The notes under the pieces: model-generated | Told to the model about the DNA's origin: nothing | Seen by the model: the letters and a program-made list of their open reading frames with translations, nothing else | The model's database searches: none | Shown here: positions 1 to 64,000 of the stretch, in pieces | How positions within the stretch are numbered: the first letter of the stretch is position 1 | Layout: each line of letters starts with the position of its first letter | Translations under genes and position numbers: made by a program | Sequence record: OZ346187.1 | Length of the DNA: 64,000 nucleotides | DNA from: a phage | Direction: 5' to 3' (one strand)

Positions 1-332
1 ATGAAGGCGGCGTTAGTTTCAAAAATGGGAAAAAACCAGAAGCGCTTTTGAAGCGAATTTTCGAAATGTGTACGCGAGAAGGCGATTTGGTATTGGATTC
101 ATTCGGTGGTTCGGGAACTACTGCTGCTGTAGCTCACAAGATGAAAAGACGTTGGATCTCAATCGAGCTAGGTGATCATTGTCATACCCATATTATTCCG
201 CGCTTGGAAAAAGTGATCGATGGTGAAGATCAAGGTGGTATTTCTAAGTCTGTAAACTGGGAAGGTGGTGGTGGCTTCCGCTATTACAAACTTACCCCGA
301 CCTTAATTGCGAAAGATAAGTCTGACCAATAA
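1..332 (+). CDS. DNA methyltransferase, C-terminal fragment (5' end lies outside window)
   Basis: Frame is open from position 3 with no upstream stop; translation contains DSFGGSGTT, a SAM-binding motif I typical of beta-class N6A/N4C methyltransferases; stop at 330-332. Confidence 0.6.
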   Translation, partial: EGGVSFKNGKKPEALLKRIFEMCTREGDLVLDSFGGSGTTAAVAHKMKRRWISIELGDHCHTHIIPRLEKVIDGEDQGGISKSVNWEGGGGFRYYKLTPTLIAKDKSDQ

Positions 333-345
333 AGAGTACAATCAA

Positions 346-651
346 ATGATGAAACGTTATAAACCATACACTTTTGAAATCGATTTCGAACTTGACGATA
401 TGTTCACTGTGGAAGCTCAGGCAGTTGTCCAGTTGCCAGACCCAGAGTGCCGTGATTCTGATGTTGACTATTACGGATTTAGACAAATTACCGATGTGCA
501 TGTTTACCACAACGGTGAAGAGGTGGACTTCCACCAACTGCCAAACGATTTGCGACACTCAATTTACAAACGTGCAGCCCGTGAACTAGAGTCCTATCTG
601 GATGCAGCGACGACAGCAGCTGCATTTGCTGAAGAAGTGGGAGGTTTCTGA
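346..651 (+). CDS. hypothetical protein
   Basis: ORF track 307-651; first ATG after upstream stop at ~346; no recognisable motif. Confidence 0.35.
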   Translation: MMKRYKPYTFEIDFELDDMFTVEAQAVVQLPDPECRDSDVDYYGFRQITDVHVYHNGEEVDFHQLPNDLRHSIYKRAARELESYLDAATTAAAFAEEVGGF

Positions 652-1046
652 TGATTACAGGTGTGAAGGTTATCCAATACCACTTAACCAAATTGGAAGA
701 TGCTGAAAAAGAGCTTGCAGAAGTTCTGAATAGTGGATATACTTTGCTATCATGCGCCTGCTCAGACACCTACGCTGTGTGGACACTTATCCGGAAGGAG
801 GAGCCTGCAGGGATCTTGGTGCCAAACCCTAAGATTATCAGTGAAGTGGATGACTGCTCTCAGGACGGCCTGTCAGAAGGCTGGGAAGTATGGGAAGGTG
901 GTGAAAACCCTGCACCAGGTAAGTGGGTAAAATACAAACTACGTAGCGGTGCACAGCACGCTGGATACTCTGATAACCTGGACTGGAGTCATTCTTCACC
1001 GGAATCATTGGTAAGTGCATATGATATCGTTGCTTTTCAGGAATAA
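651..1046 (+). CDS. hypothetical protein
   Basis: 131-aa ORF; ATG overlaps upstream stop (TGATGA coupling). Confidence 0.4.
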   Translation: MITGVKVIQYHLTKLEDAEKELAEVLNSGYTLLSCACSDTYAVWTLIRKEEPAGILVPNPKIISEVDDCSQDGLSEGWEVWEGGENPAPGKWVKYKLRSGAQHAGYSDNLDWSHSSPESLVSAYDIVAFQE

Positions 1047-1058
1047 GGAGAGAGTGTT

Positions 1059-1541
1059 ATGTCAGATTTTATGTGGAAAGTAGGTTATGCCTCTCCTGAA
1101 ATGTGCGAGGCTTGCTTTGTAAAAATAGGCCGCGAGGATATTGACAAAGTGATCTTTAAGTTTCGTGATGTATCTGTGATCGGCAACCGAGTGCTTAAGC
1201 ACTTAAAGAATCTGAAGCTCACCAAAAAGAAGTTCTTCGGACTTTTCGAAGAGAAAGTTGATGCTTGGACCCATTGCATTCAGGAAGCTAAATCTCACTA
1301 CAGTGCTATCGTTACCCCAGAACGGGTAGCCAAGATGGAAGGATTCATCAACAGCACAGAGTTTGAGTGCCTAAAGGCTGCCCTTAATAGTTATCCAAAG
1401 TGCCTCAAACACCTTGACAAGTATGTAGAAAAGGATGGGGAAATGTACCTAACCCTGGACGCATATTATGAGATGCAAGAAATTTTAAATTTAGATTTGA
1501 CATTGGTATCCACCGAGTATACAATAGGTATCCGGGTTTAA
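1059..1541 (+). CDS. hypothetical protein
   Basis: 160-aa ORF preceded by AAGGAGAGAG RBS; followed by terminator hairpin. Confidence 0.5.
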   Translation: MSDFMWKVGYASPEMCEACFVKIGREDIDKVIFKFRDVSVIGNRVLKHLKNLKLTKKKFFGLFEEKVDAWTHCIQEAKSHYSAIVTPERVAKMEGFINSTEFECLKAALNSYPKCLKHLDKYVEKDGEMYLTLDAYYEMQEILNLDLTLVSTEYTIGIRV

Positions 1542-1546
1542 CACTA

Positions 1547-1575
1547 GGCCCTGCCCGAAAGGGTGGGGCTTTTTG
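1547..1575 (+). terminator. rho-independent terminator
   Basis: GCCCTGCCC-GAAA-GGGTGGGGC hairpin followed by TTTTT; same hairpin recurs at 12926. Confidence 0.6.
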
Positions 1576-1592
1576 CATTAGGAGACAGCAAA

Positions 1593-2357
1593 TTGAAATT
1601 CATCTACAAAGAACACTACCACAAAGGTGTTGTGTGGAGTCTATTTGACGGGTCTGGTGGTGCAGTTATTGACTGGGCAAAAGCTGGGTACCTGTGCCTG
1701 TGCTTTAATGCAGAAGGTGCTGACCACGGCAGTTATGCAGAGGTGATAACCGATCATCCTAACATTCACTATGTGGATTATTGGATTGACCCATGGTTCC
1801 CTCAGGAAACTTTTTGCATGTATCCAGCTCCAGACTTTATTCTTGCATTTCCTCCGTGCACGCATTTAGCGGTATCAGGTGCTGCACATTTTAAGAAAAA
1901 GCTGGCTAAGGATCCTTTGATCCAAATTAATGCTGTAAAGGATGCTCGGGTTGCGGAAGAGTTGGGAGAGATTTACGATTGCCCGTGGCATGTAGAGAAT
2001 CCTGTAGGGGTTATGTCCACACTGTGGCGAAAACCTGATTACCGTTTTCATCCTTCGGATTATGGTGGGTATTTACCGGAGGATGATGTAAACCCCTGGT
2101 TTCCTGAATTTATAGCTCCACGTGATGCCTACCCAAAAATAACTTGCGGCTGGATAGGCAATGGATTTATAATCCCGGCCACAAAACCTGTCCCGCAAAT
2201 AGTTGACGCGGTTAGCGGGTATTCCATGCAACACGCCAAGCTGGGTGGAAAGAGTGCAAGAACGAAGATGATCCGAAGCCTCACGCCACGTGGCTGGGCA
2301 AAAGCCGTATTCTTAGCAAACGAGCCTGTAGTAAGGAGCAGAATTAATGGGAAGTAA
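1593..2357 (+). CDS. putative cytosine-5 DNA methyltransferase-like protein
   Basis: LFDGSGG (motif I-like), FPPCTHLAVSG (PC motif IV-like), WHVENPVG (ENV motif VI); probable TTG start after GGAGA RBS; start uncertain. Confidence 0.4.
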   Translation: MKFIYKEHYHKGVVWSLFDGSGGAVIDWAKAGYLCLCFNAEGADHGSYAEVITDHPNIHYVDYWIDPWFPQETFCMYPAPDFILAFPPCTHLAVSGAAHFKKKLAKDPLIQINAVKDARVAEELGEIYDCPWHVENPVGVMSTLWRKPDYRFHPSDYGGYLPEDDVNPWFPEFIAPRDAYPKITCGWIGNGFIIPATKPVPQIVDAVSGYSMQHAKLGGKSARTKMIRSLTPRGWAKAVFLANEPVVRSRINGK

Positions 2358-4425
2358 ATTTATGGCATCTGCATACAACCGTTTCGGTGAGCCAAACCCG
2401 AAAGCAATTAAGTATAAAAGTGGGGGAAGTGTGAAACGAGACTATCGTGATGAAAAAGAGGTTGAAACTGTAGAGACTGTTTTAGAAAATACTAAAATCG
2501 TCCCTGTCCCACAACAAAATATCGGTCTGATGGCTGCACAATATTTTGGTGTGCGATCAGCATTGTCCCAAGAAGACGGTGTGACAGTCACTGCAACATA
2601 TTTCCCATATTACGACCGATACGGAAATCTGTCCGGTTTCAAAAAGCGTGACTGGACTATTCCTAAAGAACAAAGGGGCCACTTCTCCGTTGTTGGCATA
2701 GTAAAGGCCAACTCCCAGATGTTTGGTCAAAAGCTGTGTGCATCTTCCAACAACCGTAAGCAGATTAACGTTTGTGAGGGAGAAGGTGATGTTATTGCAG
2801 CATGGCAGGCTGCATATCAGATACAAGTAAAAGGGATTCTCACCAACGCTAAAGCCCCGGCAAAGGTGAAGCAGTGGGCTAAAGAGGTCCAGGACGGGAT
2901 CGACGCAGTTATCAACGGTGGTGATCTGGCAGGAAAACCCTGCCTGCCTTTTGTTGGAATTAACTGTGGATGTGCAAACGCAGTAGATACTTTTGCAAAC
3001 AATGAGAAGTTTATCCGTAGCTATGGAACAGTTGTGCTGGCAATGGATAACGATGCAGCTAACGAGGTAGAGAAGCAAAAACACGTCATTAAAGGTGTTG
3101 AGGCCACGCACAATATCGCAGCATTTTTGATGGCTGATAACGTTTACCACGTAGAATACCCTGGTGAAGTAAATGACCCTGACGGGGTAAAAGATATCCG
3201 TGACATGCTGAAGGCTAAAAAGCTGGAAGATATTGTCAACATGTTCCGGCACCCTGTTAAATATGTGCCTGATGCTGTGTCGGATTTAGAAGACTTCTCT
3301 ATCGAGTCTTTGCGGAAAAAGACTTCCAACGGGGTAGATATCAGCGCAGAGTTCCCAAAACTGCAAAAAATGCTAAAAGGCTTGCACAAAGGGACACTCG
3401 TAATGCTTACAGGGCCATCAGGGGGCGGTAAAACAACTGTAGCTAAAAAACTGGAACATTGTATTGCAAGATACCTAATGGACCCGACATGCCCGAAGGC
3501 TGATGACTATGAAGAGGATGATCGTCTATGTATGATCCATCTTGAGGAGGACCCAGAGGAAGCAATTAACTCCTTGTATGCAAACCAGTTAGGGTTTGAT
3601 GTTAAAGAGTTTGTTGAAGATCCTAGCCAGTTTTTAACTGATCAAGAACACGCAGAGATTCACCAATCATGGGCAAAAGCTGGAAAAATCAAAGTGTTCA
3701 AACATTTCGGATCTATTCCGGTGGACGAGTTGATTACCAAGCTTAAGCAAATGGTTTGCCTGTACCATTGCCGTTATATTGTGCTGGATCACCTATCCAT
3801 GGTAATTTCAGGGCTTAATGTTAAGGATGAGCGAAAAGAACTGGACATGGCTATGACTCAGCTGGCTGCGTTTTGTAAGCAGTTTAACGTGTTTATCTTG
3901 GTGATCGCTCACCTCAAACGTACAGAGATTGTGCCTCCTAAGGACAAGGATGGTAACCCGTTACCTTTCTGGTATCCTGTGCGAAAAGAGAATTTGCGAG
4001 GATCGGCGGGGCTTGAACAGTTGAGTTGGGTAGTCATAGGTGTCGAGGCCGAAGAAATGGTGGATCGTTCTCGTGGACGTGTCCGTCTGGTAGGTCTTAA
4101 AAACCGTCCAGCAAAAACTCTAGGTATTGCTGACACTTTGGTTATGGACCCGCACACAGGTAAGTTCCATGATGCCAGTAATTGGTACTGGGACAAAGAA
4201 ATGCAAATGTTTACAGACGGAGAAGGTGGGGAGGTTGTTTGGAGACCTCAGGCTATGTTTGAGGATCAGGAGCATGCAGTTGTAGAAACACCTATGGGCA
4301 AGGTTGTGGCTGATAAGGTTGTAACTCCTACTGTTAAGCCTGTTGACACGCAGGAAGACCTCCAGTACGATGATCCATCCTCTGACCCGGTCCCTGGTTT
4401 TGAGGATGATGAAACGCCTTTTTAA
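2347..4425 (+). CDS. primase-helicase (TOPRIM primase fused to DnaB-like helicase)
   Basis: TOPRIM-like CEGEGD and VLAMDNDAANE; Walker A GPSGGGKTT; Walker B IVLDHLS; 692 aa. Confidence 0.7.
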   Translation: MGSKFMASAYNRFGEPNPKAIKYKSGGSVKRDYRDEKEVETVETVLENTKIVPVPQQNIGLMAAQYFGVRSALSQEDGVTVTATYFPYYDRYGNLSGFKKRDWTIPKEQRGHFSVVGIVKANSQMFGQKLCASSNNRKQINVCEGEGDVIAAWQAAYQIQVKGILTNAKAPAKVKQWAKEVQDGIDAVINGGDLAGKPCLPFVGINCGCANAVDTFANNEKFIRSYGTVVLAMDNDAANEVEKQKHVIKGVEATHNIAAFLMADNVYHVEYPGEVNDPDGVKDIRDMLKAKKLEDIVNMFRHPVKYVPDAVSDLEDFSIESLRKKTSNGVDISAEFPKLQKMLKGLHKGTLVMLTGPSGGGKTTVAKKLEHCIARYLMDPTCPKADDYEEDDRLCMIHLEEDPEEAINSLYANQLGFDVKEFVEDPSQFLTDQEHAEIHQSWAKAGKIKVFKHFGSIPVDELITKLKQMVCLYHCRYIVLDHLSMVISGLNVKDERKELDMAMTQLAAFCKQFNVFILVIAHLKRTEIVPPKDKDGNPLPFWYPVRKENLRGSAGLEQLSWVVIGVEAEEMVDRSRGRVRLVGLKNRPAKTLGIADTLVMDPHTGKFHDASNWYWDKEMQMFTDGEGGEVVWRPQAMFEDQEHAVVETPMGKVVADKVVTPTVKPVDTQEDLQYDDPSSDPVPGFEDDETPF

Positions 4426-4487
4426 TGTTTAACAAAGAGTGGGAGGGGTAGTACAACCGCCTCCCCTTTAAGGAGAACGTTTATACT

Positions 4488-7400
4488 ATGAGTATGTGGA
4501 ATTTTGACTTTGAGGCCTCAGGTCTTCTGGACGAGGAAGATCTTTACTACCATTGTGGCCTGTTTAAAGAGTTGAATAAAAATAATTTTATGTTGTTTTT
4601 GCCTATCAATGATAGATCTCATTACAGTGAAGAGGAGGTTGAAAAAGCAAAACAATTTATGCTGGCAAAGCAAGATATCTATCCTAGCTGCTCTGTCCGT
4701 ATTGCGGATTTCAGCCAGCTTGAATGGTGGTTAACCGGGAACTCCGATTGGTCACCCACATCATTAAGTTGTCACAACTGTTTTAGTTATGACTTTATCT
4801 TGATGGAGAAGCTGTCTGGTATTCATTTTGATATGTTCCGTGATCCCAAGTGTATGGGGACAATCAATAATCATCAGGTGAACCTGTTCGACACTCTGCC
4901 AATGAGTCGTATACTATGGCCCGACAGACCGTTACCTAAAGGATGCCCTGATTCTGTATACAATCCTGTTACAAAACGTATGCAGCAGGTAGGTCCTCAT
5001 GGCCTAATGGCGTGGGGGTACGCTTTAGGAAACCAGAAGGTTAAAATTGATGACTGGAGAAATTTACCTCTGTGGAAGTATGTTGATCGTGTATTCGAGG
5101 ACGTTATCATCCAGGAGCTGCTCTGGAAAGAGCTGGTAGCGGAATCAAAAGGTGTATTCTACGGCAAATCTGACATGCAGAACTTTATGTACGATCCAGC
5201 CAAAGAGAAGCCGAAAGGGTTCAAGAAGATTACCTGGAAGAATGCATTACGCCGAGGCATGCTGCAGCACTTCCTGATGGAGCTGCAGGCCCGTCAGGGT
5301 GTATACTTCGACATAGATGGAGCTATTGCTTTACGTGACCGTTGCGATGCGTGGATGAAAGAAATCGCTGATCGTGTTGAACCACAACTACCTTTAAAAG
5401 AGCTGTCAATGTCTCAGCGGCCCAAGTTCCCTGAAAAGCCGTTTAACCAAGACGGGACAATCTCTAATAATGGTTGGAAATGGTTAAAAGATAAGCTTGG
5501 CTATCCTGTAGACATGAGTGCTTTAGAGTTCAAAGCCCCGCCTAAGCGAGCATTTACCTCTACAGGAGATGTCAGCAAGATGGGGATAAAATGGTGTGAA
5601 GAGATGGGCTGCAAAGACCCCGATAAGATGGCTGATTTCTTGAGAGGCTATATTAAGGGCACCTCCACACCACAACCCTTACCTAAAGAGCTGATGGATC
5701 AGGCAATAAGTGATCTGCAGCAGAAGCGAATGCCTGACTGCAAGATACCTATGAAAATCAGCAATCAGGACGACATCAAGCGATACCTAATCAGTGCTGG
5801 TTGGCTCCCAACAATGTGGAGAACTAAAGATGTAACTAAAGACAGCAAGAAGAAAGCTTTACCTGATGCAGATGTTGATGCACGAGTATATGCATATATG
5901 GACGAGCTTTTGGAGTCAGAGTATTGTGACCTAATTATCAACTTCTGGAACAAAACTGATGCTAAGTTCCAGACAACCGTGCACAAGTTCCGAAGCTTTC
6001 CTAACTCCGAAAGGATTAAAAAGGAAGTATTCGGGAAAATACGTAGAAAAGCCAGGGCACTTATTACTTCTCCGCAACTGAAAGATACGTTTGGACACCT
6101 ATGCCCAAATCTTGAAAAATTGAACGGAGAGATGGCTAAAGATATCGTCTTGTGGTTATCATTGCGAAACCGCAGATCGGTCCTTGATCCAATCAAGGAG
6201 GATAAGGTTGATACTGGTCTTCTTAATCACCCACGTTTGAAGATTGACCATAAGCTTCCTGCTAAAAGCTCTGGATTAACAAACACTTCCAGACAGAAAC
6301 ACAGTATTTGTGCAAACATGCCTAAACCATCTCCTAAAGTGGTTATGGGTAAAGAGATGCGTAGTCTGTGGGGTGTTCCTCCGGGATACTTTGAGATCGG
6401 TATTGACGGGTCCAACTTAGAGCAGCTTATCGGGGCTTGGGGTGCCTTTGAGTTCGACAACGGCCTGTATTATGATGTTGTAAGTAATGGCGATGCACAC
6501 TGTTATTCAGGAGATACACAAATTCTCACGGAGAAAGGGTGGGTGAGGTTTGAAGATCTTGATCCGGGAACACAAGTGTTCCAGTACGATCACAACACCT
6601 CGTCAATGAACCTTGTTACTCCATTAAATTACGTTAAGCGTAGTTATTGTGGGGATATGTATCATTTCCACAACAGTAGTGTGGATTTTATGGTTACAGA
6701 TCAACACAGGATGCTGACTGTGGATCACAGAAGCAATAAATTGTTTGAAGATTTGGCAAAAGACCTGAAAGCAGGTAAAGGGTCTAATTCAGGAAGAAGG
6801 TTTATCCATGCGGCAGAGTTTTATGGGAATACAACCTTATCTCCTGCCCAGGTTAATTTGCTTATTGCTATTCACGATGATGGGCACTTGCATACAAATA
6901 AGGACGGCAGCATCGTGTGCAGGATTCAGGTCGGAAAGGGAAGAAAAGTTGCAACGCTTTTAGATACTTTTTCTGCTCTAAGCCTTAGTTATGTAGAGCA
7001 GAGCGGGAAAACCACAAAAGGGGGCTTACTGGCGAGAAGGTTCCAATTCCACGTTCCGTCCTGGGTATTTGAGTTTTTGGACAACAATAAGGATTTCACC
7101 TATAACCTGATGAACCTTGATAAAGAATCTAAAAACCTGTTTATAGCTTCTTTATCTAACTGGGACGGGTGGGTATCTTCCGAAGGTGGAAAGGTTGCTT
7201 ACTACTCCCAGGCCGAGTGCAGGAAGAAATCTGTAGAGGTGGTGTCTGCGCTGGCTACTCAGTGTGGTTTACGGAATAATACGGTGGCGATTCACAAAAA
7301 AGGTCGTGCCGTGCAGCACAGAATCACAATTGGTAGCAAACAGAGAGCAGGGTTGCTGACACTATCTAAAGAGTCTGTCGAGGTGAGCGGTTCTTTGGTT

Positions 7401-7880
7401 TATTGCGTTACCGTCCCTTCTGGAGCAATCATTGTGAGAAGGAATGGTAAAGTGGCAGTGTGCGGTAACTGTAATAACGCCAAAGCTTACTCTTCTGTAG
7501 CAGGCAAGGAGATTTCCCGTAACGATGGTAAACCTATCACGTATGGGGTTATGTATGGGGCACAAAAAGATAAAGTTGCAGATATGCTGGACATCTCCCC
7601 AGAGTTGGGACAAAGGGTAATCGATGCACTCTGGGATGCCAACCCAGGTCTTAAGGGGCGCAAAGAGGATCTGGAGAAATTCTGGGAAGCAACAGGTAAG
7701 AAGTTTATCTACTCTTTTGATGGTCATGCTATCTGGACCCGATCTAAACACTCTTTACTTAATGCATACCAACAAAATGGCGGTGCATCGTTGTGTGACT
7801 TAGTTGGAATACTCATGCACCACCAGATGGTGAAGCGTGGGTGGTACGATGAAGGTGTTCGTCGTATTATTTATTACCAT
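4488..7880 (+). CDS. DNA polymerase, family A (T7 gp5-like), exon 1, containing an intein
   Basis: N-terminal FDFEASGL...YHCG exonuclease motif; motif A-like IDGSNLEQL; motif B-like RNDGKPITYGVMYGAQ; ORF stop at 7884-7886 is assigned to the intron. Confidence 0.8.
6501..7469 (+). mobile_element. intein with LAGLIDADG-type homing endonuclease, in-frame between polymerase motifs A and B
   Basis: Starts CYSGDTQILTEKG (intein block A); two LAGLIDADG-like motifs (LLIAIHDDGHL, FIASLSNWDGWV); ends ...VAVCGN followed by Cys at 7470; 969 nt, frame preserved. Confidence 0.65.
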
Positions 7881-8132
7881 AAATAACATTGTGGCTTCAT
7901 AGAGTAATCTATGTCGAATAACCTCTTTAACTGCGGGAAGCCTAAACCTTATGGCAAGGTAATCCGCAACGAAGCGCTCAAAAGAGCGAACGCTCAGAGG
8001 CCATTCCGAAAGGAAGTAGACCAGCAAGTGCGGTCGAAATGGGAGGATTCCTGTGGTTGCTTATCATAGGAATATGAGATGGTCCGATCCTACGTGAAAA
8101 CGTATGGCTATGCACGTAATGGTGCGGGGTAG
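7881..8132 (+). mobile_element. ORF-less group I intron in the DNA polymerase gene
   Basis: P-like CTGCGGGAAGCC and Q-like AATCCGCAACG elements; exon ends in U (7880) that can pair with GUGG 11 nt downstream (P1); ACGU-GAAA-ACGU hairpin near 3' end; last nt G (8132); joining 7880 to 8133 keeps frame. Confidence 0.55.
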
Positions 8133-8510
8133 CTTAACGACCTACCTGAACTATTGGATGAGTACCAACTTCAAGTGCCTGACACACCGAAGTATAAGAC
8201 TGTGTACACCTTCGACACAATTGAAGAACTGGAAGCATTTAAGGCAGAGCAGGAAGCCAAACTTCATGTGTTCGACGGTCATAAGTACAAAAAGGCACGC
8301 AAGGATGAGGACGGAAACGAAGTGGTTGACAGAGACGGAAACACGGTGTACGATCCTATCCTGAACGATGACGGAAAGCTTGAACTTATCTGGAGCCCTG
8401 TGGGTGAAATGGTGGTACATTGCTTCTGGCAAGCTTCTAAAATGATGGGAGTCCCGTTCCAGATCACAGGTGAATACTTGTGTGGTCGTAATTGGGGTGA
8501 TTGTCACTAA
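8133..8510 (+). CDS. DNA polymerase, family A, exon 2 (C-terminal)
   Basis: Frame open from 8133; C-terminus ...CGRNWGDCH resembles the Pol I-family terminus (GENWDQAH-like). Confidence 0.55.
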   Translation, partial: LNDLPELLDEYQLQVPDTPKYKTVYTFDTIEELEAFKAEQEAKLHVFDGHKYKKARKDEDGNEVVDRDGNTVYDPILNDDGKLELIWSPVGEMVVHCFWQASKMMGVPFQITGEYLCGRNWGDCH

Positions 8511-8559
8511 TGTAAACTATCAACACATGGAAGTGTTGTTGAGCAAAGAGGAGACTTTT

Positions 8560-8844
8560 ATGGTAGTAGAACCAACAAAAACATTTACATCCATGACTAT
8601 CCCTGTTATTATGCAGGTGGAGTGTGTTCAGGTATCTCAAGTGTGGCCTGGCACCAAAATCCCAACAGGGCCTGATTTCTTTCAGGTTGGGAAAGTGTAC
8701 AATGTCTGGAAGGCACCAGATTGTTACCCTTTCATTAAAGATGACCGTGGGATGCTGTGGTATCTTGGAAATGACTTGACACTGCACCTTGGGAATGCTA
8801 TTATTGCAGTATTCAGACTTAACAAGAAGGAGACCGATCAATGA
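8560..8844 (+). CDS. hypothetical protein
   Basis: ORF track 8470-8844; internal ATG at 8560 follows AGGAGAC RBS and lies after the polymerase stop. Confidence 0.35.
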   Translation: MVVEPTKTFTSMTIPVIMQVECVQVSQVWPGTKIPTGPDFFQVGKVYNVWKAPDCYPFIKDDRGMLWYLGNDLTLHLGNAIIAVFRLNKKETDQ

Positions 8845-9068
8845 CGACTTTGGTTAAAGCCACCTTTGTAGAAGAAAAGATGACAGACATGTCATTCTTT
8901 AAAGAAGGAAAGACCTACGAGGTTTATTCCGATAAAGCTCGTGCAAACAAAATGATTAAAGACGAGGAAGGGGTTGACTGGTATATCTCTCACCTGGCAA
9001 ACGGTGAGTATCATATCTACGGAACCACTTTGCTTGCCAAGTTTGTAGTTGTTGAAGAGGACCTATGA
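8841..9068 (+). CDS. hypothetical protein
   Basis: 75-aa ORF; start overlaps upstream stop. Confidence 0.4.
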   Translation: MTTLVKATFVEEKMTDMSFFKEGKTYEVYSDKARANKMIKDEEGVDWYISHLANGEYHIYGTTLLAKFVVVEEDL

Positions 9069-9259
9069 AAGTAAAGTATCTTGCTGAAGGTATGAATAGG
9101 TATTTTACCCTTGGTGAAGAATATTGGCCCTTTACAAACAACGGCGATGTCTACGTGAAAGATAATTTCGGCACGCCGTGGTTTCTGCACTCTAATGGGC
9201 TGGGATACTCCATTTACTGCGGTGCAGTGAACAACACAACTCTTGCAGAGTTCGTTTAG
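9065..9259 (+). CDS. hypothetical protein
   Basis: 64-aa ORF; start overlaps upstream stop. Confidence 0.35.
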   Translation: MKVKYLAEGMNRYFTLGEEYWPFTNNGDVYVKDNFGTPWFLHSNGLGYSIYCGAVNNTTLAEFV

Positions 9260-9269
9260 AGGAGGTAGG

Positions 9270-9641
9270 ATGTTAGTAAAAGGTACCCACACAGTCAAAC
9301 AACGTATTGAAGTTGAGATTGATGATTGTGAGCTGAAGCATATTTTACGGTCATGCTCCAACGTTTTGCTCCTTAGTATTCTTCAGGAGCGAGCGGAGAA
9401 CGAGTTCTTAAATGCATTGGCAGGCCGTCCCGGTGACTTCTGTGTGCGTAAGCGTGGTGACAACAAGTCGTGGTTGTGGGAGATCGATGCCGACTGGGAT
9501 TACCACAAAAATGAGGGTATAGATGAGCCTATTCGTGAACTGACGGACAAAGAGATTCAGATGTACAATGAAGTTTGTCATTGGGCAACACGCCAACAAA
9601 TTTACCTAGACCCTGTGTGGCTGATTGAAAATAGTCGTTGA
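9270..9641 (+). CDS. hypothetical protein
   Basis: ATG at 9270 preceded by GGAGG RBS; in frame with ORF 9243-9641. Confidence 0.4.
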   Translation: MLVKGTHTVKQRIEVEIDDCELKHILRSCSNVLLLSILQERAENEFLNALAGRPGDFCVRKRGDNKSWLWEIDADWDYHKNEGIDEPIRELTDKEIQMYNEVCHWATRQQIYLDPVWLIENSR

Positions 9642-9666
9642 CAAGAAGTAAGGTTAGATGTAAGAT
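9638..9666 (+). promoter_or_regulatory. sigma70-type promoter
   Basis: TTGACA, 17-bp spacer, TAAGAT. Confidence 0.5.
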
Positions 9667-9717
9667 ACTCCTCACAAACAGAGTATTGATTGTTAAATAA
9701 TTAAGGAGACCTCTAAG

Positions 9718-9945
9718 ATGAAAATCATGTTGAAACCAGAATGCGTTGCAAACGACCGAGCTTTTAAAGATTGCACACTTGGCGCTACTTATGAAGCAGA
9801 GTTTTGTGAGAACCCTTTGGTAAAAGCCCTTTTGGAAGAAGTACTTTATCACAAGAAGAGCTTGATGAGCTGGAAAACTCAGCACAGTGCCTTACCTTTA
9901 AAGATGATGAAGGAGACTCTGTCTGGTGCACTGTTAACGAAGTAG
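9718..9945 (+). CDS. hypothetical protein
   Basis: 75-aa ORF with AAGGAGAC RBS. Confidence 0.4.
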   Translation: MKIMLKPECVANDRAFKDCTLGATYEAEFCENPLVKALLEEVLYHKKSLMSWKTQHSALPLKMMKETLSGALLTK

Positions 9946-9971
9946 TTTTTGTAAAAACTGAACATTAATAC

Positions 9972-10000
9972 TTGACAACAGCGATAGGACCTAATACAAT
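9972..10000 (+). promoter_or_regulatory. sigma70-type promoter overlapped by a palindrome
   Basis: TTGACA, 17-bp spacer, TACAAT; inverted repeat GATAGGACC / GGTCCTATC brackets the -10. Confidence 0.5.
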
Positions 10001-10031
10001 GGTCCTATCAAAACGAAAGGGGACCACAGCA

Positions 10032-10292
10032 ATGACCAAACAATATCAACGAATTAAAGCCAAGGTTAAGCCAGACTATCTAGAGAAGGACTCTGCTTTT
10101 CGGGACTGCACAGCTGACAAAGTTTACACAGGGGCCGTCCTGTTGAACGATAAACTTGAAGTAGATGTGCTGGGTAAAGAGGCCGTTATCGAGGATGACA
10201 ACGGTGACTGTGTTTTCTGCACCACACGAGAGCTAGAAGTCTTAGAATATTTCGGTGAAATCTTCAACTCCTTAGACGACGAGGAAGCGTGA
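10032..10292 (+). CDS. hypothetical protein
   Basis: ORF track 9972-10292; ATG at 10032 follows AAAGGGGA RBS. Confidence 0.35.
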   Translation: MTKQYQRIKAKVKPDYLEKDSAFRDCTADKVYTGAVLLNDKLEVDVLGKEAVIEDDNGDCVFCTTRELEVLEYFGEIFNSLDDEEA

Positions 10293-10681
10293 TGAAAAAT
10301 ATTTGGGATATCGATATCTTTGAAGCCTCTAAGCTTGACGGTGCTGATGGAGTGATTATGGTGTCTGATGGCAAGGCAACACTAACTTCCGGAGATATCA
10401 TCTATGCCTTGGACGAGCTGGCGCTTCTGAAATCTACCGGTAACACTTTGGAGGAGCGTCTTCAAGGATTCGCTTTCAAAGAAGGTACAAATACAGCCAT
10501 GATGTGCACCACACGGACAGTTCAGGTTGGTAACGGTGTCTATATGATTATTGCTGTGTGTCCTAAATTCAGCAACGTCAACAAAGATGATGCTGACGCG
10601 GTCAACGATGTGGTTGTTCTCTTCGTGGGTGACGCTATGGCAGATCTGATGAATGCAGGAGAAGCAGCAAATGAAGACTGA
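10289..10681 (+). CDS. hypothetical protein
   Basis: 130-aa ORF, start overlaps upstream stop. Confidence 0.4.
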   Translation: MMKNIWDIDIFEASKLDGADGVIMVSDGKATLTSGDIIYALDELALLKSTGNTLEERLQGFAFKEGTNTAMMCTTRTVQVGNGVYMIIAVCPKFSNVNKDDADAVNDVVVLFVGDAMADLMNAGEAANED

Positions 10682-10973
10682 AAACATCACCCCAGCAGGG
10701 TTCTTAAAAGTATACCGTGAACTGCTATATACTACAGAGGACAGTGTTCTAGAGTATCCAGAATATCTTTTGCTGTATAAGTATCTGCAGGAGGCTGGTG
10801 AAAATCTGCCAGTTAGTGCAGAAGGTGGTCCAAACTGGATATACAGCGCATGGAGAAAGGTTGACATTCTCCCAGACCCAGGTAAAGATATGGTAGTTTG
10901 GCAGCTTATCAACAACATCGGGATTCCAATCTTTGATGAAGCTGTTAAAATCTATTTTGAACTTGACGATTAA
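10671..10973 (+). CDS. hypothetical protein
   Basis: ORF track 10653-10973; ATG at 10671 after GGAGAAG. Confidence 0.35.
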   Translation: MKTENITPAGFLKVYRELLYTTEDSVLEYPEYLLLYKYLQEAGENLPVSAEGGPNWIYSAWRKVDILPDPGKDMVVWQLINNIGIPIFDEAVKIYFELDD

Positions 10974-10990
10974 TATCAGGAGACCTTAAG

Positions 10991-11236
10991 ATGACTGAAG
11001 CAGTTGCTCGCGCAGGACAGAAAGTACGTTGTGTTGAAGTAGGTTTTGGTGGCAAAGGGTGTCAAAACTTGACTCAAGGCAAGGAATATGCTGTTATCTC
11101 TGGTGGTGGCGACGAAAGTATTGTGTTCGAGGGCCACATCCTGGATGCTGAAAACTTTGAAATCTTTGACGACGATGGGGATCCGATCACCTGCCTGCTG
11201 GACGGGAATTGGGGAACTTTCGAAGTGATTGGCTAA
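10991..11236 (+). CDS. hypothetical protein
   Basis: 81-aa ORF after AGGAGAC RBS. Confidence 0.4.
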   Translation: MTEAVARAGQKVRCVEVGFGGKGCQNLTQGKEYAVISGGGDESIVFEGHILDAENFEIFDDDGDPITCLLDGNWGTFEVIG

Positions 11237-11319
11237 CAAATACCTATTGTAATTTACAGAAGGGGATGCTAAAATAGTGTCTCCTTCTATGTTGTTCAAA
11301 TAAAATCGGAGATTCCATA

Positions 11320-11688
11320 ATGGAACAAATGAACGATCAAGAGTCGGTTGCGATGAACGAGCAAGAACAACCTCAAGAATTTTTCTTAGGGTTAAGTAAA
11401 GATCAAGTGTCTCTTTTGCTAGTGCTTTCTTCTTTCATGGGAAGACTTCAGGAGCTCACACAACAACCGGAGGCTGAACAATTATTTCAGGCTCTGCGTG
11501 AAGAAGAAAAATATCGTCGTTTGGACTATGCCTTAGGTTGGGTAGCTCAACAACGAGATATGCTGATGGCCCTCTCTGGGACCACAAGTTTTGCAATGGG
11601 CCTGTTGGCTCAAGTTCAGGACAAATTAATTCAAGCAGGGTTTGCACACACGGCAAACACTAACGAAGAACAAGGAGACAAAGAATGA
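11320..11688 (+). CDS. hypothetical protein
   Basis: 122-aa ORF after GGAGA RBS. Confidence 0.4.
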   Translation: MEQMNDQESVAMNEQEQPQEFFLGLSKDQVSLLLVLSSFMGRLQELTQQPEAEQLFQALREEEKYRRLDYALGWVAQQRDMLMALSGTTSFAMGLLAQVQDKLIQAGFAHTANTNEEQGDKE

Positions 11689-12911
11689 GCGTTATTCAAC
11701 AATTCGCTAACCCGATGAATCCGCGTGAAACTGTTTTACTGGCTCACGGCATGATTAAACGCGTCAGCATCAAGCCTATCAAAGGTGCTGATCCTACAAC
11801 AGGTATTAAAACCACTGTGTGGCAAGGTAAGAAAATTGAATCCAGCCACACCATCTCTTTACTGATTTCTGAACTGGATTCCTCTGATAACCTACTTCAA
11901 GGTGGTGAAGAAGTTTGGATCAGTATGGGCGATAAGCTGCTTAAACCGGGTCATCAAGACTCTGTCTCTGTTAAAATTGATGACAAGTGGGAAACCGTAA
12001 CGCCAGGATGGATCGTAAATATCCCTTTGAAGGCAAACGAGCATAACGGTAAGACCTACTACAAAGGCTCACTGGCTAAGATGGTTAAGCTGGGTGCAGG
12101 AGAGGCTCCAGCAGCGACTCAGCAGCAAAAACAGCAACAAGGTGCACAATCACAAGGCCAGAAGCAGAAACCTCAGCAGAATGCCAATCAGGACGTTTTA
12201 CGCATCTATGGTGATGTGACTCAGATTGTTGGCAACGTGGTTACTGTAAATGACCACAAGATTGGCGAAGGTGCTATGGTTGTAACTGATGAGCAGCTTA
12301 AAGACCTGGTGGTAGGTGGTCGTGTTGCAGCCATTGTTGACAAAGACACTGGAAACATTATCAGTGGTTTCAAGGCCTATCCTCCTAAGGCAGAGAACGG
12401 CACTCAAGGCTCCGGTGGCAAGCGTAAATCCTCTTACGACCCTATCGGTGTGGAAACGGGGCATAGCATCAATGCGTTGCAGATCATCCTGGATCGCGGG
12501 TTTAAGGTAGACGACCCACTGGGCGTGGCTAAAACACTGCACGTAGTCACCATTGAGCTTAAGAAAGAGTATGCTCAAGCCACCAACCGAACTGAAGATG
12601 AAGTAGGTGCCAGTGTCGGTAATGCGGTGTTGAACGCTTGTCGCCGTATTGACAAGAAAACGAAAGTTGATGATTTTGCAGCGGCAATTACTGCAGAAGC
12701 AAAAGATGTCTTGACTAATCTGGCTGAGCCGTTGTACGATTGGATCAAGAACGGTGCTGGGTCAACTGACCATCAAGAACCTCAGGCTGCCAAACAGGAA
12801 GCAGCTCCACAGCAAAACACTGTAGACGCTCCTCCTGTAAATGATGGGGAAGATGACCCGATGGATCAGAATCCAGCACAGTACGCCTTTGATGATGACA
12901 TCCCTTTTTAA
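11685..12911 (+). CDS. putative single-stranded DNA-binding-like protein with SSB-type acidic C-terminal tail
   Basis: 408 aa; Q-rich low-complexity linker (QQQKQQQGAQSQGQKQKPQQ); terminates ...FDDDIPF, the canonical bacterial SSB tail. Confidence 0.4.
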   Translation: MSVIQQFANPMNPRETVLLAHGMIKRVSIKPIKGADPTTGIKTTVWQGKKIESSHTISLLISELDSSDNLLQGGEEVWISMGDKLLKPGHQDSVSVKIDDKWETVTPGWIVNIPLKANEHNGKTYYKGSLAKMVKLGAGEAPAATQQQKQQQGAQSQGQKQKPQQNANQDVLRIYGDVTQIVGNVVTVNDHKIGEGAMVVTDEQLKDLVVGGRVAAIVDKDTGNIISGFKAYPPKAENGTQGSGGKRKSSYDPIGVETGHSINALQIILDRGFKVDDPLGVAKTLHVVTIELKKEYAQATNRTEDEVGASVGNAVLNACRRIDKKTKVDDFAAAITAEAKDVLTNLAEPLYDWIKNGAGSTDHQEPQAAKQEAAPQQNTVDAPPVNDGEDDPMDQNPAQYAFDDDIPF

Positions 12912-12925
12912 CAATTAGTTAACAT

Positions 12926-12954
12926 AGCCCTGCCCGAAAGGGTGGGGCATTTTT
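12926..12954 (+). terminator. rho-independent terminator
   Basis: Same GCCCTGCCC-GAAA-GGGTGGGGC hairpin as at 1547, followed by T-run. Confidence 0.6.
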
Positions 12955-12973
12955 GTATAAGGAGATCTGAAAA

Positions 12974-13390
12974 ATGACATTAGAAGATATCATTGTTAAA
13001 CCTGAGAACTATGACCAATACAACCTGTCAACTCAATCTGTAGACCTTGGATGCGCCACAGTTAGTGCGTGGCTGGTTAATGGAAAAGAGCTGGACAAGT
13101 GCTTAGAAGCTCACATGTCTGTTAACAAGTTTCTGGATGAAAATACTCACTGGCTTGAGGGTGCTGGAGTATATGCTTCATGGTTGGAGAGCATGGGCTT
13201 TGACTATCAATCTGATGAAGGGTGGTGGAGCTATCTGGCTATCTGTCCAGAAACACTGCAATGCTTCATGAAATACTCTGAAGATCTTGAGTACCGAGCG
13301 GTGGTTGATAGTGCTATTGCCCGTTATAGCCGTAAACCTTTTTCCCATGACATTAAAACTGTGGAAGAATTTGTTGAAGTTTTCTGTTGA
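12974..13390 (+). CDS. hypothetical protein
   Basis: 138-aa ORF after AAGGAGA RBS. Confidence 0.4.
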   Translation: MTLEDIIVKPENYDQYNLSTQSVDLGCATVSAWLVNGKELDKCLEAHMSVNKFLDENTHWLEGAGVYASWLESMGFDYQSDEGWWSYLAICPETLQCFMKYSEDLEYRAVVDSAIARYSRKPFSHDIKTVEEFVEVFC

Positions 13391-13416
13391 CACAGGTTGA
13401 AAGGTGTGCAATTATA
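13387..13416 (+). promoter_or_regulatory. sigma70-type promoter
   Basis: TTGACA, ~17-18 bp spacer, ATTATA. Confidence 0.4.
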
Positions 13417-13486
13417 ACTTCATAAAACGGGAGGACGCGATGAACGAAGAAAACTGGGATGTATAACTAACAGGAGACCACTGCCC

Positions 13487-13684
13487 ATGATTTATCGAAT
13501 CCGTGTAAGAGAAGATGCACCAGGCTGTTACTTTGACTGGCGTGGGTGGTGGTTTCTCCACCCAATGGATGGACTCACAGATAGAATGCTGGATGCTGCC
13601 CTTTATACAGATACCGACATAGAATATAATCTCTATCTGAAGGACGGTATAGATAACGGTCTATTTGAAGCAATTCCTGTGTAA
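13487..13684 (+). CDS. hypothetical protein
   Basis: 65-aa ORF after AGGAGAC RBS. Confidence 0.35.
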   Translation: MIYRIRVREDAPGCYFDWRGWWFLHPMDGLTDRMLDAALYTDTDIEYNLYLKDGIDNGLFEAIPV

Positions 13685-13752
13685 GAGACTGTGATAGCCA
13701 TGTTTTATGATCTTCCTGTAGCACCACCACCTGTTGAACCTGGAGAACTAAG

Positions 13753-14172
13753 ATGATCTATGAAATGCCAAAACTGATTCGTGACGATGCCCAAAACCAC
13801 ACCATTATTATGGGTAAACGCATGAATATCCTTTGCCGTAACGATTTCTGTGGTGTAGAATACGTTGCAGACTACTTCGGTGAGAATGGTAAACACCCTG
13901 TTCAGTTCTTCCTTGACCATGAGGATAACATTATCTGGGAGTTTGAAACTGAAGATATCCGCAACCTCTTCATCTTCCTCGGTGTCAAGGTTAAGGCCAA
14001 TTTCGCGGAAGGTGAGTGCGACGATTGTGGATTTTATGAGGTGACAGACTTCTATCTCCCGAGTGGCAAGAACATTTACTATGAGAGTCACTTCGGAAAC
14101 ACCAACATGCCTCAAAGCTGGGAAGAATTTTTCAGTATCGTAGAAGAGGAGCTGGCATACCGTGATTATTGA
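13753..14172 (+). CDS. hypothetical protein
   Basis: 139-aa ORF. Confidence 0.4.
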   Translation: MIYEMPKLIRDDAQNHTIIMGKRMNILCRNDFCGVEYVADYFGENGKHPVQFFLDHEDNIIWEFETEDIRNLFIFLGVKVKANFAEGECDDCGFYEVTDFYLPSGKNIYYESHFGNTNMPQSWEEFFSIVEEELAYRDY

Positions 14173-14620
14173 TACTGTAAAGGGAGATTTAATCTCCCTT
14201 TTTAAGAGCGGTGCTGGTCACCTAATCCACGGTTGTAACTGCTTCCACACAATGGGTAAGGGCATAGCAAAACAGATTGCCCGTGAGTTTCCTCAAGCAT
14301 TGTCAGCCGACAAAGAGACCAGACACGGTTGCCTAAGTAAACTGGGTGCGTTCTCCCGATGGGAGCACTTATCTCCGAGAGGTATTGTCTACGGAATCAA
14401 TCTGTATACTCAGTTCTACCCAGGGCCTAATGCTGAATATTTCTCAATCCTGAAAGGCTTTGAGCTAGTCAATGAGGTATTCGAGGGATCGACTTTACCA
14501 TTCTACATCCCTAAGATCGGATGCGGCATAGGCGGTTTGAAGTGGGAGCACGTAGAGGACGTTATTAACCTCGCCACTTTTGATATAGATATTATCGTGG
14601 TGGAGTACAAAGAGTGTTGA
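14162..14620 (+). CDS. macro-domain-like (ADP-ribose binding/processing) protein
   Basis: HGCNCFHTMGKGIAKQIAREFP and IPKIGCGIGG resemble the conserved core of one macro-domain subfamily. Confidence 0.45.
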   Translation: MIIDTVKGDLISLFKSGAGHLIHGCNCFHTMGKGIAKQIAREFPQALSADKETRHGCLSKLGAFSRWEHLSPRGIVYGINLYTQFYPGPNAEYFSILKGFELVNEVFEGSTLPFYIPKIGCGIGGLKWEHVEDVINLATFDIDIIVVEYKEC

Positions 14621-14645
14621 CAGCTGACTTTTGAGATGGTATAGT
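14617..14645 (+). promoter_or_regulatory. sigma70-type promoter
   Basis: TTGACA, 17-bp spacer, TATAGT. Confidence 0.5.
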
Positions 14646-14676
14646 CACCACAACGATTGAGAGAGGGAGCACCACT

Positions 14677-14877
14677 ATGGAGACTAAAATCTTAATTCTG
14701 GCTGTGATAGATACGACCGAAGGGGCCGTGTTCGAATCTGCAGGAGGGTATTTCTACCTGCCCTACGGAAAAATAACTTCCGAACCGAGTAAAGATTCAA
14801 TCCTTAAAGTGTTCCCTTGTGCTTTCTGGCTGGAGATTCTGGTAGAAGATTGCAGAGGATTGGGGAGAGAATTATGA
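14677..14877 (+). CDS. hypothetical protein
   Basis: 66-aa ORF after GAGAGGGAG RBS. Confidence 0.35.
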   Translation: METKILILAVIDTTEGAVFESAGGYFYLPYGKITSEPSKDSILKVFPCAFWLEILVEDCRGLGREL

Positions 14878-15068
14878 GAAACAAGAAAGAGCTTTACTCT
14901 GGCGAGTGGATCAACGATCAACAGGTCGGAGAGGTAACCTGCTTCCGGTGTTTTACTCGGTACAATCTTAAAACTGCACCAAAAAGTGTTCCAAAGACTG
15001 ACGGTTATTACATAAAAGAACCTCATTGCCCAAAATGTAAATGCCGATTGTACTGGAGCAATCTATAA
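14874..15068 (+). CDS. small zinc-ribbon protein
   Basis: ORF track 14817-15068; ATG at 14874 after GGGGAGAG; CFRC ... CPKCKC cysteine pairs. Confidence 0.35.
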   Translation: MRNKKELYSGEWINDQQVGEVTCFRCFTRYNLKTAPKSVPKTDGYYIKEPHCPKCKCRLYWSNL

Positions 15069-15072
15069 GAGG

Positions 15073-15100
15073 TTGACATCTGAAAACTGCAGTGTATAGT
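15073..15100 (+). promoter_or_regulatory. sigma70-type promoter
   Basis: TTGACA, 16-bp spacer, TATAGT. Confidence 0.5.
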
Positions 15101-15131
15101 ATACACATAAACTAACAGAGAGCGATGTATT

Positions 15132-15323
15132 ATGGTAATTTTTAACCGGGATGGTATCATAGTTAGACAGCACCCGTTCCTTGAATACTATCAAATTGAG
15201 CAATGGTGCTACGGGGATTGCAGTCACTCCTATGGGCAAAGTTGGGGATATCGTACAGTTTTTGAATCAACAGACCTTGACAAAGTAAGACAGAAAGTTT
15301 TAGAACTTATTAACAACAAGTGA
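15132..15323 (+). CDS. hypothetical protein
   Basis: 63-aa ORF downstream of promoter. Confidence 0.35.
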   Translation: MVIFNRDGIIVRQHPFLEYYQIEQWCYGDCSHSYGQSWGYRTVFESTDLDKVRQKVLELINNK

Positions 15324-15332
15324 GTATGATAT

Positions 15333-15665
15333 ATGGTAACATTAGAAAGACGTAAAGCTATCGCCGCCACACTGGCAGACATCTTTTGGGATTGCAACTT
15401 AAAAGATACCAGAAATTGTGGCGCATCTGTAGATGTATTATTCCCACGGCCCACCATTGTTGCAATGGGAAACCTGTTAAACGTAGTGTACGGAGCATGG
15501 GACAAAGAAGGTGGATTCTATATCTGGCAACCTGACTACAGAGCCTGGAAAGAGGTAAGGGGTGCGGTTGACTTTGGGCCTGCAAGTGCTAAGATGGATG
15601 GCTGGGAAATTTATGTTGGAAACGACATGAAGCTGAAAGGCGAGATTGTTTACTGGTTACCTTAA
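15333..15665 (+). CDS. hypothetical protein
   Basis: 110-aa ORF. Confidence 0.4.
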   Translation: MVTLERRKAIAATLADIFWDCNLKDTRNCGASVDVLFPRPTIVAMGNLLNVVYGAWDKEGGFYIWQPDYRAWKEVRGAVDFGPASAKMDGWEIYVGNDMKLKGEIVYWLP

Positions 15666-15685
15666 GAGAATGCAGGAGATAAAGT

Positions 15686-15931
15686 ATGAACAAAGGGTGG
15701 ACATTTGTAGACGGCGTTGAAAACATGCCTCTAGGAAAGTATATTGTAGCCATGGCAGATGAGAATGGCAAGGTTGATTTCGGAGCTTGCGAGGTTGTTC
15801 TTGCAGGATCTGGTGACTATGCTCACAAAACTGGGATAATTAACGGTCATTTCTACTTTGATTACAACCCTGTTGTGGCGTATATGGCTATGCCAGAGTT
15901 CGAGCTCCCAAAGGAGGGTGCGGATGTTTAA
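15686..15931 (+). CDS. hypothetical protein
   Basis: 81-aa ORF after GCAGGAGA RBS. Confidence 0.4.
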   Translation: MNKGWTFVDGVENMPLGKYIVAMADENGKVDFGACEVVLAGSGDYAHKTGIINGHFYFDYNPVVAYMAMPEFELPKEGADV

Positions 15932-16121
15932 GCTTAAATCTGCATGGAACATCGCTGTGGGGGACGAGATCCGCATCCCAGGTGGAAAGACCATTATGAA
16001 GATATCTCGTATCGAGTACGAAGGTGATCGTGTATTTCATATCTTTGCAGAAGATGGTCGAGAAATTTATATACAGGCAGGCTCTCACATCTATATTCGT
16101 AAGAAAGGGGACGACAAATGA
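15924..16121 (+). CDS. hypothetical protein
   Basis: ORF track 15858-16121; ATG at 15924 after AAGGAGGG. Confidence 0.35.
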   Translation: MFKLKSAWNIAVGDEIRIPGGKTIMKISRIEYEGDRVFHIFAEDGREIYIQAGSHIYIRKKGDDK

Positions 16122-16447
16122 CAGAGATCATCATTTCAACTGCAGGGTATGTGTTCCTGACAATCATTGCACTGACCATTTTGGTGGTGGTATATGGAAT
16201 TGTTATTCTCCCTATTCTTGAGACAATTAGTTTGTGTCGGTGTTGGAGAAAGGCTTACGGTCCACAGCCGTGGAAGGACTGGCCCCACCTGGTGCACATA
16301 GCGTTCTCTTATGCTTATGATCACGCCAGCAGTGCATGCATAACCGGGTATCACGCCCACAACTGGAGCTGGGAAGGGTTGAGGAAATGGAATGTTACAA
16401 AGACCATACCTCTGCGCATGTACAAACCTAAAAACAAAGACAGCTGA
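16118..16447 (+). CDS. small membrane protein
   Basis: N-terminal hydrophobic stretch YVFLTIIALTILVVVYGIVILPIL; last plus-strand gene before the junction. Confidence 0.4.
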   Translation: MTEIIISTAGYVFLTIIALTILVVVYGIVILPILETISLCRCWRKAYGPQPWKDWPHLVHIAFSYAYDHASSACITGYHAHNWSWEGLRKWNVTKTIPLRMYKPKNKDS

Positions 16448-16758
16448 TACTTGAAAATCCCTGGCATATCAAGTGTAAGGAGGATTTCTAAAATGGATTT
16501 CCTCCTTTTGATATTTCACCGGGCCAGATATTTTAAAATTCTTAGAAAATCAGGTCTTTGAAATGAAAAACAGATCGAGTACCGAAAGAGGATGTACAAA
16601 TTTTCTGATAATAATGGACTTATTGTTATAAAAGGTCAGAGGTAAGCTGGGAAAGTTCTGGTAGAAGGGTGAGAGTATGTGCGGAAAAATCTGGAATAGT
16701 GACTTAAAGTACGGTGCGAACGATAAGGAATTGAGCAGCACATCTTATCGTGCCTGTA

Positions 16759-17149
16759 TTTTGTGTGGATGAATGAGAATACCTATCATTGTGAGAACCA
16801 TTATCATTACGGGCAATTTAACAGTACCGATTATGCGCACCACTGGCGATACATACAGGGATTGATAACATGGGTTACTGTTTACGCACATAACAATTGT
16901 ATTTCTTACTATTTGTGTGGGCGTTTAGACGTTGACGGTCAGAAGTCTGCAGGTTAATATCTAATCTATTGGCTGCTAACTATATCCCACACAAATAGTA
17001 AGAAATACAATTGTTATGTGCGTAAACAGTAACCCATGTTATCAATCCCTGTATGCATGCCAGTGGTGCGCATAATGGGTATTATGTTAAATTGCCCGTA
17101 ATGATAATGGTTCTCACAATGATAGGTATTCTCATTCATCCACACAAAA
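16759..17149. repeat. large imperfect inverted repeat (two ~163-bp arms, 16759-16921 and 16986-17149, 64-bp spacer)
   Basis: Right arm is the reverse complement of the left with a few substitutions; mirror ORFs 16763-16957(+) and 17014-17205(-) give the same peptide; spacer holds TTGACG, 17 bp, TAATAT. Confidence 0.85.
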
Positions 17150-17379
17150 TAGATTGCAAATGTTGTGCCACTGTGTGAACGGCCTGGCCTATTAATTTGC
17201 CTCACTGCCTTGATATTTGAGAATTATTATAAGAATGAGAAGTATTCCCATTTCGTCCGCCTGGCAGCACTCCTGTAGGTCCTGCAAGGACTCTAGCTGA
17301 AAGCTAGACCCTTCGGGCCTCCCTGCAGGTCAGGTCAAAATCGTGGTAGAATTGGGCCTGTTCAGATATTTCTGGCTGA

Positions 17380-18590
17380 CTCTTCAGGTCTGTGTGGGAA
17401 AAGCCAACCTCTCCGGCGGGGCATGGGGTCATGACGGGAAAATTGCAGGTCAATTAAAAAATTTACGTGGTGTATGAAGCGCTCTTCAGGTAAGGCAGGT
17501 ATTATGGGATGAAACCCTCTTCAGGCAATGATATTTGTGGGTGTGATATTTGCTGGAAAGCCAGATATGACGGGACTCCCGGCGGGGCAGGGGTAGTACA
17601 GACAGGGAAAATATGGAGGATGTGGTTGGGTAAATTGATCAGGCAGGTAGAGTATGGAATATGTTACAGGTATGTTAAATAGGGAGGCTGAATATCTGTA
17701 GGATTTGTGTGTAAAATCAAAGACTTAAGTGGTGTTGTGGTATTTTCTATAAATAATTCAAGTTTAATAGGTAATATTTGTCTCTATTCGCTTTGTGTGG
17801 TAAACAGATTCAGATGAGATTGGTTTACAAGTGTATACATAATATACAAATTAAAGATACAAGAAACCCCCCTCCCCCTTCGGCTACCATTCACCTTTTC
17901 CTCTGACTGGTACTTAAACACTTATTCAGACTCTTCAGGTTATCACCCATATATCATATGGCAGTGACTGGTGTCCTCCGGCCCCTCTTTCGTCACCCGT
18001 CCGCTTCGCCATGCTAATGCCATAGCCAATGGTTCGGTTGTTCACCCTGTTCACTCAGGTGTATCTCCATACCCCTTCAAACCGAAGAGAACAGAAAACC
18101 CGAATTACTCGGTAAAAGAAAAGAGAAGAACTTAATTTTATCAGGATAGGCAAGAATGTCAAGGCATGACTGCTCACTAAACAAGCAAACAGTCATGTGT
18201 GGAAGGTAAGTGATTGTGGTGGTAGGAAATTTAGTTGAAAGATGTGTTATAGGTGCTTCCAGCACTTTAGCCGGGCAGCTAATTGTGTGTCAGTCCAGCG
18301 GTTCATCCTCTACTTCACTGAAATCAATGTTCATGGTCTCTTCCCAACCATCGATCTCAGCACAAGAGTGGAGTTCTTTAGGGTTTACTCCCAAAGCCTC
18401 AGCAACAGAGTCTATATTTAACACCTCTGGCAGGTATGATTCATCGAATTCAAGGTAAATCAGGCCACGAGTGTTGTCAGCTCCACCAAATATCTCTATC
18501 TTCATGAAATCTCCTCTGGAAATGAGAGTGTGAACAGGGTTTTATACGTTCTAATGCACAGGAATTATACACGTTTGCCTCTTCAGGCCA
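17380..18590. repeat. repeat-rich non-coding junction with recurring CTCTTCAGG 9-mer
   Basis: CTCTTCAGG at ~17380, 17482, 17516, 17931, 18579; related blocks CCGGCGGGGCA(T/G)GGGT at 17412 and 17578 and GGCAGGTA at 17493 and 17643; several short hairpins. Confidence 0.6.
18290..18505 (-). CDS. small acidic protein
   Basis: 71 aa, strongly acidic (D/E-rich); RBS-like AGAGGAGA upstream. Confidence 0.4.
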   Translation of the reverse strand: MKIEIFGGADNTRGLIYLEFDESYLPEVLNIDSVAEALGVNPKELHSCAEIDGWEETMNIDFSEVEDEPLD

Positions 18591-18626
18591 TGCTTTAGCA
18601 TGAGGAACCTGTGTGGGCTCGGTGCT

Positions 18627-18839
18627 TCATAGTCTACCACCTCTGAACTCTTCGTGCTCAGGCATAATAGAGAACCAGATATCTACGATGTCCTCCCACG
18701 TCAGGTCATCAGCCTCAGGATCTGTCTGGGACGAAGATGAAGAGTCCTCAGAATCTAAGTTTTCCTCTTTAACTGGCTCATCCAAGGGACATATGGTCAC
18801 TCCTTCGGATGTCTCTTCAGATGCATGTGTGTTGATCAT
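18627..18839 (-). CDS. small acidic protein
   Basis: 70 aa, very acidic with a poly-Ser stretch. Confidence 0.35.
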   Translation of the reverse strand: MINTHASEETSEGVTICPLDEPVKEENLDSEDSSSSSQTDPEADDLTWEDIVDIWFSIMPEHEEFRGGRL

Positions 18840-19199
18840 GTTCCCCCCGTGAGTATTCCGGCAACAGCCGCTATGGAAGTAATGATCATCAGGATCACCA
18901 CTAAAACTTCAGACAATGTTCTCATTGTGTATTCCATATTCTCCAAACTGTGTGTGGATACTATCACGGGAGCGGTAATGTGTCAACAGCAACGCCGCGA
19001 GGGTTTGGTTAAAATCCGAGCGTATGGTGATTTGGGTCAAAACGGACGTGCGTTCTCGCTACGCTCGAAATATGGAGTTGTTTGTAGGGAGCTCTTAAAC
19101 GCTCTGTAATGAGATTAACTGCCCAAGGTATGCAATCGTGCACCAGATAAAGAAAAGGACGCCACAGAGCGTCCTAGGTGTCTTAAATTTGATATTTTG

Positions 19200-19511
19200 C
19201 TATACCCACGAGGGCTTATCAAGGTTGGAGTAGCTGAAAGGTGTCAAAAGGTGACTGTCAAAATCTCTCAAACTATCCAAATCTTTTTCCTCGTCCTGAC
19301 ACCATCTGTGCCTACATTTGTTGTTGTAGTGCATGGAATGCATAGCGTTCTGCAACTTAACAGGCACAAGTGATTCAGGAGTAGATAGTATTGTTGGGTA
19401 TGCCAGAACCACCTCAAACAGTGGAAACACATCGAAACTAAAGTCTACCTCTGCAGAGGTTGATGGCATGTAGGAGTATTTAGCCGCCTTTGTAGACATA
19501 ATCCACCTCAC
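19200..19511 (-). CDS. hypothetical protein
   Basis: 103-aa ORF. Confidence 0.4.
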   Translation of the reverse strand: MRWIMSTKAAKYSYMPSTSAEVDFSFDVFPLFEVVLAYPTILSTPESLVPVKLQNAMHSMHYNNKCRHRWCQDEEKDLDSLRDFDSHLLTPFSYSNLDKPSWV

Positions 19512-19834
19512 ACAGGTTTGATAATACCTTCACCGAATAGCTCTTCGTATCTAATCTTGTCCGGATCCCACTCTTGGATAATTTCGAAGACAATATCCAA
19601 CCCAGGGATAATCACTTCTCCAGTGTCAAGTTTGGCAAGAACAAAACCAGAAGGCTGAATGGTTTCCCAGTTGCGCCGATTGGAATAGAAGACCTCGAAA
19701 ATATCGCCGACCTTTATCTGTTGATCAAGATGTTCAAGATTCTCTTTCATATAGACGCAGCGGATTTTTCGTGCAGGCCATAGACCACCTGCATCACGTT
19801 CATTTAGCTCTTTTACAGTAATCGGTATACCCAT
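19508..19834 (-). CDS. hypothetical protein
   Basis: 108-aa ORF, overlaps downstream start. Confidence 0.4.
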   Translation of the reverse strand: MGIPITVKELNERDAGGLWPARKIRCVYMKENLEHLDQQIKVGDIFEVFYSNRRNWETIQPSGFVLAKLDTGEVIIPGLDIVFEIIQEWDPDKIRYEELFGEGIIKPV

Positions 19835-19857
19835 CTCAAATCTCCTTCATAGATAGT

Positions 19858-19888
19858 AAAAAGAGGGGCCCAAGCCCCCCTCTTTGTC
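19858..19888 (-). terminator. hairpin terminator (possibly bidirectional)
   Basis: AGAGGGG-CCCAAGC-CCCCTCT hairpin flanked by T/A runs on both strands. Confidence 0.5.
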
Positions 19889-19889
19889 A

Positions 19890-20195
19890 TTATTCTACAG
19901 AGCGTTTGAACAGAATGTCTGCCTCAGACATGTGCTCAACCTCTTCTTCGATTTTAGCGCGACGTTTTTCAGCCTCATAGCGAATATCGAACTCGGTAGC
20001 CACCAGAGATTTGATGAATTTAGGAGAATACAGGTGATCCTGCTTCTCAACGAGAATGATATCCTTAATGGCATCTTTCAGATCTTTAATCTGAAGTTGG
20101 AGTTCTACCAGTTCTTCGATTGTTTTGCGAAGGCGATCACGCTCTGCAGTGTCAGAAGGAAGAGAGGTGAACAGTTCAACTTTAGATTTAGCCAT
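19890..20195 (-). CDS. hypothetical coiled-coil protein
   Basis: 101 aa, charged heptad-like sequence. Confidence 0.4.
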   Translation of the reverse strand: MAKSKVELFTSLPSDTAERDRLRKTIEELVELQLQIKDLKDAIKDIILVEKQDHLYSPKFIKSLVATEFDIRYEAEKRRAKIEEEVEHMSEADILFKRSVE

Positions 20196-20223
20196 AGTAA
20201 GAGTCTCCTTATGTTGTTTTAAA

Positions 20224-20541
20224 TTAACGTTCTACAAAAATACCGTTCAGTTCAATAACCAGGAATTTCTGGTCTTCACTATCGTCTCGTGCCAGCACCT
20301 CACAGACGTATCGGTCATCCCCATCATCATCGCAGTAAAATACAAGACTGAGGACTTTATCATGGTAAACCTTCGCAACTACCGCCTCGTAAGTATTGCC
20401 GATTGTGAATCCAAGATAATCTCCGATGCATTTGACAACAACATGGTCTCCAGCATTTAAGTCAATCTTCGTCATTACTGCGCTCCTTGGGTAATAATAC
20501 TGTATGTAAAACTTTAACCAGAGATGTGAATAACGCCCCAA
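20224..20541 (-). CDS. hypothetical protein
   Basis: 105-aa ORF. Confidence 0.4.
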   Translation of the reverse strand: MGRYSHLWLKFYIQYYYPRSAVMTKIDLNAGDHVVVKCIGDYLGFTIGNTYEAVVAKVYHDKVLSLVFYCDDDGDDRYVCEVLARDDSEDQKFLVIELNGIFVER

Positions 20542-20630
20542 AACACACCGATAGCGCTAAAACAGACAAGGCCATCATTAAAGCTTCAGTAAAATCAGTC
20601 ATTCCTCACCTCTTGTTAGTCACTATACTA

Positions 20631-20894
20631 TCATTTATCCTTGTCGTCAAGAACTTTTTTAAATCTTTCAGGGATATCTCCCGTTCTTAGATAGTTCATG
20701 ACCTCGCAAGGTTCCCACTTGAATTTCTTACAGAGCAGGGCGGCTGAGATTGTTTCATTGCGAAAAGAAAGGATATTAATATCCCACTCTGAGAACCCCA
20801 ACTTCCGAAGGGTAGCTACAGAAATCCTCACCGCAACCCAGCAGCAAAAACATGCAACAAACGCCACTGCTACAACCCACATCAGGATGTTCAT
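20631..20894 (-). CDS. small membrane protein
   Basis: N-terminal hydrophobic segment ILMWVVAVAFVACFCCWVAV. Confidence 0.35.
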   Translation of the reverse strand: MNILMWVVAVAFVACFCCWVAVRISVATLRKLGFSEWDINILSFRNETISAALLCKKFKWEPCEVMNYLRTGDIPERFKKVLDDKDK

Positions 20895-20983
20895 ATAAGC
20901 ACCTTACTGAAATACAAGACACAGTGTTAAGGTTACTGACCAGCAAATAATTAACAGTGCCGTTGCAACCTTGGCAAGATTTA

Positions 20984-21271
20984 TCATAGTGCCTCTAAGA
21001 TTTCATATCCTTCGGGTCGGAATACAAGCCACTCCGTGGCTCCGTTTGGTCGATACGCTTTATACAGAACAACCTGGTCTCGGCACATGCACATGGCTAC
21101 ATAGTTTTCATCCACACCTGCAGCCTGCATTGCATCTTCTTCTCCGGCAACTGCTTTGCTTACAACTTCCTTGGTAGGCAGGTGTGCGATCAGCTCGTCA
21201 CCATCATTAATTCCAAAATGGCTGAGTTCGCCGTTGGTATCTTTAATCTTAATCTTAACCAGATCTTTCAT
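20984..21271 (-). CDS. hypothetical protein (small-protein paralog group)
   Basis: 95 aa; MK-hydrophobic N-terminus and acidic C-terminus as in neighbouring ORFs. Confidence 0.4.
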   Translation of the reverse strand: MKDLVKIKIKDTNGELSHFGINDGDELIAHLPTKEVVSKAVAGEEDAMQAAGVDENYVAMCMCRDQVVLYKAYRPNGATEWLVFRPEGYEILEAL

Positions 21272-21600
21272 TAGTCTTCCCCCAGGTTCAAAGGTCCTAA
21301 GATTTCATATGCCAGATTAGAAGTTACAAGAGGGTCTTCTGCGTCTTTAGTATTATACCACCCGTGAATAACCAGAGTCCCACTTTGTTTCATGTCCAAC
21401 TGGAACTCTTCTGCCGTTTCCTCATCCAGCTCCAAGATTTCCATAAGGTATTTGATGTTAGGGAGGTATGCAGCTGTTACAGTCCCCTCTACCAGACCTT
21501 CAGGCCAACCTACATCTGGATGACAAGTAGGAACCAGATTGGTCAGCTTAATGGTGTACGCTTTTTCTGCACGAGCCTTCAGTAACGGGTCAATCTTCAT
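21271..21600 (-). CDS. hypothetical protein
   Basis: 109-aa ORF. Confidence 0.4.
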   Translation of the reverse strand: MKIDPLLKARAEKAYTIKLTNLVPTCHPDVGWPEGLVEGTVTAAYLPNIKYLMEILELDEETAEEFQLDMKQSGTLVIHGWYNTKDAEDPLVTSNLAYEILGPLNLGED

Positions 21601-21950
21601 TATTCGTCCTCCTCTTCGGTACCTGCTTCCAGTAATAAGTTAAGAATATCTTCTGCACAAGGCTCATAGAACTCTTGGCCTTCATTATCGATGATTTTGT
21701 AGTCATCTCCGCGAATAATCAGAGGATCACTCTCAAAATTATCGAGACCTTTAACAACGACAACACGATCGATTGCCATCATTGTAAGAACTTTATCGAC
21801 ATCTTCCTCTGCTACACCATACTGCAGCAGAATGTCTTTGGTAGGAGGAACAGCATCCACCACAACACCGTTACCAAAACCTTCCGGTAAGTTAGCTAAA
21901 ATATCTTCCGGAACCACACTAACATCAAAACCAGTAATTTCTACTTTCAT
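21600..21950 (-). CDS. hypothetical protein (small-protein paralog group)
   Basis: 116 aa; MKVEITG start, acidic tail. Confidence 0.4.
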   Translation of the reverse strand: MKVEITGFDVSVVPEDILANLPEGFGNGVVVDAVPPTKDILLQYGVAEEDVDKVLTMMAIDRVVVVKGLDNFESDPLIIRGDDYKIIDNEGQEFYEPCAEDILNLLLEAGTEEEDE

Positions 21951-22211
21951 TTACAGCACCTCTTCGTCAACTACTTCATAAAAATGGCCTGGGATTGCAA
22001 TAGCGTTCTCACCTTCACCTACAAACACAGTTCCGTCAAGAATCAACATCATAAGAGTTTCTGGAATATCCTCTTCCTGAACGTTGCCAAAACCTTTAAT
22101 CAGCTCGTAGGTTGGAAGATTTACCTCTAAGATGTCACCATCTTTAGAGCGGAAATCAACACCATCCTGAATCTCTGCCATTTCAAGGTTTTTCAGTTTA
22201 ATCTTCATCAA
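21951..22211 (-). CDS. hypothetical protein (small-protein paralog group)
   Basis: 86 aa; MMKIKLKNL start, acidic tail ...VVDEEVL. Confidence 0.4.
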   Translation of the reverse strand: MMKIKLKNLEMAEIQDGVDFRSKDGDILEVNLPTYELIKGFGNVQEEDIPETLMMLILDGTVFVGEGENAIAIPGHFYEVVDEEVL

Positions 22212-22240
22212 TCAGTCTCCCGTCTTGTTAAGATGAAGGT

Positions 22241-22269
22241 ATTATTTCACACAGGGTTGGCGTTGTCAA
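22241..22269 (-). promoter_or_regulatory. sigma70-type promoter (minus strand)
   Basis: Reverse complement reads TTGACA, 17-bp spacer, AATAAT. Confidence 0.4.
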
Positions 22270-22287
22270 CACCTGTGTGCAAGAAAA

Positions 22288-22683
22288 TTACTGAAACAGT
22301 GCGGATAAATTACCTTCTGGTGGGAACTTATCTGCCAAAAACGGTGTTAGCACAGTAGCCTTCTGAAGATCTGGGGTCCACTCGTTGTTCAGAACATCCC
22401 AGTAGTACGCAATGTTGCTGTGTGGGTGCCGCATTACGAACTTTTTCCCTTCGTAGTCATCTGAAACCTCTACAGAAGAAATAACAACAGAATCTTCAAG
22501 GGTTTCTTCATAGAAAGATCCACCTTCAAATTTCCAACGAGATGCAAGAGCTCCTGCCTTGAACGCTGCAGATAACGGACTGTCTGCAAGAACATACATT
22601 TCTTGCACTCTGTCGCTGCGATCTTTGCTTCTTACGTTGTATACAGTATCTGAGCTATACTCAACACGGTATAGGCTTACCAT
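22288..22683 (-). CDS. hypothetical protein (paralog of 24490-24888)
   Basis: Shared motifs with 24490-24888: HP(H/D)S...(Y/H)YW(D/N)...(E/T)WTP. Confidence 0.45.
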   Translation of the reverse strand: MVSLYRVEYSSDTVYNVRSKDRSDRVQEMYVLADSPLSAAFKAGALASRWKFEGGSFYEETLEDSVVISSVEVSDDYEGKKFVMRHPHSNIAYYWDVLNNEWTPDLQKATVLTPFLADKFPPEGNLSALFQ

Positions 22684-23042
22684 TACCGCACCTCCTCAAT
22701 AACTTCCACATCTGAGCCCACCACAAATGCAAAAGGACAGGTTTCATGAAAGACATCCGGATCGCCGCCAAGCTTGCTAACAATCTCTCCACCACTAATA
22801 AACACAAGCTCACCGATATTCATCAGATTGCTGAAATAGTACCCATAATGATTAAAGAATGCAGCAGGGTCAGGTAGACTAGTAGCCTCAAGCACTACAT
22901 CAGTTGAGGTTACTTTCTTATCATAACCTCTCGCCTTTTGAGATGCAAGATCTGCAGAATCCTCAGGCGACCGGAGATGCACAGGAATTGTTTCACCAAT
23001 AAAGCGTACTTTCATATTATCACCCAACAACCATAGCTTCAA
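22683..23042 (-). CDS. hypothetical protein (small-protein paralog group)
   Basis: Internal MKVRFIGE... to ...SDVEVIEE matches the family; true start may be at 23015. Confidence 0.4.
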   Translation of the reverse strand: MKLWLLGDNMKVRFIGETIPVHLRSPEDSADLASQKARGYDKKVTSTDVVLEATSLPDPAAFFNHYGYYFSNLMNIGELVFISGGEIVSKLGGDPDVFHETCPFAFVVGSDVEVIEEVR

Positions 23043-23283
23043 AAGGGGTCATGAACGAATAAACGGCATCATCATCTGCTTCAGGGAATGCTCCCAAAGA
23101 CTTCATGTCTGAGCCCTTGACAAATACAAGGTTTTGATCAAAAGCTTCTTGAGGATCAATCCGATACATATTTCGTAGAATATCGCCTACCTCCTCATCA
23201 AGAGGTGAGTATGCTGTGCACGTTTTTCCGATCAAGCTTTGAGAATCAGGGTATCCACCTGAAGTTTTAAAATAAACAATCAT
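23020..23283 (-). CDS. hypothetical protein (small-protein paralog group)
   Basis: 87 aa; contains VFVKGSDMKSLGA. Confidence 0.4.
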   Translation of the reverse strand: MIVYFKTSGGYPDSQSLIGKTCTAYSPLDEEVGDILRNMYRIDPQEAFDQNLVFVKGSDMKSLGAFPEADDDAVYSFMTPFEAMVVG

Positions 23284-23374
23284 ATAGTATCACCTCTGGT
23301 AAGAGATTGGGATTCCTTTCCCACAAATAATTACAAACCTTCCTTATCGAGGAAGTATGCTAATCCAAGCAGGA

Positions 23375-23644
23375 TTATTCCTCTACAATCTCATACACAT
23401 CCGGAGTTACAATCAACTCTTCTCCGTTACCCGGTGCAACAAACACCACCATGCCTTCAGGTGTGTGCTTTTTAGCCATCTCGATAACATCTTCTCGCAG
23501 AGCTGGCTCCATCAGATCAAAACCTTCACCCAGGGCATCACGAACCACCTTCATATAGTCAACTGGTTGTGCTTCGACAATCATACCTTCAACCAGTCCA
23601 CAGTTTTTGTCTGCCAGCTCAGTTTTGAATAATTTAATTTTCAT
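23375..23644 (-). CDS. hypothetical protein (small-protein paralog group)
   Basis: 89 aa; MKIKLFK start, ends ...YEIVEE. Confidence 0.4.
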   Translation of the reverse strand: MKIKLFKTELADKNCGLVEGMIVEAQPVDYMKVVRDALGEGFDLMEPALREDVIEMAKKHTPEGMVVFVAPGNGEELIVTPDVYEIVEE

Positions 23645-23781
23645 TTAGAGGTCTCCTCAATTATTTGATATTAATAGCCGTAACCTAACACATTAACTAC
23701 AACTGCGATTGCAAACATAATTTCAAAGCATGCAATCTCTACATTTGGAACTAATTTCTTGATCACACCCATTGTAGCACC

Positions 23782-24099
23782 TCATTCTCTAAAGTCAATC
23801 TTTACTTTGCCTTTCCCCTTACCTTTCTTTCCACCGCATTTAGCCAGTTGACGTGCTGCAACATCTACCATACGGTCAGTTGCCTCGTAAGCATCACTGC
23901 CTTTAGCTTTGGCAATAACTTCTTTTCCAGAATTGTCAAAAATGAACGCCATAACTTCCTGGTGATCATTTTCAACTTTTACACTCACACGTGCATAGTT
24001 GGCAGAGGGATGCAAACGCTCCAGCTTAGACATTTTGTGGGAAATGAAAGACACCATACCTTCAGTGATTTCTACGTTGCCAGTGATTTCAATTTGCAT
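23782..24099 (-). CDS. hpf: ribosome hibernation promoting factor / RaiA-like protein
   Basis: MQIEITGNVEITEG...KLERL...VKVE...DAYEA.D...RQLAK with basic tail follows the bacterial HPF/YfiA pattern (MQLNITGNNVEITEAL...KL...). Confidence 0.6.
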   Translation of the reverse strand: MQIEITGNVEITEGMVSFISHKMSKLERLHPSANYARVSVKVENDHQEVMAFIFDNSGKEVIAKAKGSDAYEATDRMVDVAARQLAKCGGKKGKGKGKVKIDFRE

Positions 24100-24146
24100 A
24101 ACGTGTTCCTTTTAAAGAAGAGGGAACCAAACCCTCTTTGAAAACA

Positions 24147-24175
24147 ATGATACTAAATCTGAAGCGTTGTGTCAA
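24147..24175 (-). promoter_or_regulatory. sigma70-type promoter (minus strand)
   Basis: Reverse complement reads TTGACA, 17-bp spacer, TATCAT; lies upstream of the HPF-like gene. Confidence 0.45.
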
Positions 24176-24181
24176 CAGTTT

Positions 24182-24472
24182 TTACAGATTGTTGTCGATA
24201 GTTTTTAAAATATCCACAGCAAGATCTGCCATTTTTCGAACATACTCTGCAAACTCAACAGGATCCTTGATCAAAGAATTCACAGGGTCGTACCCTAGAG
24301 CGTTCAAAATGGCTGCAGCATCTACAACCTTCTCATCATTTGCGAAGATCTCTCCATCAAACTTGTAGGTCCATTTTGAGTCAATCTTGGCAGGGAATGA
24401 TTGGTCAACGCTTGTTACACCATCCTTTTTAAACGCTCCGGTGTTATCAGTGTCTAGAACTAAATCCATCAT
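24182..24472 (-). CDS. hypothetical protein
   Basis: 96-aa ORF. Confidence 0.4.
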   Translation of the reverse strand: MMDLVLDTDNTGAFKKDGVTSVDQSFPAKIDSKWTYKFDGEIFANDEKVVDAAAILNALGYDPVNSLIKDPVEFAEYVRKMADLAVDILKTIDNNL

Positions 24473-24489
24473 GTTAGTACCTCACCGTT

Positions 24490-24888
24490 TCAGTTTAGCT
24501 TTTCTTCAACAACCCCATAGCTCGGGACAGAGTCAAGAGCTTTCTGGTTTAAAAGTGGTGTAGCAGAATCTGCAAACGGTGTCCAAGTTTTTGTTCTGGC
24601 ATTCCAGTAATGCTTCACTCTGGAATCTGGATGCACTATAACAAAAACTTTTTCACTTGTCAACACATTAATTTCTTCTACACCCTTGCTGATAATTTCT
24701 CCGTCATAGCCACCAGTCTGGTATCCTTCGTACCAGGTTCTTGCATATGCATAGCCAGCCTGCCAGCATGCAGCCTCCTCCGAGGTGGAGACTACGTAGA
24801 AGTCTTTCTCAAATTCTGGGATACGCCCTTGCTTTACGCTCCAAGCTCCGCGAATTTTCATTGTAACTTTGAACAGTTTATTTTTCAC
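24490..24888 (-). CDS. hypothetical protein (paralog of 22288-22683)
   Basis: Shared motifs VIVHPDSRVKHYWNARTKTWTP. Confidence 0.45.
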   Translation of the reverse strand: MKNKLFKVTMKIRGAWSVKQGRIPEFEKDFYVVSTSEEAACWQAGYAYARTWYEGYQTGGYDGEIISKGVEEINVLTSEKVFVIVHPDSRVKHYWNARTKTWTPFADSATPLLNQKALDSVPSYGVVEEKLN

Positions 24889-24900
24889 AACGGTTACCCA

Positions 24901-25155
24901 TCACAGCTCTACAATCTCTGCATCTGACCCTGCCCCAAAGGCATAATAGGATTCTTCCCCGAAATAATATTCCGGTGCACCAGCAGCGATCAGGTCTGAT
25001 CCCAAGATAAACACCACGTTGTGGCCTACATAACTGTGATGTTGCCGCACAGGATCATCCCACGGCAACCCTTCAAAGTATACCGCAGGAACGACCTTTC
25101 CCTTCAGGAAGGATTGTCCCAAGTAGACGTTAGAATCAAGAATTTTAACCTTCAT
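24901..25155 (-). CDS. hypothetical protein (small-protein paralog group)
   Basis: MKVKILDS...GSDLIAAGA...EIVEL. Confidence 0.45.
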   Translation of the reverse strand: MKVKILDSNVYLGQSFLKGKVVPAVYFEGLPWDDPVRQHHSYVGHNVVFILGSDLIAAGAPEYYFGEESYYAFGAGSDAEIVEL

Positions 25156-25372
25156 TCTCGTCCTCCACTATCTCTACATCCTCACCAAGGGCAAAGTTGT
25201 AGGTCCACTGGCTGTCAAAGCAGTCCTGAGATGCACCAGCGGAAATAAGATCTGCACCTTTTATTTTTAAAAGGTCAGGATAATCTTCGTTAGGGATAGC
25301 GGTAAACACTTTCCCCACTAAGGGCTCCTGACCAATATAGAAGCTTGAATCTAAAACTTTAACTTTCATCAA
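25145..25372 (-). CDS. hypothetical protein (small-protein paralog group)
   Basis: MMKVKVLDS...GADLISAGA...EIVEDENEG. Confidence 0.45.
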   Translation of the reverse strand: MMKVKVLDSSFYIGQEPLVGKVFTAIPNEDYPDLLKIKGADLISAGASQDCFDSQWTYNFALGEDVEIVEDENEG

Positions 25373-25656
25373 CGGTCTCCCTCAGGCGGTTGTGGGACGT
25401 AAACACTGTTACGAATATCGTCAGCAGTGTAGTAATAAGTGGTTCCAACCCTATCTCGGGCTGCAATGTACTCTGCTATACCAATAAGTGCCATTGATTT
25501 GGTGGCGTATCTTCCCCACTCGTTAGCTCCCCAGTAGAATTTAGACCAGTAGGGAATAATACCGAACAAATATACCTTTTGACGAACTTCCCAGTAAGTG
25601 CCTTTTCCGACAAGTTTAAACTCTACTTCACTACTGTTAATCTTTTTCATTATCAA
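25369..25656 (-). CDS. hypothetical protein
   Basis: 95-aa ORF. Confidence 0.4.
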   Translation of the reverse strand: MIMKKINSSEVEFKLVGKGTYWEVRQKVYLFGIIPYWSKFYWGANEWGRYATKSMALIGIAEYIAARDRVGTTYYYTADDIRNSVYVPQPPEGDR

Positions 25657-25949
25657 TCTCCCTCTACCGTGGTCGGATTGTCAGTAAGAAATTGAGCATT
25701 GGCTGGAGGCACGCCTGACATTTTCCACACAACCATAAGTTTGTAACCAGGAACTCTATTAAGTGCAGATCGAGTAGAGTTTGTGCACGTATACTTTCGC
25801 TTTCCAAACCCGTTCTCCATCATAATCCAGTACCCAGTATCTTTGTCACCAGGTATCGGTAGACCACCTTCATCAACCCACTGAATGGACCACGGCACGA
25901 TGGCTACAGCTTTATATTTAAACTTTTTAAACCACTCAAAAAGTTTCAT
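25653..25949 (-). CDS. hypothetical protein
   Basis: 98-aa ORF. Confidence 0.4.
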   Translation of the reverse strand: MKLFEWFKKFKYKAVAIVPWSIQWVDEGGLPIPGDKDTGYWIMMENGFGKRKYTCTNSTRSALNRVPGYKLMVVWKMSGVPPANAQFLTDNPTTVEGD

Positions 25950-26044
25950 AATTCAGCCTCGCATAGACATAATCACTATAAACAGGCAAACAATGAATCC
26001 GAATGCCACGCCACCCATAAACGTTAATATTGATGCAATCATAG

Positions 26045-26230
26045 TCAATCAGCCTCGCTTGGCAACTCTTCTACCTTAACATGCCGAAAAGTGTTACCGT
26101 AATGGTTGATCCATGACATCAGCTCGCTTTCTTGCTCTTCCTCTGGGATGAACTCTCGAATGCTGACAAGTTTTAAGAAAACCCAATCACAATCTGCACC
26201 CATTCTACCAGACAGGCAATAGTGCTTCAT
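26045..26230 (-). CDS. hypothetical protein
   Basis: 61-aa ORF. Confidence 0.3.
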   Translation of the reverse strand: MKHYCLSGRMGADCDWVFLKLVSIREFIPEEEQESELMSWINHYGNTFRHVKVEELPSEAD

Positions 26231-26248
26231 AAAACCCCCCCACCTGGT

Positions 26249-26443
26249 TTAGAATATTGCTTCTTCCATTGCACCTGAGAGCAACAAAGAGGTGATCTGG
26301 CTAACATTCATCTCAGACTCTACTTCCTCCCCTTTGAAAGGTTCGCGGCAGAATAGGACTGTTTCAGGACTTTTACTTCGAACAATATAATACAAATCAT
26401 TCAATGTGTTGTAGTAATAAGTGTTAAAACGTAAGTTTTTCAT
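26249..26443 (-). CDS. hypothetical protein
   Basis: 64-aa ORF. Confidence 0.3.
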   Translation of the reverse strand: MKNLRFNTYYYNTLNDLYYIVRSKSPETVLFCREPFKGEEVESEMNVSQITSLLLSGAMEEAIF

Positions 26444-26727
26444 TTTCTAGTCCCCTTCTTAGATTTTTGTGTAGAAACGCTTTCTGCAATACGAGACAAA
26501 CGTTCTTCTGAAGCCTTGCCTATTCCAGGTTTTTTGAGTGGGTTATCTTTATGACCACAATCCAATTGGATATTGGATACCTCTCCAACCTTGTAAGTCA
26601 ATTCTAGCAAAAGGTTGTCGTCCTTGTCAAATGTTCTTACGATAAATTTTTTATCGTTCTCCTGAACTTCGTATCGGGTACCCGCAGTATACAACATGGT
26701 GCCATCCGCATAGGATATCCAGATCAT
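26440..26727 (-). CDS. hypothetical protein
   Basis: 95-aa ORF. Confidence 0.35.
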   Translation of the reverse strand: MIWISYADGTMLYTAGTRYEVQENDKKFIVRTFDKDDNLLLELTYKVGEVSNIQLDCGHKDNPLKKPGIGKASEERLSRIAESVSTQKSKKGTRK

Positions 26728-27071
26728 TGAACCTCCTTCTGCTGCAACAGCATTAACTCTTTGTTGGAGATTTTTACTGCTGTTTTTATTGTTCCATCTT
26801 CACGAAACCACGACCAGAACTCTACAGTGTCCCCACTGTCAAGCAAAGCATACCCGTGGTAGAAGTCTTTGTCCTTAGACAGTTTCTCATCTATGTCTGC
26901 ATCGACACATTCGTGATCCATAGCATTTTGCCTGAATGCATCGGTTATACCAATGCACGCCTTGCTCTCAAGACTGGTATATCCGATATCTTTTAATTCA
27001 GTTTCCCAAGTCCAGTACCCTATAAAAGCTAAAACAGCTACCCACATTAATAACGTTTTAATCTTTGGCAT
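26724..27071 (-). CDS. putative secreted or membrane-anchored protein
   Basis: N-terminal hydrophobic segment LLMWVAVLAFIGYW. Confidence 0.35.
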   Translation of the reverse strand: MPKIKTLLMWVAVLAFIGYWTWETELKDIGYTSLESKACIGITDAFRQNAMDHECVDADIDEKLSKDKDFYHGYALLDSGDTVEFWSWFREDGTIKTAVKISNKELMLLQQKEVQ

Positions 27072-27133
27072 TCTCTCTACCTCTTTCTTAGTTTATTTCA
27101 CTATGGCACATCCTTTGTGCCATATCTCAACCA

Positions 27134-27595
27134 CTACTTAAATAGTAGTCCAAAATAGTGCAAAATTAACAGAAGTTGAACTACACCTAGTGCAACGGCG
27201 AGTATGTTAATCTTAGAATCGAAAAACTTCTTAACTTTTACTCTAAAAGGTTCCTTAATGTCCTTTACGATCCTATTTATAGATGATTTCATATCCCTGA
27301 TTACCATCCTAAACATTAGAGACGGATCTTCCTTCTCTGTAATAGAATCGAAAACATACTCTCTTCGGTCATAAGGACCTCCAGATCTGCGTATTAACCT
27401 CTCCACAGAGACCTCGTACGACACACCTGTAACGTAATCATCTATGATAAGTAGTGACGGGTCTTTATCGTCCAAGGGTATTAAAGTTATCTTTCCAGAT
27501 TTTGTTAAAATTTCTCCTTTTTCAAGCAAGGTGTACCAATGCTCTCTACCAAGATTGTTGAGGCACGTTTTTACATATTTAACAAACATCGTCAC
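27134..27595 (-). CDS. hypothetical protein with C-terminal transmembrane segment
   Basis: Ends ...ILAVALGVVQLLLILHYFGLLFK. Confidence 0.4.
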   Translation of the reverse strand: MTMFVKYVKTCLNNLGREHWYTLLEKGEILTKSGKITLIPLDDKDPSLLIIDDYVTGVSYEVSVERLIRRSGGPYDRREYVFDSITEKEDPSLMFRMVIRDMKSSINRIVKDIKEPFRVKVKKFFDSKINILAVALGVVQLLLILHYFGLLFK

Positions 27596-27795
27596 CCCTC
27601 ATAGCACGTCTGATATAACCACTCTATGAAATCTTGATACCATTCGCCCTCTGAGCGCTCCGTAGGCCAATAATCTTCACCCTCTCGTGCATTAAAATCT
27701 GAGTATTCAACTTTCCACTCCTTTACCAGCTCGTGGAGAAGGTTTTCAGCCTGCTCTAAAGATTTATTTTTTGCCATTGCTGTCTCCTTTTTCAA
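27592..27795 (-). CDS. hypothetical protein
   Basis: 67-aa ORF. Confidence 0.35.
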   Translation of the reverse strand: MKKETAMAKNKSLEQAENLLHELVKEWKVEYSDFNAREGEDYWPTERSEGEWYQDFIEWLYQTCYEG

Positions 27796-27996
27796 GATAG
27801 TTATACATCAGAACTGCACCACCTAAGATGGCTACCAGTAACAATATCCCAGATAGCATCTCAATAAACATGGCTTGAAACACTGGAAGGTCTCCCTAAA
27901 TTAACGCACCATTTTAAATACATGCTCTTTTCCCATAAAGGTGCCTGGCTAAGATCTGCGTAGAACGCAATCTCTTTAAGAACAGTATAGATAGTT

Positions 27997-28314
27997 TTAG
28001 GTGCGGTCTCCATCCCTACTCTCCTTCCTGATATTCTTGTAGTAATCAACTAGGCACATTATTACGATGAAGATAACAACAGGCCAAAAAGGTGCAGCAG
28101 TGATGATGGTGATAAAATCATCAAACTTCACCCTTCGTCTGGACACGATGCATACACCTGTCAAGAATACCGCTGTTATAACGGACATTACCAGGTAACC
28201 TATTAGCACAACATTTATACTCATTGGTCCTCCCCTTTGTAGGTTAAATTGTATACTACAAATGGTCGCTGAGGGTGTCAAGAAAATTATCCCGTTCTTT
28301 CTCAGAGTTTTCAT
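27997..28314 (-). CDS. small membrane protein
   Basis: Two hydrophobic segments. Confidence 0.35.
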   Translation of the reverse strand: MKTLRKNGIIFLTPSATICSIQFNLQRGGPMSINVVLIGYLVMSVITAVFLTGVCIVSRRRVKFDDFITIITAAPFWPVVIFIVIMCLVDYYKNIRKESRDGDRT

Positions 28315-28789
28315 GTGTGTAGCTGAAAAACATATCGAGAATAACCTTATTGATATATTCCAGCTCCTCTGTGTTCAGATGCTTAGCAGGATCTACAATG
28401 ACATCCCAAATATCATACAGACCACACTCATGATACCCATAACGCCACTCAATTGTCAAGCTGAGCGGCAAATCTTTACCGTCACAAACAACCTTCCATC
28501 TACATATGTTGGTATCTGGTCGTACCTGTGCACGGTACACCTGTACAAAATCCAATTTGAATTTGAGGTACTCGTCATACAATTTAAGCACAAAGCTCTC
28601 GATTTGTGGAGACACTTTTGCAGCAAACTGTGCGTATTTGTACTTGCACTGGATGATCTTTCTGCGTTTTGCAGTTAAATTTTTTGCCGCCAGTTGTTCT
28701 TCAGTGTATCTCCACCTACGATCAACAAACGCAACAGGGTCTTTGTCCCCATAGAGGTCTTCCCAGTTAATCAGAAGCATACCTGTCAC
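28256..28789 (-). CDS. hypothetical protein
   Basis: 177-aa ORF. Confidence 0.4.
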   Translation of the reverse strand: MTGMLLINWEDLYGDKDPVAFVDRRWRYTEEQLAAKNLTAKRRKIIQCKYKYAQFAAKVSPQIESFVLKLYDEYLKFKLDFVQVYRAQVRPDTNICRWKVVCDGKDLPLSLTIEWRYGYHECGLYDIWDVIVDPAKHLNTEELEYINKVILDMFFSYTHENSEKERDNFLDTLSDHL

Positions 28790-29019
28790 TCCTCCACAAC
28801 TTCAAGGCCTTTACCGCCTCGCTCTGGCAGATTACTTAAAGATAGGTAATACATATAATCAGGAGAGATCCTGCCAGACTCTGCACCTGCAGCTAGTAAA
28901 TCCTTCCCTTTAACCAGGACAACATTCTCGTTTGCAGATAGCCGTTTTGCTTCCACAATTTTACCAACACAGTCAACCAAGGAAGGGTACCCTAAATCTG
29001 TAAGAAATTTAACTTTCAT
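28786..29019 (-). CDS. hypothetical protein (small-protein paralog group)
   Basis: MKVKFLTD...GKDLLAAGA...LEVVEE. Confidence 0.45.
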   Translation of the reverse strand: MKVKFLTDLGYPSLVDCVGKIVEAKRLSANENVVLVKGKDLLAAGAESGRISPDYMYYLSLSNLPERGGKGLEVVEE

Positions 29020-29056
29020 GCTACCTCCTACCTACCATCCCTGGTAAGATAAATTA

Positions 29057-29455
29057 TTACTGAACAGAGCGCGGTGCTGGGAAGGATAACTCTTCTAAAG
29101 AGAAGATTTCATTTCCTACCACCCAAGTTGCTGGGTCATCTGGATCAACAGGTTGGATAATCATTACCTCATCAGCCTCGCACACACGTTTCCCACCCAT
29201 AGTAGCGTCAGCCACTAACATACGCGGCTCTTCAGAAATGCACAGGTAGCCACCTCGGCCCACTGTTCCTTCCACGGGATCCTGCCCTTTGACCACAATG
29301 AATACCTTCTCTCCTGTGGCGATATTACTTTTCACACTAACAGTTTGACCAACTTTAGATGTACCGATCTTGGTGGCTTCAAACATTAAATCCCGAATTA
29401 CTGTTGCATAGTTGCCGGACACTTTCTTACCTTCTTTAGTAATCTCAATCTTCAT
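29057..29455 (-). CDS. hypothetical protein (extended member of small-protein paralog group)
   Basis: MKIEITK start; internal VFIVVKGQDPVEG resembles the family core. Confidence 0.4.
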   Translation of the reverse strand: MKIEITKEGKKVSGNYATVIRDLMFEATKIGTSKVGQTVSVKSNIATGEKVFIVVKGQDPVEGTVGRGGYLCISEEPRMLVADATMGGKRVCEADEVMIIQPVDPDDPATWVVGNEIFSLEELSFPAPRSVQ

Positions 29456-29727
29456 AATCTAGGCTCCTTAAATGAATCTATGTAATCAATTAAATCCCAA
29501 GCATCGCGATGGGCTGTCAGAGGGTATACTTCTCCGAGAGGGATCATAGCAATAAGTCTATCAAAAACCCAGTCTGGACGCAACATTTTATGGTGATATT
29601 CCCACTCACCTTCCACAGATTTTTTCTGAGTTATCAGGATCTCTGTGTAGTGTTTCTCCTGTCTTGAGTAGATTGAAAATGACTTGTACATAAATGACCC
29701 CCTCTTGTTGAAAACAACAATACACAA
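29452..29727 (-). CDS. hypothetical protein
   Basis: 91-aa ORF. Confidence 0.35.
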   Translation of the reverse strand: MCIVVFNKRGSFMYKSFSIYSRQEKHYTEILITQKKSVEGEWEYHHKMLRPDWVFDRLIAMIPLGEVYPLTAHRDAWDLIDYIDSFKEPRL

Positions 29728-30042
29728 CTACCAGGTTACTGTCAAGTAGGCAACCGTATTATTTTTCTCTGGGGAGATGCCAACAACATCTACCTGCAGA
29801 CCTCCTGCCCTTAAATCTCCAACAATGTGAGGGAAGTAATCTGAGAGATGCGAGGGTAGATTTATCGAAAATCCGCACCCCAGAAAGCCTGCTAACGCTT
29901 TATTTTGTATCTCCCCCACAATCGCATCATAAATGGAGTTAAGCTCGTCAGGGAGCGTTACAGGACGTTTTAGCGCTAACTGGTGTAATTTGTCCTTAGC
30001 ACTCATTTTCATTTCAGGTCTACCTCTGGAGGTGCCAACCAC
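29728..30042 (-). CDS. hypothetical protein
   Basis: 104-aa ORF. Confidence 0.35.
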   Translation of the reverse strand: MVGTSRGRPEMKMSAKDKLHQLALKRPVTLPDELNSIYDAIVGEIQNKALAGFLGCGFSINLPSHLSDYFPHIVGDLRAGGLQVDVVGISPEKNNTVAYLTVTW

Positions 30043-30542
30043 ATAAACGGCGGCAAGTCTAAACGGTTTTTCTTATCCCACACAAAATATGCATATGCTT
30101 GCCCGTCAGTTCTGCCGTTTGATTGAAATGATGGACGCTTAGATATTGTGATCACAGTAGTAGGTGCATTATCAAGCCACCATTCAAATCTGGCTTTGCT
30201 TTCCAGAAAATTAAGACGCAAAAGCATAATAACTACGTCAGCATCTTTCAACGCCTTGTCTACAAACTCACGAGCCAGGCTGTATGGTGGGTTGGTGATA
30301 ATACAGTCAACATGGTTGTATTCTGTATTCAGATAGTCAACACCTTCTTGTATTTCTCCCCATGCAGATCCTAACGGCATACGGGAGTAGAACACACCTG
30401 AGGCACTATTCCTGCAAGGCTCTAAGTAGGTCCAGTCTTCTGGGAACGGAATAAGGTCATACAGCCCTTCTGCACACCACTCCGGTGTCACATACTCATC
30501 GTAGGCGTTACGTTGTTCATCAGGTTTTCGAGCACAAGTCAT
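30009..30542 (-). CDS. phage-type N6-adenine DNA methyltransferase (short form)
   Basis: DCIITNPPY catalytic motif (NPPY); YLEPC..SASG upstream; 177 aa. Confidence 0.5.
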   Translation of the reverse strand: MTCARKPDEQRNAYDEYVTPEWCAEGLYDLIPFPEDWTYLEPCRNSASGVFYSRMPLGSAWGEIQEGVDYLNTEYNHVDCIITNPPYSLAREFVDKALKDADVVIMLLRLNFLESKARFEWWLDNAPTTVITISKRPSFQSNGRTDGQAYAYFVWDKKNRLDLPPFMWLAPPEVDLK

Positions 30543-30593
30543 GCAAATCTCCAGATCATAAAAGCCCTCCGAAGAGGGCTTTAGAATTAATGT

Positions 30594-31643
30594 TTAAGCT
30601 TCTTCGACAATTCCTGCACCCAGGATTTTTTCATTGAGCTCTTTTGCTGTTTTAATAATATTGTCCACCAGACGCTTGCGAGTCTTATCTTTTACCTTAA
30701 CCTCTTCACCGCCGTTTAGGGTTGTCTTCAATTGGGACAAAATGTCTTGAAGTTCAACGACAGAGAATCGCTGCAGATCTTCTGAGGTAATCTCACCTAA
30801 GGCAATCTTAACGGTCTCACCACTTTCCATCTGCAGGTTCAGGAACACAGTGTGAACATCACCTTTCGAACCACCAGCTTTTGCAGATTCAACAGCATGA
30901 ACTAACTCATCTAAAGAGGTACACTGGTGAATCTCCGGGAGACCTGCTTCACCTAACACACCTTCTTCATCACCTTTTGCCAGAAGCTTTTTCGGTTTTT
31001 GTCCGTTCTGGATGCGTTGTATGTTACCTTCATCCAGAATGATAGCTCCAGTTCGAGCTGCCAGCTCCTCTCCGTCCAACCACACTTCACCACCAGCTGT
31101 GATGGATGCGATCTCATCTTCTGTCAGCACCCAACCGTAGTATTTTTCGATCAGGCGTTCGAAACGCTTTTTCCAGTAGCTGACCTGAGTATTCATGTTC
31201 ACACCGTTACCATAAGTGCCACCTTGATAGTAGTGGAACATAAATTCTGTGTCCGGAGCCACAGTACGTTCTTTGCAACCCAGCCATAAGATTGTTCCCG
31301 CAGAGCAGCACATCCCTTCCGCATGTGCAACAACGCTTGCCTGAGACTCGCGGAATGCCTGCAGATAAGCCATCGCAATGTGCACGCAACCACCAGGGCT
31401 GTTAATGATCACTCGAATGCTTTCTTCAGGCTGAGCCATACGGATCGTCTGCAGGCGAGACATATGATCCTGCAGGTCTTCCAAATCGTCGATATAAAGA
31501 ACGTGGTCAACAACAGGTGTTGGGTAGCTGTATGTCTCCATAATACCACCCGGCATACCGAACATTTTATTACTCATAGGTTCGAAACCGTTCTGTTTTT
31601 CTTTCATGCCGTGTACCATGGTGCTGCGAGGTGTTAAATTCAT
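30594..31643 (-). CDS. ClpP-like serine peptidase with C-terminal extension
   Basis: INSPGG and GMCCSAG motifs resemble the ClpP/S14 core; 349 aa. Confidence 0.45.
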   Translation of the reverse strand: MNLTPRSTMVHGMKEKQNGFEPMSNKMFGMPGGIMETYSYPTPVVDHVLYIDDLEDLQDHMSRLQTIRMAQPEESIRVIINSPGGCVHIAMAYLQAFRESQASVVAHAEGMCCSAGTILWLGCKERTVAPDTEFMFHYYQGGTYGNGVNMNTQVSYWKKRFERLIEKYYGWVLTEDEIASITAGGEVWLDGEELAARTGAIILDEGNIQRIQNGQKPKKLLAKGDEEGVLGEAGLPEIHQCTSLDELVHAVESAKAGGSKGDVHTVFLNLQMESGETVKIALGEITSEDLQRFSVVELQDILSQLKTTLNGGEEVKVKDKTRKRLVDNIIKTAKELNEKILGAGIVEEA

Positions 31644-31703
31644 GAGAAATCCTTAATATTGGAAGTTGAAAGCTATTTATTTAAACCTGATTCACATTTA
31701 CCT

Positions 31704-32015
31704 TTATTTAGCAATCACTAGTGAATACTTACGATTGTCAGAAGCATCACAGCTCAATGATTGCCAGTCTACCACATACCACGTATCATTGTCAACAATT
31801 ACTTTATCGCCTGTTCTGTAGCAGGTACTGCTTTCAATAATCCGAGACTCGATAAAGAATCTGTGTCGGCGCTCACGTAGCAACGCTAAGTTGATTATAT
31901 TACCACCGCTGTCCTTGATCCACACATTCTTGGATCCTTTATTTGCCAAAATTGTCTCGCCGTTGTAGACAAACAGGCAGTATATTTTATTCAGTTTCTC
32001 TTGTATTGTAGCCAT
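31704..32015 (-). CDS. hypothetical protein
   Basis: 103-aa ORF. Confidence 0.4.
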   Translation of the reverse strand: MATIQEKLNKIYCLFVYNGETILANKGSKNVWIKDSGGNIINLALLRERRHRFFIESRIIESSTCYRTGDKVIVDNDTWYVVDWQSLSCDASDNRKYSLVIAK

Positions 32016-32116
32016 ACTGTCCTTCTCTCTGTTTTGTCCGATAATAATATCTAAAGCTTACCTATTTGTCAACAACTGTTTTAGATATTTAAGGGTGGAA
32101 TAACCACCCTTCTGTA

Positions 32117-32905
32117 TTACTCGGAAACAGGGGTCCAAATATGGTTTGCACGATCCTCAATAAGATTGAGTGCGATCTGACGACCCAACCCGGAACGAAC
32201 GACATCGTCTGGACTATCAAAGCTGATCATTCCAACCTCAGGATCTGGATGACGAGTAAAGAAATCCGTCACCCATGCAAGGCCAGATTTACCAGGGATG
32301 TCACGTTGGCTATTATCACCCATAATTACAAGGGTGGCCTGATCAGAGATCCTTGTGATAATTGACAACATTTCTTCAGGGTTAGTTTGCTGTGCCTCGT
32401 CAATCAGGACAAAGCATCGCTCATCGAAACTACGACCACGAATGCTTTCAACTTCACAAATCTCGATACGACTGTTCTGACCGTCTCCCAGCATTGCGGC
32501 AAAAGCACCTTTGCCAACACGACGACAAATCGTGTCCATCATGCTTCGAAGATAGGGCCACAGTTTCTGCATTGCATTTCCGGGTTTAAATCCTGAAGTC
32601 TTTCCTGTCTGGACGTAAGGACGTGCAACAATGATCTTATCAATCTCGTTCTTACGCAGAAGATCACCTGCATATGCAGATGCCATAAATGTCTTACCGG
32701 ATCCAAACACACCGTTTACAATAATAATCTTACGTGACCCCAGATAATCAAGATACTTTTGCTGCTTCTTATTCATTGGTCGGAGAGCTGGAGCGGTGTG
32801 CTCTCTTTCGTCAGCAAATTTCTCAGCAGCCTTACGCAGGCGATCAGATTTGCGAGCCTCTCTAGCTTCATCACGCATGCGTTTTGTTTCTTTAGCTCGA
32901 CCCAT
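32117..32905 (-). CDS. phoH: PhoH-like ATPase
   Basis: Walker A GVFGSGKT; overall PhoH-like organisation. Confidence 0.7.
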   Translation of the reverse strand: MGRAKETKRMRDEAREARKSDRLRKAAEKFADEREHTAPALRPMNKKQQKYLDYLGSRKIIIVNGVFGSGKTFMASAYAGDLLRKNEIDKIIVARPYVQTGKTSGFKPGNAMQKLWPYLRSMMDTICRRVGKGAFAAMLGDGQNSRIEICEVESIRGRSFDERCFVLIDEAQQTNPEEMLSIITRISDQATLVIMGDNSQRDIPGKSGLAWVTDFFTRHPDPEVGMISFDSPDDVVRSGLGRQIALNLIEDRANHIWTPVSE

Positions 32906-32943
32906 GTTGGGACTCCTTTCAGATTGAGATGTGCCAAGTACTT

Positions 32944-33294
32944 TTACTGCAACAGTTTTTCAATAGCCGCTTCCATGCTGCTTGCAACAGCCTGAACTCG
33001 GATATTCATCTCTTCTTGGTGGATCAGCTCCTTAAGCTCTTTAATGGTAAATTCTTTAGAGAAACCTTCCACCATAATCTTGTGCAAGGCTTCTTGCGTG
33101 TCTACTTGCAAGAACTTTTCCAGTTTGTTGGCAGAGGCTTCTAAATCAGCCCGAATACGAGGGTCATCTGTGCGATTCAGCATTAGGCGTAAGCCATCAA
33201 GATTAGTAGAAATAGCATCTGCATGTTGAGTAACTAACCGTGGCAAAATGAGGTCTACAAACTTATTAGCCAAATCGATACGTTCTTGTGTCAC
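32944..33294 (-). CDS. hypothetical protein
   Basis: 116-aa ORF. Confidence 0.4.
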   Translation of the reverse strand: MTQERIDLANKFVDLILPRLVTQHADAISTNLDGLRLMLNRTDDPRIRADLEASANKLEKFLQVDTQEALHKIMVEGFSKEFTIKELKELIHQEEMNIRVQAVASSMEAAIEKLLQ

Positions 33295-33434
33295 TGTTGC
33301 ACCCCCTCTTCATCTTCATGATGTTTCTTTTCACGCTTGTGTTTTTTCTTAAGCTCAAGCGCAATCTCTTTTCTTGTACGCCTTCTTCAAGGCTTTTTTA
33401 GCCATTTGGCACCTCCTCTGCTTTCATTACGCTA

Positions 33435-33464
33435 ATTATAACCAACTTAACAAAACTTTGTCAA
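33435..33464 (-). promoter_or_regulatory. sigma70-type promoter (minus strand)
   Basis: Reverse complement reads TTGACA, ~18-bp spacer, TATAAT. Confidence 0.4.
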
Positions 33465-33467
33465 CAA

Positions 33468-33941
33468 TTAGTCAACCTGAACCCAACCACCTGCTGCCTT
33501 TTTAAACATTCTTTGGTTATCACTACCTCTGAAGGGTTTTTTGGTTGGGTTATCTTTTTCGTACTTACCATCCATAATGTAATCGACACTATCTTTAATG
33601 TAATCGGGAACCTCTTCAAACAAATACCCTGTGTACACCCAGATAGTTTTTGTGTTGCCGAAGTGTTCACGGATAGCGCTAATGATCGAGTACATACCCT
33701 CAATATTGTAAGGCGCTAAAGGTTCGCCACCGCATAATGTAACGCCAGTAATGTGTTTCGGCTCTATAGAGTGAAGTATACTCTCAATAGTGTCATTTGT
33801 TAACGGTTCCCCTTTAGCTGGTGACCAAACACTTTTGTTTTGGCAACCGACGCAGTGATGTGGGCAACCAGAACAGAACACCGTTGTCCTAATGCCTGGG
33901 CCGTCAACCATGCTACACTCTATAATATTAACAACATTCAT
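33468..33941 (-). CDS. nrdG: anaerobic ribonucleotide reductase activating protein (radical SAM)
   Basis: Cys cluster CPHHCVGC with preceding CSG; ~157 aa; adjacent to nrdD. Confidence 0.7.
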   Translation of the reverse strand: MNVVNIIECSMVDGPGIRTTVFCSGCPHHCVGCQNKSVWSPAKGEPLTNDTIESILHSIEPKHITGVTLCGGEPLAPYNIEGMYSIISAIREHFGNTKTIWVYTGYLFEEVPDYIKDSVDYIMDGKYEKDNPTKKPFRGSDNQRMFKKAAGGWVQVD

Positions 33942-34174
33942 TCCTTATCCTCTTTTAGGTAAGGATATTCAGGCCCACAATAAGCTCTATCCAAGAAAAC
34001 AGCTTCTTCCCCTCTGGAATCAGTAGATCTATAATACCCATCACCATGGTAACTAACGAACCAGTGGCACCCATCATCGCTTTCTACTGTTGTGGCTCTG
34101 TCCGAATGAAAGATAATTTCGTAATCCTTACCGAATGTAAACCATCTGTTAGCTTTTACACAGACACCTATCAT
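33938..34174 (-). CDS. hypothetical protein
   Basis: 78-aa ORF. Confidence 0.35.
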   Translation of the reverse strand: MIGVCVKANRWFTFGKDYEIIFHSDRATTVESDDGCHWFVSYHGDGYYRSTDSRGEEAVFLDRAYCGPEYPYLKEDKE

Positions 34175-34505
34175 AAGGAACCTCTCTTCTGTGGTGTGCT
34201 TCTATTCAAGATAAACCTATAAAAGTCCATTTGATGAAGCCGTATAACTTTTTATACTTACGCTTCAGTGCTAACAATTTTATCTTGATTTTCTTGATAG
34301 ATTCCCGCATTTCGACCCCTTATGCTTATAAGTACTCCGCATCGCATTCAGGGCAATGCCAAATAAAATCGTCCAGTGCCTTGCACCAACGAAGATTGCA
34401 ACGACAACCACACTTGCAAATTTTATAAATACCTTTAGACATACTGTACCCCCCAGCTCACTGTGTGTCAATAATATGCCACATCCTTGTGGCTTTTGTC
34501 AAGTA

Positions 34506-35768
34506 TCAGCAACTACAACTTCCATAGTGCTTAACTCGCTCGATAACTTCCGCTTGCTTACCTTTATTGTAAGGACGGGAGTTAGGACTGGAAAGGTATC
34601 CAGACACACGTCGAATTACACTGATCGTTCCCTCTTCATGGTTTCCACACTCTGGGCATACAAAGCCTTTAGCTGTTGCACTGAACTCACCAGAGAAACC
34701 ACACTTGAGACATTTATCCACAGGTTGGTTAATACCAAAATACATAATATGTTTATACCCGAAGTCAACAAGAGCCTCTAAAGCATCCAGGTTGTTTTTC
34801 AGGTTAGGTGTCTCTACGTATCCAATGTTGCCACCAGAGGAGATCATAGCAAAACCTTCCTCATACTCCCACTTATCAAAAGGAGAGCTATTTATCCACA
34901 CTGGCTGATGGAAACTGTTGGTGAGATATTCATGCTCGTGCTTTAACACTTCTGGATATTCACGATCCAGACAGGTTGCAGCTTTATAGCATAGACTCTC
35001 AGAAGGAGTGCCGTACAAGCTAAATGCTAGTCTACTTTCCTTCTTGTATCGCTCACAAGCATCTCTCATGTGCTGAAGGATTCCAAGAGCTAAAGCCTTG
35101 TCACCTTCTCTGCCCAAAATCTGACAGGTTTCATACACACCAATATACCCAATACTGATGGAAGCGTACCCGTCATAGAAGAGTTTATCAATACTTTCTT
35201 CGGGATCCAGGCGAGCAAGAGCGCCTTCACACCACATGATGGGGTTCTGCCCTGCCTTTGTTCCTTTTAGACGGTTAACCCTTACAAGGTGAGCCTCGTA
35301 TGCAAGATCCAAGTATTCGTCAAGAACTGCAAAGAAATCAACACATTCCGTCTTAGCTTTTGCCGCAATCATTGGCAGGTTAAGGCTAACAACACCCAAG
35401 TTGAATCTGCCGAGGTATTTCTCCTCACCTGTTTCCAAGTCATTGTATTTGCTAAGAAAACTCCGGCAACCCATACTCGTTACTTTGCCATCTGTCGAGC
35501 CTGTCACTTTACGATTTAGTGGAACAGAAACAAAGTCAGGATAAATCCGCTCTGCAGAGCATTCCAGAGCTAATCGTTTCAAATCATAGTTAGGATCTCC
35601 GGGGTTCATGTTGACACCCTCTTCTAGGAAGAACAGCACTTTAGGGAACACAGGTGTGATACGTTCTTCACCAAGACCCATTTTGTGGACTTTCAAGTAA
35701 TTTTTGGTAATCATTCTACCAAAGACCGAGGTATCCAGTCCTAAACTTAATGTGATGAATGGAGTCTG
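34506..35768 (-). CDS. nrdD: anaerobic ribonucleotide reductase NrdD, exon 2
   Basis: Frame is open upstream of the ATG to 35768; starts QTPFITLSLG...; C-terminal glycyl-radical-like RRVSGYL and Cys pairs. Confidence 0.7.
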   Translation of the reverse strand, partial: QTPFITLSLGLDTSVFGRMITKNYLKVHKMGLGEERITPVFPKVLFFLEEGVNMNPGDPNYDLKRLALECSAERIYPDFVSVPLNRKVTGSTDGKVTSMGCRSFLSKYNDLETGEEKYLGRFNLGVVSLNLPMIAAKAKTECVDFFAVLDEYLDLAYEAHLVRVNRLKGTKAGQNPIMWCEGALARLDPEESIDKLFYDGYASISIGYIGVYETCQILGREGDKALALGILQHMRDACERYKKESRLAFSLYGTPSESLCYKAATCLDREYPEVLKHEHEYLTNSFHQPVWINSSPFDKWEYEEGFAMISSGGNIGYVETPNLKNNLDALEALVDFGYKHIMYFGINQPVDKCLKCGFSGEFSATAKGFVCPECGNHEEGTISVIRRVSGYLSSPNSRPYNKGKQAEVIERVKHYGSCSC

Positions 35769-36565
35769 CTGTCTCCTCCCTGTGTTTCCACAGGGCCAGA
35801 CTATCTATTACTCTACTTCAATAAGATAATAACCCTTTATTGTGAGATGCTTACCTTCGGCATTTCCTTCGATAGCCCTGTGAACGTTACCTACGTTCAA
35901 ATTTAAGGCTTTTGCACAGGCGTAGAGTGAAGGATATTCACCCACCAAGATTTTCCCTTTGTATGCCTGCACTTTCCTATAGCACTTACCTGGACAAAGT
36001 CCTGTTCGGAAAGCATGTCTCTTATTATCTTCCGGCAAAACCCACTCTAGGTTAGACGGATGATCATTCAATGTATTGCCATCTTTATGATTCACTTCCC
36101 AGTTTTCAGGGTCTTCTGGGACATCTGGCAAACAATACAAGGCAACAACCCTTGAGGTTTGGATTCGAATCTTTTTACCTTTGTGGTTGAAAGAGTACAT
36201 ATAACGGCGTTTAACATGCTTATTACCTTTTCCATAACCTCCCCACAATATTGGGTGCAGCATTCCACGTTTTCCGTATACGTTTCCAACTTCATCAATC
36301 ACATAGTTTGATTCTTCACCATTAAGAATGATCTTTTTCATAGAGCCTCTCCATTTCGAAGTTAGTATTTCAACTAACCCCTACACTACTTGGTTCAGAA
36401 ATGTTTGTCAAGCATCTCTGCCTTTCGTTAGTCGTTACAACCGTTCCAACTCCTGTAAGAACTAGTCACGGGATTGGCATAGCTTTCGCCTTAGCGTTCC
36501 CCGTTAGCCGGATTTACCGACCCCTCTTATGAGGTTAGGAGAGTTTTACAACGGCCAGTTTGTTA
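35769..36565 (-). mobile_element. group I intron in nrdD carrying an HNH homing endonuclease gene
   Basis: On minus-strand RNA the exon 1 end AACGGU pairs with GCCGUU 8-13 nt into the intron (P1, U.G at the splice site); Q-like AAUCCGGCU, R-like GUUGUAACGACUAAC, S-like AUAGAUAGUCU overlapping the HEG stop; CCCUGUGG-AAAC-ACAGGG hairpin; intron ends in G; splicing gives ...SVNG|QTPF... in frame. Confidence 0.7.
35808..36341 (-). CDS. HNH homing endonuclease (intron-encoded)
   Basis: NHKDGNTLNDHPSNLEW HNH motif; 177 aa; lies inside the nrdD intron. Confidence 0.7.
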   Translation of the reverse strand: MKKIILNGEESNYVIDEVGNVYGKRGMLHPILWGGYGKGNKHVKRRYMYSFNHKGKKIRIQTSRVVALYCLPDVPEDPENWEVNHKDGNTLNDHPSNLEWVLPEDNKRHAFRTGLCPGKCYRKVQAYKGKILVGEYPSLYACAKALNLNVGNVHRAIEGNAEGKHLTIKGYYLIEVE

Positions 36566-37426
36566 ACCGTTGACAGAAGTTAACGTATTGATTTGATAGA
36601 GCAAAGTCTGCATGCTGTCAAATACGTCTTTATCTGTCATTTGCATTGCAACAGTCTCAGCATCTGGCAACCAATGTTCCTGGCAAAATTTAAGGTTCTT
36701 CTCATAAGTCGCCTCAGCATACTGTGCCAAATAATGGTCAATATGGCTCATAGTCTGACCCCCATATTGAGCACTAGCTACTGCACTAGAGATTTGGCTA
36801 AGGATTGTTGTTGCAACCCCTATTGACTTCGGCTTACTGACATGGGCGTTACCAATGTTGAATCCGTTTTCCAACATATCTGGATAATTTACCAAACAAC
36901 AGTTTGTTAACGGACTGATCAAGTAGTCAAGATCATGCACATGGATGAAGCCTTTATTGTGCTCTTCTGAGACACGGTCTGGCAGGATCTGTGTTGATGC
37001 AAGGTGTTTGCTAAGGATGCCTGCAAGCAGGTCACGATGAGTGTGTACATGATTGGTAGGCTTATTTGCGTTTTCTTTTGTAAATTCATCACAAGTTCGA
37101 TCCAAGAAGCCACTAATATCTGCAAGCAGTTTTCCACCTGCCTCTCTGTTATTATCTCTTGTCTGTCTATACTGGATGTATTCTCTGGCTGCACATTTTA
37201 AACCCATATCCATAAGAGCATCTTCAACAAGGATATGGATATTTTTTACAGAGATCGTGCACTGGTCGGTTGGTAGATTGTTAGCAACAACTTCATTAAC
37301 CGCACAAGCGATCCGGTAAGCTTCTTCTTCAGTATGTCCAGACTCAAGTAAGGCGGACTCTGCCGCCTTGATCACCTTAATTCCGTTATAGACCTCTTCT
37401 CTACCGTCCCGTTTTACAACTTTCAC
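36566..37426 (-). CDS. nrdD: anaerobic ribonucleotide reductase NrdD, exon 1 (ATP-cone, N-terminal)
   Basis: N-terminal ATP-cone-like MKVVKRDGREEVYNGIKV; ends ...SVNG at the proposed 5' splice site; ORF stop 36563-36565 is intronic. Confidence 0.7.
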
Positions 37427-37701
37427 TTTTTCTCTCCAAAACCATTCTTAACAAAAGAGATGAAATCGTCGGCACCGCCTATATGGACACTTTCAAGATT
37501 GCTTTCTAAGAAGATCTGCGGCAACGTTCTGGGGACAATTGGACTACACTTCTCAATAAGCTCTTCTTTTGTGTAGCCCTCGCCAAGTGTCTTATATACA
37601 AAAGGCAGACCTTTGCTGATTGCAAATTCTTTTGCTCTGACACAGTGTGGGCAGTTATCCTTACCGTAAATGATGATGAAAAAAGATTTTTCGCAGCTCA
37701 T
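37423..37701 (-). CDS. glutaredoxin-like protein
   Basis: CPHC active-site motif in IYGKDNCPHCVRAKEF; 92 aa. Confidence 0.65.
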   Translation of the reverse strand: MSCEKSFFIIIYGKDNCPHCVRAKEFAISKGLPFVYKTLGEGYTKEELIEKCSPIVPRTLPQIFLESNLESVHIGGADDFISFVKNGFGEKK

Positions 37702-37704
37702 ATA

Positions 37705-38793
37705 TTAAAACTCCCAAATTTCTTCTTCAGCGTCGTTAACAGTTGTGTTGACGCGGTAGTCAGTGTTCGACATTTCTTGGTTCGCCGTCTGTTGCAATGA
37801 AGGTTTCATCCACACCTGCATAAACGGTAGCGGGTCCTTTGTTGGCGGCACAAAGTCTTTGTCGATGTCGTAGTAATCATAAATCGGTGAGCAGTTATAG
37901 TCAACCCATTCTTTAAGCAACGGTGAGTTAAGACCTATAATCGCTCTTCCTTCGCTGAAAATATAGTCACTCCAACCGTACTCTTTGGTTCGCACTTCAT
38001 CAAGAATCTCTTTTAACTCCCCTTTTATCTCAAGGAAGCTTTTCTCCCATGCGGGATCATTAAGCAGGATATCAATGATGGCAAAATCACCTTTCGAATG
38101 TAGCATTTCGTCAAGCATGATTTTTTGAACAAGCTGCGCCACCTGAACAAAGATACCCTGTTCAGCTACTGCGAAAGTGCATGCAAAACTTGCAATAAAC
38201 TCAATACTTTCCAGAGCTAAAAGTGCAAAAAGCGCTCTAAGAATGCATTTCCGCACAACATCTTCTTCAACACTAGAAGGATCCAGTCGGTATTTTGCAC
38301 CAATAACCTCAAGCTCTTGCATGTATTTGACAATAACGCCGGATCTGCTCAGAACGTTTTGGTTTTCCTGAATCTCTTCTATAATCTCACGGGCATTGGG
38401 GAGGCATTGTCTAACAATCTCTGAGTAAGTTAGTGCGTGAAGAACTTCAATCTCCGACTGTTTCATCAATAGAGTGAAAAGCTCACTATTAGTGATGAAT
38501 GGTGAAAAGAGGCAGATGATCGATCTTGCCGCAACGCTATCAGCCTCCCATTGCCACATCAAGGTCTGAACCATCACATCATAAGTTGACTTTGAGCATG
38601 TTACAAAATCTGAAATAGATTGCGACAAATCCACTTCATCCTCTGCCCAGTCTTGTTCTTTTTGTTTTTTGTACAGTTCGAACAGTTGTGGATATTTTTT
38701 GTTGATAGAGTCGTACATACCCATTTGCTGTCCCAGAAACAGCGGATAGTCACCAGTTTTATGAGCGGTGTTCTCAGCATTAAATACAGCCAT
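37705..38793 (-). CDS. nrdB: ribonucleotide reductase small subunit (class I)
   Basis: Ferritin-like RNR beta pattern; start taken at MAVFNAENT (ATG 38793) after GAGGTAG RBS; ORF track extends to 38853. Confidence 0.75.
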   Translation of the reverse strand: MAVFNAENTAHKTGDYPLFLGQQMGMYDSINKKYPQLFELYKKQKEQDWAEDEVDLSQSISDFVTCSKSTYDVMVQTLMWQWEADSVAARSIICLFSPFITNSELFTLLMKQSEIEVLHALTYSEIVRQCLPNAREIIEEIQENQNVLSRSGVIVKYMQELEVIGAKYRLDPSSVEEDVVRKCILRALFALLALESIEFIASFACTFAVAEQGIFVQVAQLVQKIMLDEMLHSKGDFAIIDILLNDPAWEKSFLEIKGELKEILDEVRTKEYGWSDYIFSEGRAIIGLNSPLLKEWVDYNCSPIYDYYDIDKDFVPPTKDPLPFMQVWMKPSLQQTANQEMSNTDYRVNTTVNDAEEEIWEF

Positions 38794-38805
38794 TATTCTA
38801 CCTCT

Positions 38806-38830
38806 AAAATGGGGCCGAAGCCCCTTTAAA
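38806..38830 (-). terminator. intergenic hairpin between nrdA and nrdB
   Basis: GGGGC-TTCG-GCCCC hairpin followed by ATTTT on the minus strand. Confidence 0.45.
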
Positions 38831-38831
38831 A

Positions 38832-48506: not shown

Positions 48507-49645
48507 CAGATTGCTCCAACATTTCTAAGAACGTTAACAAGTTTTGTCTGGTCATTAAATGTCCGCTTCATATACAAACAGTCAAAAATTATACTCATCC
48601 ATTGACCTACGGAAATTCTACGATCAATACCATTGAAGTCAGTATACTTAACAACACCTTTCGGGAACCACTTCTTGTACTGATCAATAATAGCCACCCA
48701 CATCTCCTTTGGAGTGCTGCACTGAGACAGTAGGTAGAATGCTGAGGCATCCCCGAACTTACCCTTACCGATAAGTCCTTGATACGGCTTGATGTTGTCA
48801 GCAGAGTCACCACACAGCATTTGGTATCCGAAGAACAGCATCCCGTAACCGCCAACCTCTCCATTAGGCTTCATGAAGATGTTCCCCATACCGTTATCGA
48901 TCAGCATAGGGGTTTCCCTTACAAAATCTCCCTTATCGTTTCGCATGGGATCGAACACAAGCCCCGGTAGTGTTCTTTGGTCCTTATCAATAGAGATAAT
49001 AAACTTGTTGAACTTACCTGTTTTTTGGTAGTGGTTCCAACCTTCAAATTGCTGGATAGCTAACCAGTCGTCAGCCTCGATACCGTTGATCACTTGAGCA
49101 TTATACTGCTTTTGGAGATACTGTCTTGCATCTCCAAGCAGCAGTGGTCTAAGAGTATTGTTACGGTTGGCTTTATATCTTTCCGGCATGGGAAGATCTA
49201 GTCTGAAATTACCTGTGCCTCCAAGTACCCCCACGCACCGATCTTCCGGAATACCGAGATAATTAAGGACTGCATTAGCTTTACACTTAATTGTGTGCAA
49301 GCAGTTCTCTACAGGATCAGGGGTTTGGATATCCAAGACATCGAAATCTTCTCGTGTCCACGGAATAAACTCCTTGCCAGCCTTTTTACATGCAGCTTCA
49401 CGGTTGGTATTCTCAGCTTTTAACCAACCACCAACGGTGTTCTTCTGCCGCCCCCAGAACTCTGTTCGTGTTTTAAACATCTTCTTACGTCCGGAGGCTT
49501 TGTGTGTTACCTCAATTGTCCTTTTTTCACAACTTGCTGCAGCTTGATATGCAACCTGATCGAAGTCATAATAAACTATAGCGTCAGGTTCAAGAAGATC
49601 AGCTAGACAATCTATGGACTCAATAAGTGGATATTCTCTACTCAA
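48506..49645 (-). CDS. 5'-3' exonuclease / flap endonuclease
   Basis: YKANR motif and H3TH-like GDSADNIKPYQGLIGKGKFGD. Confidence 0.65.
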   Translation of the reverse strand: MSREYPLIESIDCLADLLEPDAIVYYDFDQVAYQAAASCEKRTIEVTHKASGRKKMFKTRTEFWGRQKNTVGGWLKAENTNREAACKKAGKEFIPWTREDFDVLDIQTPDPVENCLHTIKCKANAVLNYLGIPEDRCVGVLGGTGNFRLDLPMPERYKANRNNTLRPLLLGDARQYLQKQYNAQVINGIEADDWLAIQQFEGWNHYQKTGKFNKFIISIDKDQRTLPGLVFDPMRNDKGDFVRETPMLIDNGMGNIFMKPNGEVGGYGMLFFGYQMLCGDSADNIKPYQGLIGKGKFGDASAFYLLSQCSTPKEMWVAIIDQYKKWFPKGVVKYTDFNGIDRRISVGQWMSIIFDCLYMKRTFNDQTKLVNVLRNVGAI

Positions 49646-49946
49646 AGACCCTCCTGTTAGTTATTCTGCAAGATGGTTGGATGCTGTAATGAAATGCATC
49701 ATCACTCTCTGCAATAAGTGACTCAACATCCCAATACTTTTCAAAAAGGAACGGATTAGACCCCCAGTGGTGGGTTATTTTCATCAATGAGTCTGGTAGC
49801 AGATAGCCACAGATCTTAATTACATCACCAGGTTGAATTGTGTTTTCATAGAGGTTGCTTTCCTTCTTCAGAATAATACCTTTATGATTCTCGTTTGCAT
49901 ACAACTGGACAATATCTTTATCTTCAACAATAAAAATTTTAAGCAT
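49638..49946 (-). CDS. hypothetical protein
   Basis: 102-aa ORF. Confidence 0.4.
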   Translation of the reverse strand: MLKIFIVEDKDIVQLYANENHKGIILKKESNLYENTIQPGDVIKICGYLLPDSLMKITHHWGSNPFLFEKYWDVESLIAESDDAFHYSIQPSCRITNRRVFE

Positions 49947-50005
49947 GTCTAGTTCTCCTAGTTTATAAATATCTGACTGATAATATCAGATTAATAACAC
50001 TTTTG

Positions 50006-50302
50006 TCAAGACTTTTTAGTCTTTCTTGGAGAGCTTTTTGTTGATCTTTTCCTTTTGTGGTAGATTCCAAGTGCAGCGTTTTCTTGGGCGCACGTTTTAA
50101 CAGTTCTCAGAGAAGAACTTTCAGCTTTAGGCAGGTTTAACTCCCACCAACCGAGCCAGTAAAGTTCTGATTCCGACAGCTGCTCAGATTCAGCCTTCCG
50201 ATACAATGATTGCATACCTCTAATGATGTCGTCCAGAGGTGTATCGAATACAAAAGCTGTCTTATCAAATTTCTCTTTTACAGGTTTCTTAGCCATGCTC
50301 AC
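50006..50302 (-). CDS. hypothetical protein
   Basis: 98-aa ORF, basic C-terminus. Confidence 0.4.
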   Translation of the reverse strand: MSMAKKPVKEKFDKTAFVFDTPLDDIIRGMQSLYRKAESEQLSESELYWLGWWELNLPKAESSSLRTVKTCAQENAALGIYHKRKRSTKSSPRKTKKS

Positions 50303-51173
50303 CTCTCACACAATCATCCACTGACTTCATAAACTCTTGCACCCAAAGTGCCCCTATTTGAGGAACTATGGCGTTACCGAAGCCTTTGTGGCGAGACAAT
50401 CCCATTGGGGTGGATAGCCCATCAACCAACAAGGGAATGCCGGGTTCAGGAAGTTTACGCCATTTTCCGTCTCGGCATAGATACTGTCTTGTATGCTCCC
50501 ACACCCGTAATACATCCTCACCTGCTCCCACAGATTCCCAGGACTTAATGACTTCCTGCCAGTTGCTAAGCGTTGTTGCTTGCGCCTTTCCATCGCTTCC
50601 TGAGATCTGCACCCTACCTGAGTTACCGTAGGGGTTAACCACGTTGCTAACTGCCCCGAAGTAAAGTCGTTCGCGGCGGTGCGGGGCGTTGAGGATTGCA
50701 GCATTAAGTATGGAAGCCCCGAAGCTGTAACCAGCGTTTTCCATTTCATTCTGCATATCGTCGAGCCATCCGGATTCAATCGCTTTTGCAACCTGCTCTC
50801 CAAACATGAACTCAGGTTTAAGCTGTTTAACGAGCCGGAGGTATGTTGGTGCAAGATGTCTTGGGTCAAATTTTCCACGTTGCTTACCTGCTTGAGAGAA
50901 AGGTTGGCAGCACGGAGATCCTGTGCATACCGACCAAGTTTCTGGAATGCCAGCAAGTTTCAAGGCCAAAGGCCATCCACCTATACCAGCGAAGAAGTGC
51001 CACTGTGTGAAACCTCTAAGATCTTCTACAGTAACCTCTGTAATAGAACGATCATCCACCTCGCCTTGAGGAAGTAGTCCTAAAGATATTAGATTCTTCA
51101 ACCAAGCAACTGCATCTTTATCATTGTCATTGTAGTATACCACACTTAATTCTCCAAATACTGATGTATCCAA
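50289..51173 (-). CDS. cytosine-5 DNA methyltransferase
   Basis: Motif I FAGIGG, motif IV GSPCCQPFSQAG, motif VI-like FGEQV, motif VIII-like HRRERL, motif X-like GFGNAIV. Confidence 0.7.
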   Translation of the reverse strand: MDTSVFGELSVVYYNDNDKDAVAWLKNLISLGLLPQGEVDDRSITEVTVEDLRGFTQWHFFAGIGGWPLALKLAGIPETWSVCTGSPCCQPFSQAGKQRGKFDPRHLAPTYLRLVKQLKPEFMFGEQVAKAIESGWLDDMQNEMENAGYSFGASILNAAILNAPHRRERLYFGAVSNVVNPYGNSGRVQISGSDGKAQATTLSNWQEVIKSWESVGAGEDVLRVWEHTRQYLCRDGKWRKLPEPGIPLLVDGLSTPMGLSRHKGFGNAIVPQIGALWVQEFMKSVDDCVRGEHG

Positions 51174-51661
51174 GAAAAGTCAGTCTTCCATTCCGGAACC
51201 TTGCTAAGCTCCCGCCACTCTGCAAAGCAGTCTCGATAATAAGCCTCTGCCATGCCCTTGGTGATCTTATTCACCTTAGCCAACTGATTAACTGCCTGAG
51301 CATACTTTCCACGGATATTTGCTAACCCAGGGTGCACCGATGTGTGACAATCCGGGCACAACGCTATCAGTCCGACAAGACGGATCACTCCATCTTCGAA
51401 AGTGTAAAGTTCATGACACTCCACTGGGTGTTTGCTGCCCTTACCGCCGCACACCTCACAAGTGTAGTTGGCTTCTCTGTAGCACTTCTTACGGATCTTA
51501 TCCCACTCACTCTTCTTCACAGCGTTTCGGAGGTTATTATACCAAGCTGTTTCTGGGATCAGTTGCACAATAAGCCTGCGTTCAGACTTCATTAAACGTC
51601 CGTCTTCCACGTGTTCTCCCTCATTCAAAGAAATGGGTGCGAGGGCAGGAACCTGCCTCAC
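51146..51661 (-). CDS. zinc-binding protein, possibly HNH-like nuclease
   Basis: CEVCGG...ECHELY...LCPDCHTSVH cysteine/histidine pattern. Confidence 0.3.
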   Translation of the reverse strand: MRQVPALAPISLNEGEHVEDGRLMKSERRLIVQLIPETAWYNNLRNAVKKSEWDKIRKKCYREANYTCEVCGGKGSKHPVECHELYTFEDGVIRLVGLIALCPDCHTSVHPGLANIRGKYAQAVNQLAKVNKITKGMAEAYYRDCFAEWRELSKVPEWKTDFSWIHQYLEN

Positions 51662-51827
51662 CTTGTTTCACAAGCTCGTAGAGCTCACCTTGGCCTGTCT
51701 CATAAAGGCAAATACGTTTACCATTGTCCCGATATACATCGACAAGATACGCTGTTTCACCTGCAAACACGACACCACAGGCCAGACATGCTGTCATGAA
51801 CAAAATTGCCAACAGAAAATCTTTCAT
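51621..51827 (-). CDS. small putative lipoprotein
   Basis: Signal-like N-terminus with LAC lipobox-like motif (MKDFLLAILFMTACLACG); directly downstream of endolysin. Confidence 0.35.
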   Translation of the reverse strand: MKDFLLAILFMTACLACGVVFAGETAYLVDVYRDNGKRICLYETGQGELYELVKQGEAGSCPRTHFFE

Positions 51828-51890
51828 GGTTAAACCCTCCTAAACATTTTATGAGGTAACAATACCACGTCCGTGTGGTTATGTCAATGA

Positions 51891-52361
51891 TCAATCCAGG
51901 ACAACGCCACCTGCTTTTTTAAACACATCGATCAACTTCTCGATCTTCTGTTCATGCTGACCATATCCAGCACCAGGTAGCGAAGCCCAGCGGGAACGGC
52001 ATTTGTGGATAGCTTCGTGGATACGCCCTTCGTCAATGTCAGCGAGAGCCTTGCACTCACGGATCAGTTGCAACGCAATCTTGTCCTGACTGGCAGGGCC
52101 AAAATCTGGTAATCCTAGCTGCTTCATATAGTGTTTAGCGAACTTCTCCAAAACCTGGTAACGCCCAGCAGCGGAGGAGGTAAGTTTAGCATTTAGCTTA
52201 ACGTAAACACCGGGATGCTTGCTGTAATCGCTGAACAGCTTGCCACCGACTATGACATCGTATCCACGATCCTTGGTAGGTTGTCTACCATTATCTGTGC
52301 CTTCCGAATATGCGATCATATCCAAGAAAGCTTTTCGTTGAACATTTTTATCAAGTTTCAT
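51891..52361 (-). CDS. endolysin, lambda R-type lytic transglycosylase
   Basis: Near-collinear with lambda R: AFLDMIAYSEGTDNGRQPTKDRGYDVIVGG ... RYQVLEKF ... ASLPGAGYGQHE. Confidence 0.85.
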   Translation of the reverse strand: MKLDKNVQRKAFLDMIAYSEGTDNGRQPTKDRGYDVIVGGKLFSDYSKHPGVYVKLNAKLTSSAAGRYQVLEKFAKHYMKQLGLPDFGPASQDKIALQLIRECKALADIDEGRIHEAIHKCRSRWASLPGAGYGQHEQKIEKLIDVFKKAGGVVLD

Positions 52362-52485
52362 TTTTCATACTCTCCAGTTTACTCATAACTAACCCGATCA
52401 ACAACACTGCATAGTGTGGTTATGTAGGTGCCAATTGAAAAACCATCATTCAATTGACTACCGTTGCCTACTAAACCTTCCTACA

Positions 52486-53769
52486 TCATTCCAGCACCTC
52501 CCAAGTGTCTGGGTTAACATTCCGGACGCAGATACCGACAGGGAATTGGTAGTTGTTGTCTTCTGTCCTTGCTTGATATTTGAAGGTGACAAACTTGCCG
52601 ATCATTTCCTGCATTCTGTCATAGCTACGCTCCTCGTGCGTACCTTTCATCTTCATTTTAACAACAACACCTTCCTTGTCAACACAGATAAGAACACCTT
52701 CATCATTCTTATCTTTCTCAACGTCAATAACTTTCACCTCTGCGTCGTTGAACTTTTTCCATTTCAATGCTTCAGATGTTCGCTGACCATACTCATATTT
52801 ACCGCAGAAATTACGCATGATAGTACCTTCATATCCTTCGGACATGAATATACCAACAGATTCTTCGCAATGATCAACTGTGTACGCAAGCTCTGCGTCA
52901 ACAACCTTGATATGATCAAGCATCAGAGTGGTAACGGTATCCTCTGCATCCATAAGATCCTTGCAGCGTCCAGACTCTGTTTCTGGATCCCACCACACCT
53001 TGTCGCTAGGAATATCAAAAATGTGATACTCCAGATCGTAGCTACAGTATCCACCGTAACGCAAATCATCACGAACAGGCTCAACATCGACAGGAATATC
53101 TACCTTGTTGAAGTTTTTGTATGTTGATAAGCCTGCCTTAATTGCTGCATGACGGCGTTTTTTATCTGCCTCATAGTCTTTATCGATCTCGGCCTGAATC
53201 TCTTCCTGTGTGCGCCACCGTTTAGCAAGAGACACTATTTTCTGCAAAGGAAGACCATGAATGTATAGTTCCCCATCAAGTTGTTTAATCCCAGTGGTAG
53301 AATGGAAAGAACGAAGTTGCTCTAAAAGCTTTCCTTGAATAGGGTAGGACTTATTACCACGGGAAATAAATTTAGGCTCACCATTTTGGAAAACAACAAG
53401 CAGACGAAGGCCATCTAACTTACGCAAGATCCAGCAAGGTAATTTAAGTGCCTTGCCACGCTTCAGGTAGTCATGCACCAGCATAGGTAAAAGATCAACA
53501 CCCTGCTCGCAATCTTCCATGTTTTCAACATACCCCAGACGGACTTGTTTTTCCCACTTGCTGATAGCCTCAAGCTCGGCCTGTTGCTCAGCTGTAGTCT
53601 CGTTGGCACGACCTACGTTTTTAGGTGTGCATACCGTCTCTTTGTACTGCAATTTACCGTCAAGCTTGCCAAACTCTACGATAACCTTTTCGCCATCAGT
53701 GAATACTTTCCACTGTTGGTAGCTGCCATCTTTGTTCAGTGCGTACAGTGTTGTTTTGATTTGATGCAT
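52486..53769 (-). CDS. ATP-dependent DNA ligase
   Basis: Nucleotidyltransferase motif I KLDGLR (KxDGxR); 427 aa. Confidence 0.65.
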   Translation of the reverse strand: MHQIKTTLYALNKDGSYQQWKVFTDGEKVIVEFGKLDGKLQYKETVCTPKNVGRANETTAEQQAELEAISKWEKQVRLGYVENMEDCEQGVDLLPMLVHDYLKRGKALKLPCWILRKLDGLRLLVVFQNGEPKFISRGNKSYPIQGKLLEQLRSFHSTTGIKQLDGELYIHGLPLQKIVSLAKRWRTQEEIQAEIDKDYEADKKRRHAAIKAGLSTYKNFNKVDIPVDVEPVRDDLRYGGYCSYDLEYHIFDIPSDKVWWDPETESGRCKDLMDAEDTVTTLMLDHIKVVDAELAYTVDHCEESVGIFMSEGYEGTIMRNFCGKYEYGQRTSEALKWKKFNDAEVKVIDVEKDKNDEGVLICVDKEGVVVKMKMKGTHEERSYDRMQEMIGKFVTFKYQARTEDNNYQFPVGICVRNVNPDTWEVLE

Positions 53770-54038
53770 TACTCGGCCTCTTCCTTAAAAATTTTAAACA
53801 TCTCTTCTTTACTCATTACCAACCAGTCTCCCATAAAGTCAACTAACCAATCTCCCTGGTACAAAACCAAGTTGCCAAACGGCTCAACAAGCTCACACAT
53901 GCGACGAATATCTCTGGTCCGAACAGGTGACGATGTAAACACACCTGTATCAATCCACCGTTGCAGATCAGATACTGATGAAGAGCTTCCATCAAACTGG
54001 TGTGCTTCTACAGGTTTAGCAAGATTAAATAACGGCAT
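53769..54038 (-). CDS. hypothetical protein
   Basis: 89-aa ORF. Confidence 0.4.
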   Translation of the reverse strand: MPLFNLAKPVEAHQFDGSSSSVSDLQRWIDTGVFTSSPVRTRDIRRMCELVEPFGNLVLYQGDWLVDFMGDWLVMSKEEMFKIFKEEAE

Positions 54039-54333
54039 TGCAGTCCTCCTTCTGTAGTAGGTCTTTTATAGGATAAACAAGTAAGTGTGGATCGGAATAA
54101 CGTATAGTCCTATTCTGCCATACTATGAACTTTATTACAACCAAATTTACAATATCTTTATCACCATGTAGCCCAACACACACATTTGTCCATATTTTGT
54201 GGTTGAAGATCTTGCTATCGATGTAGATTTTAGTGTCAAACTTATCTTCCATTCTACCTATAAGTTTGATCAGCTCCTTCATCTGGTCGCCAAACACAGC
54301 ATCTTTTTCAAGATCTCTGGAATGCTTGTACAT
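54025..54333 (-). CDS. hypothetical protein
   Basis: 102-aa ORF. Confidence 0.4.
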   Translation of the reverse strand: MYKHSRDLEKDAVFGDQMKELIKLIGRMEDKFDTKIYIDSKIFNHKIWTNVCVGLHGDKDIVNLVVIKFIVWQNRTIRYSDPHLLVYPIKDLLQKEDCNAVI

Positions 54334-54395
54334 AACTAACTACCTCACTGCATACTTTCCATAATAAGTAAAGCCGGGTAATCCCGGCTATGTTG

Positions 54396-55109
54396 TTAAA
54401 TATACTCTGTTACATCCTTGAAGCTCGAAGGCTTCATAATCTTACCTTTACTGTCAAGGAATATAATAGCTTTATTACCGTTGTAGAACTCCTCTTTAGC
54501 AACGAAACCTTCGTAGCGACCACCAAAACGACGCTCAAGATCTTCAATCTCTAACTCTATGAGCAATTCAGTAGACATATCTGCACTGGCACCGTGAGAA
54601 TATCGTAGATGGTTGATCCGTGCAAACTTGCTGTCATTAGATTTGAGAACCTTCCGCATCATCCCACACACATCGCCGCGAAGCTGGAACAGCAAAGCTG
54701 TTGACAACTCCGCTAAGCGGTAAGCTGACGCTCTTTGCTTGGATGTGTTTTTCGCAGCGATCAGTGTATCATAGAACTCACCGATCTTGAACTTAAGACC
54801 TCGTGGATTATCAAACAGGTTTGACCACTTTTCGTGATTATCATTAACAAGATAAGCGGCATAACTTGTGACAACGTGAAGATCGCAGGCCTCTTTTAGC
54901 AGGTGATCTCCACCATCACCTTTCTCCAGCTCTTCCAAAACCTCATTGAACTCTTCCTCAATGAAGCTAAGCTGTAATTCGAATGGTGTGTATGATTTTT
55001 TCACTTTAGCTGCCACACGGTTCCAGTTTTCCACCCAGTTGGCAGACCAAAGGTAGTTTTCAGGCTGAGACAGTTTTTCCAGGTTGTCGATCAGTTTAGT
55101 ATTCAGCAT
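54396..55109 (-). CDS. putative MazG-like nucleotide pyrophosphohydrolase
   Basis: EEEFNEVLEELEKGDGGDHLLKEACDLHVV resembles the MazG EExxE...E..D metal-binding helix pair. Confidence 0.35.
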   Translation of the reverse strand: MLNTKLIDNLEKLSQPENYLWSANWVENWNRVAAKVKKSYTPFELQLSFIEEEFNEVLEELEKGDGGDHLLKEACDLHVVTSYAAYLVNDNHEKWSNLFDNPRGLKFKIGEFYDTLIAAKNTSKQRASAYRLAELSTALLFQLRGDVCGMMRKVLKSNDSKFARINHLRYSHGASADMSTELLIELEIEDLERRFGGRYEGFVAKEEFYNGNKAIIFLDSKGKIMKPSSFKDVTEYI

Positions 55110-55122
55110 TGAAGGTCTCCTT

Positions 55123-55884
55123 TTAAAGTTCCATAAAGTTTTCTACAGTTTCAATAAATGCTTTATCAGAGAAAGCGTCAACAGCACCGTTAAACCATAC
55201 AGGGATCCCGCGATCCTCATATTGATAAAGGTCGCTACGTGAAATGCCACTTCCATCTGCACTCTGCGAGTCATACTTGTTTACAATCAGCAGTTTTGTG
55301 CCTTTACAAGTAGCAGGAAACAATTCCCAGTTAAAATTAATAACTGTGTTAGAACAACCTACTAGGATCACCATATCATTGCTTGTGAGAGATGTCAACA
55401 GGTCATACATGTCTGTATACTTAGGAGCAACCTCACCGAAGAACACTACATTGGGCTTAACCCAGGTATACTTGCCTGTATCTACCTCCGTGTATCCGAT
55501 ATTTTTAATTACATCATTACCTTCAGCATCTTCGTAGGTGATTTCAGGCAAATACCCGTGGACATGTAAAATATCTTCATGTTTTACACCAGCACGCTCC
55601 AGCAAATCATCTACATTGGTGGTAAGGTTGATCACACGACCAGACCAGCGGGAATACCACTCAGCGATCCGAAGATGTGCAAGGTTAGGATCAACACTGC
55701 CCAGAGCTACACGACGTGCATTGTAAAAGTCATGCACCTTATAGTAATTCTTGGCAAAGGTGTGAATGTTGCACACCTCATCGATGCTGAAATTCTCCCA
55801 CATTGCAGTGCTACCAGATCGGAAAGTGGGAATACCAGATTCAGCGCTCAAACCAGCACCGGAGATAATAATCAGTCGTCGCAT
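55123..55884 (-). CDS. Sir2-like NAD-dependent enzyme lacking the zinc ribbon
   Basis: GAGLSAESGIPTFRSG, TTNVDDLLERAG, HVHGY sirtuin motifs; no CxxC...CxxC zinc module. Confidence 0.7.
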   Translation of the reverse strand: MRRLIIISGAGLSAESGIPTFRSGSTAMWENFSIDEVCNIHTFAKNYYKVHDFYNARRVALGSVDPNLAHLRIAEWYSRWSGRVINLTTNVDDLLERAGVKHEDILHVHGYLPEITYEDAEGNDVIKNIGYTEVDTGKYTWVKPNVVFFGEVAPKYTDMYDLLTSLTSNDMVILVGCSNTVINFNWELFPATCKGTKLLIVNKYDSQSADGSGISRSDLYQYEDRGIPVWFNGAVDAFSDKAFIETVENFMEL

Positions 55885-55892
55885 AAGTGTCC

Positions 55893-56243
55893 TCAGTAGA
55901 TGTTTTGTTTAATCTCTATTCCAAACTTCTTGAATGAGTCAGCAGCAAGCATAAATTTACGAGCTGCCGATGGATTAGAAGTATGCACGAAAATAATCAC
56001 GTTGTCAATAAGTGGTGGCTTTCCGAATACAAGTTTCTCCTCTAGCGCAGAGAAGCAGTCGTACCCTTCAAGCACTTCACCTAGATCATTGTCAAAATAC
56101 CACTCAGATACGCGTCTGTAGAGCTTTCTCTTATCATTAAGAAAATCCATAAACTCAGAAGAATTCTTTAGCCACAGAGCGTCTGGGAGTCCATAATCTG
56201 ACGGATCTCTAAAATCATCAAGCCACACAATCCACTTCTTCAT
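55893..56243 (-). CDS. hypothetical protein
   Basis: 116-aa ORF between Sir2-like and RNA-ligase-like genes. Confidence 0.4.
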   Translation of the reverse strand: MKKWIVWLDDFRDPSDYGLPDALWLKNSSEFMDFLNDKRKLYRRVSEWYFDNDLGEVLEGYDCFSALEEKLVFGKPPLIDNVIIFVHTSNPSAARKFMLAADSFKKFGIEIKQNIY

Positions 56244-57175
56244 TGCATATAGTCCTCGTTGTGGAAATAGTAGTCCAGTATCTCACGACGCTCCTGCTCT
56301 AATAAGCAATTCCACACATCTTCTGTATAGTTGCTACGAATAAATTTTACCATACCGTAAAACTCTTCGTCAACACGTTTAAAGATATCATCATCCCAAA
56401 TCTTCCAAGCTTTACCCCTCATTACTGCCTTCTGTGCCAGATAGTATGGAGACTTGATCTTCAGCTGCAGATCATAAGGGTAGTAAGGCTTACGAATCAT
56501 ATACCCTTCACCTCTTGTTTCTGCAGCTAATTCTTTTGCATAGCTGAACGGAATTTCACGCACAGTGTTAGGACGTTTTGCACCAAGGTATTTGGCAATC
56601 CCATCTAAAGCTGCTTCTGGTAGCATTATTCCAGAATCATTATATCTGCAACCTATCAAATATGCGCCATGGTCTTCTTGAACAATATGCGGATCTGAAG
56701 GGTGACAAATTTCAAACATGAATGTCATGTTTTCATTGCCCATAACCTTCTTGATAAGATCTAAATTACCACATTGCTCTTGGATGGTTTCCTTTGCAAG
56801 GTTACAATATGGAGAATCAAGAGACCCGGTTGTTGAGAACAATAGGTCACCTTTATGAGATGATACCACACCAAGGAATCCGTTCTTTTTCTCTACCGCA
56901 GTCACAAGCTTATTGTCAGGCAGGTTGGTGGAGTTTTCTCCCAAGTTAAACACTTTTGTGAAGGGCCATGCCACAACATTTCCTTCATTACCTACAACAA
57001 TGCCTCGGCACTCCAGTAAACGAGGGGACAAATGCCATAAATTGTTGTAAAATACTTTTCTAGCATATTTATAGATCTTTAACCCGAGATCTGGGTAATA
57101 CCTACTGGTTGCAAGACCTTTGTCAACTAGGTCGTCTGCATTAAAATACTTCATTATATGTTCCTCATTTGTCAT
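56240..57175 (-). CDS. putative RNA ligase (Rnl1-like nucleotidyltransferase)
   Basis: Motif I-like EKKNG, motif IV-like EGYMIR, motif V-like LKIKSP; likely start is the second Met (57154) after a GAGGAA RBS. Confidence 0.45.
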   Translation of the reverse strand: MTNEEHIMKYFNADDLVDKGLATSRYYPDLGLKIYKYARKVFYNNLWHLSPRLLECRGIVVGNEGNVVAWPFTKVFNLGENSTNLPDNKLVTAVEKKNGFLGVVSSHKGDLLFSTTGSLDSPYCNLAKETIQEQCGNLDLIKKVMGNENMTFMFEICHPSDPHIVQEDHGAYLIGCRYNDSGIMLPEAALDGIAKYLGAKRPNTVREIPFSYAKELAAETRGEGYMIRKPYYPYDLQLKIKSPYYLAQKAVMRGKAWKIWDDDIFKRVDEEFYGMVKFIRSNYTEDVWNCLLEQERREILDYYFHNEDYMQ

Positions 57176-57218
57176 TTTGTCAGTCTATCCTGCCACACAA
57201 ATAACTTAGTGTCAACAC

Positions 57219-57247
57219 TTGAAATTAACAAAACAGTTAGGTATACT
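57219..57247 (+). promoter_or_regulatory. sigma70-type promoter
   Basis: TTGAAA, 17-bp spacer, TATACT. Confidence 0.45.
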
Positions 57248-57275
57248 ACCGTTGAAATTAAAACGGAGGGTCGCT

Positions 57276-57686
57276 ATGTCTAAAATGCTATATATCGTGC
57301 GTGGTCTACCAGGGTCTGGCAAATCAACACTGGCAAATGCGCTATCTTTAGAGGGTCTGTATCCACATTTTGAGAACGACATGTTCTGGTATGACGATGA
57401 CGGCAATTACAACTGGGATGCAAGTAAAGTAACACTCGCAGCAAAATGGTGCAAAGATAACGTAGAAGATATGATGCGTATGGGATACGACCGTATCGTG
57501 GTAAGTAATACGTTTACAAAAGAAAAACATGTGCAGGAATATGTTGACATGGCAATCACTCATGGGTATAGTTATACCGTGATCGTGGTTGAAAACCGCC
57601 ACGGCAATAAAAGCATTCATGATGTTCCAGACAAGGTTGTGGATCGTATGGAACGCCAGCTTAAAAACTGCATTAAACTTAAATGA
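57276..57686 (+). CDS. P-loop kinase, polynucleotide-kinase-like
   Basis: Walker A GLPGSGKST; ATG at 57276 after ACGGAGGG; ORF track 57219-57686. Confidence 0.5.
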   Translation: MSKMLYIVRGLPGSGKSTLANALSLEGLYPHFENDMFWYDDDGNYNWDASKVTLAAKWCKDNVEDMMRMGYDRIVVSNTFTKEKHVQEYVDMAITHGYSYTVIVVENRHGNKSIHDVPDKVVDRMERQLKNCIKLK

Positions 57687-57693
57687 GGAATGT

Positions 57694-58248
57694 ATGAAAT
57701 ACTTTGTAACAAGCGACACACACTTTCTCCACCAGCGGGTCATGGAGTTTGATTCATGTCAAAAACACAGATCTCAGTATGATCACAATCTTGACAGTAT
57801 GAATGCGGGAATCATCACCAAGTGGAACTCTGTTGTGTCACCTGCAGACACTGTGTTCCACTTGGGAGATATTGCATGCACTAATGATAAGAATATCAAC
57901 AAATTGCTCCCAGATATTCTAAATATGTTGAACGGACATATTATTCTTGTTCGTGGCAACCATGACACAAGGACGACTGTCAAAATTATGAAAGAGTTCG
58001 GTCATGAGGTTGTAGATTATTACGAGCTTCGCCACAACAAGAATTTGATCTGTATGAGCCATTACCAGTTTGCAAAGTGGAACAGAAAGCCTCACGGATC
58101 AGTCCAACTGTTCGGTCATGCTCACGGAACCACACAACAGTTGTTTGGCAGGCAGCTTGATGTCGGTTGGGATGTGTGGGGGAGACTCTTACCATTAGAA
58201 GAGGCATACCGTATTGCAATGAGTTTTGATATTGACAGCAGGGAGTAA
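57694..58248 (+). CDS. calcineurin-like metallophosphoesterase
   Basis: SDTHF, GDI, GNHD metallophosphatase motifs; ATG at 57694 after GAGGAA; ORF track 57589-58248. Confidence 0.6.
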   Translation: MKYFVTSDTHFLHQRVMEFDSCQKHRSQYDHNLDSMNAGIITKWNSVVSPADTVFHLGDIACTNDKNINKLLPDILNMLNGHIILVRGNHDTRTTVKIMKEFGHEVVDYYELRHNKNLICMSHYQFAKWNRKPHGSVQLFGHAHGTTQQLFGRQLDVGWDVWGRLLPLEEAYRIAMSFDIDSRE

Positions 58249-58295
58249 TCCCTGCTATTTTAAAGAAAATTGCCACACAAGGAGAATCAGGAGAT

Positions 58296-58646
58296 ATGAA
58301 AGATGGGGATAAGCTGCTATATCTTAAAGTCCCCCTTGAAATACTATCTATGTCAAAAGTTTTGAATGACACAACTGGGGAGGTTGTTGTTCTTGACTTG
58401 TATGACAAGATCGTATACTGCTACCTGCACAACTGGTATAAGCTTGGAGGAAATTCACGCTTCACACCAAGCACAAGGAAAATTGCAGCAGATGTTGGGA
58501 TAAAGAAAACAAAAGCAGCAGCGTGCGTTAAAACTTTAGAATGTGCAGGAGTGGTTGAAACATCCACACAAGGGAGAGGTAAAAGATGCACATTTTCCAA
58601 AGTTTTGCCACCAGAAGAAGTTATTCGGATGTCAACAACTGGTTAG
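58296..58646 (+). CDS. hypothetical protein, possibly DNA-binding
   Basis: 116-aa ORF directly upstream of the iteron-like repeats. Confidence 0.35.
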   Translation: MKDGDKLLYLKVPLEILSMSKVLNDTTGEVVVLDLYDKIVYCYLHNWYKLGGNSRFTPSTRKIAADVGIKKTKAAACVKTLECAGVVETSTQGRGKRCTFSKVLPPEEVIRMSTTG

Positions 58647-58717
58647 ACCAGTAAAAACTTAAATATCTGTACTATAAGGATTCGTATGTTTTATGTTCGC
58701 CATGGAACGGATACTAT

Positions 58718-58783
58718 TAACTGTCCGTGATACGGACACATCTGCCCGTAATACGGACACTAACTGTCCGTGATACGGACACA
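58718..58783. repeat. three tandem ~21-bp iteron-like repeats, each an inverted repeat
   Basis: TAACTGTCCGTGATACGGACACA at 58718 and 58761 (identical) and TCTGCCCGTAATACGGACAC between; each is GTCCGT-N3-ACGGAC; followed by an AT-rich segment with GGTACTAAGTAC / CTAAGTACC palindromes (58790-58920). Confidence 0.8.
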
Positions 58784-58920
58784 TAAAGAATATAACTAAA
58801 ATAACTAAATAATAAAAAATAAAAGATCTAGTACTTATGGTACTAAGTACATATACTTAACTTATGTAGAATATACTAGATCCTAAGTACCATGTTTTAA
58901 ATTTATTACTTACTATGGGC

Positions 58921-59170
58921 AGTGTCGGCCCTTCATTGGCACTCGCCTACGAGGGGCGAGATGCCGGGCCTCCTTGGTGCACACAATAACAGAAGTTCAT
59001 ACATGCAGGTCTGTTAACATGTGTGGGAGCGAAGCGATAGCGCAGGCCAAAGGCCGAGCACTGATGTGGGCCACCGACGAAAGCTTGCCAGCGCCGTAAG
59101 GAGTCGGTTGAGAGTCTCCCGCACGAGCTTGGATGAAGTTTATGTGTGGAAACTGACAAGAAGGCCCCTA
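58921..59170 (+). ncRNA. candidate structured non-coding RNA (unclassified)
   Basis: ~250 bp GC-rich block in AT-rich surroundings; several hairpins (CTCGCC-TACGAGG-GGCGAG, GGCC-AAA-GGCC); only a weak overlapping minus-strand ORF. Confidence 0.25.
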
Positions 59171-59285
59171 AATCGCTCCACAGCTATATAAACTATACCA
59201 GGTAATGCAATCGCACCAGTTTGATAGAAAAGCTCGTTACAAAGCGATACAGTGAGTTTTTCTATAACTTGAAGAGGAGGCAGCT

Positions 59286-59864
59286 ATGGGTTCACGCAAA
59301 GATGACCGTGAAAAGATTGCAAAACGTTATCAGAATGAAGAACAGATGGAGAAAACTTTCAAGTGGAAGCCAGGTTTCCAGCGTAATCATTCTAACGCTC
59401 GTGATCGTAAGCATCCGGATAAGTGGTTAACACCGCCAAATGATGGCATGCAGGTTGGGGATGAGAAGGAGCTGTCACCTGGAAAAGATGGCAACTACAT
59501 TCGCACTAAGGAAGCAGGTCCAAAGGATGACAGCTATCTTGTAGATAAGGTTCTTGACGGTGTTGATGTAGGTGTTGACACTGTACGAAACCTTTTTCTT
59601 GGTTGGTATCGCACAGGGTTTTTCGACATCAAGGCTATTCGTCGTGTTTGTGATATTAAAAAGTCTGCCTACGATGATGATTCCCTACATCGCACTCTGA
59701 GACAATACTCAGAGAGGTACGGTCATCCAGTTATCACTCTTGACGATATTAACGAAGTTATGTATCATGTAGAGGTTGTTGCAGGTAGGTTCGGTGATGC
59801 ATATCTCGGTATTCTTTCTGCAAAGGATGAGGTAATGTTAAATAAGATTTACTATGAACGCTGA
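59286..59864 (+). CDS. hypothetical protein
   Basis: 192-aa ORF after AGGAGG RBS. Confidence 0.5.
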   Translation: MGSRKDDREKIAKRYQNEEQMEKTFKWKPGFQRNHSNARDRKHPDKWLTPPNDGMQVGDEKELSPGKDGNYIRTKEAGPKDDSYLVDKVLDGVDVGVDTVRNLFLGWYRTGFFDIKAIRRVCDIKKSAYDDDSLHRTLRQYSERYGHPVITLDDINEVMYHVEVVAGRFGDAYLGILSAKDEVMLNKIYYER

Positions 59865-59874
59865 GGGGCGATTA

Positions 59875-60063
59875 ATGAACAATCCGGTAGCAAAGAACTG
59901 TAATAAATTCAACAAGTCTGCGATTCACACTGACAGGAAAAAGAGTTGGTTTCCTGACATTGACGAGGAGCTTGAGAGTTACTTTGAAGATTTAGTCACC
60001 AATGCAGATGAGGTTGCGATTAAAGAATACGCAGACAGGAGGGATAAGGCCGGAATCTGTTGA
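59875..60063 (+). CDS. hypothetical protein
   Basis: ORF track 59854-60063; ATG at 59875. Confidence 0.35.
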   Translation: MNNPVAKNCNKFNKSAIHTDRKKSWFPDIDEELESYFEDLVTNADEVAIKEYADRRDKAGIC

Positions 60064-60088
60064 CAAAAATAATGTTACCTGATAAGAT
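60060..60088 (+). promoter_or_regulatory. sigma70-type promoter
   Basis: TTGACA, 17-bp spacer, TAAGAT. Confidence 0.5.
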
Positions 60089-60139
60089 CTGCAATATGAT
60101 GTGATACAATTTTAACTTACGAGGTCTACAGGTAATGCT

Positions 60140-60382
60140 ATGTTTAAGGTTAAGCTCGTTTTTCGTTCCATGAATGAGGATTATTTAGAAGATGAAGGTG
60201 AATTTCGTGCACTGGATGATGCAATAGATTTTGCCAACGACTTAGCTTGTATGAATACGGGTTATGGGCTATGCTGTTGGGATGGTGGTGTTCAGATCGG
60301 TGATAGCAAGATCTTCTACTTCTACCCTGAGCCTGATAACAAACAAATTAAGTATGTTTTATTTATTTGTGCTTTACAATGA
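60140..60382 (+). CDS. hypothetical protein
   Basis: 80-aa ORF downstream of promoter. Confidence 0.4.
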   Translation: MFKVKLVFRSMNEDYLEDEGEFRALDDAIDFANDLACMNTGYGLCCWDGGVQIGDSKIFYFYPEPDNKQIKYVLFICALQ

Positions 60383-60669
60383 GGTTGTTTTCGTGTATCA
60401 TGATGAATATCCAATTTAAAGATGAATTTGATGGCTTTATCTCCGGATGCTTTGAAACAGGGTTCGGAGAAGGCTGAGTTCCCCTTAGAGGGCTTGATAG
60501 TGCACCACACTTAAAATGGTAGGGGCAGCCAGCACATGACGATGTGACCCCAGCCAACCTGTAATAAGGTCGAGCCAAAGTGCGGTAATGGGCTCTGGTA
60601 ACCCACTTGTTGGGTCTTGCTGGTCCAGGACGCTGGACAAGTCGCAGGGAATACCACCCTGCGGCGAAC

Positions 60670-60698
60670 TTGACAATCAGTATTTGCTATGATAAAAT
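60670..60698 (+). promoter_or_regulatory. sigma70-type promoter
   Basis: TTGACA, 17-bp spacer, TAAAAT. Confidence 0.5.
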
Positions 60699-60726
60699 CC
60701 ACCTATCACGTGATAATGGAGGAAAC

Positions 60727-61065
60727 ATGGCGGATACAACTAAAAAGCGTCGCCGTAGAGGCAGACCTCTGAAAGAGGAGTCCAACGCCATTCAGCTAGA
60801 GAAGAACATCCTTGATATGAAGGAATCTTTTATAGCGATGGTTCCAGAAGCTCACAAAGTTTTAAGAGAGCTGATGTTGGACCCGAAAACCAAACAAAAT
60901 ATTCGTCAAAGCATTGCAGAGTATGTTCTTGATAAGGCAGACCGAATGCAGGAAGAATATGATGAGATGTTTGGTGAAGAGGAAGAGGTGGTAGTGGAAG
61001 AGGCTGAAAAACCAGCACCTTTTATGCCATTTACTACAGAAATACAGCCTGTTAGCAATAGCTAA
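60727..61065 (+). CDS. AT-hook-containing small acidic protein
   Basis: ATG at 60727 after GGAGGAAAC; N-terminal KKRRRRGRPLK (AT-hook-like RGRP); acidic C-terminus; ORF track 60607-61065. Confidence 0.4.
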   Translation: MADTTKKRRRRGRPLKEESNAIQLEKNILDMKESFIAMVPEAHKVLRELMLDPKTKQNIRQSIAEYVLDKADRMQEEYDEMFGEEEEVVVEEAEKPAPFMPFTTEIQPVSNS

Positions 61066-61074
61066 AATATTTTC

Positions 61075-61103
61075 TTGACAAACTTTGCTTAACAGTGTAA
61101 TAT
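61075..61103 (+). promoter_or_regulatory. sigma70-type promoter upstream of tRNA cluster
   Basis: TTGACA, 17-bp spacer, TAATAT. Confidence 0.5.
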
Positions 61104-61162
61104 TGTAAACATGGTCTCCCACCTTTTCTGGCGGCTAAGGTGTAAAAGAAAGCCACCCAGTG

Positions 61163-61237
61163 CCCTGTTAGCTTAGTGGATAAAGCAGCGGCCTTCTAAG
61201 CCGTTGACACTGGTTCGAGTCCAGTACGGGGTGCCAA
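61163..61237 (+). tRNA. tRNA-Arg (anticodon TCT)
   Basis: Hand-folded cloverleaf: acceptor GCCCTGT/ACGGGGT (with G.U pairs), anticodon loop CTTCTAA, T-loop GGTTCGAGTCC, CCA encoded. Confidence 0.65.
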
Positions 61238-61241
61238 ATTG

Positions 61242-61327
61242 GGGAGTTATCCCGTAGAGGTAGCGGTGTAGACTGTAAATCTATTGTCATTGCGACTCGG
61301 GTGGTTCGACTCCACCACTCCCCACCA
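61242..61327 (+). tRNA. tRNA-Tyr (anticodon GTA), long variable arm
   Basis: Acceptor GGGGAGT/ACTCCCC, anticodon loop CTGTAAA, T-arm GGTGG-TTCGACT-CCACC, CCA encoded. Confidence 0.65.
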
Positions 61328-61441
61328 AATTTATATTTTTAGATGCATAAATAATACAGATAATGGCATTGATATTTATCGTCGTTTATACTAGTCACTA
61401 ACTGCTCGAAAATCAGTGTCATTATCAGTATAATTTATAAA

Positions 61442-61532
61442 GGAGGGTAGGGAGCAATGGTGCTCAAGCGGTCTTGAAAACCGTCCCGTTGAGGATGACT
61501 CGATGATGGTTCGATTCCATTACTCTCCGCCA
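61442..61532 (+). tRNA. tRNA-Ser (anticodon TGA), long variable arm
   Basis: Acceptor GGAGGGT/ACTCTCC, D-stem GAGC/GCTC, anticodon loop CTTGAAA, T-loop GGTTCGATTCC, CCA encoded. Confidence 0.6.
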
Positions 61533-61630
61533 CATTGTTGACCTTGTAATTAAGCGAAAGCCGGAAGCAGAACCGGATTATCAAATGTTACAGTCGTCAT
61601 CGCCGACTAGCAACATGGTCAACATACTGA

Positions 61631-61729
61631 GCTAGGTAAGCCCTTTGGCAAGGGCGAGGATTTTTAATCCTGAAAATAGACGAGGTAGTCGTTGAATACA
61701 TAGGTGGTTCGATTCCATCACCTAGCACC
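61631..61729 (+). tRNA. atypical tRNA-like gene (~99 nt), anticodon ambiguous (most consistent with TTT)
   Basis: Perfect 7-bp acceptor GCTAGGT/ACCTAGC, D-arm GCCC-TTTGGCAA-GGGC, T-arm GGTGG-TTCGATT-CCATC; anticodon stem imperfect with loop TTTTTAA; ~29-nt extra region before the T-arm; 3' end ACC then T (CCA not fully encoded). Confidence 0.35.
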
Positions 61730-61734
61730 TTTTT

Positions 61735-61810
61735 GCTGATGTAGCACAATCGGTAGTGCAATTGATTTGTAATCAATAGGTTGTAGGTTCAAGTCCTGCC
61801 ATCAGCACCA
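61735..61810 (+). tRNA. tRNA-Thr (anticodon TGT)
   Basis: Acceptor GCTGATG/CATCAGC, D-arm GCAC-AATCGGTA-GTGC, anticodon stem ATTGA/TCAAT with loop TTTGTAA, CCA encoded. Confidence 0.7.
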
Positions 61811-61811
61811 A

Positions 61812-61886
61812 GGCCCTGTAGCTGGAAGGTTCAAGCAAGCGACTCATAATCGCCAGACGGTGGTTCAATTCCACCCAGGGCCACCA
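61812..61886 (+). tRNA. tRNA-Met (anticodon CAT; initiator, elongator or Ile-lysidine type not resolved)
   Basis: Acceptor GGCCCTG/CAGGGCC, anticodon loop CTCATAA, T-arm GGTGG-TTCAATT-CCACC, CCA encoded. Confidence 0.65.
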
Positions 61887-61897
61887 AATAGTAAATA

Positions 61898-61974
61898 CTC
61901 CGCGTAGCTCAGCTTGGTAGAGCGCCTGATTTGGGATCAGGAGGTCGAGTGTTCGAATCACTCCGTGGAGACCA
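61898..61974 (+). tRNA. tRNA-Pro (anticodon TGG)
   Basis: Acceptor CTCCGCG/CGTGGAG, D-arm GCTC-AGCTTGGTA-GAGC, anticodon stem CCTGA/TCAGG with loop TTTGGGA, T-arm GAGTG-TTCGAAT-CACTC, CCA encoded. Confidence 0.7.
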
Positions 61975-62020
61975 CTTTCAGTTATACTTTAAACATATAT
62001 AAACAAAAGGAACCTTTAAA

Positions 62021-62290
62021 ATGTATACACTTAAAATTGTAGAGCGTGTAAATCCAACTCATACCGTAGATTTTCGTGACGATTTCAATCCTCTGGCTGT
62101 AAATCTTCGAGAGTCATATCATGAACTCAGCTGCGATGCAGTGGTGGTCTTTTTTGAAGACAACTCTGAAGGGGCGGTAGCTTGTGTTGTTGATAGTGAG
62201 CAGAAGTTTTATATTTACAGAGATGTAGATGCATACTTGATGAATGAAAATGCAGTTACTGTTAGAATCATCCACCGAGTGCCTCGATAA
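62021..62290 (+). CDS. hypothetical protein
   Basis: 89-aa ORF after AAAGGAAC; followed by terminator. Confidence 0.45.
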   Translation: MYTLKIVERVNPTHTVDFRDDFNPLAVNLRESYHELSCDAVVVFFEDNSEGAVACVVDSEQKFYIYRDVDAYLMNENAVTVRIIHRVPR

Positions 62291-62342
62291 GTATTAGTCT
62301 CCTTTTAGTTAGTTTCGATCTATTTAGGTTACTCAATTTTAA

Positions 62343-62377
62343 CCCGCCCCGTTAGCTGTATAGCTGCGGGGTTTTTT
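62343..62377 (+). terminator. rho-independent terminator
   Basis: GC-rich hairpin CCGCCCCG...CGGGG followed by TTTTTT. Confidence 0.55.
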
Positions 62378-62395
62378 CGTTTCTGGAGCCTTAAA

Positions 62396-62794
62396 ATGAT
62401 TTCAGTTTTAACATGGCTGAGCAGGTATAAAGGGATCATAAAAGGTTTAGTTTTTGCAGCTGCGATAGGTACAGCTTATCTTGGGGCCGTGTATTGGTTT
62501 AACTCTAAGCTTAATGATGCCTACCAAGAAGGTGTGTCAGCAACAGAGTTAAAGTGGGAACGGATCCTTGATCAGCAACAAAAGCAGGCCGACAAAATTA
62601 AAATGGGCCACGCAGAGGAGGTTAAAAACCTTGAAAAATCCCTTTCTGATCTGCAGGATAAATTAAATATAGCTGAGAAGGCAGGTAAAGAAAAGCAGAT
62701 TATCTACCTCCAGTCACCTGAAGGCAAGAAGTCAACACTTCCTGATCAGCTTATAGATATTTATAATGAGAGTATCAATCAGGAGGATCAATGA
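62396..62794 (+). CDS. inner-membrane spanin (i-spanin, Rz-like)
   Basis: N-terminal TM segment GLVFAAAIGTAYLGAVYWF followed by charged coiled-coil; followed directly by a lipoprotein gene. Confidence 0.6.
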   Translation: MISVLTWLSRYKGIIKGLVFAAAIGTAYLGAVYWFNSKLNDAYQEGVSATELKWERILDQQQKQADKIKMGHAEEVKNLEKSLSDLQDKLNIAEKAGKEKQIIYLQSPEGKKSTLPDQLIDIYNESINQEDQ

Positions 62795-63078
62795 GAGTTG
62801 CTACACTGTTTATTGTGTGCTTGTTATTATGTGGGTGTGCAACCAGCGTTGAGAGAGAATACAAGATTGACCCTCCTGATGTAGGAAGGTTGATTGTTAA
62901 ACCCCCGGAAGGTGCCATGAAACCACCTGCTAAAGCTATGCCTTTGAAGAAAGGTGCGCCAGATGCAGTGAATTCTGGCATTATGAGGGATAATAATCTG
63001 TCTTGTAGCAATGATAGAGCTAAATTGATCATTTTGCAAGACTATATTAGAACACTTTTTCCAAAGGAGAGAGGTTAA
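62791..63078 (+). CDS. outer-membrane spanin (o-spanin, Rz1-like lipoprotein)
   Basis: Signal peptide with lipobox LLCGC, proline-rich mature region; start overlaps the i-spanin stop. Confidence 0.6.
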   Translation: MRVATLFIVCLLLCGCATSVEREYKIDPPDVGRLIVKPPEGAMKPPAKAMPLKKGAPDAVNSGIMRDNNLSCSNDRAKLIILQDYIRTLFPKERG

Positions 63079-63503
63079 TGTCTAAGATTTACGGACCGTG
63101 TTCTGAAAAGCAGAAGATGATCCTAGAAAACGATGCAGATATTTTGGTAATCGGCGGTGCCGCAGGGTCTGGCAAGTCGTTCCTCTTGCAATTGATGCCA
63201 CTTAAAATTATTGATGACCCCCACAGCTCTGTGGTTATGTTCCGAAGAACAACCCCACAGTTGGAAGGTGAGGGTGGATTATGGCCTAAAGCAGTAGCTA
63301 TTTATAGTGATCTGCCTGAAAACATTAAGCCAAAGTTTAGAGAGAAGGATCATAAGTTCATTTTTCCACGGTTTGATCCGAACACTGGCAAGTGGGATAG
63401 AAGCAAAAAGGGAGCTGTTGTAAAATACTGCCACATGGAGTATGTACAAGATAAGCTTAACCATCAGGGGCTTGAGTACACCATGGTTTGCTTCGATGAG
63501 GGT
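63078..63503 (+). CDS. terL: terminase large subunit, exon 1 (ATPase N-terminus)
   Basis: Walker A GGAAGSGKS, Walker B MVCFDEG; ORF stop 63504-63506 falls immediately after the proposed 5' splice site (exon ends in U). Confidence 0.5.
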
Positions 63504-64000
63504 TAATTTGTAGCTCTCGTAAAACCTCCCTAATTGCGGGGAAATCTTTATTATTGACACCACCAACCTGTCATGGTAACATGACAGAGGCTTCGAAGAG
63601 AGATCGAAGGTATGGTAACAGTGTGTTAATTTAGATAATCCGCAGCGAAGCATCCGAGAGGATGAACGTTCAACGACTAGTCGAAAGACGTAGAATCAAG
63701 CGATTCGAAACGGGAGGGTGAATGTGTAATACTAAGAAATGTATGGATTGCCAAAGAGTTCTACCTATTGATGATTTCTTTTTATCATCTAAGAGCAAGG
63801 ATGGATACTCAGGTACATGCAAGGAATGCTATATGTACTACAGGAAGGGTGGATCTCGTAAAAACAAAAATATGGTTAAGAGAGATGATGCAGCATTGTT
63901 TATTCAAGACTTGCTGAAGAAAGGTGAACTTTTTGAATGCAAATCTTGTCATGAAAGTATGCTCGCTGATAGTTTTTACACAAAACGTGACTATGGTAAA
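63504..64000 (+). mobile_element. group I intron in terL (3' end beyond window)
   Basis: P element AATTGCGGGGAAA (63531), Q element AATCCGCAGC (63640), R element GTTCAACGACTAG (63682), followed by an RBS and ORF. Confidence 0.6.
63722..64000 (+). CDS. intron-encoded zinc-finger protein, probable homing endonuclease (3' partial)
   Basis: ATG after GGGAGGGTGA RBS inside the intron; CxxC ... CxxC and CKSCH cysteine pairs; continues past window end. Confidence 0.4.
   Translation, partial: MCNTKKCMDCQRVLPIDDFFLSSKSKDGYSGTCKECYMYYRKGGSRKNKNMVKRDDAALFIQDLLKKGELFECKSCHESMLADSFYTKRDYGK

Follow-up and report, generated by a model that had tools for sequence, protein, structure and literature searches.

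A Probable RNA End-Healing and Sealing Gene Cluster in an rV5-Type Phage

Organization of the Locus

Positions 54396-58248 of the window, i.e., the whole stretch of 64,000 nucleotides analyzed here (record OZ346187.1), hold six intact genes organized as two divergent units (Table 1). The minus-strand unit codes for an Rnl1-family RNA ligase, a cREC protein, a zinc-less sirtuin and a MazG-superfamily pyrophosphohydrolase, and ends at a terminator-like hairpin, which the annotation of phage Murica lists as a terminator. The plus-strand unit codes for a polynucleotide kinase (PNK)-like P-loop kinase and a binuclear metallophosphoesterase. All six proteins keep their catalytic residues. The source phage is a Vequintavirus (rV5-like coliphage) sharing 99.8% identity with phage nomine, and the block recurs in 118 deposited phage genomes (90-99.8% identity), and thus is not a chance arrangement of open reading frames. 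The divergent two-unit layout characterizes rV5-like phages, the ~145 kb relatives bearing the order MPE-Rnl-cREC-Kin-Sir2 on a single strand; the six genes remain linked despite this rearrangement.

Table 1. Features of the cluster in window coordinates, with the value of each family match in brackets.
Feature	Coordinates	Strand	Length	Basis
G+C-rich terminator-like hairpin	54372..54389	-		Terminator scan; 3' end of minus-strand unit; weak T tail
MazG-superfamily (all-alpha NTP pyrophosphohydrolase) protein	54396..55109	-	237 aa	phrog_671 (6e-22)
Zinc-less class III (CobB/SIRT5)-like sirtuin	55123..55884	-	253 aa	PF02146 (7e-28), phrog_2162 (1.5e-108)
cREC (cyclic-phosphate-processing receiver-like) domain protein	55893..56243	-	116 aa	cREC_REC PF20274 (9e-14), phrog_1479 (6e-33)
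Rnl1-family ATP-dependent RNA ligase	56240..57157	-	305 aa	RNA_lig_T4_1 PF09511 (1e-14), phrog_562 (4e-65), T4 Rnl1 alignment
Divergent intergenic region, back-to-back promoter-like sequences	57158..57275	.		Consensus matches only
Polynucleotide-kinase-like P-loop kinase	57276..57686	+	136 aa	AAA_33 (1.6e-10), phrog_2071 (4e-58), phrog_505 (polynucleotide kinase; 7e-10)
Calcineurin-like binuclear metallophosphoesterase	57694..58248	+	184 aa	Metallophos_2 (1.5e-6), phrog_547 (2e-52)

A first-pass annotation made from the letters of the sequence had named five gene products in this segment, all of which lie where it placed them, each with a significant family match, but it missed the sixth gene, that of the cREC_REC protein. 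This gene sits between those of the sirtuin and the ligase, its start overlapping the ligase stop by 4 nt and its own stop being free of overlap. The divergent promoter region that had also been proposed corresponds to the gap between the two units. Its putative promoters, recognized as consensus matches only, are a sigma70-like TTGAAA-17-TATACT on the plus strand (57219-57247) and, on the minus strand, found by eye, a TTGACA (57215-57210) separated by a 17-nt spacer from TGG-CAGGAT (57192-57187). Translation of the kinase and of the phosphoesterase starts at ATG 57276 (Shine-Dalgarno GGAGG) and ATG 57694, rather than at TTG 57219 and TTG 57589, respectively; for the ligase, ATG 57157 (Shine-Dalgarno GAGGA) is the probable start, an alternative start at 57175 yielding 311 aa.

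The Kinase, Phosphoesterase and RNA Ligase

The kinase displays a conserved Walker A motif (G10-x-x-G-x-GKST18) together with conserved D35, R108 and H115, and its family matches identify it as PNK-like, not as a dNMP or shikimate kinase. The five motifs expected of the calcineurin-like phosphoesterase are all conserved (D8-x-H10, G58-D59, G88-N-H-D91, H123 and G141-H-x-H144), and among solved structures its closest relative is Aquifex aq_1665 (1xm7; 5e-11), not CthPnkp or the lambda phosphatase.

The family profile of the ligase matches T4 Rnl1 (2c5u) at 1e-13, and every catalytic residue is kept: R51, K68, F70, K90 and G93 correspond in the profile alignment to R54, K75, F77, K99 and G102 of T4 Rnl1, and E149, E217, G218, K233 and K235 to E159, E227, G228, K240 and K242. 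The assignment to Rnl1-like RNA ligases thus holds, and the DNA ligase of this phage is a separate, ATP-dependent enzyme encoded at 52486-53769. The AF2 model of the RNA ligase (pLDDT 91.8) retrieved T4 Rnl1, Trl1-LIG and Rnl3 with Foldseek at ~1e-12; the sequence profile found T4 Rnl1 and did not find Trl1. Databases use names like "RNA ligase and tail fiber protein attachment catalyst", under which this protein would mainly be a catalyst of tail-fibre attachment, the second activity of T4 gp63, surrounded by unrelated enzymes of nucleotide metabolism. Such a role is barely credible, as T4 gp63 is the source of the name, the ligase retains all nucleotidyl-transfer residues, the gene adjoins or is fused to those of a PNK-like kinase and a phosphoesterase, and it lies in the early/replication region, the tail genes being located elsewhere.

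Linkage of the Triad and of the Accessory Genes

Gene neighborhoods were surveyed within a 10 kb radius in 79 IMG/VR viral loci bearing a ligase homologue (37-89% identity), which are not phylogenetically independent. A kinase gene occurs in 74 of these loci and a phosphoesterase gene in 62, usually adjacent to the ligase gene, and such frequent linkage supports a healing-and-sealing core. In ~12 viral contigs, kinase homologues form the N-terminal part of a fusion with the ligase in a single ~420-aa ORF, and phrog_8238 spans both families (kinase at 2-108, ligase at 440-686). The proposal that kinase, phosphatase and ligase make up a split healing-and-sealing set is therefore borne out by their linkage or fusion across many unrelated viral contigs; the kinase, the metallophosphoesterase and the Rnl1-like ligase are a conserved, sometimes fused core across many phage lineages.

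The other three genes are lineage-specific additions to this triad. cREC, sirtuin and MazG-like genes are found at 11, 10 and 12 of the 79 loci, respectively, all within one broad phage group, and join the triad only in enterobacterial myoviruses of 140-150 kb. The adjacency of the accessory genes to the triad could reflect inherited gene order, and the ATP-dependent DNA ligase gene exhibits synteny equal to theirs.

The cREC Protein, the Sirtuin and the MazG-Like Protein

The cRec domain was defined by Iyer et al. (Viruses 2021; PMC7824862). Among 12 homologues, conservation reaches at least 95% for the receiver-type acidic residues D9, D10, D51 and D53 of the cREC protein, as well as for S92 and K96.

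The translated sirtuin contains GAGLSAESGIPTFRSG, TTNVDD and HVHG, the motifs quoted when it was called a zinc-less Sir2-like protein, and "zinc-less" is correct because no Cys cluster occupies the zinc site of CobB; across 24 phage homologues, no Cys4 was found. It matches CobB (1s5p) and SIRT5 at ~3e-21, with the NAD motifs and the catalytic His109 aligned, and G9-A10-G11, Y54, R57, N90, D92 and H109 are invariant in the 24 homologues. Like CobB and SIRT5, it retains GAGxS, TxNxD, the catalytic His and the Tyr-x-x-Arg pair of the anion pocket; unlike E. coli CobB and human SIRT5, it has lost the zinc-binding Cys4 module and is encoded among phage RNA-repair genes.

The MazG-like protein, which had been listed as a possible pyrophosphohydrolase, is supported as such by its sole family match, to phrog_671, and itself has no match in a Pfam search. 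Its predicted fold (one good model of five) is nearest to dimeric dUTPases and carries a C-terminal beta-hairpin extension with an invariant GKxMKP. Compared with MazG, HisE/PRA-PH and dimeric dUTPases, the family is small and divergent, with 166 cluster representatives in 1.84 billion.

Comparison with Known Systems

The cluster is real and coherent, and it is already known as a comparative-genomics prediction. The first-pass annotation supposed that the grouping had not been described as a unit; Iyer, Burroughs, Anantharaman and Aravind (Viruses 2022, 14:1977; PMC9503650) describe it, with phage V5 as prototype, as a computationally predicted, sirtuin-centred, NAD+-utilising RNA-repair neighborhood. 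Their configuration 2, of the Escherichia phage V5/Proteus phage Mydo type, shares with our locus both the phage group and the gene set (sirtuin, T4-like ligase, cREC, nucleotide kinase, MazG-superfamily protein and calcineurin-like phosphoesterase), without substantive difference. What the present survey adds is the recognition of the triad as a widespread core, of the other three genes as lineage-specific, and of the ligase as T4-Rnl1-like by sequence. A biochemical or genetic test of any of the cluster proteins was not found in the literature.

In phage T4, Pnkp and Rnl1 mend tRNA-Lys after its cleavage by the anticodon nuclease PrrC. The cluster shares with this system a 5'-kinase of the P-loop PNK class, 3' end-healing, and sealing by an Rnl1-family ligase whose catalytic residues align one-to-one with those of T4 Rnl1. 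It differs in that separate genes encode kinase and phosphatase, the latter being a binuclear metallophosphoesterase instead of a HAD DxDxT domain, the ligase has no detectable counterpart of the C-terminal domain (the alignment stops near residue 250), and cREC, sirtuin and MazG-like genes are added. In Clostridium thermocellum Pnkp, a binuclear metallophosphoesterase heals 2',3'-cyclic phosphate ends (PMC2190708). Three chemistries, including the calcineurin-type 2',3'-phosphoesterase, are accordingly shared with bacterial Pnkp-Hen1 (PMC2190708, PMC3675462); in the phage they reside in three separate proteins (some contigs fuse kinase and ligase), sealing falls to an Rnl1-type ligase, and the ten neighboring proteins scanned included no Hen1 methyltransferase. 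Fungal and plant Trl1 + Tpt1 likewise combine a kinase, a cyclic phosphodiesterase, an Rnl1-clade ligase and the NAD+-dependent 2'-phosphate removal that is proposed here, and are the model on which the role proposed for the sirtuin is based; the ligase domain of Trl1 is a top structural match. Unlike in that system, the sirtuin is not homologous to Tpt1/KptA and cREC is not a 2H phosphoesterase.

Proposed Pathway and Alternatives

We consider that the cluster probably heals and seals RNA ends in rV5-type phages, the likeliest substrates being tRNAs nicked by host ribonucleases; by analogy with T4, it may thereby serve in counter-defence. The P-loop kinase would phosphorylate the 5'-OH of the broken RNA, the metallophosphoesterase would open and then remove the 2',3'-cyclic phosphate to leave a 3'-OH, a step that the cREC protein, a predicted cyclic phosphodiesterase, may share or replace, and the ligase would seal the break via a Lys90-AMP intermediate, like T4 Rnl1. 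The triad by itself is already a complete pathway. The sirtuin most plausibly acts with NAD+ on a phosphate-bearing RNA end, e.g., by removing a 2'-phosphate in a Tpt1/KptA-like manner, as proposed by Iyer et al. (2022; PMC9503650). This is the weakest step of the scheme: since the ligase matches T4 Rnl1 and not Trl1 by sequence, a 2'-phosphate junction and a Tpt1-like step are not obviously needed. The MazG-like protein may serve to remove nucleotide by-products, or be an unrelated, syntenic house-cleaning NTP pyrophosphatase.

It is unlikely, though not far-fetched, that the repair unit consists of the triad only, perhaps with cREC. The sirtuin and MazG-like genes would then be independent early genes that inherited order has left nearby; the sirtuin would deacylate or ADP-ribosylate proteins of the host or the phage, and the MazG-like protein would be a dUTPase-like or (p)ppGpp/NTP house-cleaning enzyme. 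The triad is indeed widespread without the other three genes, the nearest characterized relatives of the sirtuin are protein deacylases whose full catalytic set it shares, the MazG-like fold points to dUTPases, and in relatives the DNA ligase gene and others separate the MazG-like gene from that of the sirtuin. Moreover, T5-like and phi92-like phages bear sirtuin homologues (45-57% identity) with no ligase in the vicinity, the ligase and cREC genes of the latter lying tens of kb away. Against this reading, the sirtuin lacks the zinc module, which helps to build the peptide-binding cleft, and scores far below all NCBIfam CobB equivalog cut-offs. In separate lineages, its homologues also stand beside at least three non-homologous RNA end-processing enzymes: besides cREC, these are HAD_SAK_2 in T5-like phages, RlaP in one locus (L064) and an Rnl1-family ligase in another (L065).

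The vicinity of the Sir2-like and MazG-like genes had also suggested a composite anti-defence island, in which RNA repair would counter anticodon nucleases and these two proteins would separately manipulate NAD+ or nucleotide immune signals. Among the genes flanking the triad in 19 contigs that lack the sirtuin are NAMPT (3-4 contigs), PRPP synthetase (3), Macro (3), DUF4326 (1) and the Thoeris inhibitor Tad3 (1), and in locus L062 a sirtuin homologue has a NAMPT gene immediately upstream; phage genomes do therefore bring RNA repair genes together with NAD/ADP-ribose genes. We nevertheless judge this reading improbable. Consumption of NAD+ by sirtuins would worsen rather than counter NAD+ depletion, the sirtuin has no match among the PADLOC defence-SIR2 (NADase) models, and no NAMPT homologue was found within the window. 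We know of no sirtuin that degrades cyclic ADP-ribose-type signals, and Macro and NAMPT neighbors fit NAD-dependent RNA end processing equally well.

The tRNA context agrees with the preferred reading, repair of nicked tRNAs: 3 kb downstream of the gene cluster there is a tRNA cluster of seven genes. One member of this tRNA cluster, at 61631-61729, is an odd tRNA-like gene of 97-99 nt with a very long extra arm. Phage tRNA clusters are often close to the ligase (tRNA genes within 10 kb in 44 of the 79 loci), and with this odd gene as a candidate substrate, the enzymes could be thought to mature or control the quality of the phage's own tRNAs instead of repairing defence damage. This is highly improbable: 35 of the 79 loci lack tRNA genes within 10 kb and, to our knowledge, bacterial and phage tRNA maturation involves no kinase/ligase step. 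For the preferred reading, two further arrangements may be cited: ligase, PNK and sirtuin genes are found among tRNA genes and a tmRNA gene in Streptomyces phage Comrade, and the tRNA cluster of Proteus phage 1 encloses the cREC gene.

Organization and Conservation of the Block

The six genes form two divergent units (see table below) and are situated at the switch in transcription direction and GC skew, about 57-58 kb into the window. The skew reverses sign at two points, about 18 kb and about 58 kb, and its cumulative minimum, near 58 kb, coincides with the orientation switch at the divergent gap. With a 4.7-kb query, the closest genome is that of Escherichia phage nomine (99.8% identity), and 118 deposited genomes share 90-99.8% identity across at least 80% of the query. 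The best-annotated relatives are Vequintavirus members (rV5-like E. coli myoviruses), CarlMeissner/Bas48 and Murica; among the BASEL Vequintaviruses, the block is 99.6% identical in CarlMeissner, about 98.8% in EmilHeitz and HeinrichReichert, and 97.5% in AlexBoehm. Some 18-25 unannotated GenBank records named "Campylobacter phage" (nucleotide matches H21-H23, H26, H29 and others; MG0656xx) are 97-100% identical to this sequence; mislabelling or contaminant assembly probably accounts for them.

All ORFs named by the first-pass annotation (Sir2-like, MazG-like, RNA ligase, kinase and phosphoesterase) are present, every one with a family match far beyond chance, and its observation as a whole is confirmed; its gene set had overlooked the cREC gene, and the upstream TTG starts that it had chosen for the kinase and the phosphoesterase give way to 57276 and 57694, which are favoured by ribosome-binding sites and published annotations, as is the ligase start at 57157. 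The genes upstream on the minus strand are devoted to replication and repair (an exonuclease and the ATP-dependent DNA ligase) and also include an endolysin. The DNA ligase gene is syntenic with the sirtuin and MazG-like genes in each of the three arrangements found among rV5-like phages and their ~145-kb relatives. It is as syntenic as the MazG-like gene itself, so inherited gene order accounts for part of the adjacency. The methyltransferase/HNH spot varies among Vequintaviruses, as Murica carries only the HNH gene there.

Features of the block and its surroundings (window positions)
Feature	Position	Strand	Remarks
C5-cytosine DNA methyltransferase-like ORF	50289-51173	-	By motif; CarlMeissner annotation agrees
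HNH endonuclease	51146-51661	-	Adjoins methyltransferase-like ORF
ATP-dependent DNA ligase	52486-53769	-	427 aa
Small conserved ORF	53769-54038		Between DNA ligase and MazG-like gene
Small conserved ORF	54025-54333		Between DNA ligase and MazG-like gene
G+C-rich hairpin	54372-54389		End of minus-strand unit
MazG-like protein	54396-55109	-	Fourth in minus-strand unit
Sirtuin	55123-55884	-	Third in minus-strand unit
cREC domain protein	55893-56243	-	Start overlaps ligase stop by 4 nt
Rnl1-family RNA ligase	56240-57157	-	First of minus-strand unit counted from gap
Divergent intergenic gap	57158-57275		Promoter-like hexamers in both directions; consensus matches only
P-loop kinase	57276-57686	+	First of plus-strand unit
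Metallophosphoesterase	57694-58248	+	Second of plus-strand unit
HTH protein	58296-58646		"Replication initiation protein" per PHROGs
Seven-gene tRNA cluster	61162-61974	+	3 kb downstream of repair genes
Atypical tRNA-like gene	61631-61729	+	97-99 nt; within tRNA cluster

Enzymes of the Putative RNA Repair Pathway

The ligase (305 aa) belongs to the Rnl1 family. A single-sequence search of PDB sequences gave no match, and T4 Rnl1 (2c5u) was reached only with a profile built from 28 sequences (E = 1e-13). R51, K68, F70, K90, G93, E149, E217, G218, K233, and K235 are invariant among these 28 sequences and correspond in the same order to R54, K75, F77, K99, G102, E159, E227, G228, K240, and K242 of T4 Rnl1, which we take to be the positions found essential by mutagenesis in the Shuman laboratory; motif I (K90-x-N-G93), motifs III, IV, and V and the upstream Arg, Lys, and Phe of the family are all in place. 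In a Foldseek search with the confident AF2 model (pLDDT 91.8), T4 Rnl1, fungal Trl1-LIG, and archaeal Rnl3 were inseparable (~1e-12, TM ~0.6). The protein falls far short of the T4 RnlA equivalog model (TIGR02308, 38.5 bits; cut-off 242), and its alignment to 2c5u (375 residues) ends at residue 250, so that the C-terminal tRNA-specificity domain of T4 Rnl1 has no detectable counterpart. Its reading as a DNA ligase or capping enzyme was rejected, a separate ATP-dependent DNA ligase being encoded nearby.

The kinase is a stand-alone protein of 136 aa with a Walker A motif (GxxGxGKST), Asp35, and an ENRHGN...H-x-VP segment. The strongest family matches are AAA_33 (1.6e-10) and a polynucleotide-kinase (PNK) PHROG, on which grounds a dNMP or shikimate kinase was rejected. 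The phosphoesterase matches Metallophos_2 (1.5e-6) and has uncharacterised Aquifex aq_1665 as its best solved relative; all five motifs of the calcineurin-like binuclear metallophosphoesterases (DxH, GD, GNH[DE], H, GHxH) are present as D8-x-H10, G58-D59, G88-N-H-D91, H123, and G141-H-x-H144, at least 95% conserved among 15 sequences.

Immediately downstream of the ligase gene, the cREC gene encodes a protein matching PF20274 (52 bits against a cut-off of 27, E = 9e-14), with conserved receiver-type acidic residues D9, D10, D51, and D53 as well as S92 and K96. It shows the marks of its domain, i.e., a receiver-like fold, catalytic aspartates, and the company of RNA ligases and never of histidine kinases; its catalysis is predicted. 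The MazG-like product has the helical bundle and the EExxE...ExxD metal-binding acids of the all-alpha NTP pyrophosphohydrolases, its superfamily assignment having been made through fold and relatives, and its family profile had no match among PDB sequences.

Linkage of the Gene Families Across Phages

Profiles of the six families were searched against 79 IMG/VR loci surrounding ligase homologues (37-89% identity), and in these loci, which are not phylogenetically independent, the kinase lies within 10 kb of the ligase in 74 cases, the metallophosphoesterase in 62, tRNA genes in 44, and the MazG-like, cREC, and sirtuin genes in 12, 11, and 10, respectively. The ligase is usually directly adjoined by the kinase and the phosphoesterase, and in about a dozen loci kinase and ligase are fused in one ORF of ~420 aa; likewise, the N-terminus of PHROG 8238 matches the kinase and its C-terminus the ligase. 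Examples of the fusion come from metagenomic viral contigs (L102, 9530-10822; L110, 6881-8176; L119, 9527-10822), with others in L104, L108, L109, L115, L116, L121, and L122; in that contig group, the fusion ORFs have no homologous metallophosphoesterase closer than 10 kb. Among the 79 loci, only the enterobacterial group of 140-150 kb myoviruses carries the cREC, sirtuin, and MazG-like genes.

A second survey covered the loci around 58 sirtuin homologues. The two divergent units are the rV5-like arrangement; the ~145-kb relatives carry the order MPE-Rnl-cREC-Kin-Sir2-DNA ligase-...-MazG-like on a single strand (MPE, metallophosphoesterase), and a third group has no cREC locally. In about 30 T5-like loci the sirtuin is paired only with HAD_SAK_2, the "Swiss-army-knife" RNA-repair phosphatase. 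In T5 (L003, 6651-7481), two paralogous DUF7415 proteins (T5.106 and T5.107) follow this pair, and the scan of sirtuin neighbours met DUF7415 four times. In phi92-like phages the sirtuin stands by itself, ligase and cREC being tens of kb distant. Lineages further removed show the same theme: Streptomyces phage Comrade has ligase, PNK, and sirtuin within 5 kb, amid tRNAs and a tmRNA; the tRNA cluster of Proteus phage 1 contains cREC; and in two jumbo-phage contigs the sirtuin adjoins an Rnl1-family ligase or the repair nucleotidyltransferase RlaP. From these surveys, kinase, phosphoesterase, and ligase form a robust and widespread core, and the sirtuin associates with RNA end-processing enzymes generally rather than with this ligase in particular.

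Proposed Mechanism and Comparison with Known Systems

Family membership and linkage, together with the analogy to T4 Pnkp/Rnl1 acting against PrrC, make RNA healing and sealing the best-supported role for the block, with tRNA nicked by host nucleases as the most likely substrate. The kinase would phosphorylate the 5'-OH; the 2',3'-cyclic phosphate would be resolved by the metallophosphoesterase (as in C. thermocellum Pnkp) and/or by cREC; and the ligase would seal the break through a Lys90-AMP intermediate.

The block would work like T4 Pnkp/Rnl1 but is not of the Pnkp family, since its kinase is separate and its phosphatase non-homologous: T4 Pnkp is a P-loop 5'-kinase fused to a HAD (DxDxT) 3'-phosphatase, whereas here a separate kinase stands beside a calcineurin-type enzyme. 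Bacterial Pnkp-Hen1 has the three chemistries in common with the block, but combines them in one polypeptide accompanied by the Hen1 methyltransferase, while the block has three genes and an Rnl1-type ligase; no Hen1 (methyltransferase-like) protein was found among ten neighbours scanned.

The cRec domain was defined, and its operonic linkage to RNA ligases noted, by Iyer et al. (2021; PMC7824862). The first-pass annotation had supposed that the grouping was not described as a unit, but it already appears in Iyer et al. (2022; PMC9503650), and the window has every defining feature of their V5-type neighbourhood: a sirtuin of a distinct phage clade beside a T4-like RNA ligase (here sharing a strand and separated by 356 nt, cREC lying between them, in an rV5-like phage), accompanied by cREC, a nucleotide kinase, a protein of the MazG superfamily, and the optional calcineurin-like phosphoesterase. 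Grouping and mechanism were put forward in 2021-2022, so that neither is new as a discovery, and in the literature the unit has the standing of a computational prediction. The interpretation of the block as an anti-defence island is partly supported: tRNA repair by separately encoded enzymes is retained, and novelty as a unit is not. Literature searches turned up no experiments on the sirtuin clade, cREC, the rV5 cluster, or any component.

Defences that cleave tRNA are common in E. coli and include PrrC, RloC, PARIS, retron Eco7, and OLD. To our knowledge, T4 Pnkp/Rnl1 is essentially the sole phage repair response to such defences that has been established by experiment. The rV5-type cluster may, by analogy, represent a different and widespread solution, with a core found in many phage lineages and three unexplained accessory enzymes. 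Its remaining value is that of a well-defined and easily testable system, mainly for the activities of the sirtuin and cREC, the BASEL Vequintaviruses being public.

The Sirtuin and Its Possible Activity

The sirtuin aligns best to E. coli CobB (1s5p) and human SIRT5 (~3e-21). It has the marks of a class III sirtuin, namely the NAD-binding motifs GAGxS and TxNxD, the catalytic His109, and the acyl-anion pocket Tyr54-x-x-Arg57, all invariant among 24 phage homologues (G9, A10, G11, S16, N90, D92, H109, Y54, and R57). The zinc Cys4 module is absent: no Cys occurs at residues 110-145, and no invariant Cys4 among the homologues. SIR2 (PF02146) is the only Pfam match, and the NCBIfam matches are all below threshold, the CobB models scoring 104-123 bits (cut-offs 243-320). 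The idea of a SIR2 system that the phage carries for defence or superinfection exclusion was rejected because PADLOC gave no match: no family was found for the sirtuin at E <= 0.01, including the ThsA, DSR, SIR2-HerA, and SIR2-pAgo profiles of defence-type SIR2 NADases, and the ligase, cREC, and MazG-like proteins had no match either.

A KptA-like role has been proposed for the sirtuin (Iyer et al., 2022). Its likeness to Tpt1/KptA is a proposed functional analogy only, and none of the six proteins matches a KptA/ART fold in Pfam, NCBIfam, or PHROG. Judging from conserved residues, NAD+-dependent removal of an RNA 2'-phosphate is in keeping with His109 and the Tyr54/Arg57 anion pocket. In the fuller form of this proposal, which we consider rather unlikely, the sirtuin would be no protein deacylase but an analogue of Tpt1 with a sirtuin fold, acting with NAD+ on an RNA 2'-phosphate, terminal or internal, which it would either remove or ADP-ribosylate. 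The 2'-phosphate end would come from cREC, the phosphate would be held in the Tyr-x-x-Arg pocket, and in the second step the ribose 2''-OH would be activated by the catalytic His. The Tyr-x-x-Arg pocket of SIRT5 and CobB binds carboxylate acyl groups; we infer that the conserved pocket of the phage protein could bind phosphate. Established sirtuin chemistry parallels the two steps of Tpt1, in which a nucleophile attacks C1'' of NAD+ and a His-activated 2''-OH then attacks in turn. This parallel counts in favour of a 2'-phosphate role, as do the pocket and the loss of the zinc module of the peptide cleft; against it count the triad, already a complete pathway, and a ligase that by sequence is like T4 Rnl1, which makes ordinary junctions, and not like Trl1. 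With low confidence, Tpt1-like NAD+-dependent 2'-phosphate removal would be the most likely single role of the sirtuin. If true, this would be the first sirtuin directed at nucleic acid, extending sirtuin chemistry to nucleic acids and providing a second, convergent route to 2'-phosphate removal.

The flanks of the triad in 19 diverse sirtuin-less contigs (IMG/VR, loci L074-L142; alignment A6) contain NAMPT (3-4), PRPP synthetase (3), Macro (3), HAD_SAK_2 (2), cREC (1), the Thoeris inhibitor Tad3 (1), and DUF4326 (1), and NAMPT lies directly upstream of one sirtuin homologue. These neighbours and the NAMPT-sirtuin pair indicate that RNA-repair and NAD/ADP-ribose genes co-localise repeatedly across lineages; no homologues of NAMPT, HAD_SAK, or RlaP and no second copies of the module families occur elsewhere in the window. 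The co-localisation fits NAD-dependent RNA end processing whose ADP-ribose products need clearing, and is no less compatible with a looser anti-defence island, a gathering of unrelated counter-defence genes.

tRNA Genes Downstream of the Block

The tRNA cluster comprises genes for Arg(UCU), Tyr(GUA), Ser(UGA), an odd Lys-like species, Thr(UGU), Met/Ile(CAU), and Pro(UGG). Among the isoacceptor families represented, Lys, Tyr, Arg, and Thr are attacked by known tRNA-cleaving systems. The Lys-like gene is given a 4-base anticodon by ARAGORN and scores only 35.5 bits with the Rfam tRNA model; its fold is a cloverleaf in which the D stem has 6 bp and a 4-nt loop, and the extra arm is ~30 nt long (z -3.7). 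Its anticodon loop contains UUU and looks Lys-like by eye. Since tRNA-Lys(UUU) is the classic PrrC target, the gene could, speculatively, encode a nuclease-resistant replacement or a decoy. In public records it is annotated as tRNA-Lys AAA in CarlMeissner but as tRNA-OTHER in Murica.

Follow-up and report, generated by a model that had tools for sequence, protein, structure and literature searches.

Several iteron origins of the same build as the locus described here are known, among them lambda ori, the origins of iteron plasmids and the origin of the Vibrio cholerae satellite PLE. Lambda ori contains several ~18-bp dyad sites, each of the O-dimer type, which are roughly helically phased and are bordered on one side by an A+T-rich, strand-asymmetric region. 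The DNA-binding part of lambda O is an N-terminal winged-helix domain, and the C-terminal domain of the protein recruits P-DnaB. To our knowledge, a C-terminal domain that recruits helicase or primase is present in every characterised RepA_N and lambda-O initiator. In the staphylococcal multiresistance plasmids (pSK41/pTZ2162; structures 4PQL, 4PT7 and 5KBJ), RepA dimers bind iterons and the origin lies inside repA. RepA of PLE has neither helicase nor primase activity, binds semi-palindromic direct repeats in non-coding DNA and needs a virulent phage to provide the replisome. Binding of these semi-palindromic iterons at the PLE origin was established by EMSA and by deletion and genetics, and RepA drives replication only when the virulent phage ICP1 supplies its machinery (Barth et al., NAR 2020, PMC7145576). 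The searchable literature contained nothing relevant on an rV5-type origin, on rV5-type iterons or on satellites of Vequintavirus.

Here we analysed sequence record OZ346187.1, a 64,000-nt stretch (the window) that belongs to an rV5-like E. coli myovirus of the genus Vequintavirus. Around the locus, the window shares 99.8% identity with Escherichia phage nomine and 90–99% with 119 Vequintavirus (rV5-like) records; window position ~58.8 kb corresponds to ~65.2 kb in rV5. An array of palindromic repeats, an AT-rich segment and a GC-rich structured element occupy a 639-bp intergenic region (58647–59285) between the gene of a 116-aa winged-helix protein and a 192-aa gene to which no function was assigned (Table 1). 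We propose, with a probability of about 60%, that the array, the AT-rich DNA and the 116-aa protein constitute a candidate iteron-type origin of rV5-like phages with a RepA_N-like initiator. Iteron origins with RepA_N-like or O-like initiators are a known kind, and no earlier assignment of one to rV5-like phages was found in the searchable literature. Its unusual points are an initiator that would consist of the N-terminal domain only, the exchange of protein and repeats as a cassette, and a structured element shared with plasmids that encode capsid and tail proteins.

Table 1. Features at and around the intergenic region, in coordinates of the 64,000-nt window
Feature	Position	Strand	Remarks
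Sigma-70-like promoter	58232-58261	+	TTGACA-18-TATTTT with TG, before the winged-helix gene; 10/12 in consensus scan; P76 in rV5 RefSeq
Gene of 116-aa winged-helix protein	58296-58646	+	left flank; annotated gene in relatives
Hypervariable patch	58696-58720	.	25 bp, left of array; 17/25 sites vary, pi 0.285 in 18 genomes
Iteron 1, TGTCCGTGATACGGACA	58722-58738	.	perfect 7+3+7 palindrome; kept in relatives
Iteron 2, TGCCCGTAATACGGACA	58743-58759	.	one mismatch in left arm (GCCCGT)
Iteron 3, TGTCCGTGATACGGACA	58765-58781	.	same palindrome as iteron 1
A+T-rich segment	58785-58915	.	candidate DNA-unwinding element; 131 bp, 19.8% GC
oriC 13-mer match, GATCTTTTATTTT	58816-58828	-	within A+T-rich segment; matches E. 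coli consensus GATCTnTTnTTTT
GC-rich conserved structured element	58916-59185	+	~270 nt; adjoins A+T-rich segment on its right
Hairpin H1	58927-58931/58966-58970 and 58938-58947/58955-58965	+	phage–plasmid compensatory changes
Outer helix of GC-rich element	59021-59029/59116-59124	+	
Helix A	59073-59078/59103-59108	+	closes invariant 24-nt loop 59079-59102

A winged-helix protein related to initiator DNA-binding domains

The 116-aa protein matches PHROG 12838 (E 5e-80) and, more weakly, PHROGs 8102, 428 and 270, all named 'replication initiation protein', although these names derive from annotation, not from experiments. Many GenBank records call the gene product a 'putative transcriptional regulator', and rV5 RefSeq calls it a 'replication initiation protein' (gp075). 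Two Pfam families fall just below their cut-offs, DUF6945 (27.4 bits, cut-off 28) and HTH_36 (24.5 bits, cut-off 25), and weak helix-turn-helix matches of the CodY, LexA, TrmB and MarR types were also found. There is no match to Pfam RepA_N (PF06970) at E values up to 1.

Among sequences of the PDB, the best phmmer match is 4RO3 (E 3e-6), which is the N-terminal domain of PLE RepA (PMC7145576). The AlphaFold (AF2) model of the protein (pLDDT 79) consists of a beta-hairpin, a winged helix and a C-terminal helix. In a Foldseek search with this model, 4RO3 again ranks first (TM 0.66), followed by the staphylococcal RepA N-terminal domain and Rep–DNA complexes 4PQL, 5KBJ and 4PT7 (E 5.5e-4 to 1.5e-3; TM 0.55 over 114 columns), with repressors of the MarR, LexA and CodY types ranked below the initiator domains. 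Both searches place the protein with the RepA_N/DnaD-NTD winged-helix fold. The likeness to staphylococcal RepA extends over the whole domain, whereas similarity at the sequence level is not significant (phmmer E ~0.8).

The protein ends with this N-terminal domain and has no C-terminal recruitment domain; extensions are present in two homologues, P0009 (194 aa) and P0011 (217 aa). It differs in this respect from PLE RepA, from staphylococcal RepA and from lambda O, all of which have a C-terminal domain. Since there is no C-terminal domain and no Pfam RepA_N match, we call the protein RepA_N-like, N-terminal domain only, and make no claim of membership in RepA_N. The iteron sequences are unrelated to those of PLE, which is a satellite, whereas the locus described here belongs to the phage itself. 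Lambda ori shares with this locus the multiple phased dyad sites, the A+T-rich side and a winged-helix DNA-binding domain, but it lies inside the O gene, whereas the sites here follow the gene. The 116-aa protein has no match to Pfam Phage_rep_O, and weak matches to PHROGs named 'replication initiation O-like' were obtained only for a homologue in Klebsiella phage KpS8 and for a helix-turn-helix protein of one plasmid, both described below. With an initiator reduced to its N-terminal domain one would have to ask what brings in the replisome, a question that PLE RepA also poses.

With tblastn against GenBank phages, the 116-aa protein was found only in 119 Vequintavirus records, all at least 89.7% identical, and they therefore carry no covariation signal. 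A word-indexed search gave 5 close relatives and an exhaustive HMMER search gave 8, several of which are repeat proteins. A search of IMG/VR for related loci found nothing.

A phased palindromic array beside the least stable DNA of the window

A sequence-only reading of this DNA had described three tandem ~21-bp repeats followed by AT-rich palindromic DNA, and both are real. A repeat finder reports three 24-nt units (58718–58741, 58739–58762 and 58761–58784) at spacings of 21 and 22 bp, with units 1 and 3 identical over 24 nt. Each unit contains a 17-bp palindrome, TGTCCGT-N3-ACGGACA, and the array of palindromes spans 58722–58781. The inverted repeat GTCCGT-N3-ACGGAC, which that reading had placed in every unit, is exact in units 1 and 3, whereas unit 2 departs from it by one mismatch. 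The spacing of 21–22 bp corresponds to two helical turns.

The palindrome is specific to this place. The pattern TGTCCG-N5-CGGACA with up to two mismatches has 6 matches in the window against 1.2 expected, a number reached in none of 100 shuffles, and the three units of the array are its only matches with 0–1 mismatch. It is restricted to the array also in a pseudo-genome of ~127 kb, made up of the window and the remainder of phage nomine, as would be expected of a single dedicated site rather than of a regulon. A role of the palindromes as intrinsic terminators was considered and rejected, as no unit is followed by a T-run and a terminator scan was empty there.

Directly to the right of the array is the DNA with the lowest GC content and, by nearest-neighbour energy, the least stability in the whole 64-kb window, at lengths of 50, 100 and 130 bp alike; the window averages about 43% GC. 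The left end of this segment is A-rich on the + strand. Two nested inverted repeats were found in it, ATGGTACTAAG/CTAAGTACCAT (58837–58847/58883–58893) and GATCTAGTA/TACTAGATC (58825–58833/58874–58882), as well as GATC sites at 58825 and 58879.

The segment also resembles the DNA-unwinding element of E. coli oriC in having one exact match to the 13-mer consensus together with GATC in AT-rich DNA, but the three 13-mers of oriC contrast with the single copy here. The window contains just this one match (0.09 expected; 9 of 100 shuffles give one or more), which is present in all 18 rV5-like loci compared; as a clue to an origin it is weak, the test having been made post hoc. Neither DnaA boxes, strict or relaxed, nor an IHF consensus were found in 58600–59300. 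DnaA and IHF sites occur in many iteron plasmids and are not needed by phage origins that use the phage replisome.

Constraint on the array within rV5-like phages

For comparison, the intergenic region was taken from 18 rV5-like genomes. The array varies among them from 2 to 6 units, at 21–22 bp spacing, and its commonest form has four: TGTCCGTGATACGGACA, TGTCCGTCACGCGGACA, TGCCCGTAATACGGACA and TGTCCGTGATACGGACA. The outer half-sites, TGyCCG and CGGACA, are nearly invariant (single changes in 4 units), and the central 5 nt differ between units. The iterons have a nucleotide diversity (pi) of 0.015 and the AT-rich DNA one of 0.018, compared with 0.05 for the GC-rich DNA on the right. From these values we conclude that the array and the AT-rich DNA are strongly constrained as DNA while copy number is free, and the iterons, judged by the aligned sequences, are under strong purifying selection. 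Constrained sites whose copy number changes freely are the usual behaviour of iterons.

To the left, between a conserved segment that follows the gene and the first iteron, is a hypervariable patch whose flanks have pi values of 0.015–0.05. The patch includes ACGGATAC, which resembles the right half-site, and it may be a further iteron in decay or mark a recombination junction.

Exchange of protein and repeats as a unit

A divergent rV5-like contig of 137 kb (L122), met during the search with the GC-rich element, has conserved flanks at the same position: the phosphoesterase gene on the left and, at 83% identity, the GC-rich element and the 192-aa gene on the right. Between these flanks it has a different protein, of 143 aa, and different repeats. 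Homology between the 143-aa and the 116-aa protein is distant (28% identity over 83 aa; pairwise E 7e-7), and the 143-aa protein matches PHROG 8102, one of the initiator families that the 116-aa protein matches. Directly after its gene are about five palindromes, TCTGATrCA-N4-TGyATCAGA, 21–33 bp apart, with an A-rich run beyond. The presence of a different protein with different palindromes at one position indicates that protein and sites were exchanged as a unit.

This exchange indirectly supports the prediction that the repeats that follow the gene are recognised by its 116-aa product, and it is the best evidence for this short of experiments. The sequence-only reading had proposed the upstream open reading frame as the source of a candidate binding protein. 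The frame is indeed a gene, and the proposal gains from the winged-helix fold, from the iteron-binding PLE RepA domain being the closest solved relative, and from the joint replacement in L122. It suggests that even in phages that are large and virulent, the initiator evolves together with its iterons as one specificity module that can be exchanged.

In Klebsiella phage KpS8 (Mydovirus; L005 1989–2264), a 105-aa homologous 'replication initiation protein' is encoded at a junction of divergent transcription. Its gene adjoins AT-rich intergenic DNA with the palindrome GTGCTCA...TGAGCAC, placed directly upstream of the start codon, and two AGATCT sites. The KpS8 locus may be an equivalent module in another genus.

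A structured element in common with plasmids that encode capsid and tail proteins

The GC-rich element that follows the AT-rich segment, which went unnoticed in the sequence-only reading, folds better on its + strand than shuffled sequences do (z = -2.6), and 81–87% of its nucleotides match DNA that is left unannotated in small circular E. coli plasmids. Between phage and plasmid all 15 pairs of hairpin H1 are kept, with two double (compensatory) changes, and in helix A three of the six pairs are compensatory (ACCGAC/GTCGGT versus GCTGCC/GGCAGC). The loop that helix A closes, GAAAGCTTGCCAGCGCCGnAAGGA, is identical in all copies save at its one n position (T or G). In some plasmids H1 has been swapped for an unrelated hairpin. 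G.U pairs occur on the + strand only and, together with the compensatory changes, point to a single-stranded structure (RNA or DNA) and not to a duplex recognition site. With the rV5-like sequences alone, RNAalifold found only one convincing compensatory pair, because divergence among them is too low. Rfam has no family for the element of the phage, of the plasmids or of L122.

A 56-aa open reading frame over the element (gp074 in the rV5 annotation) was rejected as coding. Its substitutions have no 3-base periodicity, and the phage–plasmid differences are compensatory for the helices and would be non-conservative for a peptide. Copies of the element were located in L023 (1002–1460), in L122 (1960–1700, - strand) and in the metagenome contigs L125 and L127. 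A scan of genome contigs with the 18-mer GAAAGCTTGCCAGCGCCG gave 95 matches in unrelated genomes, none of which matched the phage or plasmid element by blastn; the two that were inspected, in Kosakonia (L071) and in a viral contig (L121), were chance matches.

The plasmids form a family of non-mobilizable E. coli 'plasmids' of 13–15 kb (L025, L123, L124 and L024), to which the metagenome contigs L125 (13,895 bp) and L127 (15,489 bp) also belong. Its genes include those of a major capsid protein and of homologues of rV5-like baseplate and tape-measure proteins. One of them, NZ_CP020521.1 (L025), is a circle of 13,689 bp that encodes major capsid, baseplate and tape-measure proteins. By tblastx its baseplate and tape-measure proteins and the product of one adjacent gene are 38–54% identical in amino acids to rV5-like structural proteins, and its capsid gene gave no tblastx match. 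We found no description of these plasmids in the searchable literature. They have long non-coding regions with diverse arrays of palindromic iterons, and the order of parts in plasmids and contigs is palindromic iterons, AT-rich DNA with GATC sites, and GC-rich element. In one plasmid, seven CCGGTAAATATTTCCGG-like units are spaced 23 bp apart, and at least three further iteron types occupy the same place in other plasmids and in the two metagenomic contigs. The phage palindromes are not among them, and the GC-rich element is the sole similarity between plasmids and phage at the nucleotide level. Each member of the family encodes a variable helix-turn-helix protein of 290–305 aa; the one that was scanned, the 303-aa protein of L023, has weak matches to PHROGs named O-like initiator.

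Plasmids must carry an origin. Iterons, AT-rich DNA and GC-rich element recur in this order in three kinds of replicon, and the simplest reading is that they form an origin module, of which the GC-rich element appears to be a part. Judging from their gene content, the plasmids may be satellites or mini-phages of rV5-like phages that are kept as plasmids, and a structured non-coding element common to both points to a possible helper–satellite relationship in E. coli. A more elaborate proposal, which we put forward tentatively and consider rather unlikely in its full form, is an origin of three parts: an exchangeable initiator–iteron cassette, an unwinding element, and a ~270-nt structured RNA or single-stranded DNA that is shared with the plasmids as a handle for the machinery. 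If it were true, the element with the invariant loop would be the handle by which phage and parasite alike engage the phage replication (or packaging or transcription) machinery.

Proposed mechanism and competing explanations

Phased direct repeats, adjacent DNA that melts easily and a candidate initiator gene next to the repeats, all found here, are hallmarks of an iteron (theta) origin. In the mechanism that we envisage, the 116-aa protein would bind each 17-bp palindrome as a dimer, and the dimers would lie on one face of the helix, given that the sites are two helical turns apart, to form a compact nucleoprotein complex. This complex would strain and then open the adjacent A+T-rich segment. 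The phage replisome could enter at the opened DNA with a gp4-like primase-helicase and a Pol A-type polymerase, possibly also with a phage SF1B helicase of the PIF1/RecD type, such as PLE requires from ICP1. The GC-rich element may serve as a priming or loading signal or as an origin-activating transcript. The sequence-only reading had called the layout that of a replication origin or strong operator, and this is supported by protein homology, joint replacement, phasing, uniqueness, purifying selection and the position beside the least stable DNA.

The origin reading accounts for all features of the locus. Against it stand the want of a C-terminal domain to recruit helicase or primase, and the fact that a 116-aa winged-helix dimer on palindromes is an equally good portrait of a repressor. 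Large virulent phages, moreover, can initiate replication via recombination or R-loops, without an initiator.

GC skew was set aside as evidence. The cumulative skew minimum of the window (~57 kb) is 1.5 kb from the site, but it coincides with the point of divergent transcription at 57175/57219, so it is not independent evidence of an origin and is confounded with gene orientation. The rV5 genome paper, the one that looked for an origin in these phages, failed to define it, and the skew switches of rV5 likewise coincide with switches of transcription direction.

The alternative that survives best, which we nevertheless regard as improbable, is that the array is an operator or regulatory array only, the 116-aa protein being a transcription factor on phased palindromes and replication starting elsewhere. 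In one variant the bound protein would block read-through from its own promoter (58232–58261); in another the AT-rich DNA would contain a phage-specific promoter, activated or repressed by the protein, for the GC-rich RNA and a long rightward operon of tRNAs, lysis genes, terminase and structural genes. The size of the protein, its single domain and its weak CodY-, LexA-, TrmB- and MarR-type matches suit such a factor, as does the name given to it in many GenBank records. The array also heads a co-directional block of genes, the structured element downstream would need a promoter if it is an RNA, and the palindrome of KpS8 is at the usual place for autoregulation. However, a consensus scan of 58262–59740 found no sigma-70-like promoter on either strand that the palindromes might overlap, and the sites come after the gene that encodes the protein instead of lying at the promoter of that gene. 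In sequence and in fold, DNA-binding domains of initiators are closer to the protein than repressors are. Variation between 2 and 6 copies is common for iterons and unusual for operators, the extremely AT-rich and unstable DNA is left unexplained, and the same layout is found in plasmids, where an origin is required. Initiators often regulate transcription too, so this alternative overlaps with the origin reading, and both roles may apply; operator function is possible beside origin function and could coexist with it.

A packaging (pac) region, with the repeats, the GC-rich element or both as the pac site and the 116-aa protein as a recognition subunit resembling a small terminase, seems to us highly improbable. 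It would agree with the circular permutation of rV5 DNA, which implies headful packaging, and with the position of the region ~4 kb upstream of the large terminase gene, which is preceded by spanin-like genes and has no small terminase gene beside it. Satellites typically share the packaging signal of their helper, and here the GC-rich element is all that plasmids and phage share as nucleotide sequence. One GenBank record, A141 (MG065672.1), begins 23 bases ahead of the point where its alignment with the array starts, but record starts are scattered and set by convention. The 116-aa protein matches no terminase small-subunit family of Pfam or PHROGs and has the fold of RepA_N initiator domains, the plasmids have their own diverse iterons in place of the phage palindromes, and the compensatory pairs and one-strand G.U pairs of the GC-rich element fit a single-stranded structure, not a duplex site.

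That the repeats are a slippage product, a tandem duplication without any role, would suit their varying number between isolates and the bare 'repeat_region' label of the depositors, but can be dismissed almost entirely, as the half-sites are almost invariant in 18 genomes in which the bases next to them are saturated with changes, every unit is an internal palindrome, and L122 has an analogous array of other sequence with a different protein.

The iteron-origin reading bears on phages that are among the most often isolated from E. coli, and candidate coordinates make the question of where rV5-like phages begin replication testable. A candidate origin would also provide a cis element for engineering or rebooting rV5-like genomes.

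Further observations on the window and related records

Eighteen UNVERIFIED GenBank records of 'Campylobacter phage', A141 among them, are rV5-like E. coli phage genomes, and the start of the A141 record at the repeats is probably an assembly break. Positions 1–58200 of the window correspond to 64253–133132 of nomine and are ~10.7 kb shorter over the same span. This gap in length indicates that the window comes from a different isolate with sizeable indels, despite the 99.8% identity around the locus.

The large terminase gene (63078–64000 of the window) is interrupted: the open reading frame stops at 63506, and from ~63503 the sequence diverges from the uninterrupted gene of nomine. A group I intron match at 63494–63720 scores 41.3 bits in Rfam (E 5e-8), under the gathering score of 50. 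Introns in the terminase of rV5 have already been described (PMC3606486). A cluster of seven tRNAs at 61162–61974 includes a 99-nt tRNA (61631–61729) with the 4-base anticodon atcc according to ARAGORN, which is labelled tRNA-Lys or tRNA-OTHER in relatives.

Follow-up and report, generated by a model that had tools for sequence, protein, structure and literature searches.

A conserved non-coding block with RNA-like helices beside a putative replication origin of an rV5-like phage and in satellite-like plasmids of Escherichia coli

Introduction

What is encoded by a GC-rich block of some 250 bp (positions 58921–59170) that lies between two genes in the 64-kb stretch of phage DNA analysed here (the window)? 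An earlier note had described it as a possible non-coding RNA downstream of a promoter-like region. The results presented below agree in that the block is non-coding, conserved, structured and outside known families, but do not favour the promoter reading of the region upstream. We found no paper on non-coding RNAs of rV5 or on satellites of these phages.

The comparison set consisted of 119 Vequintavirus genomes, one divergent metagenomic phage (the IMGVR phage) and circular E. coli elements of ~13.5 kb. Distant homologs were sought by BLAST against phages, plasmids and E. coli genomes and by pattern scans of IMG/VR, metagenome contigs and GTDB genomes. The circular elements encode capsid, distal-tail, tape-measure and Rep-like proteins; they look like undescribed satellites of rV5-like phages and are called satellites below. 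Examples are plasmid pE275a_13 and a 13.7-kb plasmid of strain 190. The features of the locus are compiled in Table 1.

Table 1 Features of the block and its surroundings in the window
Feature	Position	Strand	Remarks
116-aa winged-helix DNA-binding protein	58296..58646	+	Pfam HTH_36, DUF6945; PHROG
Iteron/operator array	58718..58784		three 17-bp palindromes TGTCCGTGATACGGACA, spaced 21–22 bp (repeat search)
AT-rich stretch	58785..58910		GC 0.198, lowest 0.03% of 126-nt windows
Helix P1	58927..58970	+	15-bp bulged hairpin, loop 58948–58954
Helix P2	58980..59025	+	variable hairpin; closing CACACA/UGUGUG, inner stem AACAG/CUGUU
Core domain closed by P-core	59021..59124	+	59021–59029 GUGUGGGAG pairs with 59116–59124 CUCCCGCAC
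Helix P4	59073..59108	+	ACCGAC/GUCGGU, 24-nt loop GAAAGCUUGCCAGCGCCGUAAGGA at 59079–59102
Variable 3′ extension	59125..59215	+	51% of columns vary among phages vs 12.5% in core
Invariant 12-bp hairpin	59224..59265	+	AUAGAAAAGCUC/GAGUUUUUCUAU; closely precedes the ribosome-binding site of the gene that follows
192-aa protein, function not assigned	59286..59864	+	phrog_12226, no Pfam family; first gene downstream

Composition, extent and folding energy

The GC content of positions 58921–59170 is 0.564 compared to 0.431 for the whole window, which makes the block the GC-richest 250 nt present. It forms the sole cluster of 250-nt segments with a GC content of at least 0.55, and the fraction of segments equally or more GC-rich is 0.0002. 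The contrast to the flanks described in the earlier note was confirmed; the block directly follows the AT-rich stretch. The conserved element begins at ~58923, with its core extending to 59124 and a less conserved 3′ part to ~59215, which is slightly larger than the extent of ~250 bp assigned to it before.

Compared to shuffled sequences, the folding energy of 296 nt yielded z-scores of −2.6 (+ strand) and −1.9 (− strand), whereas the 210-nt core yielded values of −1.2 to −1.6, irrespective of folding as RNA or DNA. Since these values are only weakly past the shuffles, the stability of the block by itself is not beyond chance for GC-rich DNA. The "several stable hairpins" recognised earlier are present and their helices are backed by covariation, but their energy is marginal. 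Within the aligned sequences, the structure of the block is established by covariation and not by folding energy.

The motif GCGAAGC, which contains a C-GAA-G triloop, was observed in the phage block and in satellite L025. Such triloops are a classic, very stable DNA mini-hairpin, so that a single-stranded-DNA origin signal would fit them as well.

Coding potential

The longest overlapping open reading frame (ORF) is located on the − strand and comprises 70 codons for amino acids (58947–59159). Further ORFs of 31, 41 and 56 aa are found on the + strand and one of 36 aa on the − strand. The view that a weak minus-strand frame is the only overlapping ORF is hence correct as to the longest frame, but leaves out the three ORFs on the + strand. 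With the adjacent 192-aa gene as coding control for codon periodicity, variable columns were found to be distributed over the three codon positions as 25/26/31 in the block and as 36/23/89 in the gene. All candidate ORFs of the block have stops or frameshifts in relatives, including stop codons in most relatives for the 70-aa ORF and a stop codon in the IMGVR phage for the 56-aa ORF, in which amino-acid changes pile up. A coding frame conserved in homologs, the finding named beforehand as speaking against a non-coding RNA, was thus not observed, as codon periodicity is lacking and the frames are broken. Judged by these comparisons, the block does not code for protein.

Small proteins are annotated at this place in some GenBank records, namely ORF78 of rV5 (56 aa) and proteins of 31 and 56 aa in phages of the BASEL collection, and the corresponding ORFs do exist. 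However, an excess of substitutions in third positions is missing, most changes alter the amino acid, frameshifts or stops occur in the IMGVR phage and in many other relatives, and the frames are not kept in the satellite homologs. We consider it extremely improbable that the block encodes these proteins.

Conserved helices and covariation

Across the comparison set, four helices designated P1, P2, P-core and P4 are kept on the + strand; compensatory changes on both sides of a pair number five, and several G-U transitions occur as well. A search for compensatory changes in relatives had been suggested as a check, and such changes are present in helices P1 and P4. The covariation draws on few independent lineages, namely Vequintavirus, the IMGVR phage and the two core types of satellites (A and B). 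Tolerance of G-U pairs and the direction in which the flanking genes are transcribed favour the + strand and RNA.

Helix P1 consists of outer pairs GGCCC/GGGCC and inner pairs GGCACUCGCC/GGCGAG-A-UGCC. It is paired to 100% in 5 distinct sequences as opposed to 36–48% with the partners slid, a comparison limited to these 5 sequences and matched by 30 of 500 partner shuffles. In satellite L013, helix P1 features 2 double compensatory changes, both from G-C to U-A. Helix P2 is more variable. An 18-nt deletion in rV5 and Murica takes away its tip and leaves an 8-bp helix (CACACAUG/CAUGUGUG), while satellites have an analogous hairpin with unrelated inner sequence, closed by ACCCACA/UGUGGGU or CCACACA/UGUGU-GG. 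The 3′ strand of helix P2 overlaps with the 5′ strand of P-core, and both helices compete for the same GUGUG bases.

The core domain is the best-conserved part of the block and is common to the satellites. The share of varying columns is 10% in helix P1 and 12.5% in the core, compared to 25.6% in the flanking coding sequence. All variation in P-core keeps the pairs (U-G to U-A, G-C to G-U and A-U to G-U), and 2 of its 9 pairs are conserved U-G pairs. Satellites of type B retain P-core, with 1–5 G-U pairs in the predicted duplexes. The 6 bp of helix P4 are paired to 100%, although half of them (3 of 6) carry substitutions in both strands when phages and satellites are compared. Its loop is the same in phages and type-A satellites except for one position (G or U). 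At the equivalent position, type-B satellites form a helix of 8 bp (GUCCGGAU/AUCCGGAC) whose loop is unrelated. For helix P4 and the core taken together, in an alignment that was fitted to the covariance model, 94.3% of the cells are paired compared to 36–42% with the partners slid, and the covariation score is 0.179 compared to 0.087 in shuffles, none of which (0 of 500) reached the observed value.

The 3′ extension contains a second GUGUGG (59144–59149), which could pair with the 3′ strand of P-core, and a motif GGCCCCUAAAU (59163–59173) that was also found in satellites. Satellites L016 and L017 feature CCCGCGC, followed by GUGUGGG 4 nt further on. UUCG tetraloops with a closing C-G pair occur in the hairpin modules of the satellites.

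A conserved fold for the core interior between P-core and helix P4 was rejected. Minimum free energy (MFE) structures of single sequences differ between lineages; a GCG/CGC hairpin is destroyed in Murica and a CAC/GUG pairing is broken in the IMGVR phage. An MFE helix that would close the core with positions 59174–59179 is likewise not kept in relatives.

Upstream cassette and putative origin

The 116-aa winged-helix protein encoded upstream matches HTH_36 with an E value of 2.3e-5 and 24.5 bits, just under the Pfam cut-off of 25, and also matches the PHROG replication-initiation families phrog_12838, 8102, 428 and 270. Its relatives are annotated either as 'transcriptional regulator' or as 'replication initiation protein'. 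For an initiator it is small, and it may instead be a repressor whose operators make up the array.

The palindromes TGTCCGTGATACGGACA occupy positions 58722–58738, 58743–58759 and 58765–58781; most relatives have four. The IMGVR phage and the satellites have analogous arrays of unrelated sequence ahead of the block. In the IMGVR phage, different iterons occur together with a homolog of the 116-aa protein of just 28% identity, which suggests that this protein varies along with the iterons as their specificity partner. The AT-rich stretch is invariant in the genus, with other AT-rich stretches at this place in the IMGVR phage and the satellites. Each lineage shows the same order of a winged-helix initiator-like gene, palindromic iterons, an AT-rich stretch and the block. 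From one lineage to another the initiator-like gene and its iterons are exchanged and the block is not, and the IMGVR phage keeps the block although both the iterons and the AT-rich region upstream are replaced.

The cumulative GC skew has its minimum at ~57–58 kb, coinciding with a divergent switch of transcription. With three or four repeats next to an AT-rich region, the cassette has the minimum of at least three repeats of an iteron-type origin. From this architecture we infer a replication origin at the cassette, in which the AT-rich stretch is a candidate DNA-unwinding element or non-consensus promoter region.

Transcription signals and known RNA families

A scan of both strands of 58650–59300 for the sigma-70 consensus yielded no promoter; phage-specific promoters are invisible to such a scan. 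The "AT-rich promoter-like region" reported upstream is thus AT-rich, but not recognisable as a promoter, and looks more like the unwinding region of an iteron origin or an operator array. The motif TAGATCC, found upstream of the phage and satellite blocks, was considered as a phage-specific promoter signal and rejected, as it is not enriched in the window.

The genes flanking the block are all on the + strand, with no terminator between them, and an intrinsic-terminator scan of 58200–61200 revealed no terminator-like site. The hairpin at 59224..59265 is not a terminator, since its stem lacks a following U tract. The IMGVR phage has it too, with changes on one side of the stem that remain compatible with pairing. 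The 192-aa protein encoded behind it was found in Vequintavirus alone, and the neighbours are early genes or genes of nucleic-acid metabolism (RNA ligase, kinase, phosphoesterase). A second structured block was observed 1.3 kb downstream, followed by a tRNA cluster (7 tRNA genes at 61162–61974 according to ARAGORN).

None of the 4227 covariance models of Rfam 15 matches the block at the gathering threshold, so the covariance-model scan proposed earlier is negative across all families. For 58650–59300 at E ≤ 10, the best hit was rli43 with 22.5 bits (cut-off 100), mostly on the AT-rich region. Scans of three satellites (E ≤ 0.1) gave zero matches, and nothing credible was obtained for the second structured block and the 2.5-kb gap. 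In the whole window, Rfam matches comprise tRNAs and one group I intron, all outside the block. ARAGORN detected no tRNA or tmRNA in 58900–59300. The earlier statement that the block matches neither tRNA, tmRNA nor group I elements is in line with these results. P-core, with its 7–9 bp, is acceptor-like, but does not form a stack of acceptor and T-arm, because 8 unpaired bases separate it from helix P4. A search of the window and one satellite for an RNA target complementary to the helix P4 loop gave no outlier. Going by these scans, the block belongs to no known RNA family.

Homologs in satellite-like plasmids

Outside the phage genus, the only homologs of the block were found in the ~13.5-kb elements, at the equivalent place ahead of the rep operon. 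A custom covariance model of the core detected a single copy in each phage and each type-A satellite, with 88–133 bits, and no paralogs in the rest of the window including the 2.5-kb gap. Matches of the pattern scans in a high-GC actinophage, in Tateyamaria and in the high-GC metagenome contig L020 were dismissed as chance. Syntenic loci in Mydovirus, Seunavirus and phage Antha have neither an equivalent gap nor a match to the covariance model.

The block is the only sizeable DNA homology of the satellites to the 64 kb of phage compared, and the downstream proteins of phage and satellites are unrelated. The Rep-like protein of the satellites weakly matches the same PHROG families as the 116-aa protein, while direct similarity between the two is not significant. 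The satellites have no annotated primase, helicase, polymerase or terminase genes. They feature a separate sigma-70-like promoter between the RNA block and the rep operon, and for this reason the block RNA is not simply a rep leader.

Proposed function and alternative explanations

Taken together, we conclude from the comparative evidence that the block probably acts as a functional structured RNA. As our preferred but tentative explanation, to which we give somewhat less than an even chance, it would be a non-coding RNA module of ~200–300 nt on the + strand that serves origin or replicon control within an early transcript. That the mechanism is coupled specifically to the origin we hold with slightly more reserve. 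The module would lie in an early polycistronic transcript, right after a lambda-type origin or operator cassette, and would exert its effect in cis on the region that controls the replicon. The folded RNA would arise when the AT-rich region is transcribed, and its alternative helices may gate either the formation of a primer or R-loop or read-through to the operon downstream, similar to ColE1 RNA II or the T4 oriF transcript. The invariant loop of helix P4 would be a docking site for a trans-acting factor of phage or host. Satellites that keep this loop would be activated along with the helper, while those of type B with their other loop would answer to another partner. In a more speculative and rather doubtful form of this proposal, the block would constitute a 'handshake' between phage and satellite, i.e. 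an origin-coupled riboregulator whose helix P4 loop is read by a helper-encoded factor, so that replication and expression of the satellite are switched on only upon infection by the matching helper.

Several of the same observations could be read differently. The block heads long strings of same-strand genes in phage and satellites, which would suit a leader riboregulator of the downstream operon, acting either by antitermination (similar to put of HK022 or nut of lambda) or as an RNA-immunity leader of the P4 CI/P1 c4 type. In the immunity form, GUGUGGG repeats would pair alternately with CCCGCRC/CCCACA and thereby set read-through. The palindromes would then be operators of the winged-helix protein, and the rep and structural operon of the satellites would answer to the helper. 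The mutual exclusion of helices P2 and P-core, the additional GUGUGG downstream (including the close spacing of CCCGCGC and GUGUGGG in L016/L017), the lambda-like operator spacing of the palindromes and the sequence-conserved helix P4 loop, suitable for a nut-like protein-binding site, all point in this direction. Satellite P4, which encodes RNA immunity in the leader of its replication operon, is a precedent. Against it stand the empty terminator scan downstream, the lack of Rfam matches to C4/CI or other leaders, the satellites' own strong promoter ahead of the rep operon and the unrelated downstream proteins, and we regard a leader function as rather unlikely. The direct adjacency to iterons and AT-rich stretch, and the constancy of the block next to swappable initiator/iteron cassettes, would also be expected if the element worked as DNA. 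The melted + strand would fold into a single-strand initiation or primosome-loading signal, comparable to ssiA/ssiB of RSF1010 or G4-type signals, used by the primase-helicase of the phage and copied by satellites for the helper replisome. Such a role is in line with the absence of annotated primase, helicase and polymerase genes in the satellites, the C-GAA-G triloops and the empty promoter and terminator scans, and compensatory changes preserve DNA hairpins equally well. However, the G-T pairs that DNA would have to accommodate (2 of 9 in P-core, 1–5 in the type-B duplexes) are weak, UUCG tetraloops are an RNA feature, a length of 200–450 nt with modular hairpin insertions is far above that of ssi signals, and mutually exclusive helices would have no obvious role. 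A DNA-level element is thus an unlikely explanation.

The display of a conserved loop sequence on a covarying helix is equally compatible with a stable trans-acting RNA that is processed from the early transcript and serves as decoy, sponge or regulator, using the helix P4 loop to bind a protein or RNA of host or phage; its acquisition by satellites would have served the same end. The loop holds a Shine-Dalgarno-like UAAGGAG and the RNA also an anti-Shine-Dalgarno-like CCUCC, and the second structured block followed by the tRNA cluster recalls T4, in which stable RNAs adjoin the tRNA genes. This reading, for which the search of the window and one satellite gave no convincing complementary target, leaves the constant position after iterons and AT-rich stretch unexplained; since a processing signal, a tRNA-like end and a terminator are also lacking, we deem it quite improbable. 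The satellites, in which no terminase is annotated and whose only sizeable homology in the 64 kb compared is the block, might alternatively have copied a headful packaging (pac) site of the phage, for which the repeated TGTGTGG motif could also be cited. Pac sites are usually located in or beside the small terminase gene, whereas the block lies among early genes beside an initiator-like gene. Moreover, helix-preserving compensation and tolerance of G-U pairs are not expected for a double-stranded protein-binding site, the conserved loop is missing from type-B satellites, and other homologies are possible beyond the 64 kb of phage compared. Even though headful packaging and circular permutation have been reported for rV5-like phages (PMC8407724, PMC13211470), a pac site is very improbable.

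Significance

The block provides a specific candidate for where the origin or control region of rV5-like phages lies, a putative new structured-RNA family with testable helices and a direct sequence link from these phages to ~13.5-kb plasmids of E. coli. Phages of this group are widely used for therapy and biocontrol and are part of the BASEL collection, which includes the Vequintavirus CarlMeissner, MZ501054. If the plasmids are satellites that exploit virulent phages, the outcome of phage therapy could be affected and the known ways in which satellites recognise helpers would be widened. If a helper-encoded factor does read the helix P4 loop, loop types A and B would define specificity groups of helpers and satellites, and the block would represent a new class of replicon-control RNA as well as the first satellite system for these virulent E. 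coli myoviruses.

Comparison with known systems

ColE1 RNA II and the T4 oriF/oriG transcripts resemble the arrangement proposed here in being long structured origin transcripts with transcription coupled to initiation; the activity of ColE1 RNA II depends on which of its alternative helices forms. The block has no sequence or Rfam similarity to ColE1 RNA II or T4 oriF/oriG, and it is accompanied by iterons and an initiator-like protein, which are absent from ColE1. A primer of the ColE1 RNA II type would have a dedicated promoter upstream and an antisense regulator RNA overlapping its 5′ part, but the scan of 58650–59300 revealed no sigma-70-type site on either strand (phage-specific promoters being invisible to it) and no antisense promoter similar to that of RNA I.

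The single-stranded DNA signals ssiA/ssiB of RSF1010 and G4-type signals, ~40–130 nt in size, share the location of hairpins beside iterons and an AT-rich region. Both their structure and specific bases matter, and they are read by a replicon-specific priming enzyme. The block differs by its larger size, the many G-U pairs tolerated and the UUCG loops. Compared to put of HK022 and nut of lambda (15–70 nt), it is likewise a cis-acting structured element near the start of an early operon with loops that could dock a factor, but sequence similarity and a downstream terminator in the scan are missing. ROOL and GOLLD, often located near tRNA genes, are similar as phage-borne structured RNAs with no function assigned, whereas the block is smaller, restricted to one phage genus, tied to an iteron cassette and without an Rfam match at any threshold.

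The cassette resembles the lambda-type origin with its O protein, four dyad iterons and adjacent AT-rich region. Here, 3–5 partially palindromic repeats of 17–24 bp are spaced 21–24 bp apart and followed by an AT-rich stretch, with a winged-helix gene alongside; protein and repeats are swapped together, and the Rep-like protein of the satellites weakly matches an 'O-like' family. Differences to lambda are the size of the phage protein of just 116 aa, the location of the iterons outside the gene and the fact that the origin is deduced here from architecture. To our knowledge, lambda has no conserved structured block of 250 nt beside its origin.

Like P4 CI and P1/P7 c4 RNA, the block is a structured element that occupies the replication-operon leader in a plasmid-capable satellite and has short repeats complementary to another segment of the same transcript. 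It is much larger, lacks a tRNA-like processing signal of the kind cut by RNase P and gave no C4 match in Rfam for phage or satellites. We know of no homolog of the P4 RNA in P2, the helper of P4. In the system described here, the homolog is carried by the putative helper phage itself.

Genomic context and occurrence

The GC-rich structured element under study (hereafter the block, 58921–59170, + strand) is located in a 640-nt intergenic gap with a + strand gene on either side (see the table). Its surroundings are 99.6% identical to Escherichia phage nomine, and 119 records of Vequintavirus, which are rV5-like virulent myoviruses of E. coli, match the region at 88–99.6% identity. The gap is without annotation in most records; small ORFs are called there in rV5 and in phages of the BASEL collection. 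At >88% identity, the region is shared by eighteen GenBank records that carry the name 'Campylobacter phage' (MG0656xx); for a region of E. coli rV5-like type, this naming looks doubtful.

With 0.564, the GC content of the block is higher than that of the 126 bp directly upstream (58785–58910, 0.198), as stated in the earlier note. The block is the sole site in 64 kb at which a 250-nt window reaches at least 0.55, and the upstream stretch belongs to the lowest 0.03% of 126-nt windows. This stretch had been described as AT-rich and promoter-like; the former was confirmed, but a sigma-70 scan gave no promoter around the block.

Coordinates of the block's helices and of neighbouring features
Feature	Position	Strand	Description
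116-aa helix-turn-helix gene	58296–58646	+	upstream of the gap
Iteron array	58718–58784		17-bp perfect palindromes TGTCCGTGATACGGACA, three copies, spacing 21–22 bp
P1	58927–58970	+	15-bp bulged hairpin; all pairs kept in 5/5 distinct sequences
P2	58980–59025	+	closing pairs CACACA/UGUGUG
P-core	59021–59029 with 59116–59124	+	closes the core
P4	59073–59078 with 59103–59108	+	100% paired
192-aa protein gene	59286–59864	+	function not assigned; downstream of the gap

A metagenomic phage (IMGVR_UViG_3300010279_000001, hereafter the divergent phage), whose flanking proteins are 83–96% identical to those of the window, retains the block, with all sequence upstream of it replaced. It is the only phage in IMG/VR in which a further homolog was found; none was found in other Vequintavirinae genera or in GTDB species-representative genomes. 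The sole non-phage homologs, obtained by BLAST of E. coli genomes and plasmids, are circular E. coli 'plasmids' of about 13.2–13.9 kb (NZ_CP020521, NZ_CP178698, NZ_CP035869, CP148565, CP134895). NZ_CP043822 is an assembled trimer of such an element, which is also borne by two metagenome contigs. Satellite-like loci comprised L013–L018, L021, L025 and L031–L035 (e.g. NZ_CP020521.1, NZ_CP035869.1, CP134895.1), a family of circular elements of about 13.2–14.3 kb.

These elements code for a major head protein, a Dit-like distal tail protein, a Neck1/tail-completion protein, small HTH proteins, a Rep-like winged-helix protein of about 290–303 aa and a 706-aa tape-measure protein. Ranked by coverage, the top phage hits of the latter are Vequintavirus tape measures (25% identity). 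Terminase, portal and integrase are absent from their annotation. Only 18 clusters of relatives of the capsid protein were found among 5.8 billion proteins, every one at least 82% identical; all named sources are E. coli and nearly all contigs are 13.4–14.3 kb in length. The elements, on which no paper was found in the literature, resemble plasmid-borne satellites of rV5-like phages from a family not yet described. The block represents a new family, with members only in Vequintavirus and in the putative satellites of this genus.

The promoter of the satellite rep operon (L025:2040–2120, L031:2070–2130; TTGACA ... TGATAAGAT) is very similar to a phage early promoter at 60060–60088 (TTGACA-17-TAAGAT, with TGATAAGAT), which suggests shared promoter signals.

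Coding potential and known RNA families

In an alignment of 12 phage sequences, the variable columns of the block are distributed over the codon positions as 25/26/31, whichever frame is chosen, and those of the adjacent 192-aa gene as 36/23/89. Variable columns make up 10–12.5% of P1 and the core (59021–59124), compared to 25.6% of the neighbouring coding sequence. The minus-strand frame, considered the only overlapping ORF in the earlier note, is the largest (70 aa), but ORFs of 31 and 56 aa are also present. The 70-aa ORF is interrupted by stops in most relatives and the 31-aa ORF carries a frameshift in the divergent phage. Changes in the 56-aa ORF (rV5 'ORF78') are mostly amino-acid replacements, and the divergent phage has a stop there. 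A conserved coding frame in homologs, which would have spoken against a non-coding RNA, was thus not found. Small proteins encoded in the block were rejected based on the flat codon-position pattern and the stops and frameshifts in relatives, and at the level of sequence comparison the block was shown to be non-coding.

The proposed covariance-model scan placed the block in no Rfam family. ARAGORN and Rfam gave no tRNA, tmRNA or group I match there, in agreement with the initial inspection; tRNA, tmRNA and C4/CI RNA were ruled out on these negative results and the absence of a tRNA-like end.

Secondary structure

Hairpins are predicted in the block, as claimed before. The folding energy of 296 nt yielded z = −2.6 (+ strand) and −1.9 (− strand), that of the 210-nt core −1.2 to −1.6 as RNA or DNA; by itself, folding energy is weak evidence for structure. 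The case is carried by alignment, which showed comparative support for four predicted helices (P1, P2, P-core, P4). Compensatory changes, which had been suggested as a check, are present in relatives: three of the six P4 pairs are changed on both sides (ACCGAC/GUCGGU in phages vs GCUGCC/GGCAGC in satellites). P1 shows two double changes from G-C to U-A in satellite L013, with 30 of 500 shuffles equalling the observed value (n = 5 sequences). All P-core changes preserve pairing (this window has U-A for U-G and the divergent phage G-U for G-C; A-U to G-U occurs too). In rV5 and Murica, P2 has lost its tip through a deletion of 18 nt but keeps an 8-bp helix; its satellite counterpart is ACCCACA/UGUGGGU or CCACACA/UGUGU-GG, with unrelated inner sequence.

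Core pairing was observed in 94.3% of cells vs 36–42% with partners slid. The covariation score of the core, from few independent lineages and an alignment itself fitted to the model, is 0.179 compared to 0.087 in shuffles and was reached by 0 of 500. No fold of the core interior common to all lineages was found. The 24-nt P4 loop (GAAAGCUUGCCAGCGCCGKAAGGA) is identical in phages and type-A satellites despite the altered stem; type-B satellites (L025, L031, L032, L034) have an 8-bp helix at this position with an unrelated loop. Between P2 and the core, satellites carry 0–3 extra hairpin modules, each with the end UGUGUGGG.

P2 and P-core are mutually exclusive, since the 3′ strand of the former and the 5′ strand of the latter share 59021–59025. 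More GUGUGG copies downstream (59144–59149 in the phage; in the satellites L016 and L017, right behind CCCGCGC) offer additional alternative pairings. Four mutually complementary GGAG/CUCC segments (58966–58975, 59025–59029, 59097–59103, 59116–59120) could form several more. These segments are GGGAG, CUCCC, a CCUCC(U/A)U resembling the 3′ end of 16S rRNA and, in the P4 loop, a Shine-Dalgarno-like UAAGGAG.

The structure was assigned to the + strand because of conserved U-G pairs and G-U intermediates. P-core is kept in type-B satellites with 1–5 G-U pairs in the predicted duplexes, and C(UUCG)G tetraloops occur in satellite modules. Together with + strand genes on both sides and no terminator found between them, these features favour RNA. 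C-GAA-G triloops (GCGAAGC) typify very stable mini-hairpins of DNA, which are reported at some origins; such triloops, and the finding of neither promoter nor terminator at the block, weaken this reading. On balance of these features, the element is likely RNA.

Upstream cassette and putative origin

For the 116-aa protein, matches were obtained to Pfam HTH_36 and to several PHROG families labelled 'replication initiation protein', and the satellite Rep-like proteins weakly match HTH_36 and phrog_428/391. Three iterons are present in this phage, nomine and CarlMeissner, where a 21-nt unit is missing compared to the four iterons of most Vequintavirus genomes (alignment of phage relatives). The AT-rich stretch follows the iterons and precedes the block. 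The divergent phage conserves the kinase, phosphoesterase, block and downstream genes, but identity drops to 28% in its winged-helix gene, and its repeats differ (GATACATATTTGCATCAGAT type). Each satellite lineage has a repeat array of its own (e.g. ACCTGTTGGAATTTCCCACAGGT or CCGGTAAATTTTACCGG), after which come an AT-rich stretch and the block. As proteins and repeats differ while the block is constant, we recognise a recurring unit of initiator-like protein, its repeats, AT-rich stretch and block, in which protein and repeats behave as a swappable specificity cassette. Across the window, cumulative GC skew is lowest at ~57–58 kb, at a divergent transcription switch, and highest at ~18 kb. 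This would fit an origin near the block, although gene orientation explains the skew too.

Other features of the window

A second GC-rich unannotated block (60440–60670, +) lies between orf80 and a TTGACA-17-TAAAAT promoter and is 93% identical in the divergent phage, with double compensatory changes (GGUCCAG..CUGGACC to GGCUCAG..CUGAGCC; UCUCCGGA/UUCGGAGA to UCUCUGGA/UUCAGAGA). It has no Rfam match and is a candidate second structured RNA. A gene-free gap of ~2.5 kb with many hairpins at a convergent junction (~15790–18290) is without annotation in nomine (record coordinates 90501–93006). It holds a 22-bp perfect inverted repeat across 16900–17011 and short segments that agree exactly or almost exactly with non-coding DNA of the satellites: 17211–17235 matches a promoter-like 25-mer of four satellites, and 18252–18271 matches a hairpin module of L025 at 20/20 bases.

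The heptamer TGTGTGG occurs 33 times in the window against 9.4 expected, a count that none of 100 shuffles attained. It is concentrated in non-coding regions, with clusters at 16762–18957 and 58130–59149. There, with its complement, it forms closing helices of hairpins and marks where hairpin modules end. A group I intron is located at 7871–8106 (+; Rfam RF00028, 64.7 bits). In the tRNA cluster, a tRNA-like gene (61631–61729) has an odd anticodon loop (ARAGORN 4-base anticodon 'atcc') and an Rfam tRNA score of just 35.5 bits; it is annotated as tRNA-OTHER or tRNA-Lys, depending on the record.

Proposed role

The block is a genuine non-coding element, both structured and conserved, and is linked to a probable origin or control cassette. 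We read it as a putative structured RNA module within a replicon-control region. Absence of coding, conservation, helices, architecture and distribution are shown by the comparisons; the mechanism we infer as likeliest is an origin-coupled transcript, which may act as primer, R-loop or activation RNA. Alternative helices would gate its action and the P4 loop would serve as dock for a trans factor, so that satellites keeping this loop may be switched on along with their helper.

Among the alternatives, a leader, antitermination or RNA-immunity element of the downstream operon is the most probable, followed by an origin priming signal in single-stranded DNA and then by a trans-acting stable RNA. 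A pac site, considered because rV5-like phages are reported to be headful-packaged and circularly permuted (PMC8407724, PMC13211470), is less probable than these, and the rejected coding of small proteins ranks last.

New and testable are the block element itself and its satellite link. Those defining parts of known systems that could be tested (antisense promoter, terminator, tRNA-like end) are missing at the block, which has no sequence in common with ColE1 RNA II, T4 origin transcripts, put/nut or P4 CI. In its proposed working, the block would nevertheless most resemble ColE1 RNA II and T4 origin transcripts and, likewise, put/nut and P4 CI leaders, and the DNA around it, a putative origin, has the architecture of the lambda-type iteron origins.

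What the first reader, a model, noticed from the sequence alone, without database searches (positions are those of the whole stretch)
60430..60700. Second GC-rich structured block ending in a consensus promoter
Region 60430-60660 is GC-rich with hairpins such as CAGGG-AATACCA-CCCTG and carries only short overlapping frames on both strands. It ends at a perfect TTGACA, 17 bp, TAAAAT promoter for the AT-hook protein gene. It could be a leader RNA, a regulatory site or a degraded gene.
Basis: seen in the sequence. Interest (0 to 1): 0.4.

Follow-up and report, generated by a model that had tools for sequence, protein, structure and literature searches.

The report
Conserved folded phage RNA beside tRNAs
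The GC-rich block is not a broken gene but encodes a folded RNA of about 190 bases. Its 45-base core is almost identical in rV5-like phages, T4-like phages and several other phage groups, usually next to their tRNA genes. It matches no catalogued RNA family, and its job is unknown.

Summary
In detail: GC is 0.48-0.52 against 0.37-0.40 around it, the named hairpin is present, and a TTGACA-17-TAAAAT promoter sits at 60670-60698.

The interpretation can be sharpened. Window 60478-60669 (+) is a structured non-coding RNA. The first 48 bases of the reported span (60430-60477) are probably the end of a small real ORF.

The RNA's core (60550-60596) is a junction closed by a helix, holding two small hairpins and invariant GUAA turns. 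It is 93-95% identical to the denV/vs.8 intergenic region of about 690 T4-like phages. It also occurs in Phapecoctavirus, Vibrio phages, a jumbo phage and marine contigs.

Covariation supports the fold. In 54 distinct sequences 90% of cells are paired, against 28-41% in slid controls, with four pair types at two positions. A flanking pseudoknot is also supported.

Outside T4-likes, most copies with enough flanking sequence lie on the same strand as tRNA genes, 40-600 nt away. Some have their own promoter or terminator.

There was no Rfam match, no conserved reading frame, and no match to E. coli rRNA or to T4 rnaC/rnaD.

The function is unknown. My best guess is a trans-acting RNA made alongside the phage tRNAs. 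The family appears undescribed.

The parts
60478..60669 (+). Whole structured non-coding RNA, about 192 nt. The 5' end is inferred from the relative L083, where a consensus promoter sits directly in front of the homologous first module. The 3' end is set provisionally at the -35 box of P74.
   Evidence: TTGACA-16-TATACT at L083 4579-4606, RNA start about 4613, next promoter at 4784; no conserved ORF; no Rfam match
60481..60510 (+). 5' module M1: hairpin CCC-UUAGA-GGG followed by CUUGAUAGUGCACCACAC. It is found only in Vequintavirus-like phages. It is identical in relatives whose flanking proteins are only 66-69% identical, and a second copy occurs 3' of the core in the L072/L075/L083 lineage.
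60522..60551 (+). P2/P3 arm. P2 is GGGG (60522-25) paired with CCCC (60548-51). P3 is CACAU (60533-37), loop GACG, AUGUG (60542-46). Between them lies the 5' strand X of the pseudoknot, CCAG (60529-32).
   Evidence: the same offsets carry compensatory sequences in other lineages (P2 GGAAC/GUUCC, UGCAA/UUGCA, UGCGU/ACGCA, GGGAA/UUCCC; P3 CUACG/CGUAG, CAUG/CAUG, CCUCAU/AUGAGG). One search gives the formal count in the marine subfamily.
60550..60596 (+). Conserved core. P1 is AGCC-A (60552-56) paired with U (60589) and GGCU (60591-94), with G60590 bulged. H1 is ACCU-GUAAUA-AGGU (60557-70). Linker is CGA. H2 is GC-CAAAGU-GC (60574-83). The junction strand is GGUAA (60584-88).
   Evidence: CM R1 hit of 68.1 bits, E 8.5e-24, the only one in the window. 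Covariation in 54 distinct sequences. 93-95% identity to T4-like phages.
60595..60598 (+). X', the 3' strand of the pseudoknot. CUGG pairs with CCAG at 60529-32 and lies immediately after P1.
   Evidence: Other lineages have GAGG/CCUC, GGGUA/UACCC, GGGAG/CUCCC and ACAAGAAC/GUUCUUGU at the same relative positions.
60602..60641 (+). Two 3' hairpins. The first is CCCA-CUUGU-UGGG (60602-14). The second is GUCCAG-GACG-CUGGAC (60623-38, arms 60620-41).
   Evidence: inverted repeat; relative L058 has GCUCAG-GACG-CUGAGC, which is two double compensatory changes.
60643..60663 (+). It has no U tract, so it is not an intrinsic terminator. It is absent from the L072/L075/L083 lineage.
   Evidence: Only loop positions vary among rV5-like relatives.
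60670..60698 (+). Sigma-70-type promoter P74 for ORF74: TTGACA, 17 nt, TAAAAT, with a TG extended -10. It is adjacent to the RNA, not part of it.
   Evidence: annotated in DQ832317; the homologous promoter sits at L083 4784-4812
60379..60477 (+). Probable real small ORF of 32 aa that overlaps the first 48 nt of the reported span. It is the boundary of the RNA, not part of it.
   Evidence: Annotated as nomine_209. ATGA overlap with the ORF75 stop. 4/4 synonymous differences against L058. Reduced to 8 codons in L083.

Best explanation
Window 60478-60669 (+) encodes a compact, pseudoknotted non-coding RNA. It belongs to a widespread phage RNA family that is not in Rfam.

Shown:
- A near-invariant core of about 45 nt is closed by helix P1, with one bulged G. 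It holds a 4-bp hairpin with a GUAA(N)A hexaloop, a 2-bp hairpin and a GGUAA junction strand.
- An upstream P2/P3 arm and a pseudoknot (X-X') lock the 5' arm to the strand just after P1.
- The element is read on the + strand. G-U pairs occur only in that sense.
- It is non-coding.
- Outside T4-likes, most copies with enough flanking sequence sit on the same strand as tRNA genes, 40-600 nt away. Some have their own promoter or terminator.

Inferred:
- In this phage it is transcribed from the ORF75 promoter, and possibly a weak internal one, at the head of the ORF74/tRNA cluster.
- It is released as a stable RNA by the nucleases that mature tRNA precursors.
- It acts in trans, presenting the invariant junction to a partner conserved across gammaproteobacterial hosts. 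That partner is most plausibly part of tRNA metabolism or translation.

The identity of the partner is not shown.
For: Conservation:
- The core is 93-95% identical between this window and about 690 T4-like records.
- It was found in 44 IMG/VR loci and 39 metagenome loci.
- CM R1 scores 43-68 bits for members, under 18 bits for the chance pattern matches checked, and finds one hit in the window.

Covariation in the core (54 distinct sequences):
- 90.2% of cells are paired, against 74.7% in shuffles (0/500) and 28-41% when slid.
- Pair 7-40: AU 32, UA 12, UG 6, CG 4.
- Pair 26-33: CG 37, UA 12, GC 3, AU 1.
- Pairs 5-43 and 6-42 show 3-4 pair types each.
- The H1 stem shows U-A to A-U in a Vibrio phage.

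Flanking helices:
- P2, P3 and pseudoknot X-X' lie at fixed offsets with fully compensatory sequences across lineages.
- In the marine subfamily 100% of 192 cells pair, 9 pairs change on both sides, and slid controls give 21-47%.
- The 3' hairpin GUCCAG/CUGGAC becomes GCUCAG/CUGAGC in L058.

Constraint relative to proteins: module M1 and the core are essentially unchanged where ORF74 and ORF75 are only 69% and 66% identical.

tRNA linkage:
- 47 nt after tRNA-Ser, followed by a terminator (L059).
- 40 nt after tRNA-Met (L079).
- 54 nt after tRNA-Glu (L028).
- Inside the phiWec190 tRNA array (L014).
- A tRNA-Tyr + RNA unit antisense to capsid genes in a 60-kb Vibrio phage (L111).

Transcription signals:
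- A consensus-like promoter directly upstream in L083; a weaker promoter-like match in L078; a TATAAT seen by eye in L057.
- Hairpin plus U-tract terminators read by eye after the RNA in L059, L060 and L061.
Against: - No expression data were available for any member.
- In this window no good promoter lies directly upstream (the best is TTTACA-17-TATCAT at 60373-60401) and there is no terminator. The RNA could simply be a 3' UTR or a read-through leader.
- In T4-likes the element is always immediately 5' of vs.8, which looks cis-regulatory.
- tRNA linkage may reflect biogenesis (borrowed processing signals) rather than function.
- Most invariant core columns were fixed by the search pattern, so their invariance is partly circular.
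- About 15 loci outside T4-likes, several of them short, show no tRNA in the flanks held.
- No partner has been identified. CM searches against the E. coli rRNA operon and T4 rnaC/rnaD found nothing.
Confidence: 0.6

Rival explanations
1. It is a cis-acting leader, riboswitch-like or a protein-binding operator. The folded core senses a ligand or protein and controls the gene just downstream: ORF74 here, vs.8 in T4-like phages.
For: - In all 45 T4-like loci held, the core lies on the same strand 5' of vs.8, usually 60-120 nt from its start. The upstream gene varies: denV, ipIII or others.
- In L083 the RNA's own promoter would read through into ORF74.
- The size, the pseudoknot and the invariant unpaired bases resemble riboswitch aptamers.
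Against: - Here a consensus promoter separates the RNA from ORF74.
- The downstream feature differs between lineages: vs.8, ORF74, tRNAs, or a terminator with no gene.
- vs.8 and ORF74 are unrelated and have no known function.
- No terminator or RBS-sequestering alternative structure was seen.
- Other Vequintavirinae genera keep ORF74 without the RNA.
Confidence: 0.15
2. It is a self-cleaving ribozyme or a dedicated processing signal. It cuts tRNA-operon or polycistronic transcripts at a defined site and so separates tRNAs from neighbouring RNA.
For: - A compact pseudoknotted fold with many invariant unpaired nucleotides.
- Position inside or beside tRNA arrays at a fairly constant 40-62 nt from a tRNA 3' end.
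- One copy per genome at transcript junctions such as denV|vs.8.
Against: - No match to any ribozyme family in Rfam, even at E up to 10.
- Nothing identifies a cleavage site.
- Copies with their own promoter and terminator (L059-L061, L078) have nothing obvious to process.
- Untestable with these tools.
Confidence: 0.1
3. It is an anti-defence decoy. The RNA mimics a host or phage RNA, such as a tRNA or rRNA feature, and soaks up a host nuclease or sensor that would otherwise block translation during infection.
For: - It sits with phage tRNA genes, which are themselves thought to counter tRNA-targeting defences (own knowledge).
- Its distribution among unrelated phage groups suggests horizontal spread of a useful module.
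- From memory, the H1 hexaloop GUAAUA equals the 23S rRNA 1093-1098 loop, and GCGGUAAU equals part of the 16S 530 loop.
- One phage tRNA array (L059) also carries a near-perfect copy of 23S helix 43.
Against: - CM R1 finds nothing in the E. coli 16S/23S/5S operon (best 6.8 bits).
- BLAST of the block against 5,426 E. coli genomes finds nothing.
- It is not a tandem repeat like type III antitoxin RNAs.
- The resemblances are 6-8-nt motifs that could arise by chance.
Confidence: 0.1
4. It is a degraded or unrecognised protein-coding gene, or a DNA-level site such as an origin, a packaging site or an operator.
For: - All three minus-strand frames are open for 52-64 codons.
- rV5-type annotations place small 'hypothetical proteins' here.
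- Iteron-like repeats and a putative replication or regulator gene lie 1.7 kb upstream.
Against: - Indels of 1-7 nt among close relatives shift all frames.
- Changes are compensatory in helices, including G-U pairs that would be A-C on the other strand.
- The T4 'vs.8' extension over the core acquires a stop codon in close relatives.
- There is strand-specific co-orientation with tRNAs.
Confidence: 0.03

Closest known systems
GOLLD and ROOL RNAs (large ornate phage/prophage RNAs)
   Same: They are phage-encoded and heavily structured with pseudoknots, have no known function, and are 'often near tRNA islands' (PMC12286853).
   Different: Those RNAs are about 500-800+ nt and form multimeric cages. 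This one is about 130-250 nt. There was no cmscan match to either family in the window or in the relatives scanned. Hosts here are mainly Enterobacteria and Vibrio.
T4 stable RNAs species 1 and 2 (rnaC, rnaD)
   Same: They are small stable RNAs of unknown function encoded at the end of a phage tRNA cluster and presumably cut out of tRNA precursors (annotation; background from own knowledge).
   Different: CM R1 gives no hit in the T4 tRNA/rnaC/rnaD region (best 7.6 bits). In T4 the present element lies about 6 kb away, between denV and vs.8.
Riboswitch or ribosomal-protein-leader type cis-regulatory RNAs
   Same: Similar size, a pseudoknot and invariant junction nucleotides. In T4-likes the position 5' of one gene family is fixed.
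   Different: There is no consistent downstream gene across lineages. Some copies have their own promoter and terminator. No expression platform was seen and there is no Rfam match.
23S rRNA helix 44 hexaloop GUAAUA (1093-1098) and GNRA-like turns
   Same: H1 carries the same hexaloop. The only variable loop position is the fifth (U/A/C), which fits a GNRA-like fold with one extruded base (from memory, not tested).
   Different: The rest of the core does not resemble the GTPase-associated centre. The CM search of the E. coli rrn operon was negative.
Type III antitoxin RNAs (ToxI) and the pseudo-ToxI of the rV5-relative phiTE
   Same: Phage-borne structured, pseudoknotted RNA used against host systems (own knowledge; PMC5449768 abstract).
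   Different: Those are tandem 34-36-nt repeats processed by their toxin. This element is a single copy without internal repeats.
tRNA-linked small RNAs (for example 3' external transcribed spacer RNAs of tRNA operons)
   Same: An RNA lying directly 3' of a tRNA gene, so that tRNA maturation would create its 5' end.
   Different: Those act by simple base-pairing and are not highly structured or widely conserved. This one has a conserved tertiary-looking core.

Membership tests
Any Rfam 15 family | Covariance-model match at the gathering score, or at least a suggestive E-value | tested here: not met
   No match overlaps 60430-60700 at gathering score or at E up to 10. Homologous sites in 15 other loci also gave none.
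tRNA / tRNA-like gene | Cloverleaf detectable by ARAGORN or RF00005 | tested here: not met
   ARAGORN and cmscan find the 7 tRNAs at 61162-61974 but nothing in 60478-60669.
GOLLD / ROOL | Match to RF01998 / RF03087-type models; length over 500 nt | tested here: not met
   No cmscan match. The RNA is about 190 nt.
GOLLD / ROOL | Phage-encoded and located near tRNA islands | tested here: met
   Same strand as tRNA genes and 40-600 nt from them in most loci outside T4-likes. Here the array starts about 570 nt downstream of the core.
T4 rnaC/rnaD stable RNAs | Sequence/structure similarity to species 1 or 2 RNA | tested here: not met
   CM R1 over T4T 67400-75400 gives a best hit of 7.6 bits, not at rnaC/rnaD.
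Riboswitch / cis-regulatory leader | Constant position 5' of one gene family across lineages | tested here: not met
   Met within T4-likes (vs.8). Across the family the downstream feature is ORF74, tRNAs, vs.8 or a terminator.
Riboswitch / cis-regulatory leader | Expression platform (terminator or RBS-sequestering helix) coupled to the aptamer | tested here: inconclusive
   There is no U-tract terminator after the block, and a promoter intervenes before ORF74. The T4 3' domain was not resolved.
Protein-coding gene / pseudogene | Reading frame conserved in relatives with a synonymous-biased substitution pattern | tested here: not met
   Frames are shifted by 1-7-nt indels among close relatives. 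Substitutions are compensatory in stems. Only 60379-60477 behaves as coding.
Type III antitoxin RNA (ToxI-like) | Tandem direct repeats of about 34-36 nt | tested here: not met
   No direct repeat family apart from a 9-nt chance pair.
rRNA mimic (whole core) | Core model matches a region of host 16S/23S/5S rRNA | tested here: not met
   CM R1 on the E. coli rrnH operon gives a best hit of 6.8 bits, E about 1. BLAST against E. coli genomes finds nothing.
Sigma-70 promoter (P74) | -35/-10 hexamers with 16-18-nt spacing close to consensus | tested here: met
   TTGACA-17-TAAAAT, 11/12, with TG. Conserved in L083. Activity is not testable here.
Self-cleaving ribozyme | Site-specific self-scission | not testable with these tools
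   Needs an in vitro transcription and cleavage assay. No similarity to known ribozyme models.

The most novel reading that the evidence does not exclude
The invariant junction is an active site: two GUAA turns, a bulged G and a pseudoknot. On this reading the RNA is a phage-encoded ribozyme or a direct tRNA-binding RNA, for example docking the tRNA elbow or CCA end through its GGU/GUAA elements. It would act on the tRNA pool during infection and would be an RNA-level player in translation takeover, present even in T4.
Probability: 0.12. Interest if true: 0.9.

Novelty: new variant of a known kind. Interest (0 to 1): 0.62.

Why it matters
If this holds, T4 (through its denV-vs.8 spacer), rV5 and many other large lytic phages share a previously unlisted, highly constrained folded RNA.

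The core is kept at about 93-95% identity across phage families that share almost nothing else at the DNA level. It is far better conserved than the neighbouring proteins. That level of constraint usually marks RNAs that bind a universal cellular machine or catalyse a reaction.

Its habitual place beside phage tRNA genes puts it with GOLLD, ROOL and T4 species 1/2 RNAs, the unexplained RNAs of phage tRNA islands. Unlike those, it is small enough (about 100-nt core domain) for direct structural and genetic work in model phages with easy genetics.

It also corrects annotations. The T4 vs.8 start appears to be annotated too far upstream, and several 'hypothetical proteins' in rV5-like genomes are probably spurious.

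Tried and rejected
- Rfam at gathering and permissive thresholds on the window and on 15 related loci: only tRNAs, group I introns and noise.
- BLAST of the block against 5,426 E. coli genomes: nothing.
- Link to a neighbouring protein. vs.8 homologues occur only in T4-like loci. ORF74 and ORF75 occur only in Vequintavirinae. Pfam and PHROGs give no function for any of them.
- Other Vequintavirinae genera (Mydo, PVP-SE1, 4MG, CR3, pEp_SNUABM_01): the ORF74 homologue sits inside the tRNA array, but the core is absent within 1.5 kb.
- A generic search for the longest complementary stretch between upstream and downstream flanks was no better than cross-sequence controls (5.58 against 5.51). Only the position-specific comparison was informative.
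- RNAalifold on the MAFFT alignment of Vequintavirus-type sequences misaligned the covarying P2/P3 arm and missed it.
- rRNA-mimic idea for the whole core: negative.
- T4 rnaC/rnaD identity: negative.
- Genome-contig scan: 3 pattern hits. The two tested with the model (L106, L108) score under 18 bits, and none shows a P1 helix.
- Literature: seven searches, including the core sequence itself, found no description of this element.
- The 2023 catalogue of about 10,000 viral candidate RNAs (PMC10690425) might contain it. Its supplementary files are not held.

Full report
**Where we are.** The window is an rV5-like myovirus (Vequintavirus).
- Bases 58000-62000 are 98.5% identical to Escherichia phage nomine.
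- Bases 60400-60730 are 100% identical to rV5 itself, on the reverse strand of DQ832317.
- The finding lies between ORF75 (60140-60382) and ORF74 (60727-61065), about 500 nt upstream of a seven-gene tRNA cluster at 61162-61974.

**Checking the observation.**
- GC rises to 0.475-0.52 over 60400-60800, against 0.37-0.40 on both sides.
- The promoter is TTGACA-17-TAAAAT at 60670-60698. It scores 11/12 with an extended -10 TG and is annotated as P74 in the rV5 record.
- The + strand folds better than shuffled sequence (z = -2.3); the - strand reaches only z = -1.5.

The observation therefore stands, with one boundary correction. Bases 60430-60477 belong to a small ORF (60379-60477, 32 aa) that looks real:
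- Its ATG overlaps the ORF75 stop as ATGA.
- It is annotated in phage nomine.
- The four differences from a divergent relative (L058) are all synonymous third positions.

The non-coding block starts at about 60478.

**It is not a gene remnant.** All three minus-strand frames are open for 52-64 codons, a side effect of composition. Close relatives have blocks of 193, 194, 196, 192 and 187 nt, because of small indels in one linker. These indels splice different frames together. No frame is preserved.

**The key result.** A 43-nt stretch (60550-60592) is 93-95% identical to an intergenic sequence in about 690 T4-like phages.
- In T4 it lies just after denV, inside the annotated start of 'vs.8'.
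- In T4-like loci the element always sits 5' of vs.8, usually 60-120 nt from its start, whatever gene is upstream.
- The long T4 vs.8 reading frame across it is interrupted by a stop in close relatives, so that N-terminal extension looks like an annotation artefact.

Degenerate pattern scans found the same core elsewhere:
- In Phapecoctavirus phiWec190, inside its tRNA array.
- In 137-kb and 60-kb Vibrio phages.
- In a 360-kb jumbo contig, in marine (TARA) contigs and in other contigs. In total, 44 IMG/VR loci and 39 metagenome loci.
- Three hits in bacterial MAGs. The two tested with the model score under 18 bits and none has a closing helix, so they look like chance.

**Structure of the core.** I aligned 54 distinct sequences (A1) and tested this model: 5'-P1-N1-[A CCU GUAANA AGG U]-C R A-[G S C... 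S' C]-GGUAA-N2-(bulged G)-P1'-3'.
- 90.2% of cells pair, against 74.7% in column shuffles (0/500 reach it) and 28-41% when the 3' partners are slid.
- N1:N2 occurs as AU 32, UA 12, UG 6, CG 4.
- S:S' occurs as CG 37, UA 12, GC 3, AU 1.
- The two inner P1 pairs show 3-4 pair types each, with only one unpaired cell between them.
- The hairpin-1 stem was fixed by my search pattern. A Vibrio phage found by BLAST has ACCA/UGGU instead of ACCU/AGGU, which is a compensatory change.
- G-U pairs occur only when the + strand is read. The element is therefore an RNA, or at least a single strand, of the + sense, the same sense as the tRNAs.

A caveat: most 'invariant' columns were specified in the search pattern, so their invariance is partly circular. 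The covarying positions were not specified.

A covariance model built from A1 (R1) finds exactly one site in the window: 60550-60596, 68.1 bits, E 8.5e-24. It separates members (43-68 bits) from the chance pattern matches I checked (under 18 bits).

**Structure outside the core.** At fixed offsets upstream of the core there are three elements:
- A hairpin P3.
- A helix P2 that encloses it.
- Between them a 4-8-nt strand X, which is complementary to the strand X' that follows P1 directly. This makes a pseudoknot.

The sequences differ but stay complementary:

| Lineage | P2 | P3 | X-X' |
|---|---|---|---|
| rV5 | GGGG/CCCC | CACAU/AUGUG | CCAG/CUGG |
| L083 | GGAAC/GUUCC | CUACG/CGUAG | GAGG/CCUC |
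| marine type | UGCAA/UUGCA | CAUG/CAUG | GGGUA/UACCC |
| L056 | UGCGU/ACGCA | CAUG/CAUG | GGGAG/CUCCC |
| L070 | GCGC/GCGC | CUAUG/CAUAG | ACAAGAAC/GUUCUUGU |
| T4 | GGGAA/UUCCC | CCUCAU/AUGAGG | not identified |

A formal count on eight marine-type sequences gave these results:
- 100% of 192 cells pair across all six helices, including the pseudoknot.
- Nine pairs change on both sides.
- Slid controls reach 21-47%.

In the rV5 group the 3' hairpin GUCCAG/CUGGAC becomes GCUCAG/CUGAGC in L058. The T4-type periphery differs, and I could not resolve its long-range pairings.

**Extent and transcription in the Vequintavirus group.** A divergent relative (L072/L075/L083) keeps the same gene order, and its ORF74 and ORF75 are 69% and 66% identical at the protein level. 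It has TTGACA-16-TATACT (11/12) directly in front of the first RNA module, and the ORF74 promoter directly after the last. In that lineage the RNA is its own transcription unit of about 170 nt.

In the window the corresponding upstream sequence is occupied by the small ORF. The best promoter-like site is weaker: TTTACA-17-TATCAT at 60373-60401. The RNA is probably made from the ORF75 promoter (60060-60088), but this is an inference.

Module M1 (60481-60510) and the core are almost unchanged between these lineages, although the proteins have diverged by a third.

**Genomic context elsewhere**. Outside T4-likes, most copies with enough flanking sequence lie on the same strand as tRNA genes and close to them. 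About 15 loci, several of them short, show no tRNA in the flanks held.
- L059: 47 nt after tRNA-Ser, then a terminator.
- L079: 40 nt after tRNA-Met.
- L028/L101: 54 nt after tRNA-Glu.
- L105: 48 nt after a tRNA.
- L090: 62 nt after tRNA-Gly.
- phiWec190: between tRNA-Thr and tRNA-Gly.
- A 60-kb Vibrio phage (L111): a tRNA-Tyr + RNA unit lies antisense to the capsid and neck genes around it.
- L060, L061, L057 and L078 show a promoter-like sequence and/or a terminator around the RNA, with no tRNA in the flanks held. Only L078 was scanned, and its match is weak.
- Other genera of Vequintavirinae have tRNA genes where rV5 has this RNA, and they lack the core within 1.5 kb of ORF74.

**What it is not.**
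- No Rfam family, at any threshold tried.
- Not a tRNA.
- Not T4 rnaC or rnaD.
- Not a tandem-repeat antitoxin RNA.
- Not similar to E. coli DNA.
- No match to the E. coli 16S/23S/5S operon with the core model.
- vs.8, ORF74 and ORF75 have no informative domain.

**What it most likely does.** Shown: it is a constrained, pseudoknotted RNA of a family spread across unrelated phage groups, habitually linked to tRNA genes.

Inferred: it is released from tRNA-type or polycistronic transcripts and acts in trans through its invariant junction on something conserved in the hosts. Translation or tRNA metabolism is the obvious guess. I give the whole statement 0.6. That it is a structured RNA of this family I rate at about 0.9. 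The trans-acting mechanism I rate at about 0.35.

The rivals:
- A cis-leader (0.15). This is strongest for T4-likes.
- A ribozyme or processing element (0.1).
- A decoy against host defences (0.1).
- Coding or a DNA site (0.03).

Two resemblances recalled from memory are leads only: the GUAAUA hexaloop of 23S helix 44, and GCGGUAAU of the 16S 530 loop. The whole-core rRNA test was negative.

**Comparison and novelty.** The nearest known things by context are GOLLD and ROOL, both 'often near tRNA islands' with unknown function (PMC12286853), and the T4 species 1/2 RNAs. By sequence and structure this element is none of them.

Seven literature searches, including one for the core sequence, found no description. 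It could still be an unnamed entry among the roughly 10,000 viral candidate RNAs of PMC10690425, whose supplementary files I could not read.

I rate it a new variant of a known kind: a tRNA-island-associated phage RNA of unknown function. Interest is 0.62. The presence of such an element in T4 and its extreme conservation would surprise specialists, and it is small enough to study directly. Against that, the function is unknown and prior description cannot be excluded.

Noticed in passing
L059:3351-3396 (IMGVR_UViG_3300042010_000030): Between two tRNA genes of a phage tRNA array lies AGGUGGGCUUAGAAGCAGCCAUCCUUUAAAGAGUGG. It matches LSU rRNA (RF02540 positions 1184-1229, 22-27 bits, E 1e-4 to 5e-4). 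From memory this is helix 43 of the GTPase-associated centre, the L11/thiostrepton site. That would be a phage-borne rRNA mimic in a tRNA array. It occurs only in this one of the 109 loci held at the time and not in the window.
   Followed up: partly
window 58900-59200: This is the 'first' GC-rich block (GC 0.53-0.55). It is conserved at 88-99% in 119 Vequintavirus records only and is mostly unannotated there, although rV5 annotates a 56-aa ORF78 in it. It may be a second non-coding RNA. It shares neither the core nor module M1 with the block studied here.
   Followed up: partly
window 58720-58785: Three copies of the hairpin-forming repeat CTGTCCGTGATACGGACAC (one has AATACGG). They lie just downstream of the gene annotated as 'putative transcriptional regulator / replication initiation protein'. 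They look like iterons or operators.
   Followed up: no
window 7871-8106: Group I catalytic intron, RF00028, 64.7 bits, above the gathering score.
   Followed up: no
window 61631-61729: A tRNA-like gene that ARAGORN calls with a 4-base anticodon (atcc) and a long variable region. Related records annotate it as tRNA-OTHER, pseudo or Lys. RF00005 scores 35.5 bits.
   Followed up: no
L002:2491-2601 (T4T 64782-64892): The annotated T4 vs.8 start codon lies upstream of the RNA core. In close relatives that frame hits a TAG before the conserved ATG (MRTFLTG...). The real vs.8 probably starts at L002:2602, and the first 37 codons are RNA, not protein.
   Followed up: partly
L039:5093-5137 (and '2 places' in PKO111, K65_evo8 and TH58): Some T4-like phages carry a second, diverged copy of the core about 70 nt downstream of the first (43.5 bits). 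This is a tandem duplication of the element.
   Followed up: no
L030, L033, L041, L044, L046, L067, L073, L089, L102 (phiWec190-like contigs): Both sides of the core carry repeated long hairpins: CACAACACACAACAGGTAAGAGCA ... TGCTCTTATCGTTGTG, enclosing variable inserts. They recur several times among the tRNA genes, like a modular cassette system.
   Followed up: no
L015:1000-2500 (Vibrio phage F100): About 1.4 kb around the core has no convincing ORF, only annotated 'proteins' of 31-61 aa on both strands. The core may be part of a much larger non-coding RNA there. The same may apply downstream of the core in L028, L037, L090 and L105.
   Followed up: no
(GenBank MG0656xx records): Eighteen records named 'Campylobacter phage' (host Campylobacter jejuni) are 97-100% identical to rV5-like coliphages across this region. 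They are probably mislabelled or contaminant assemblies.
   Followed up: no
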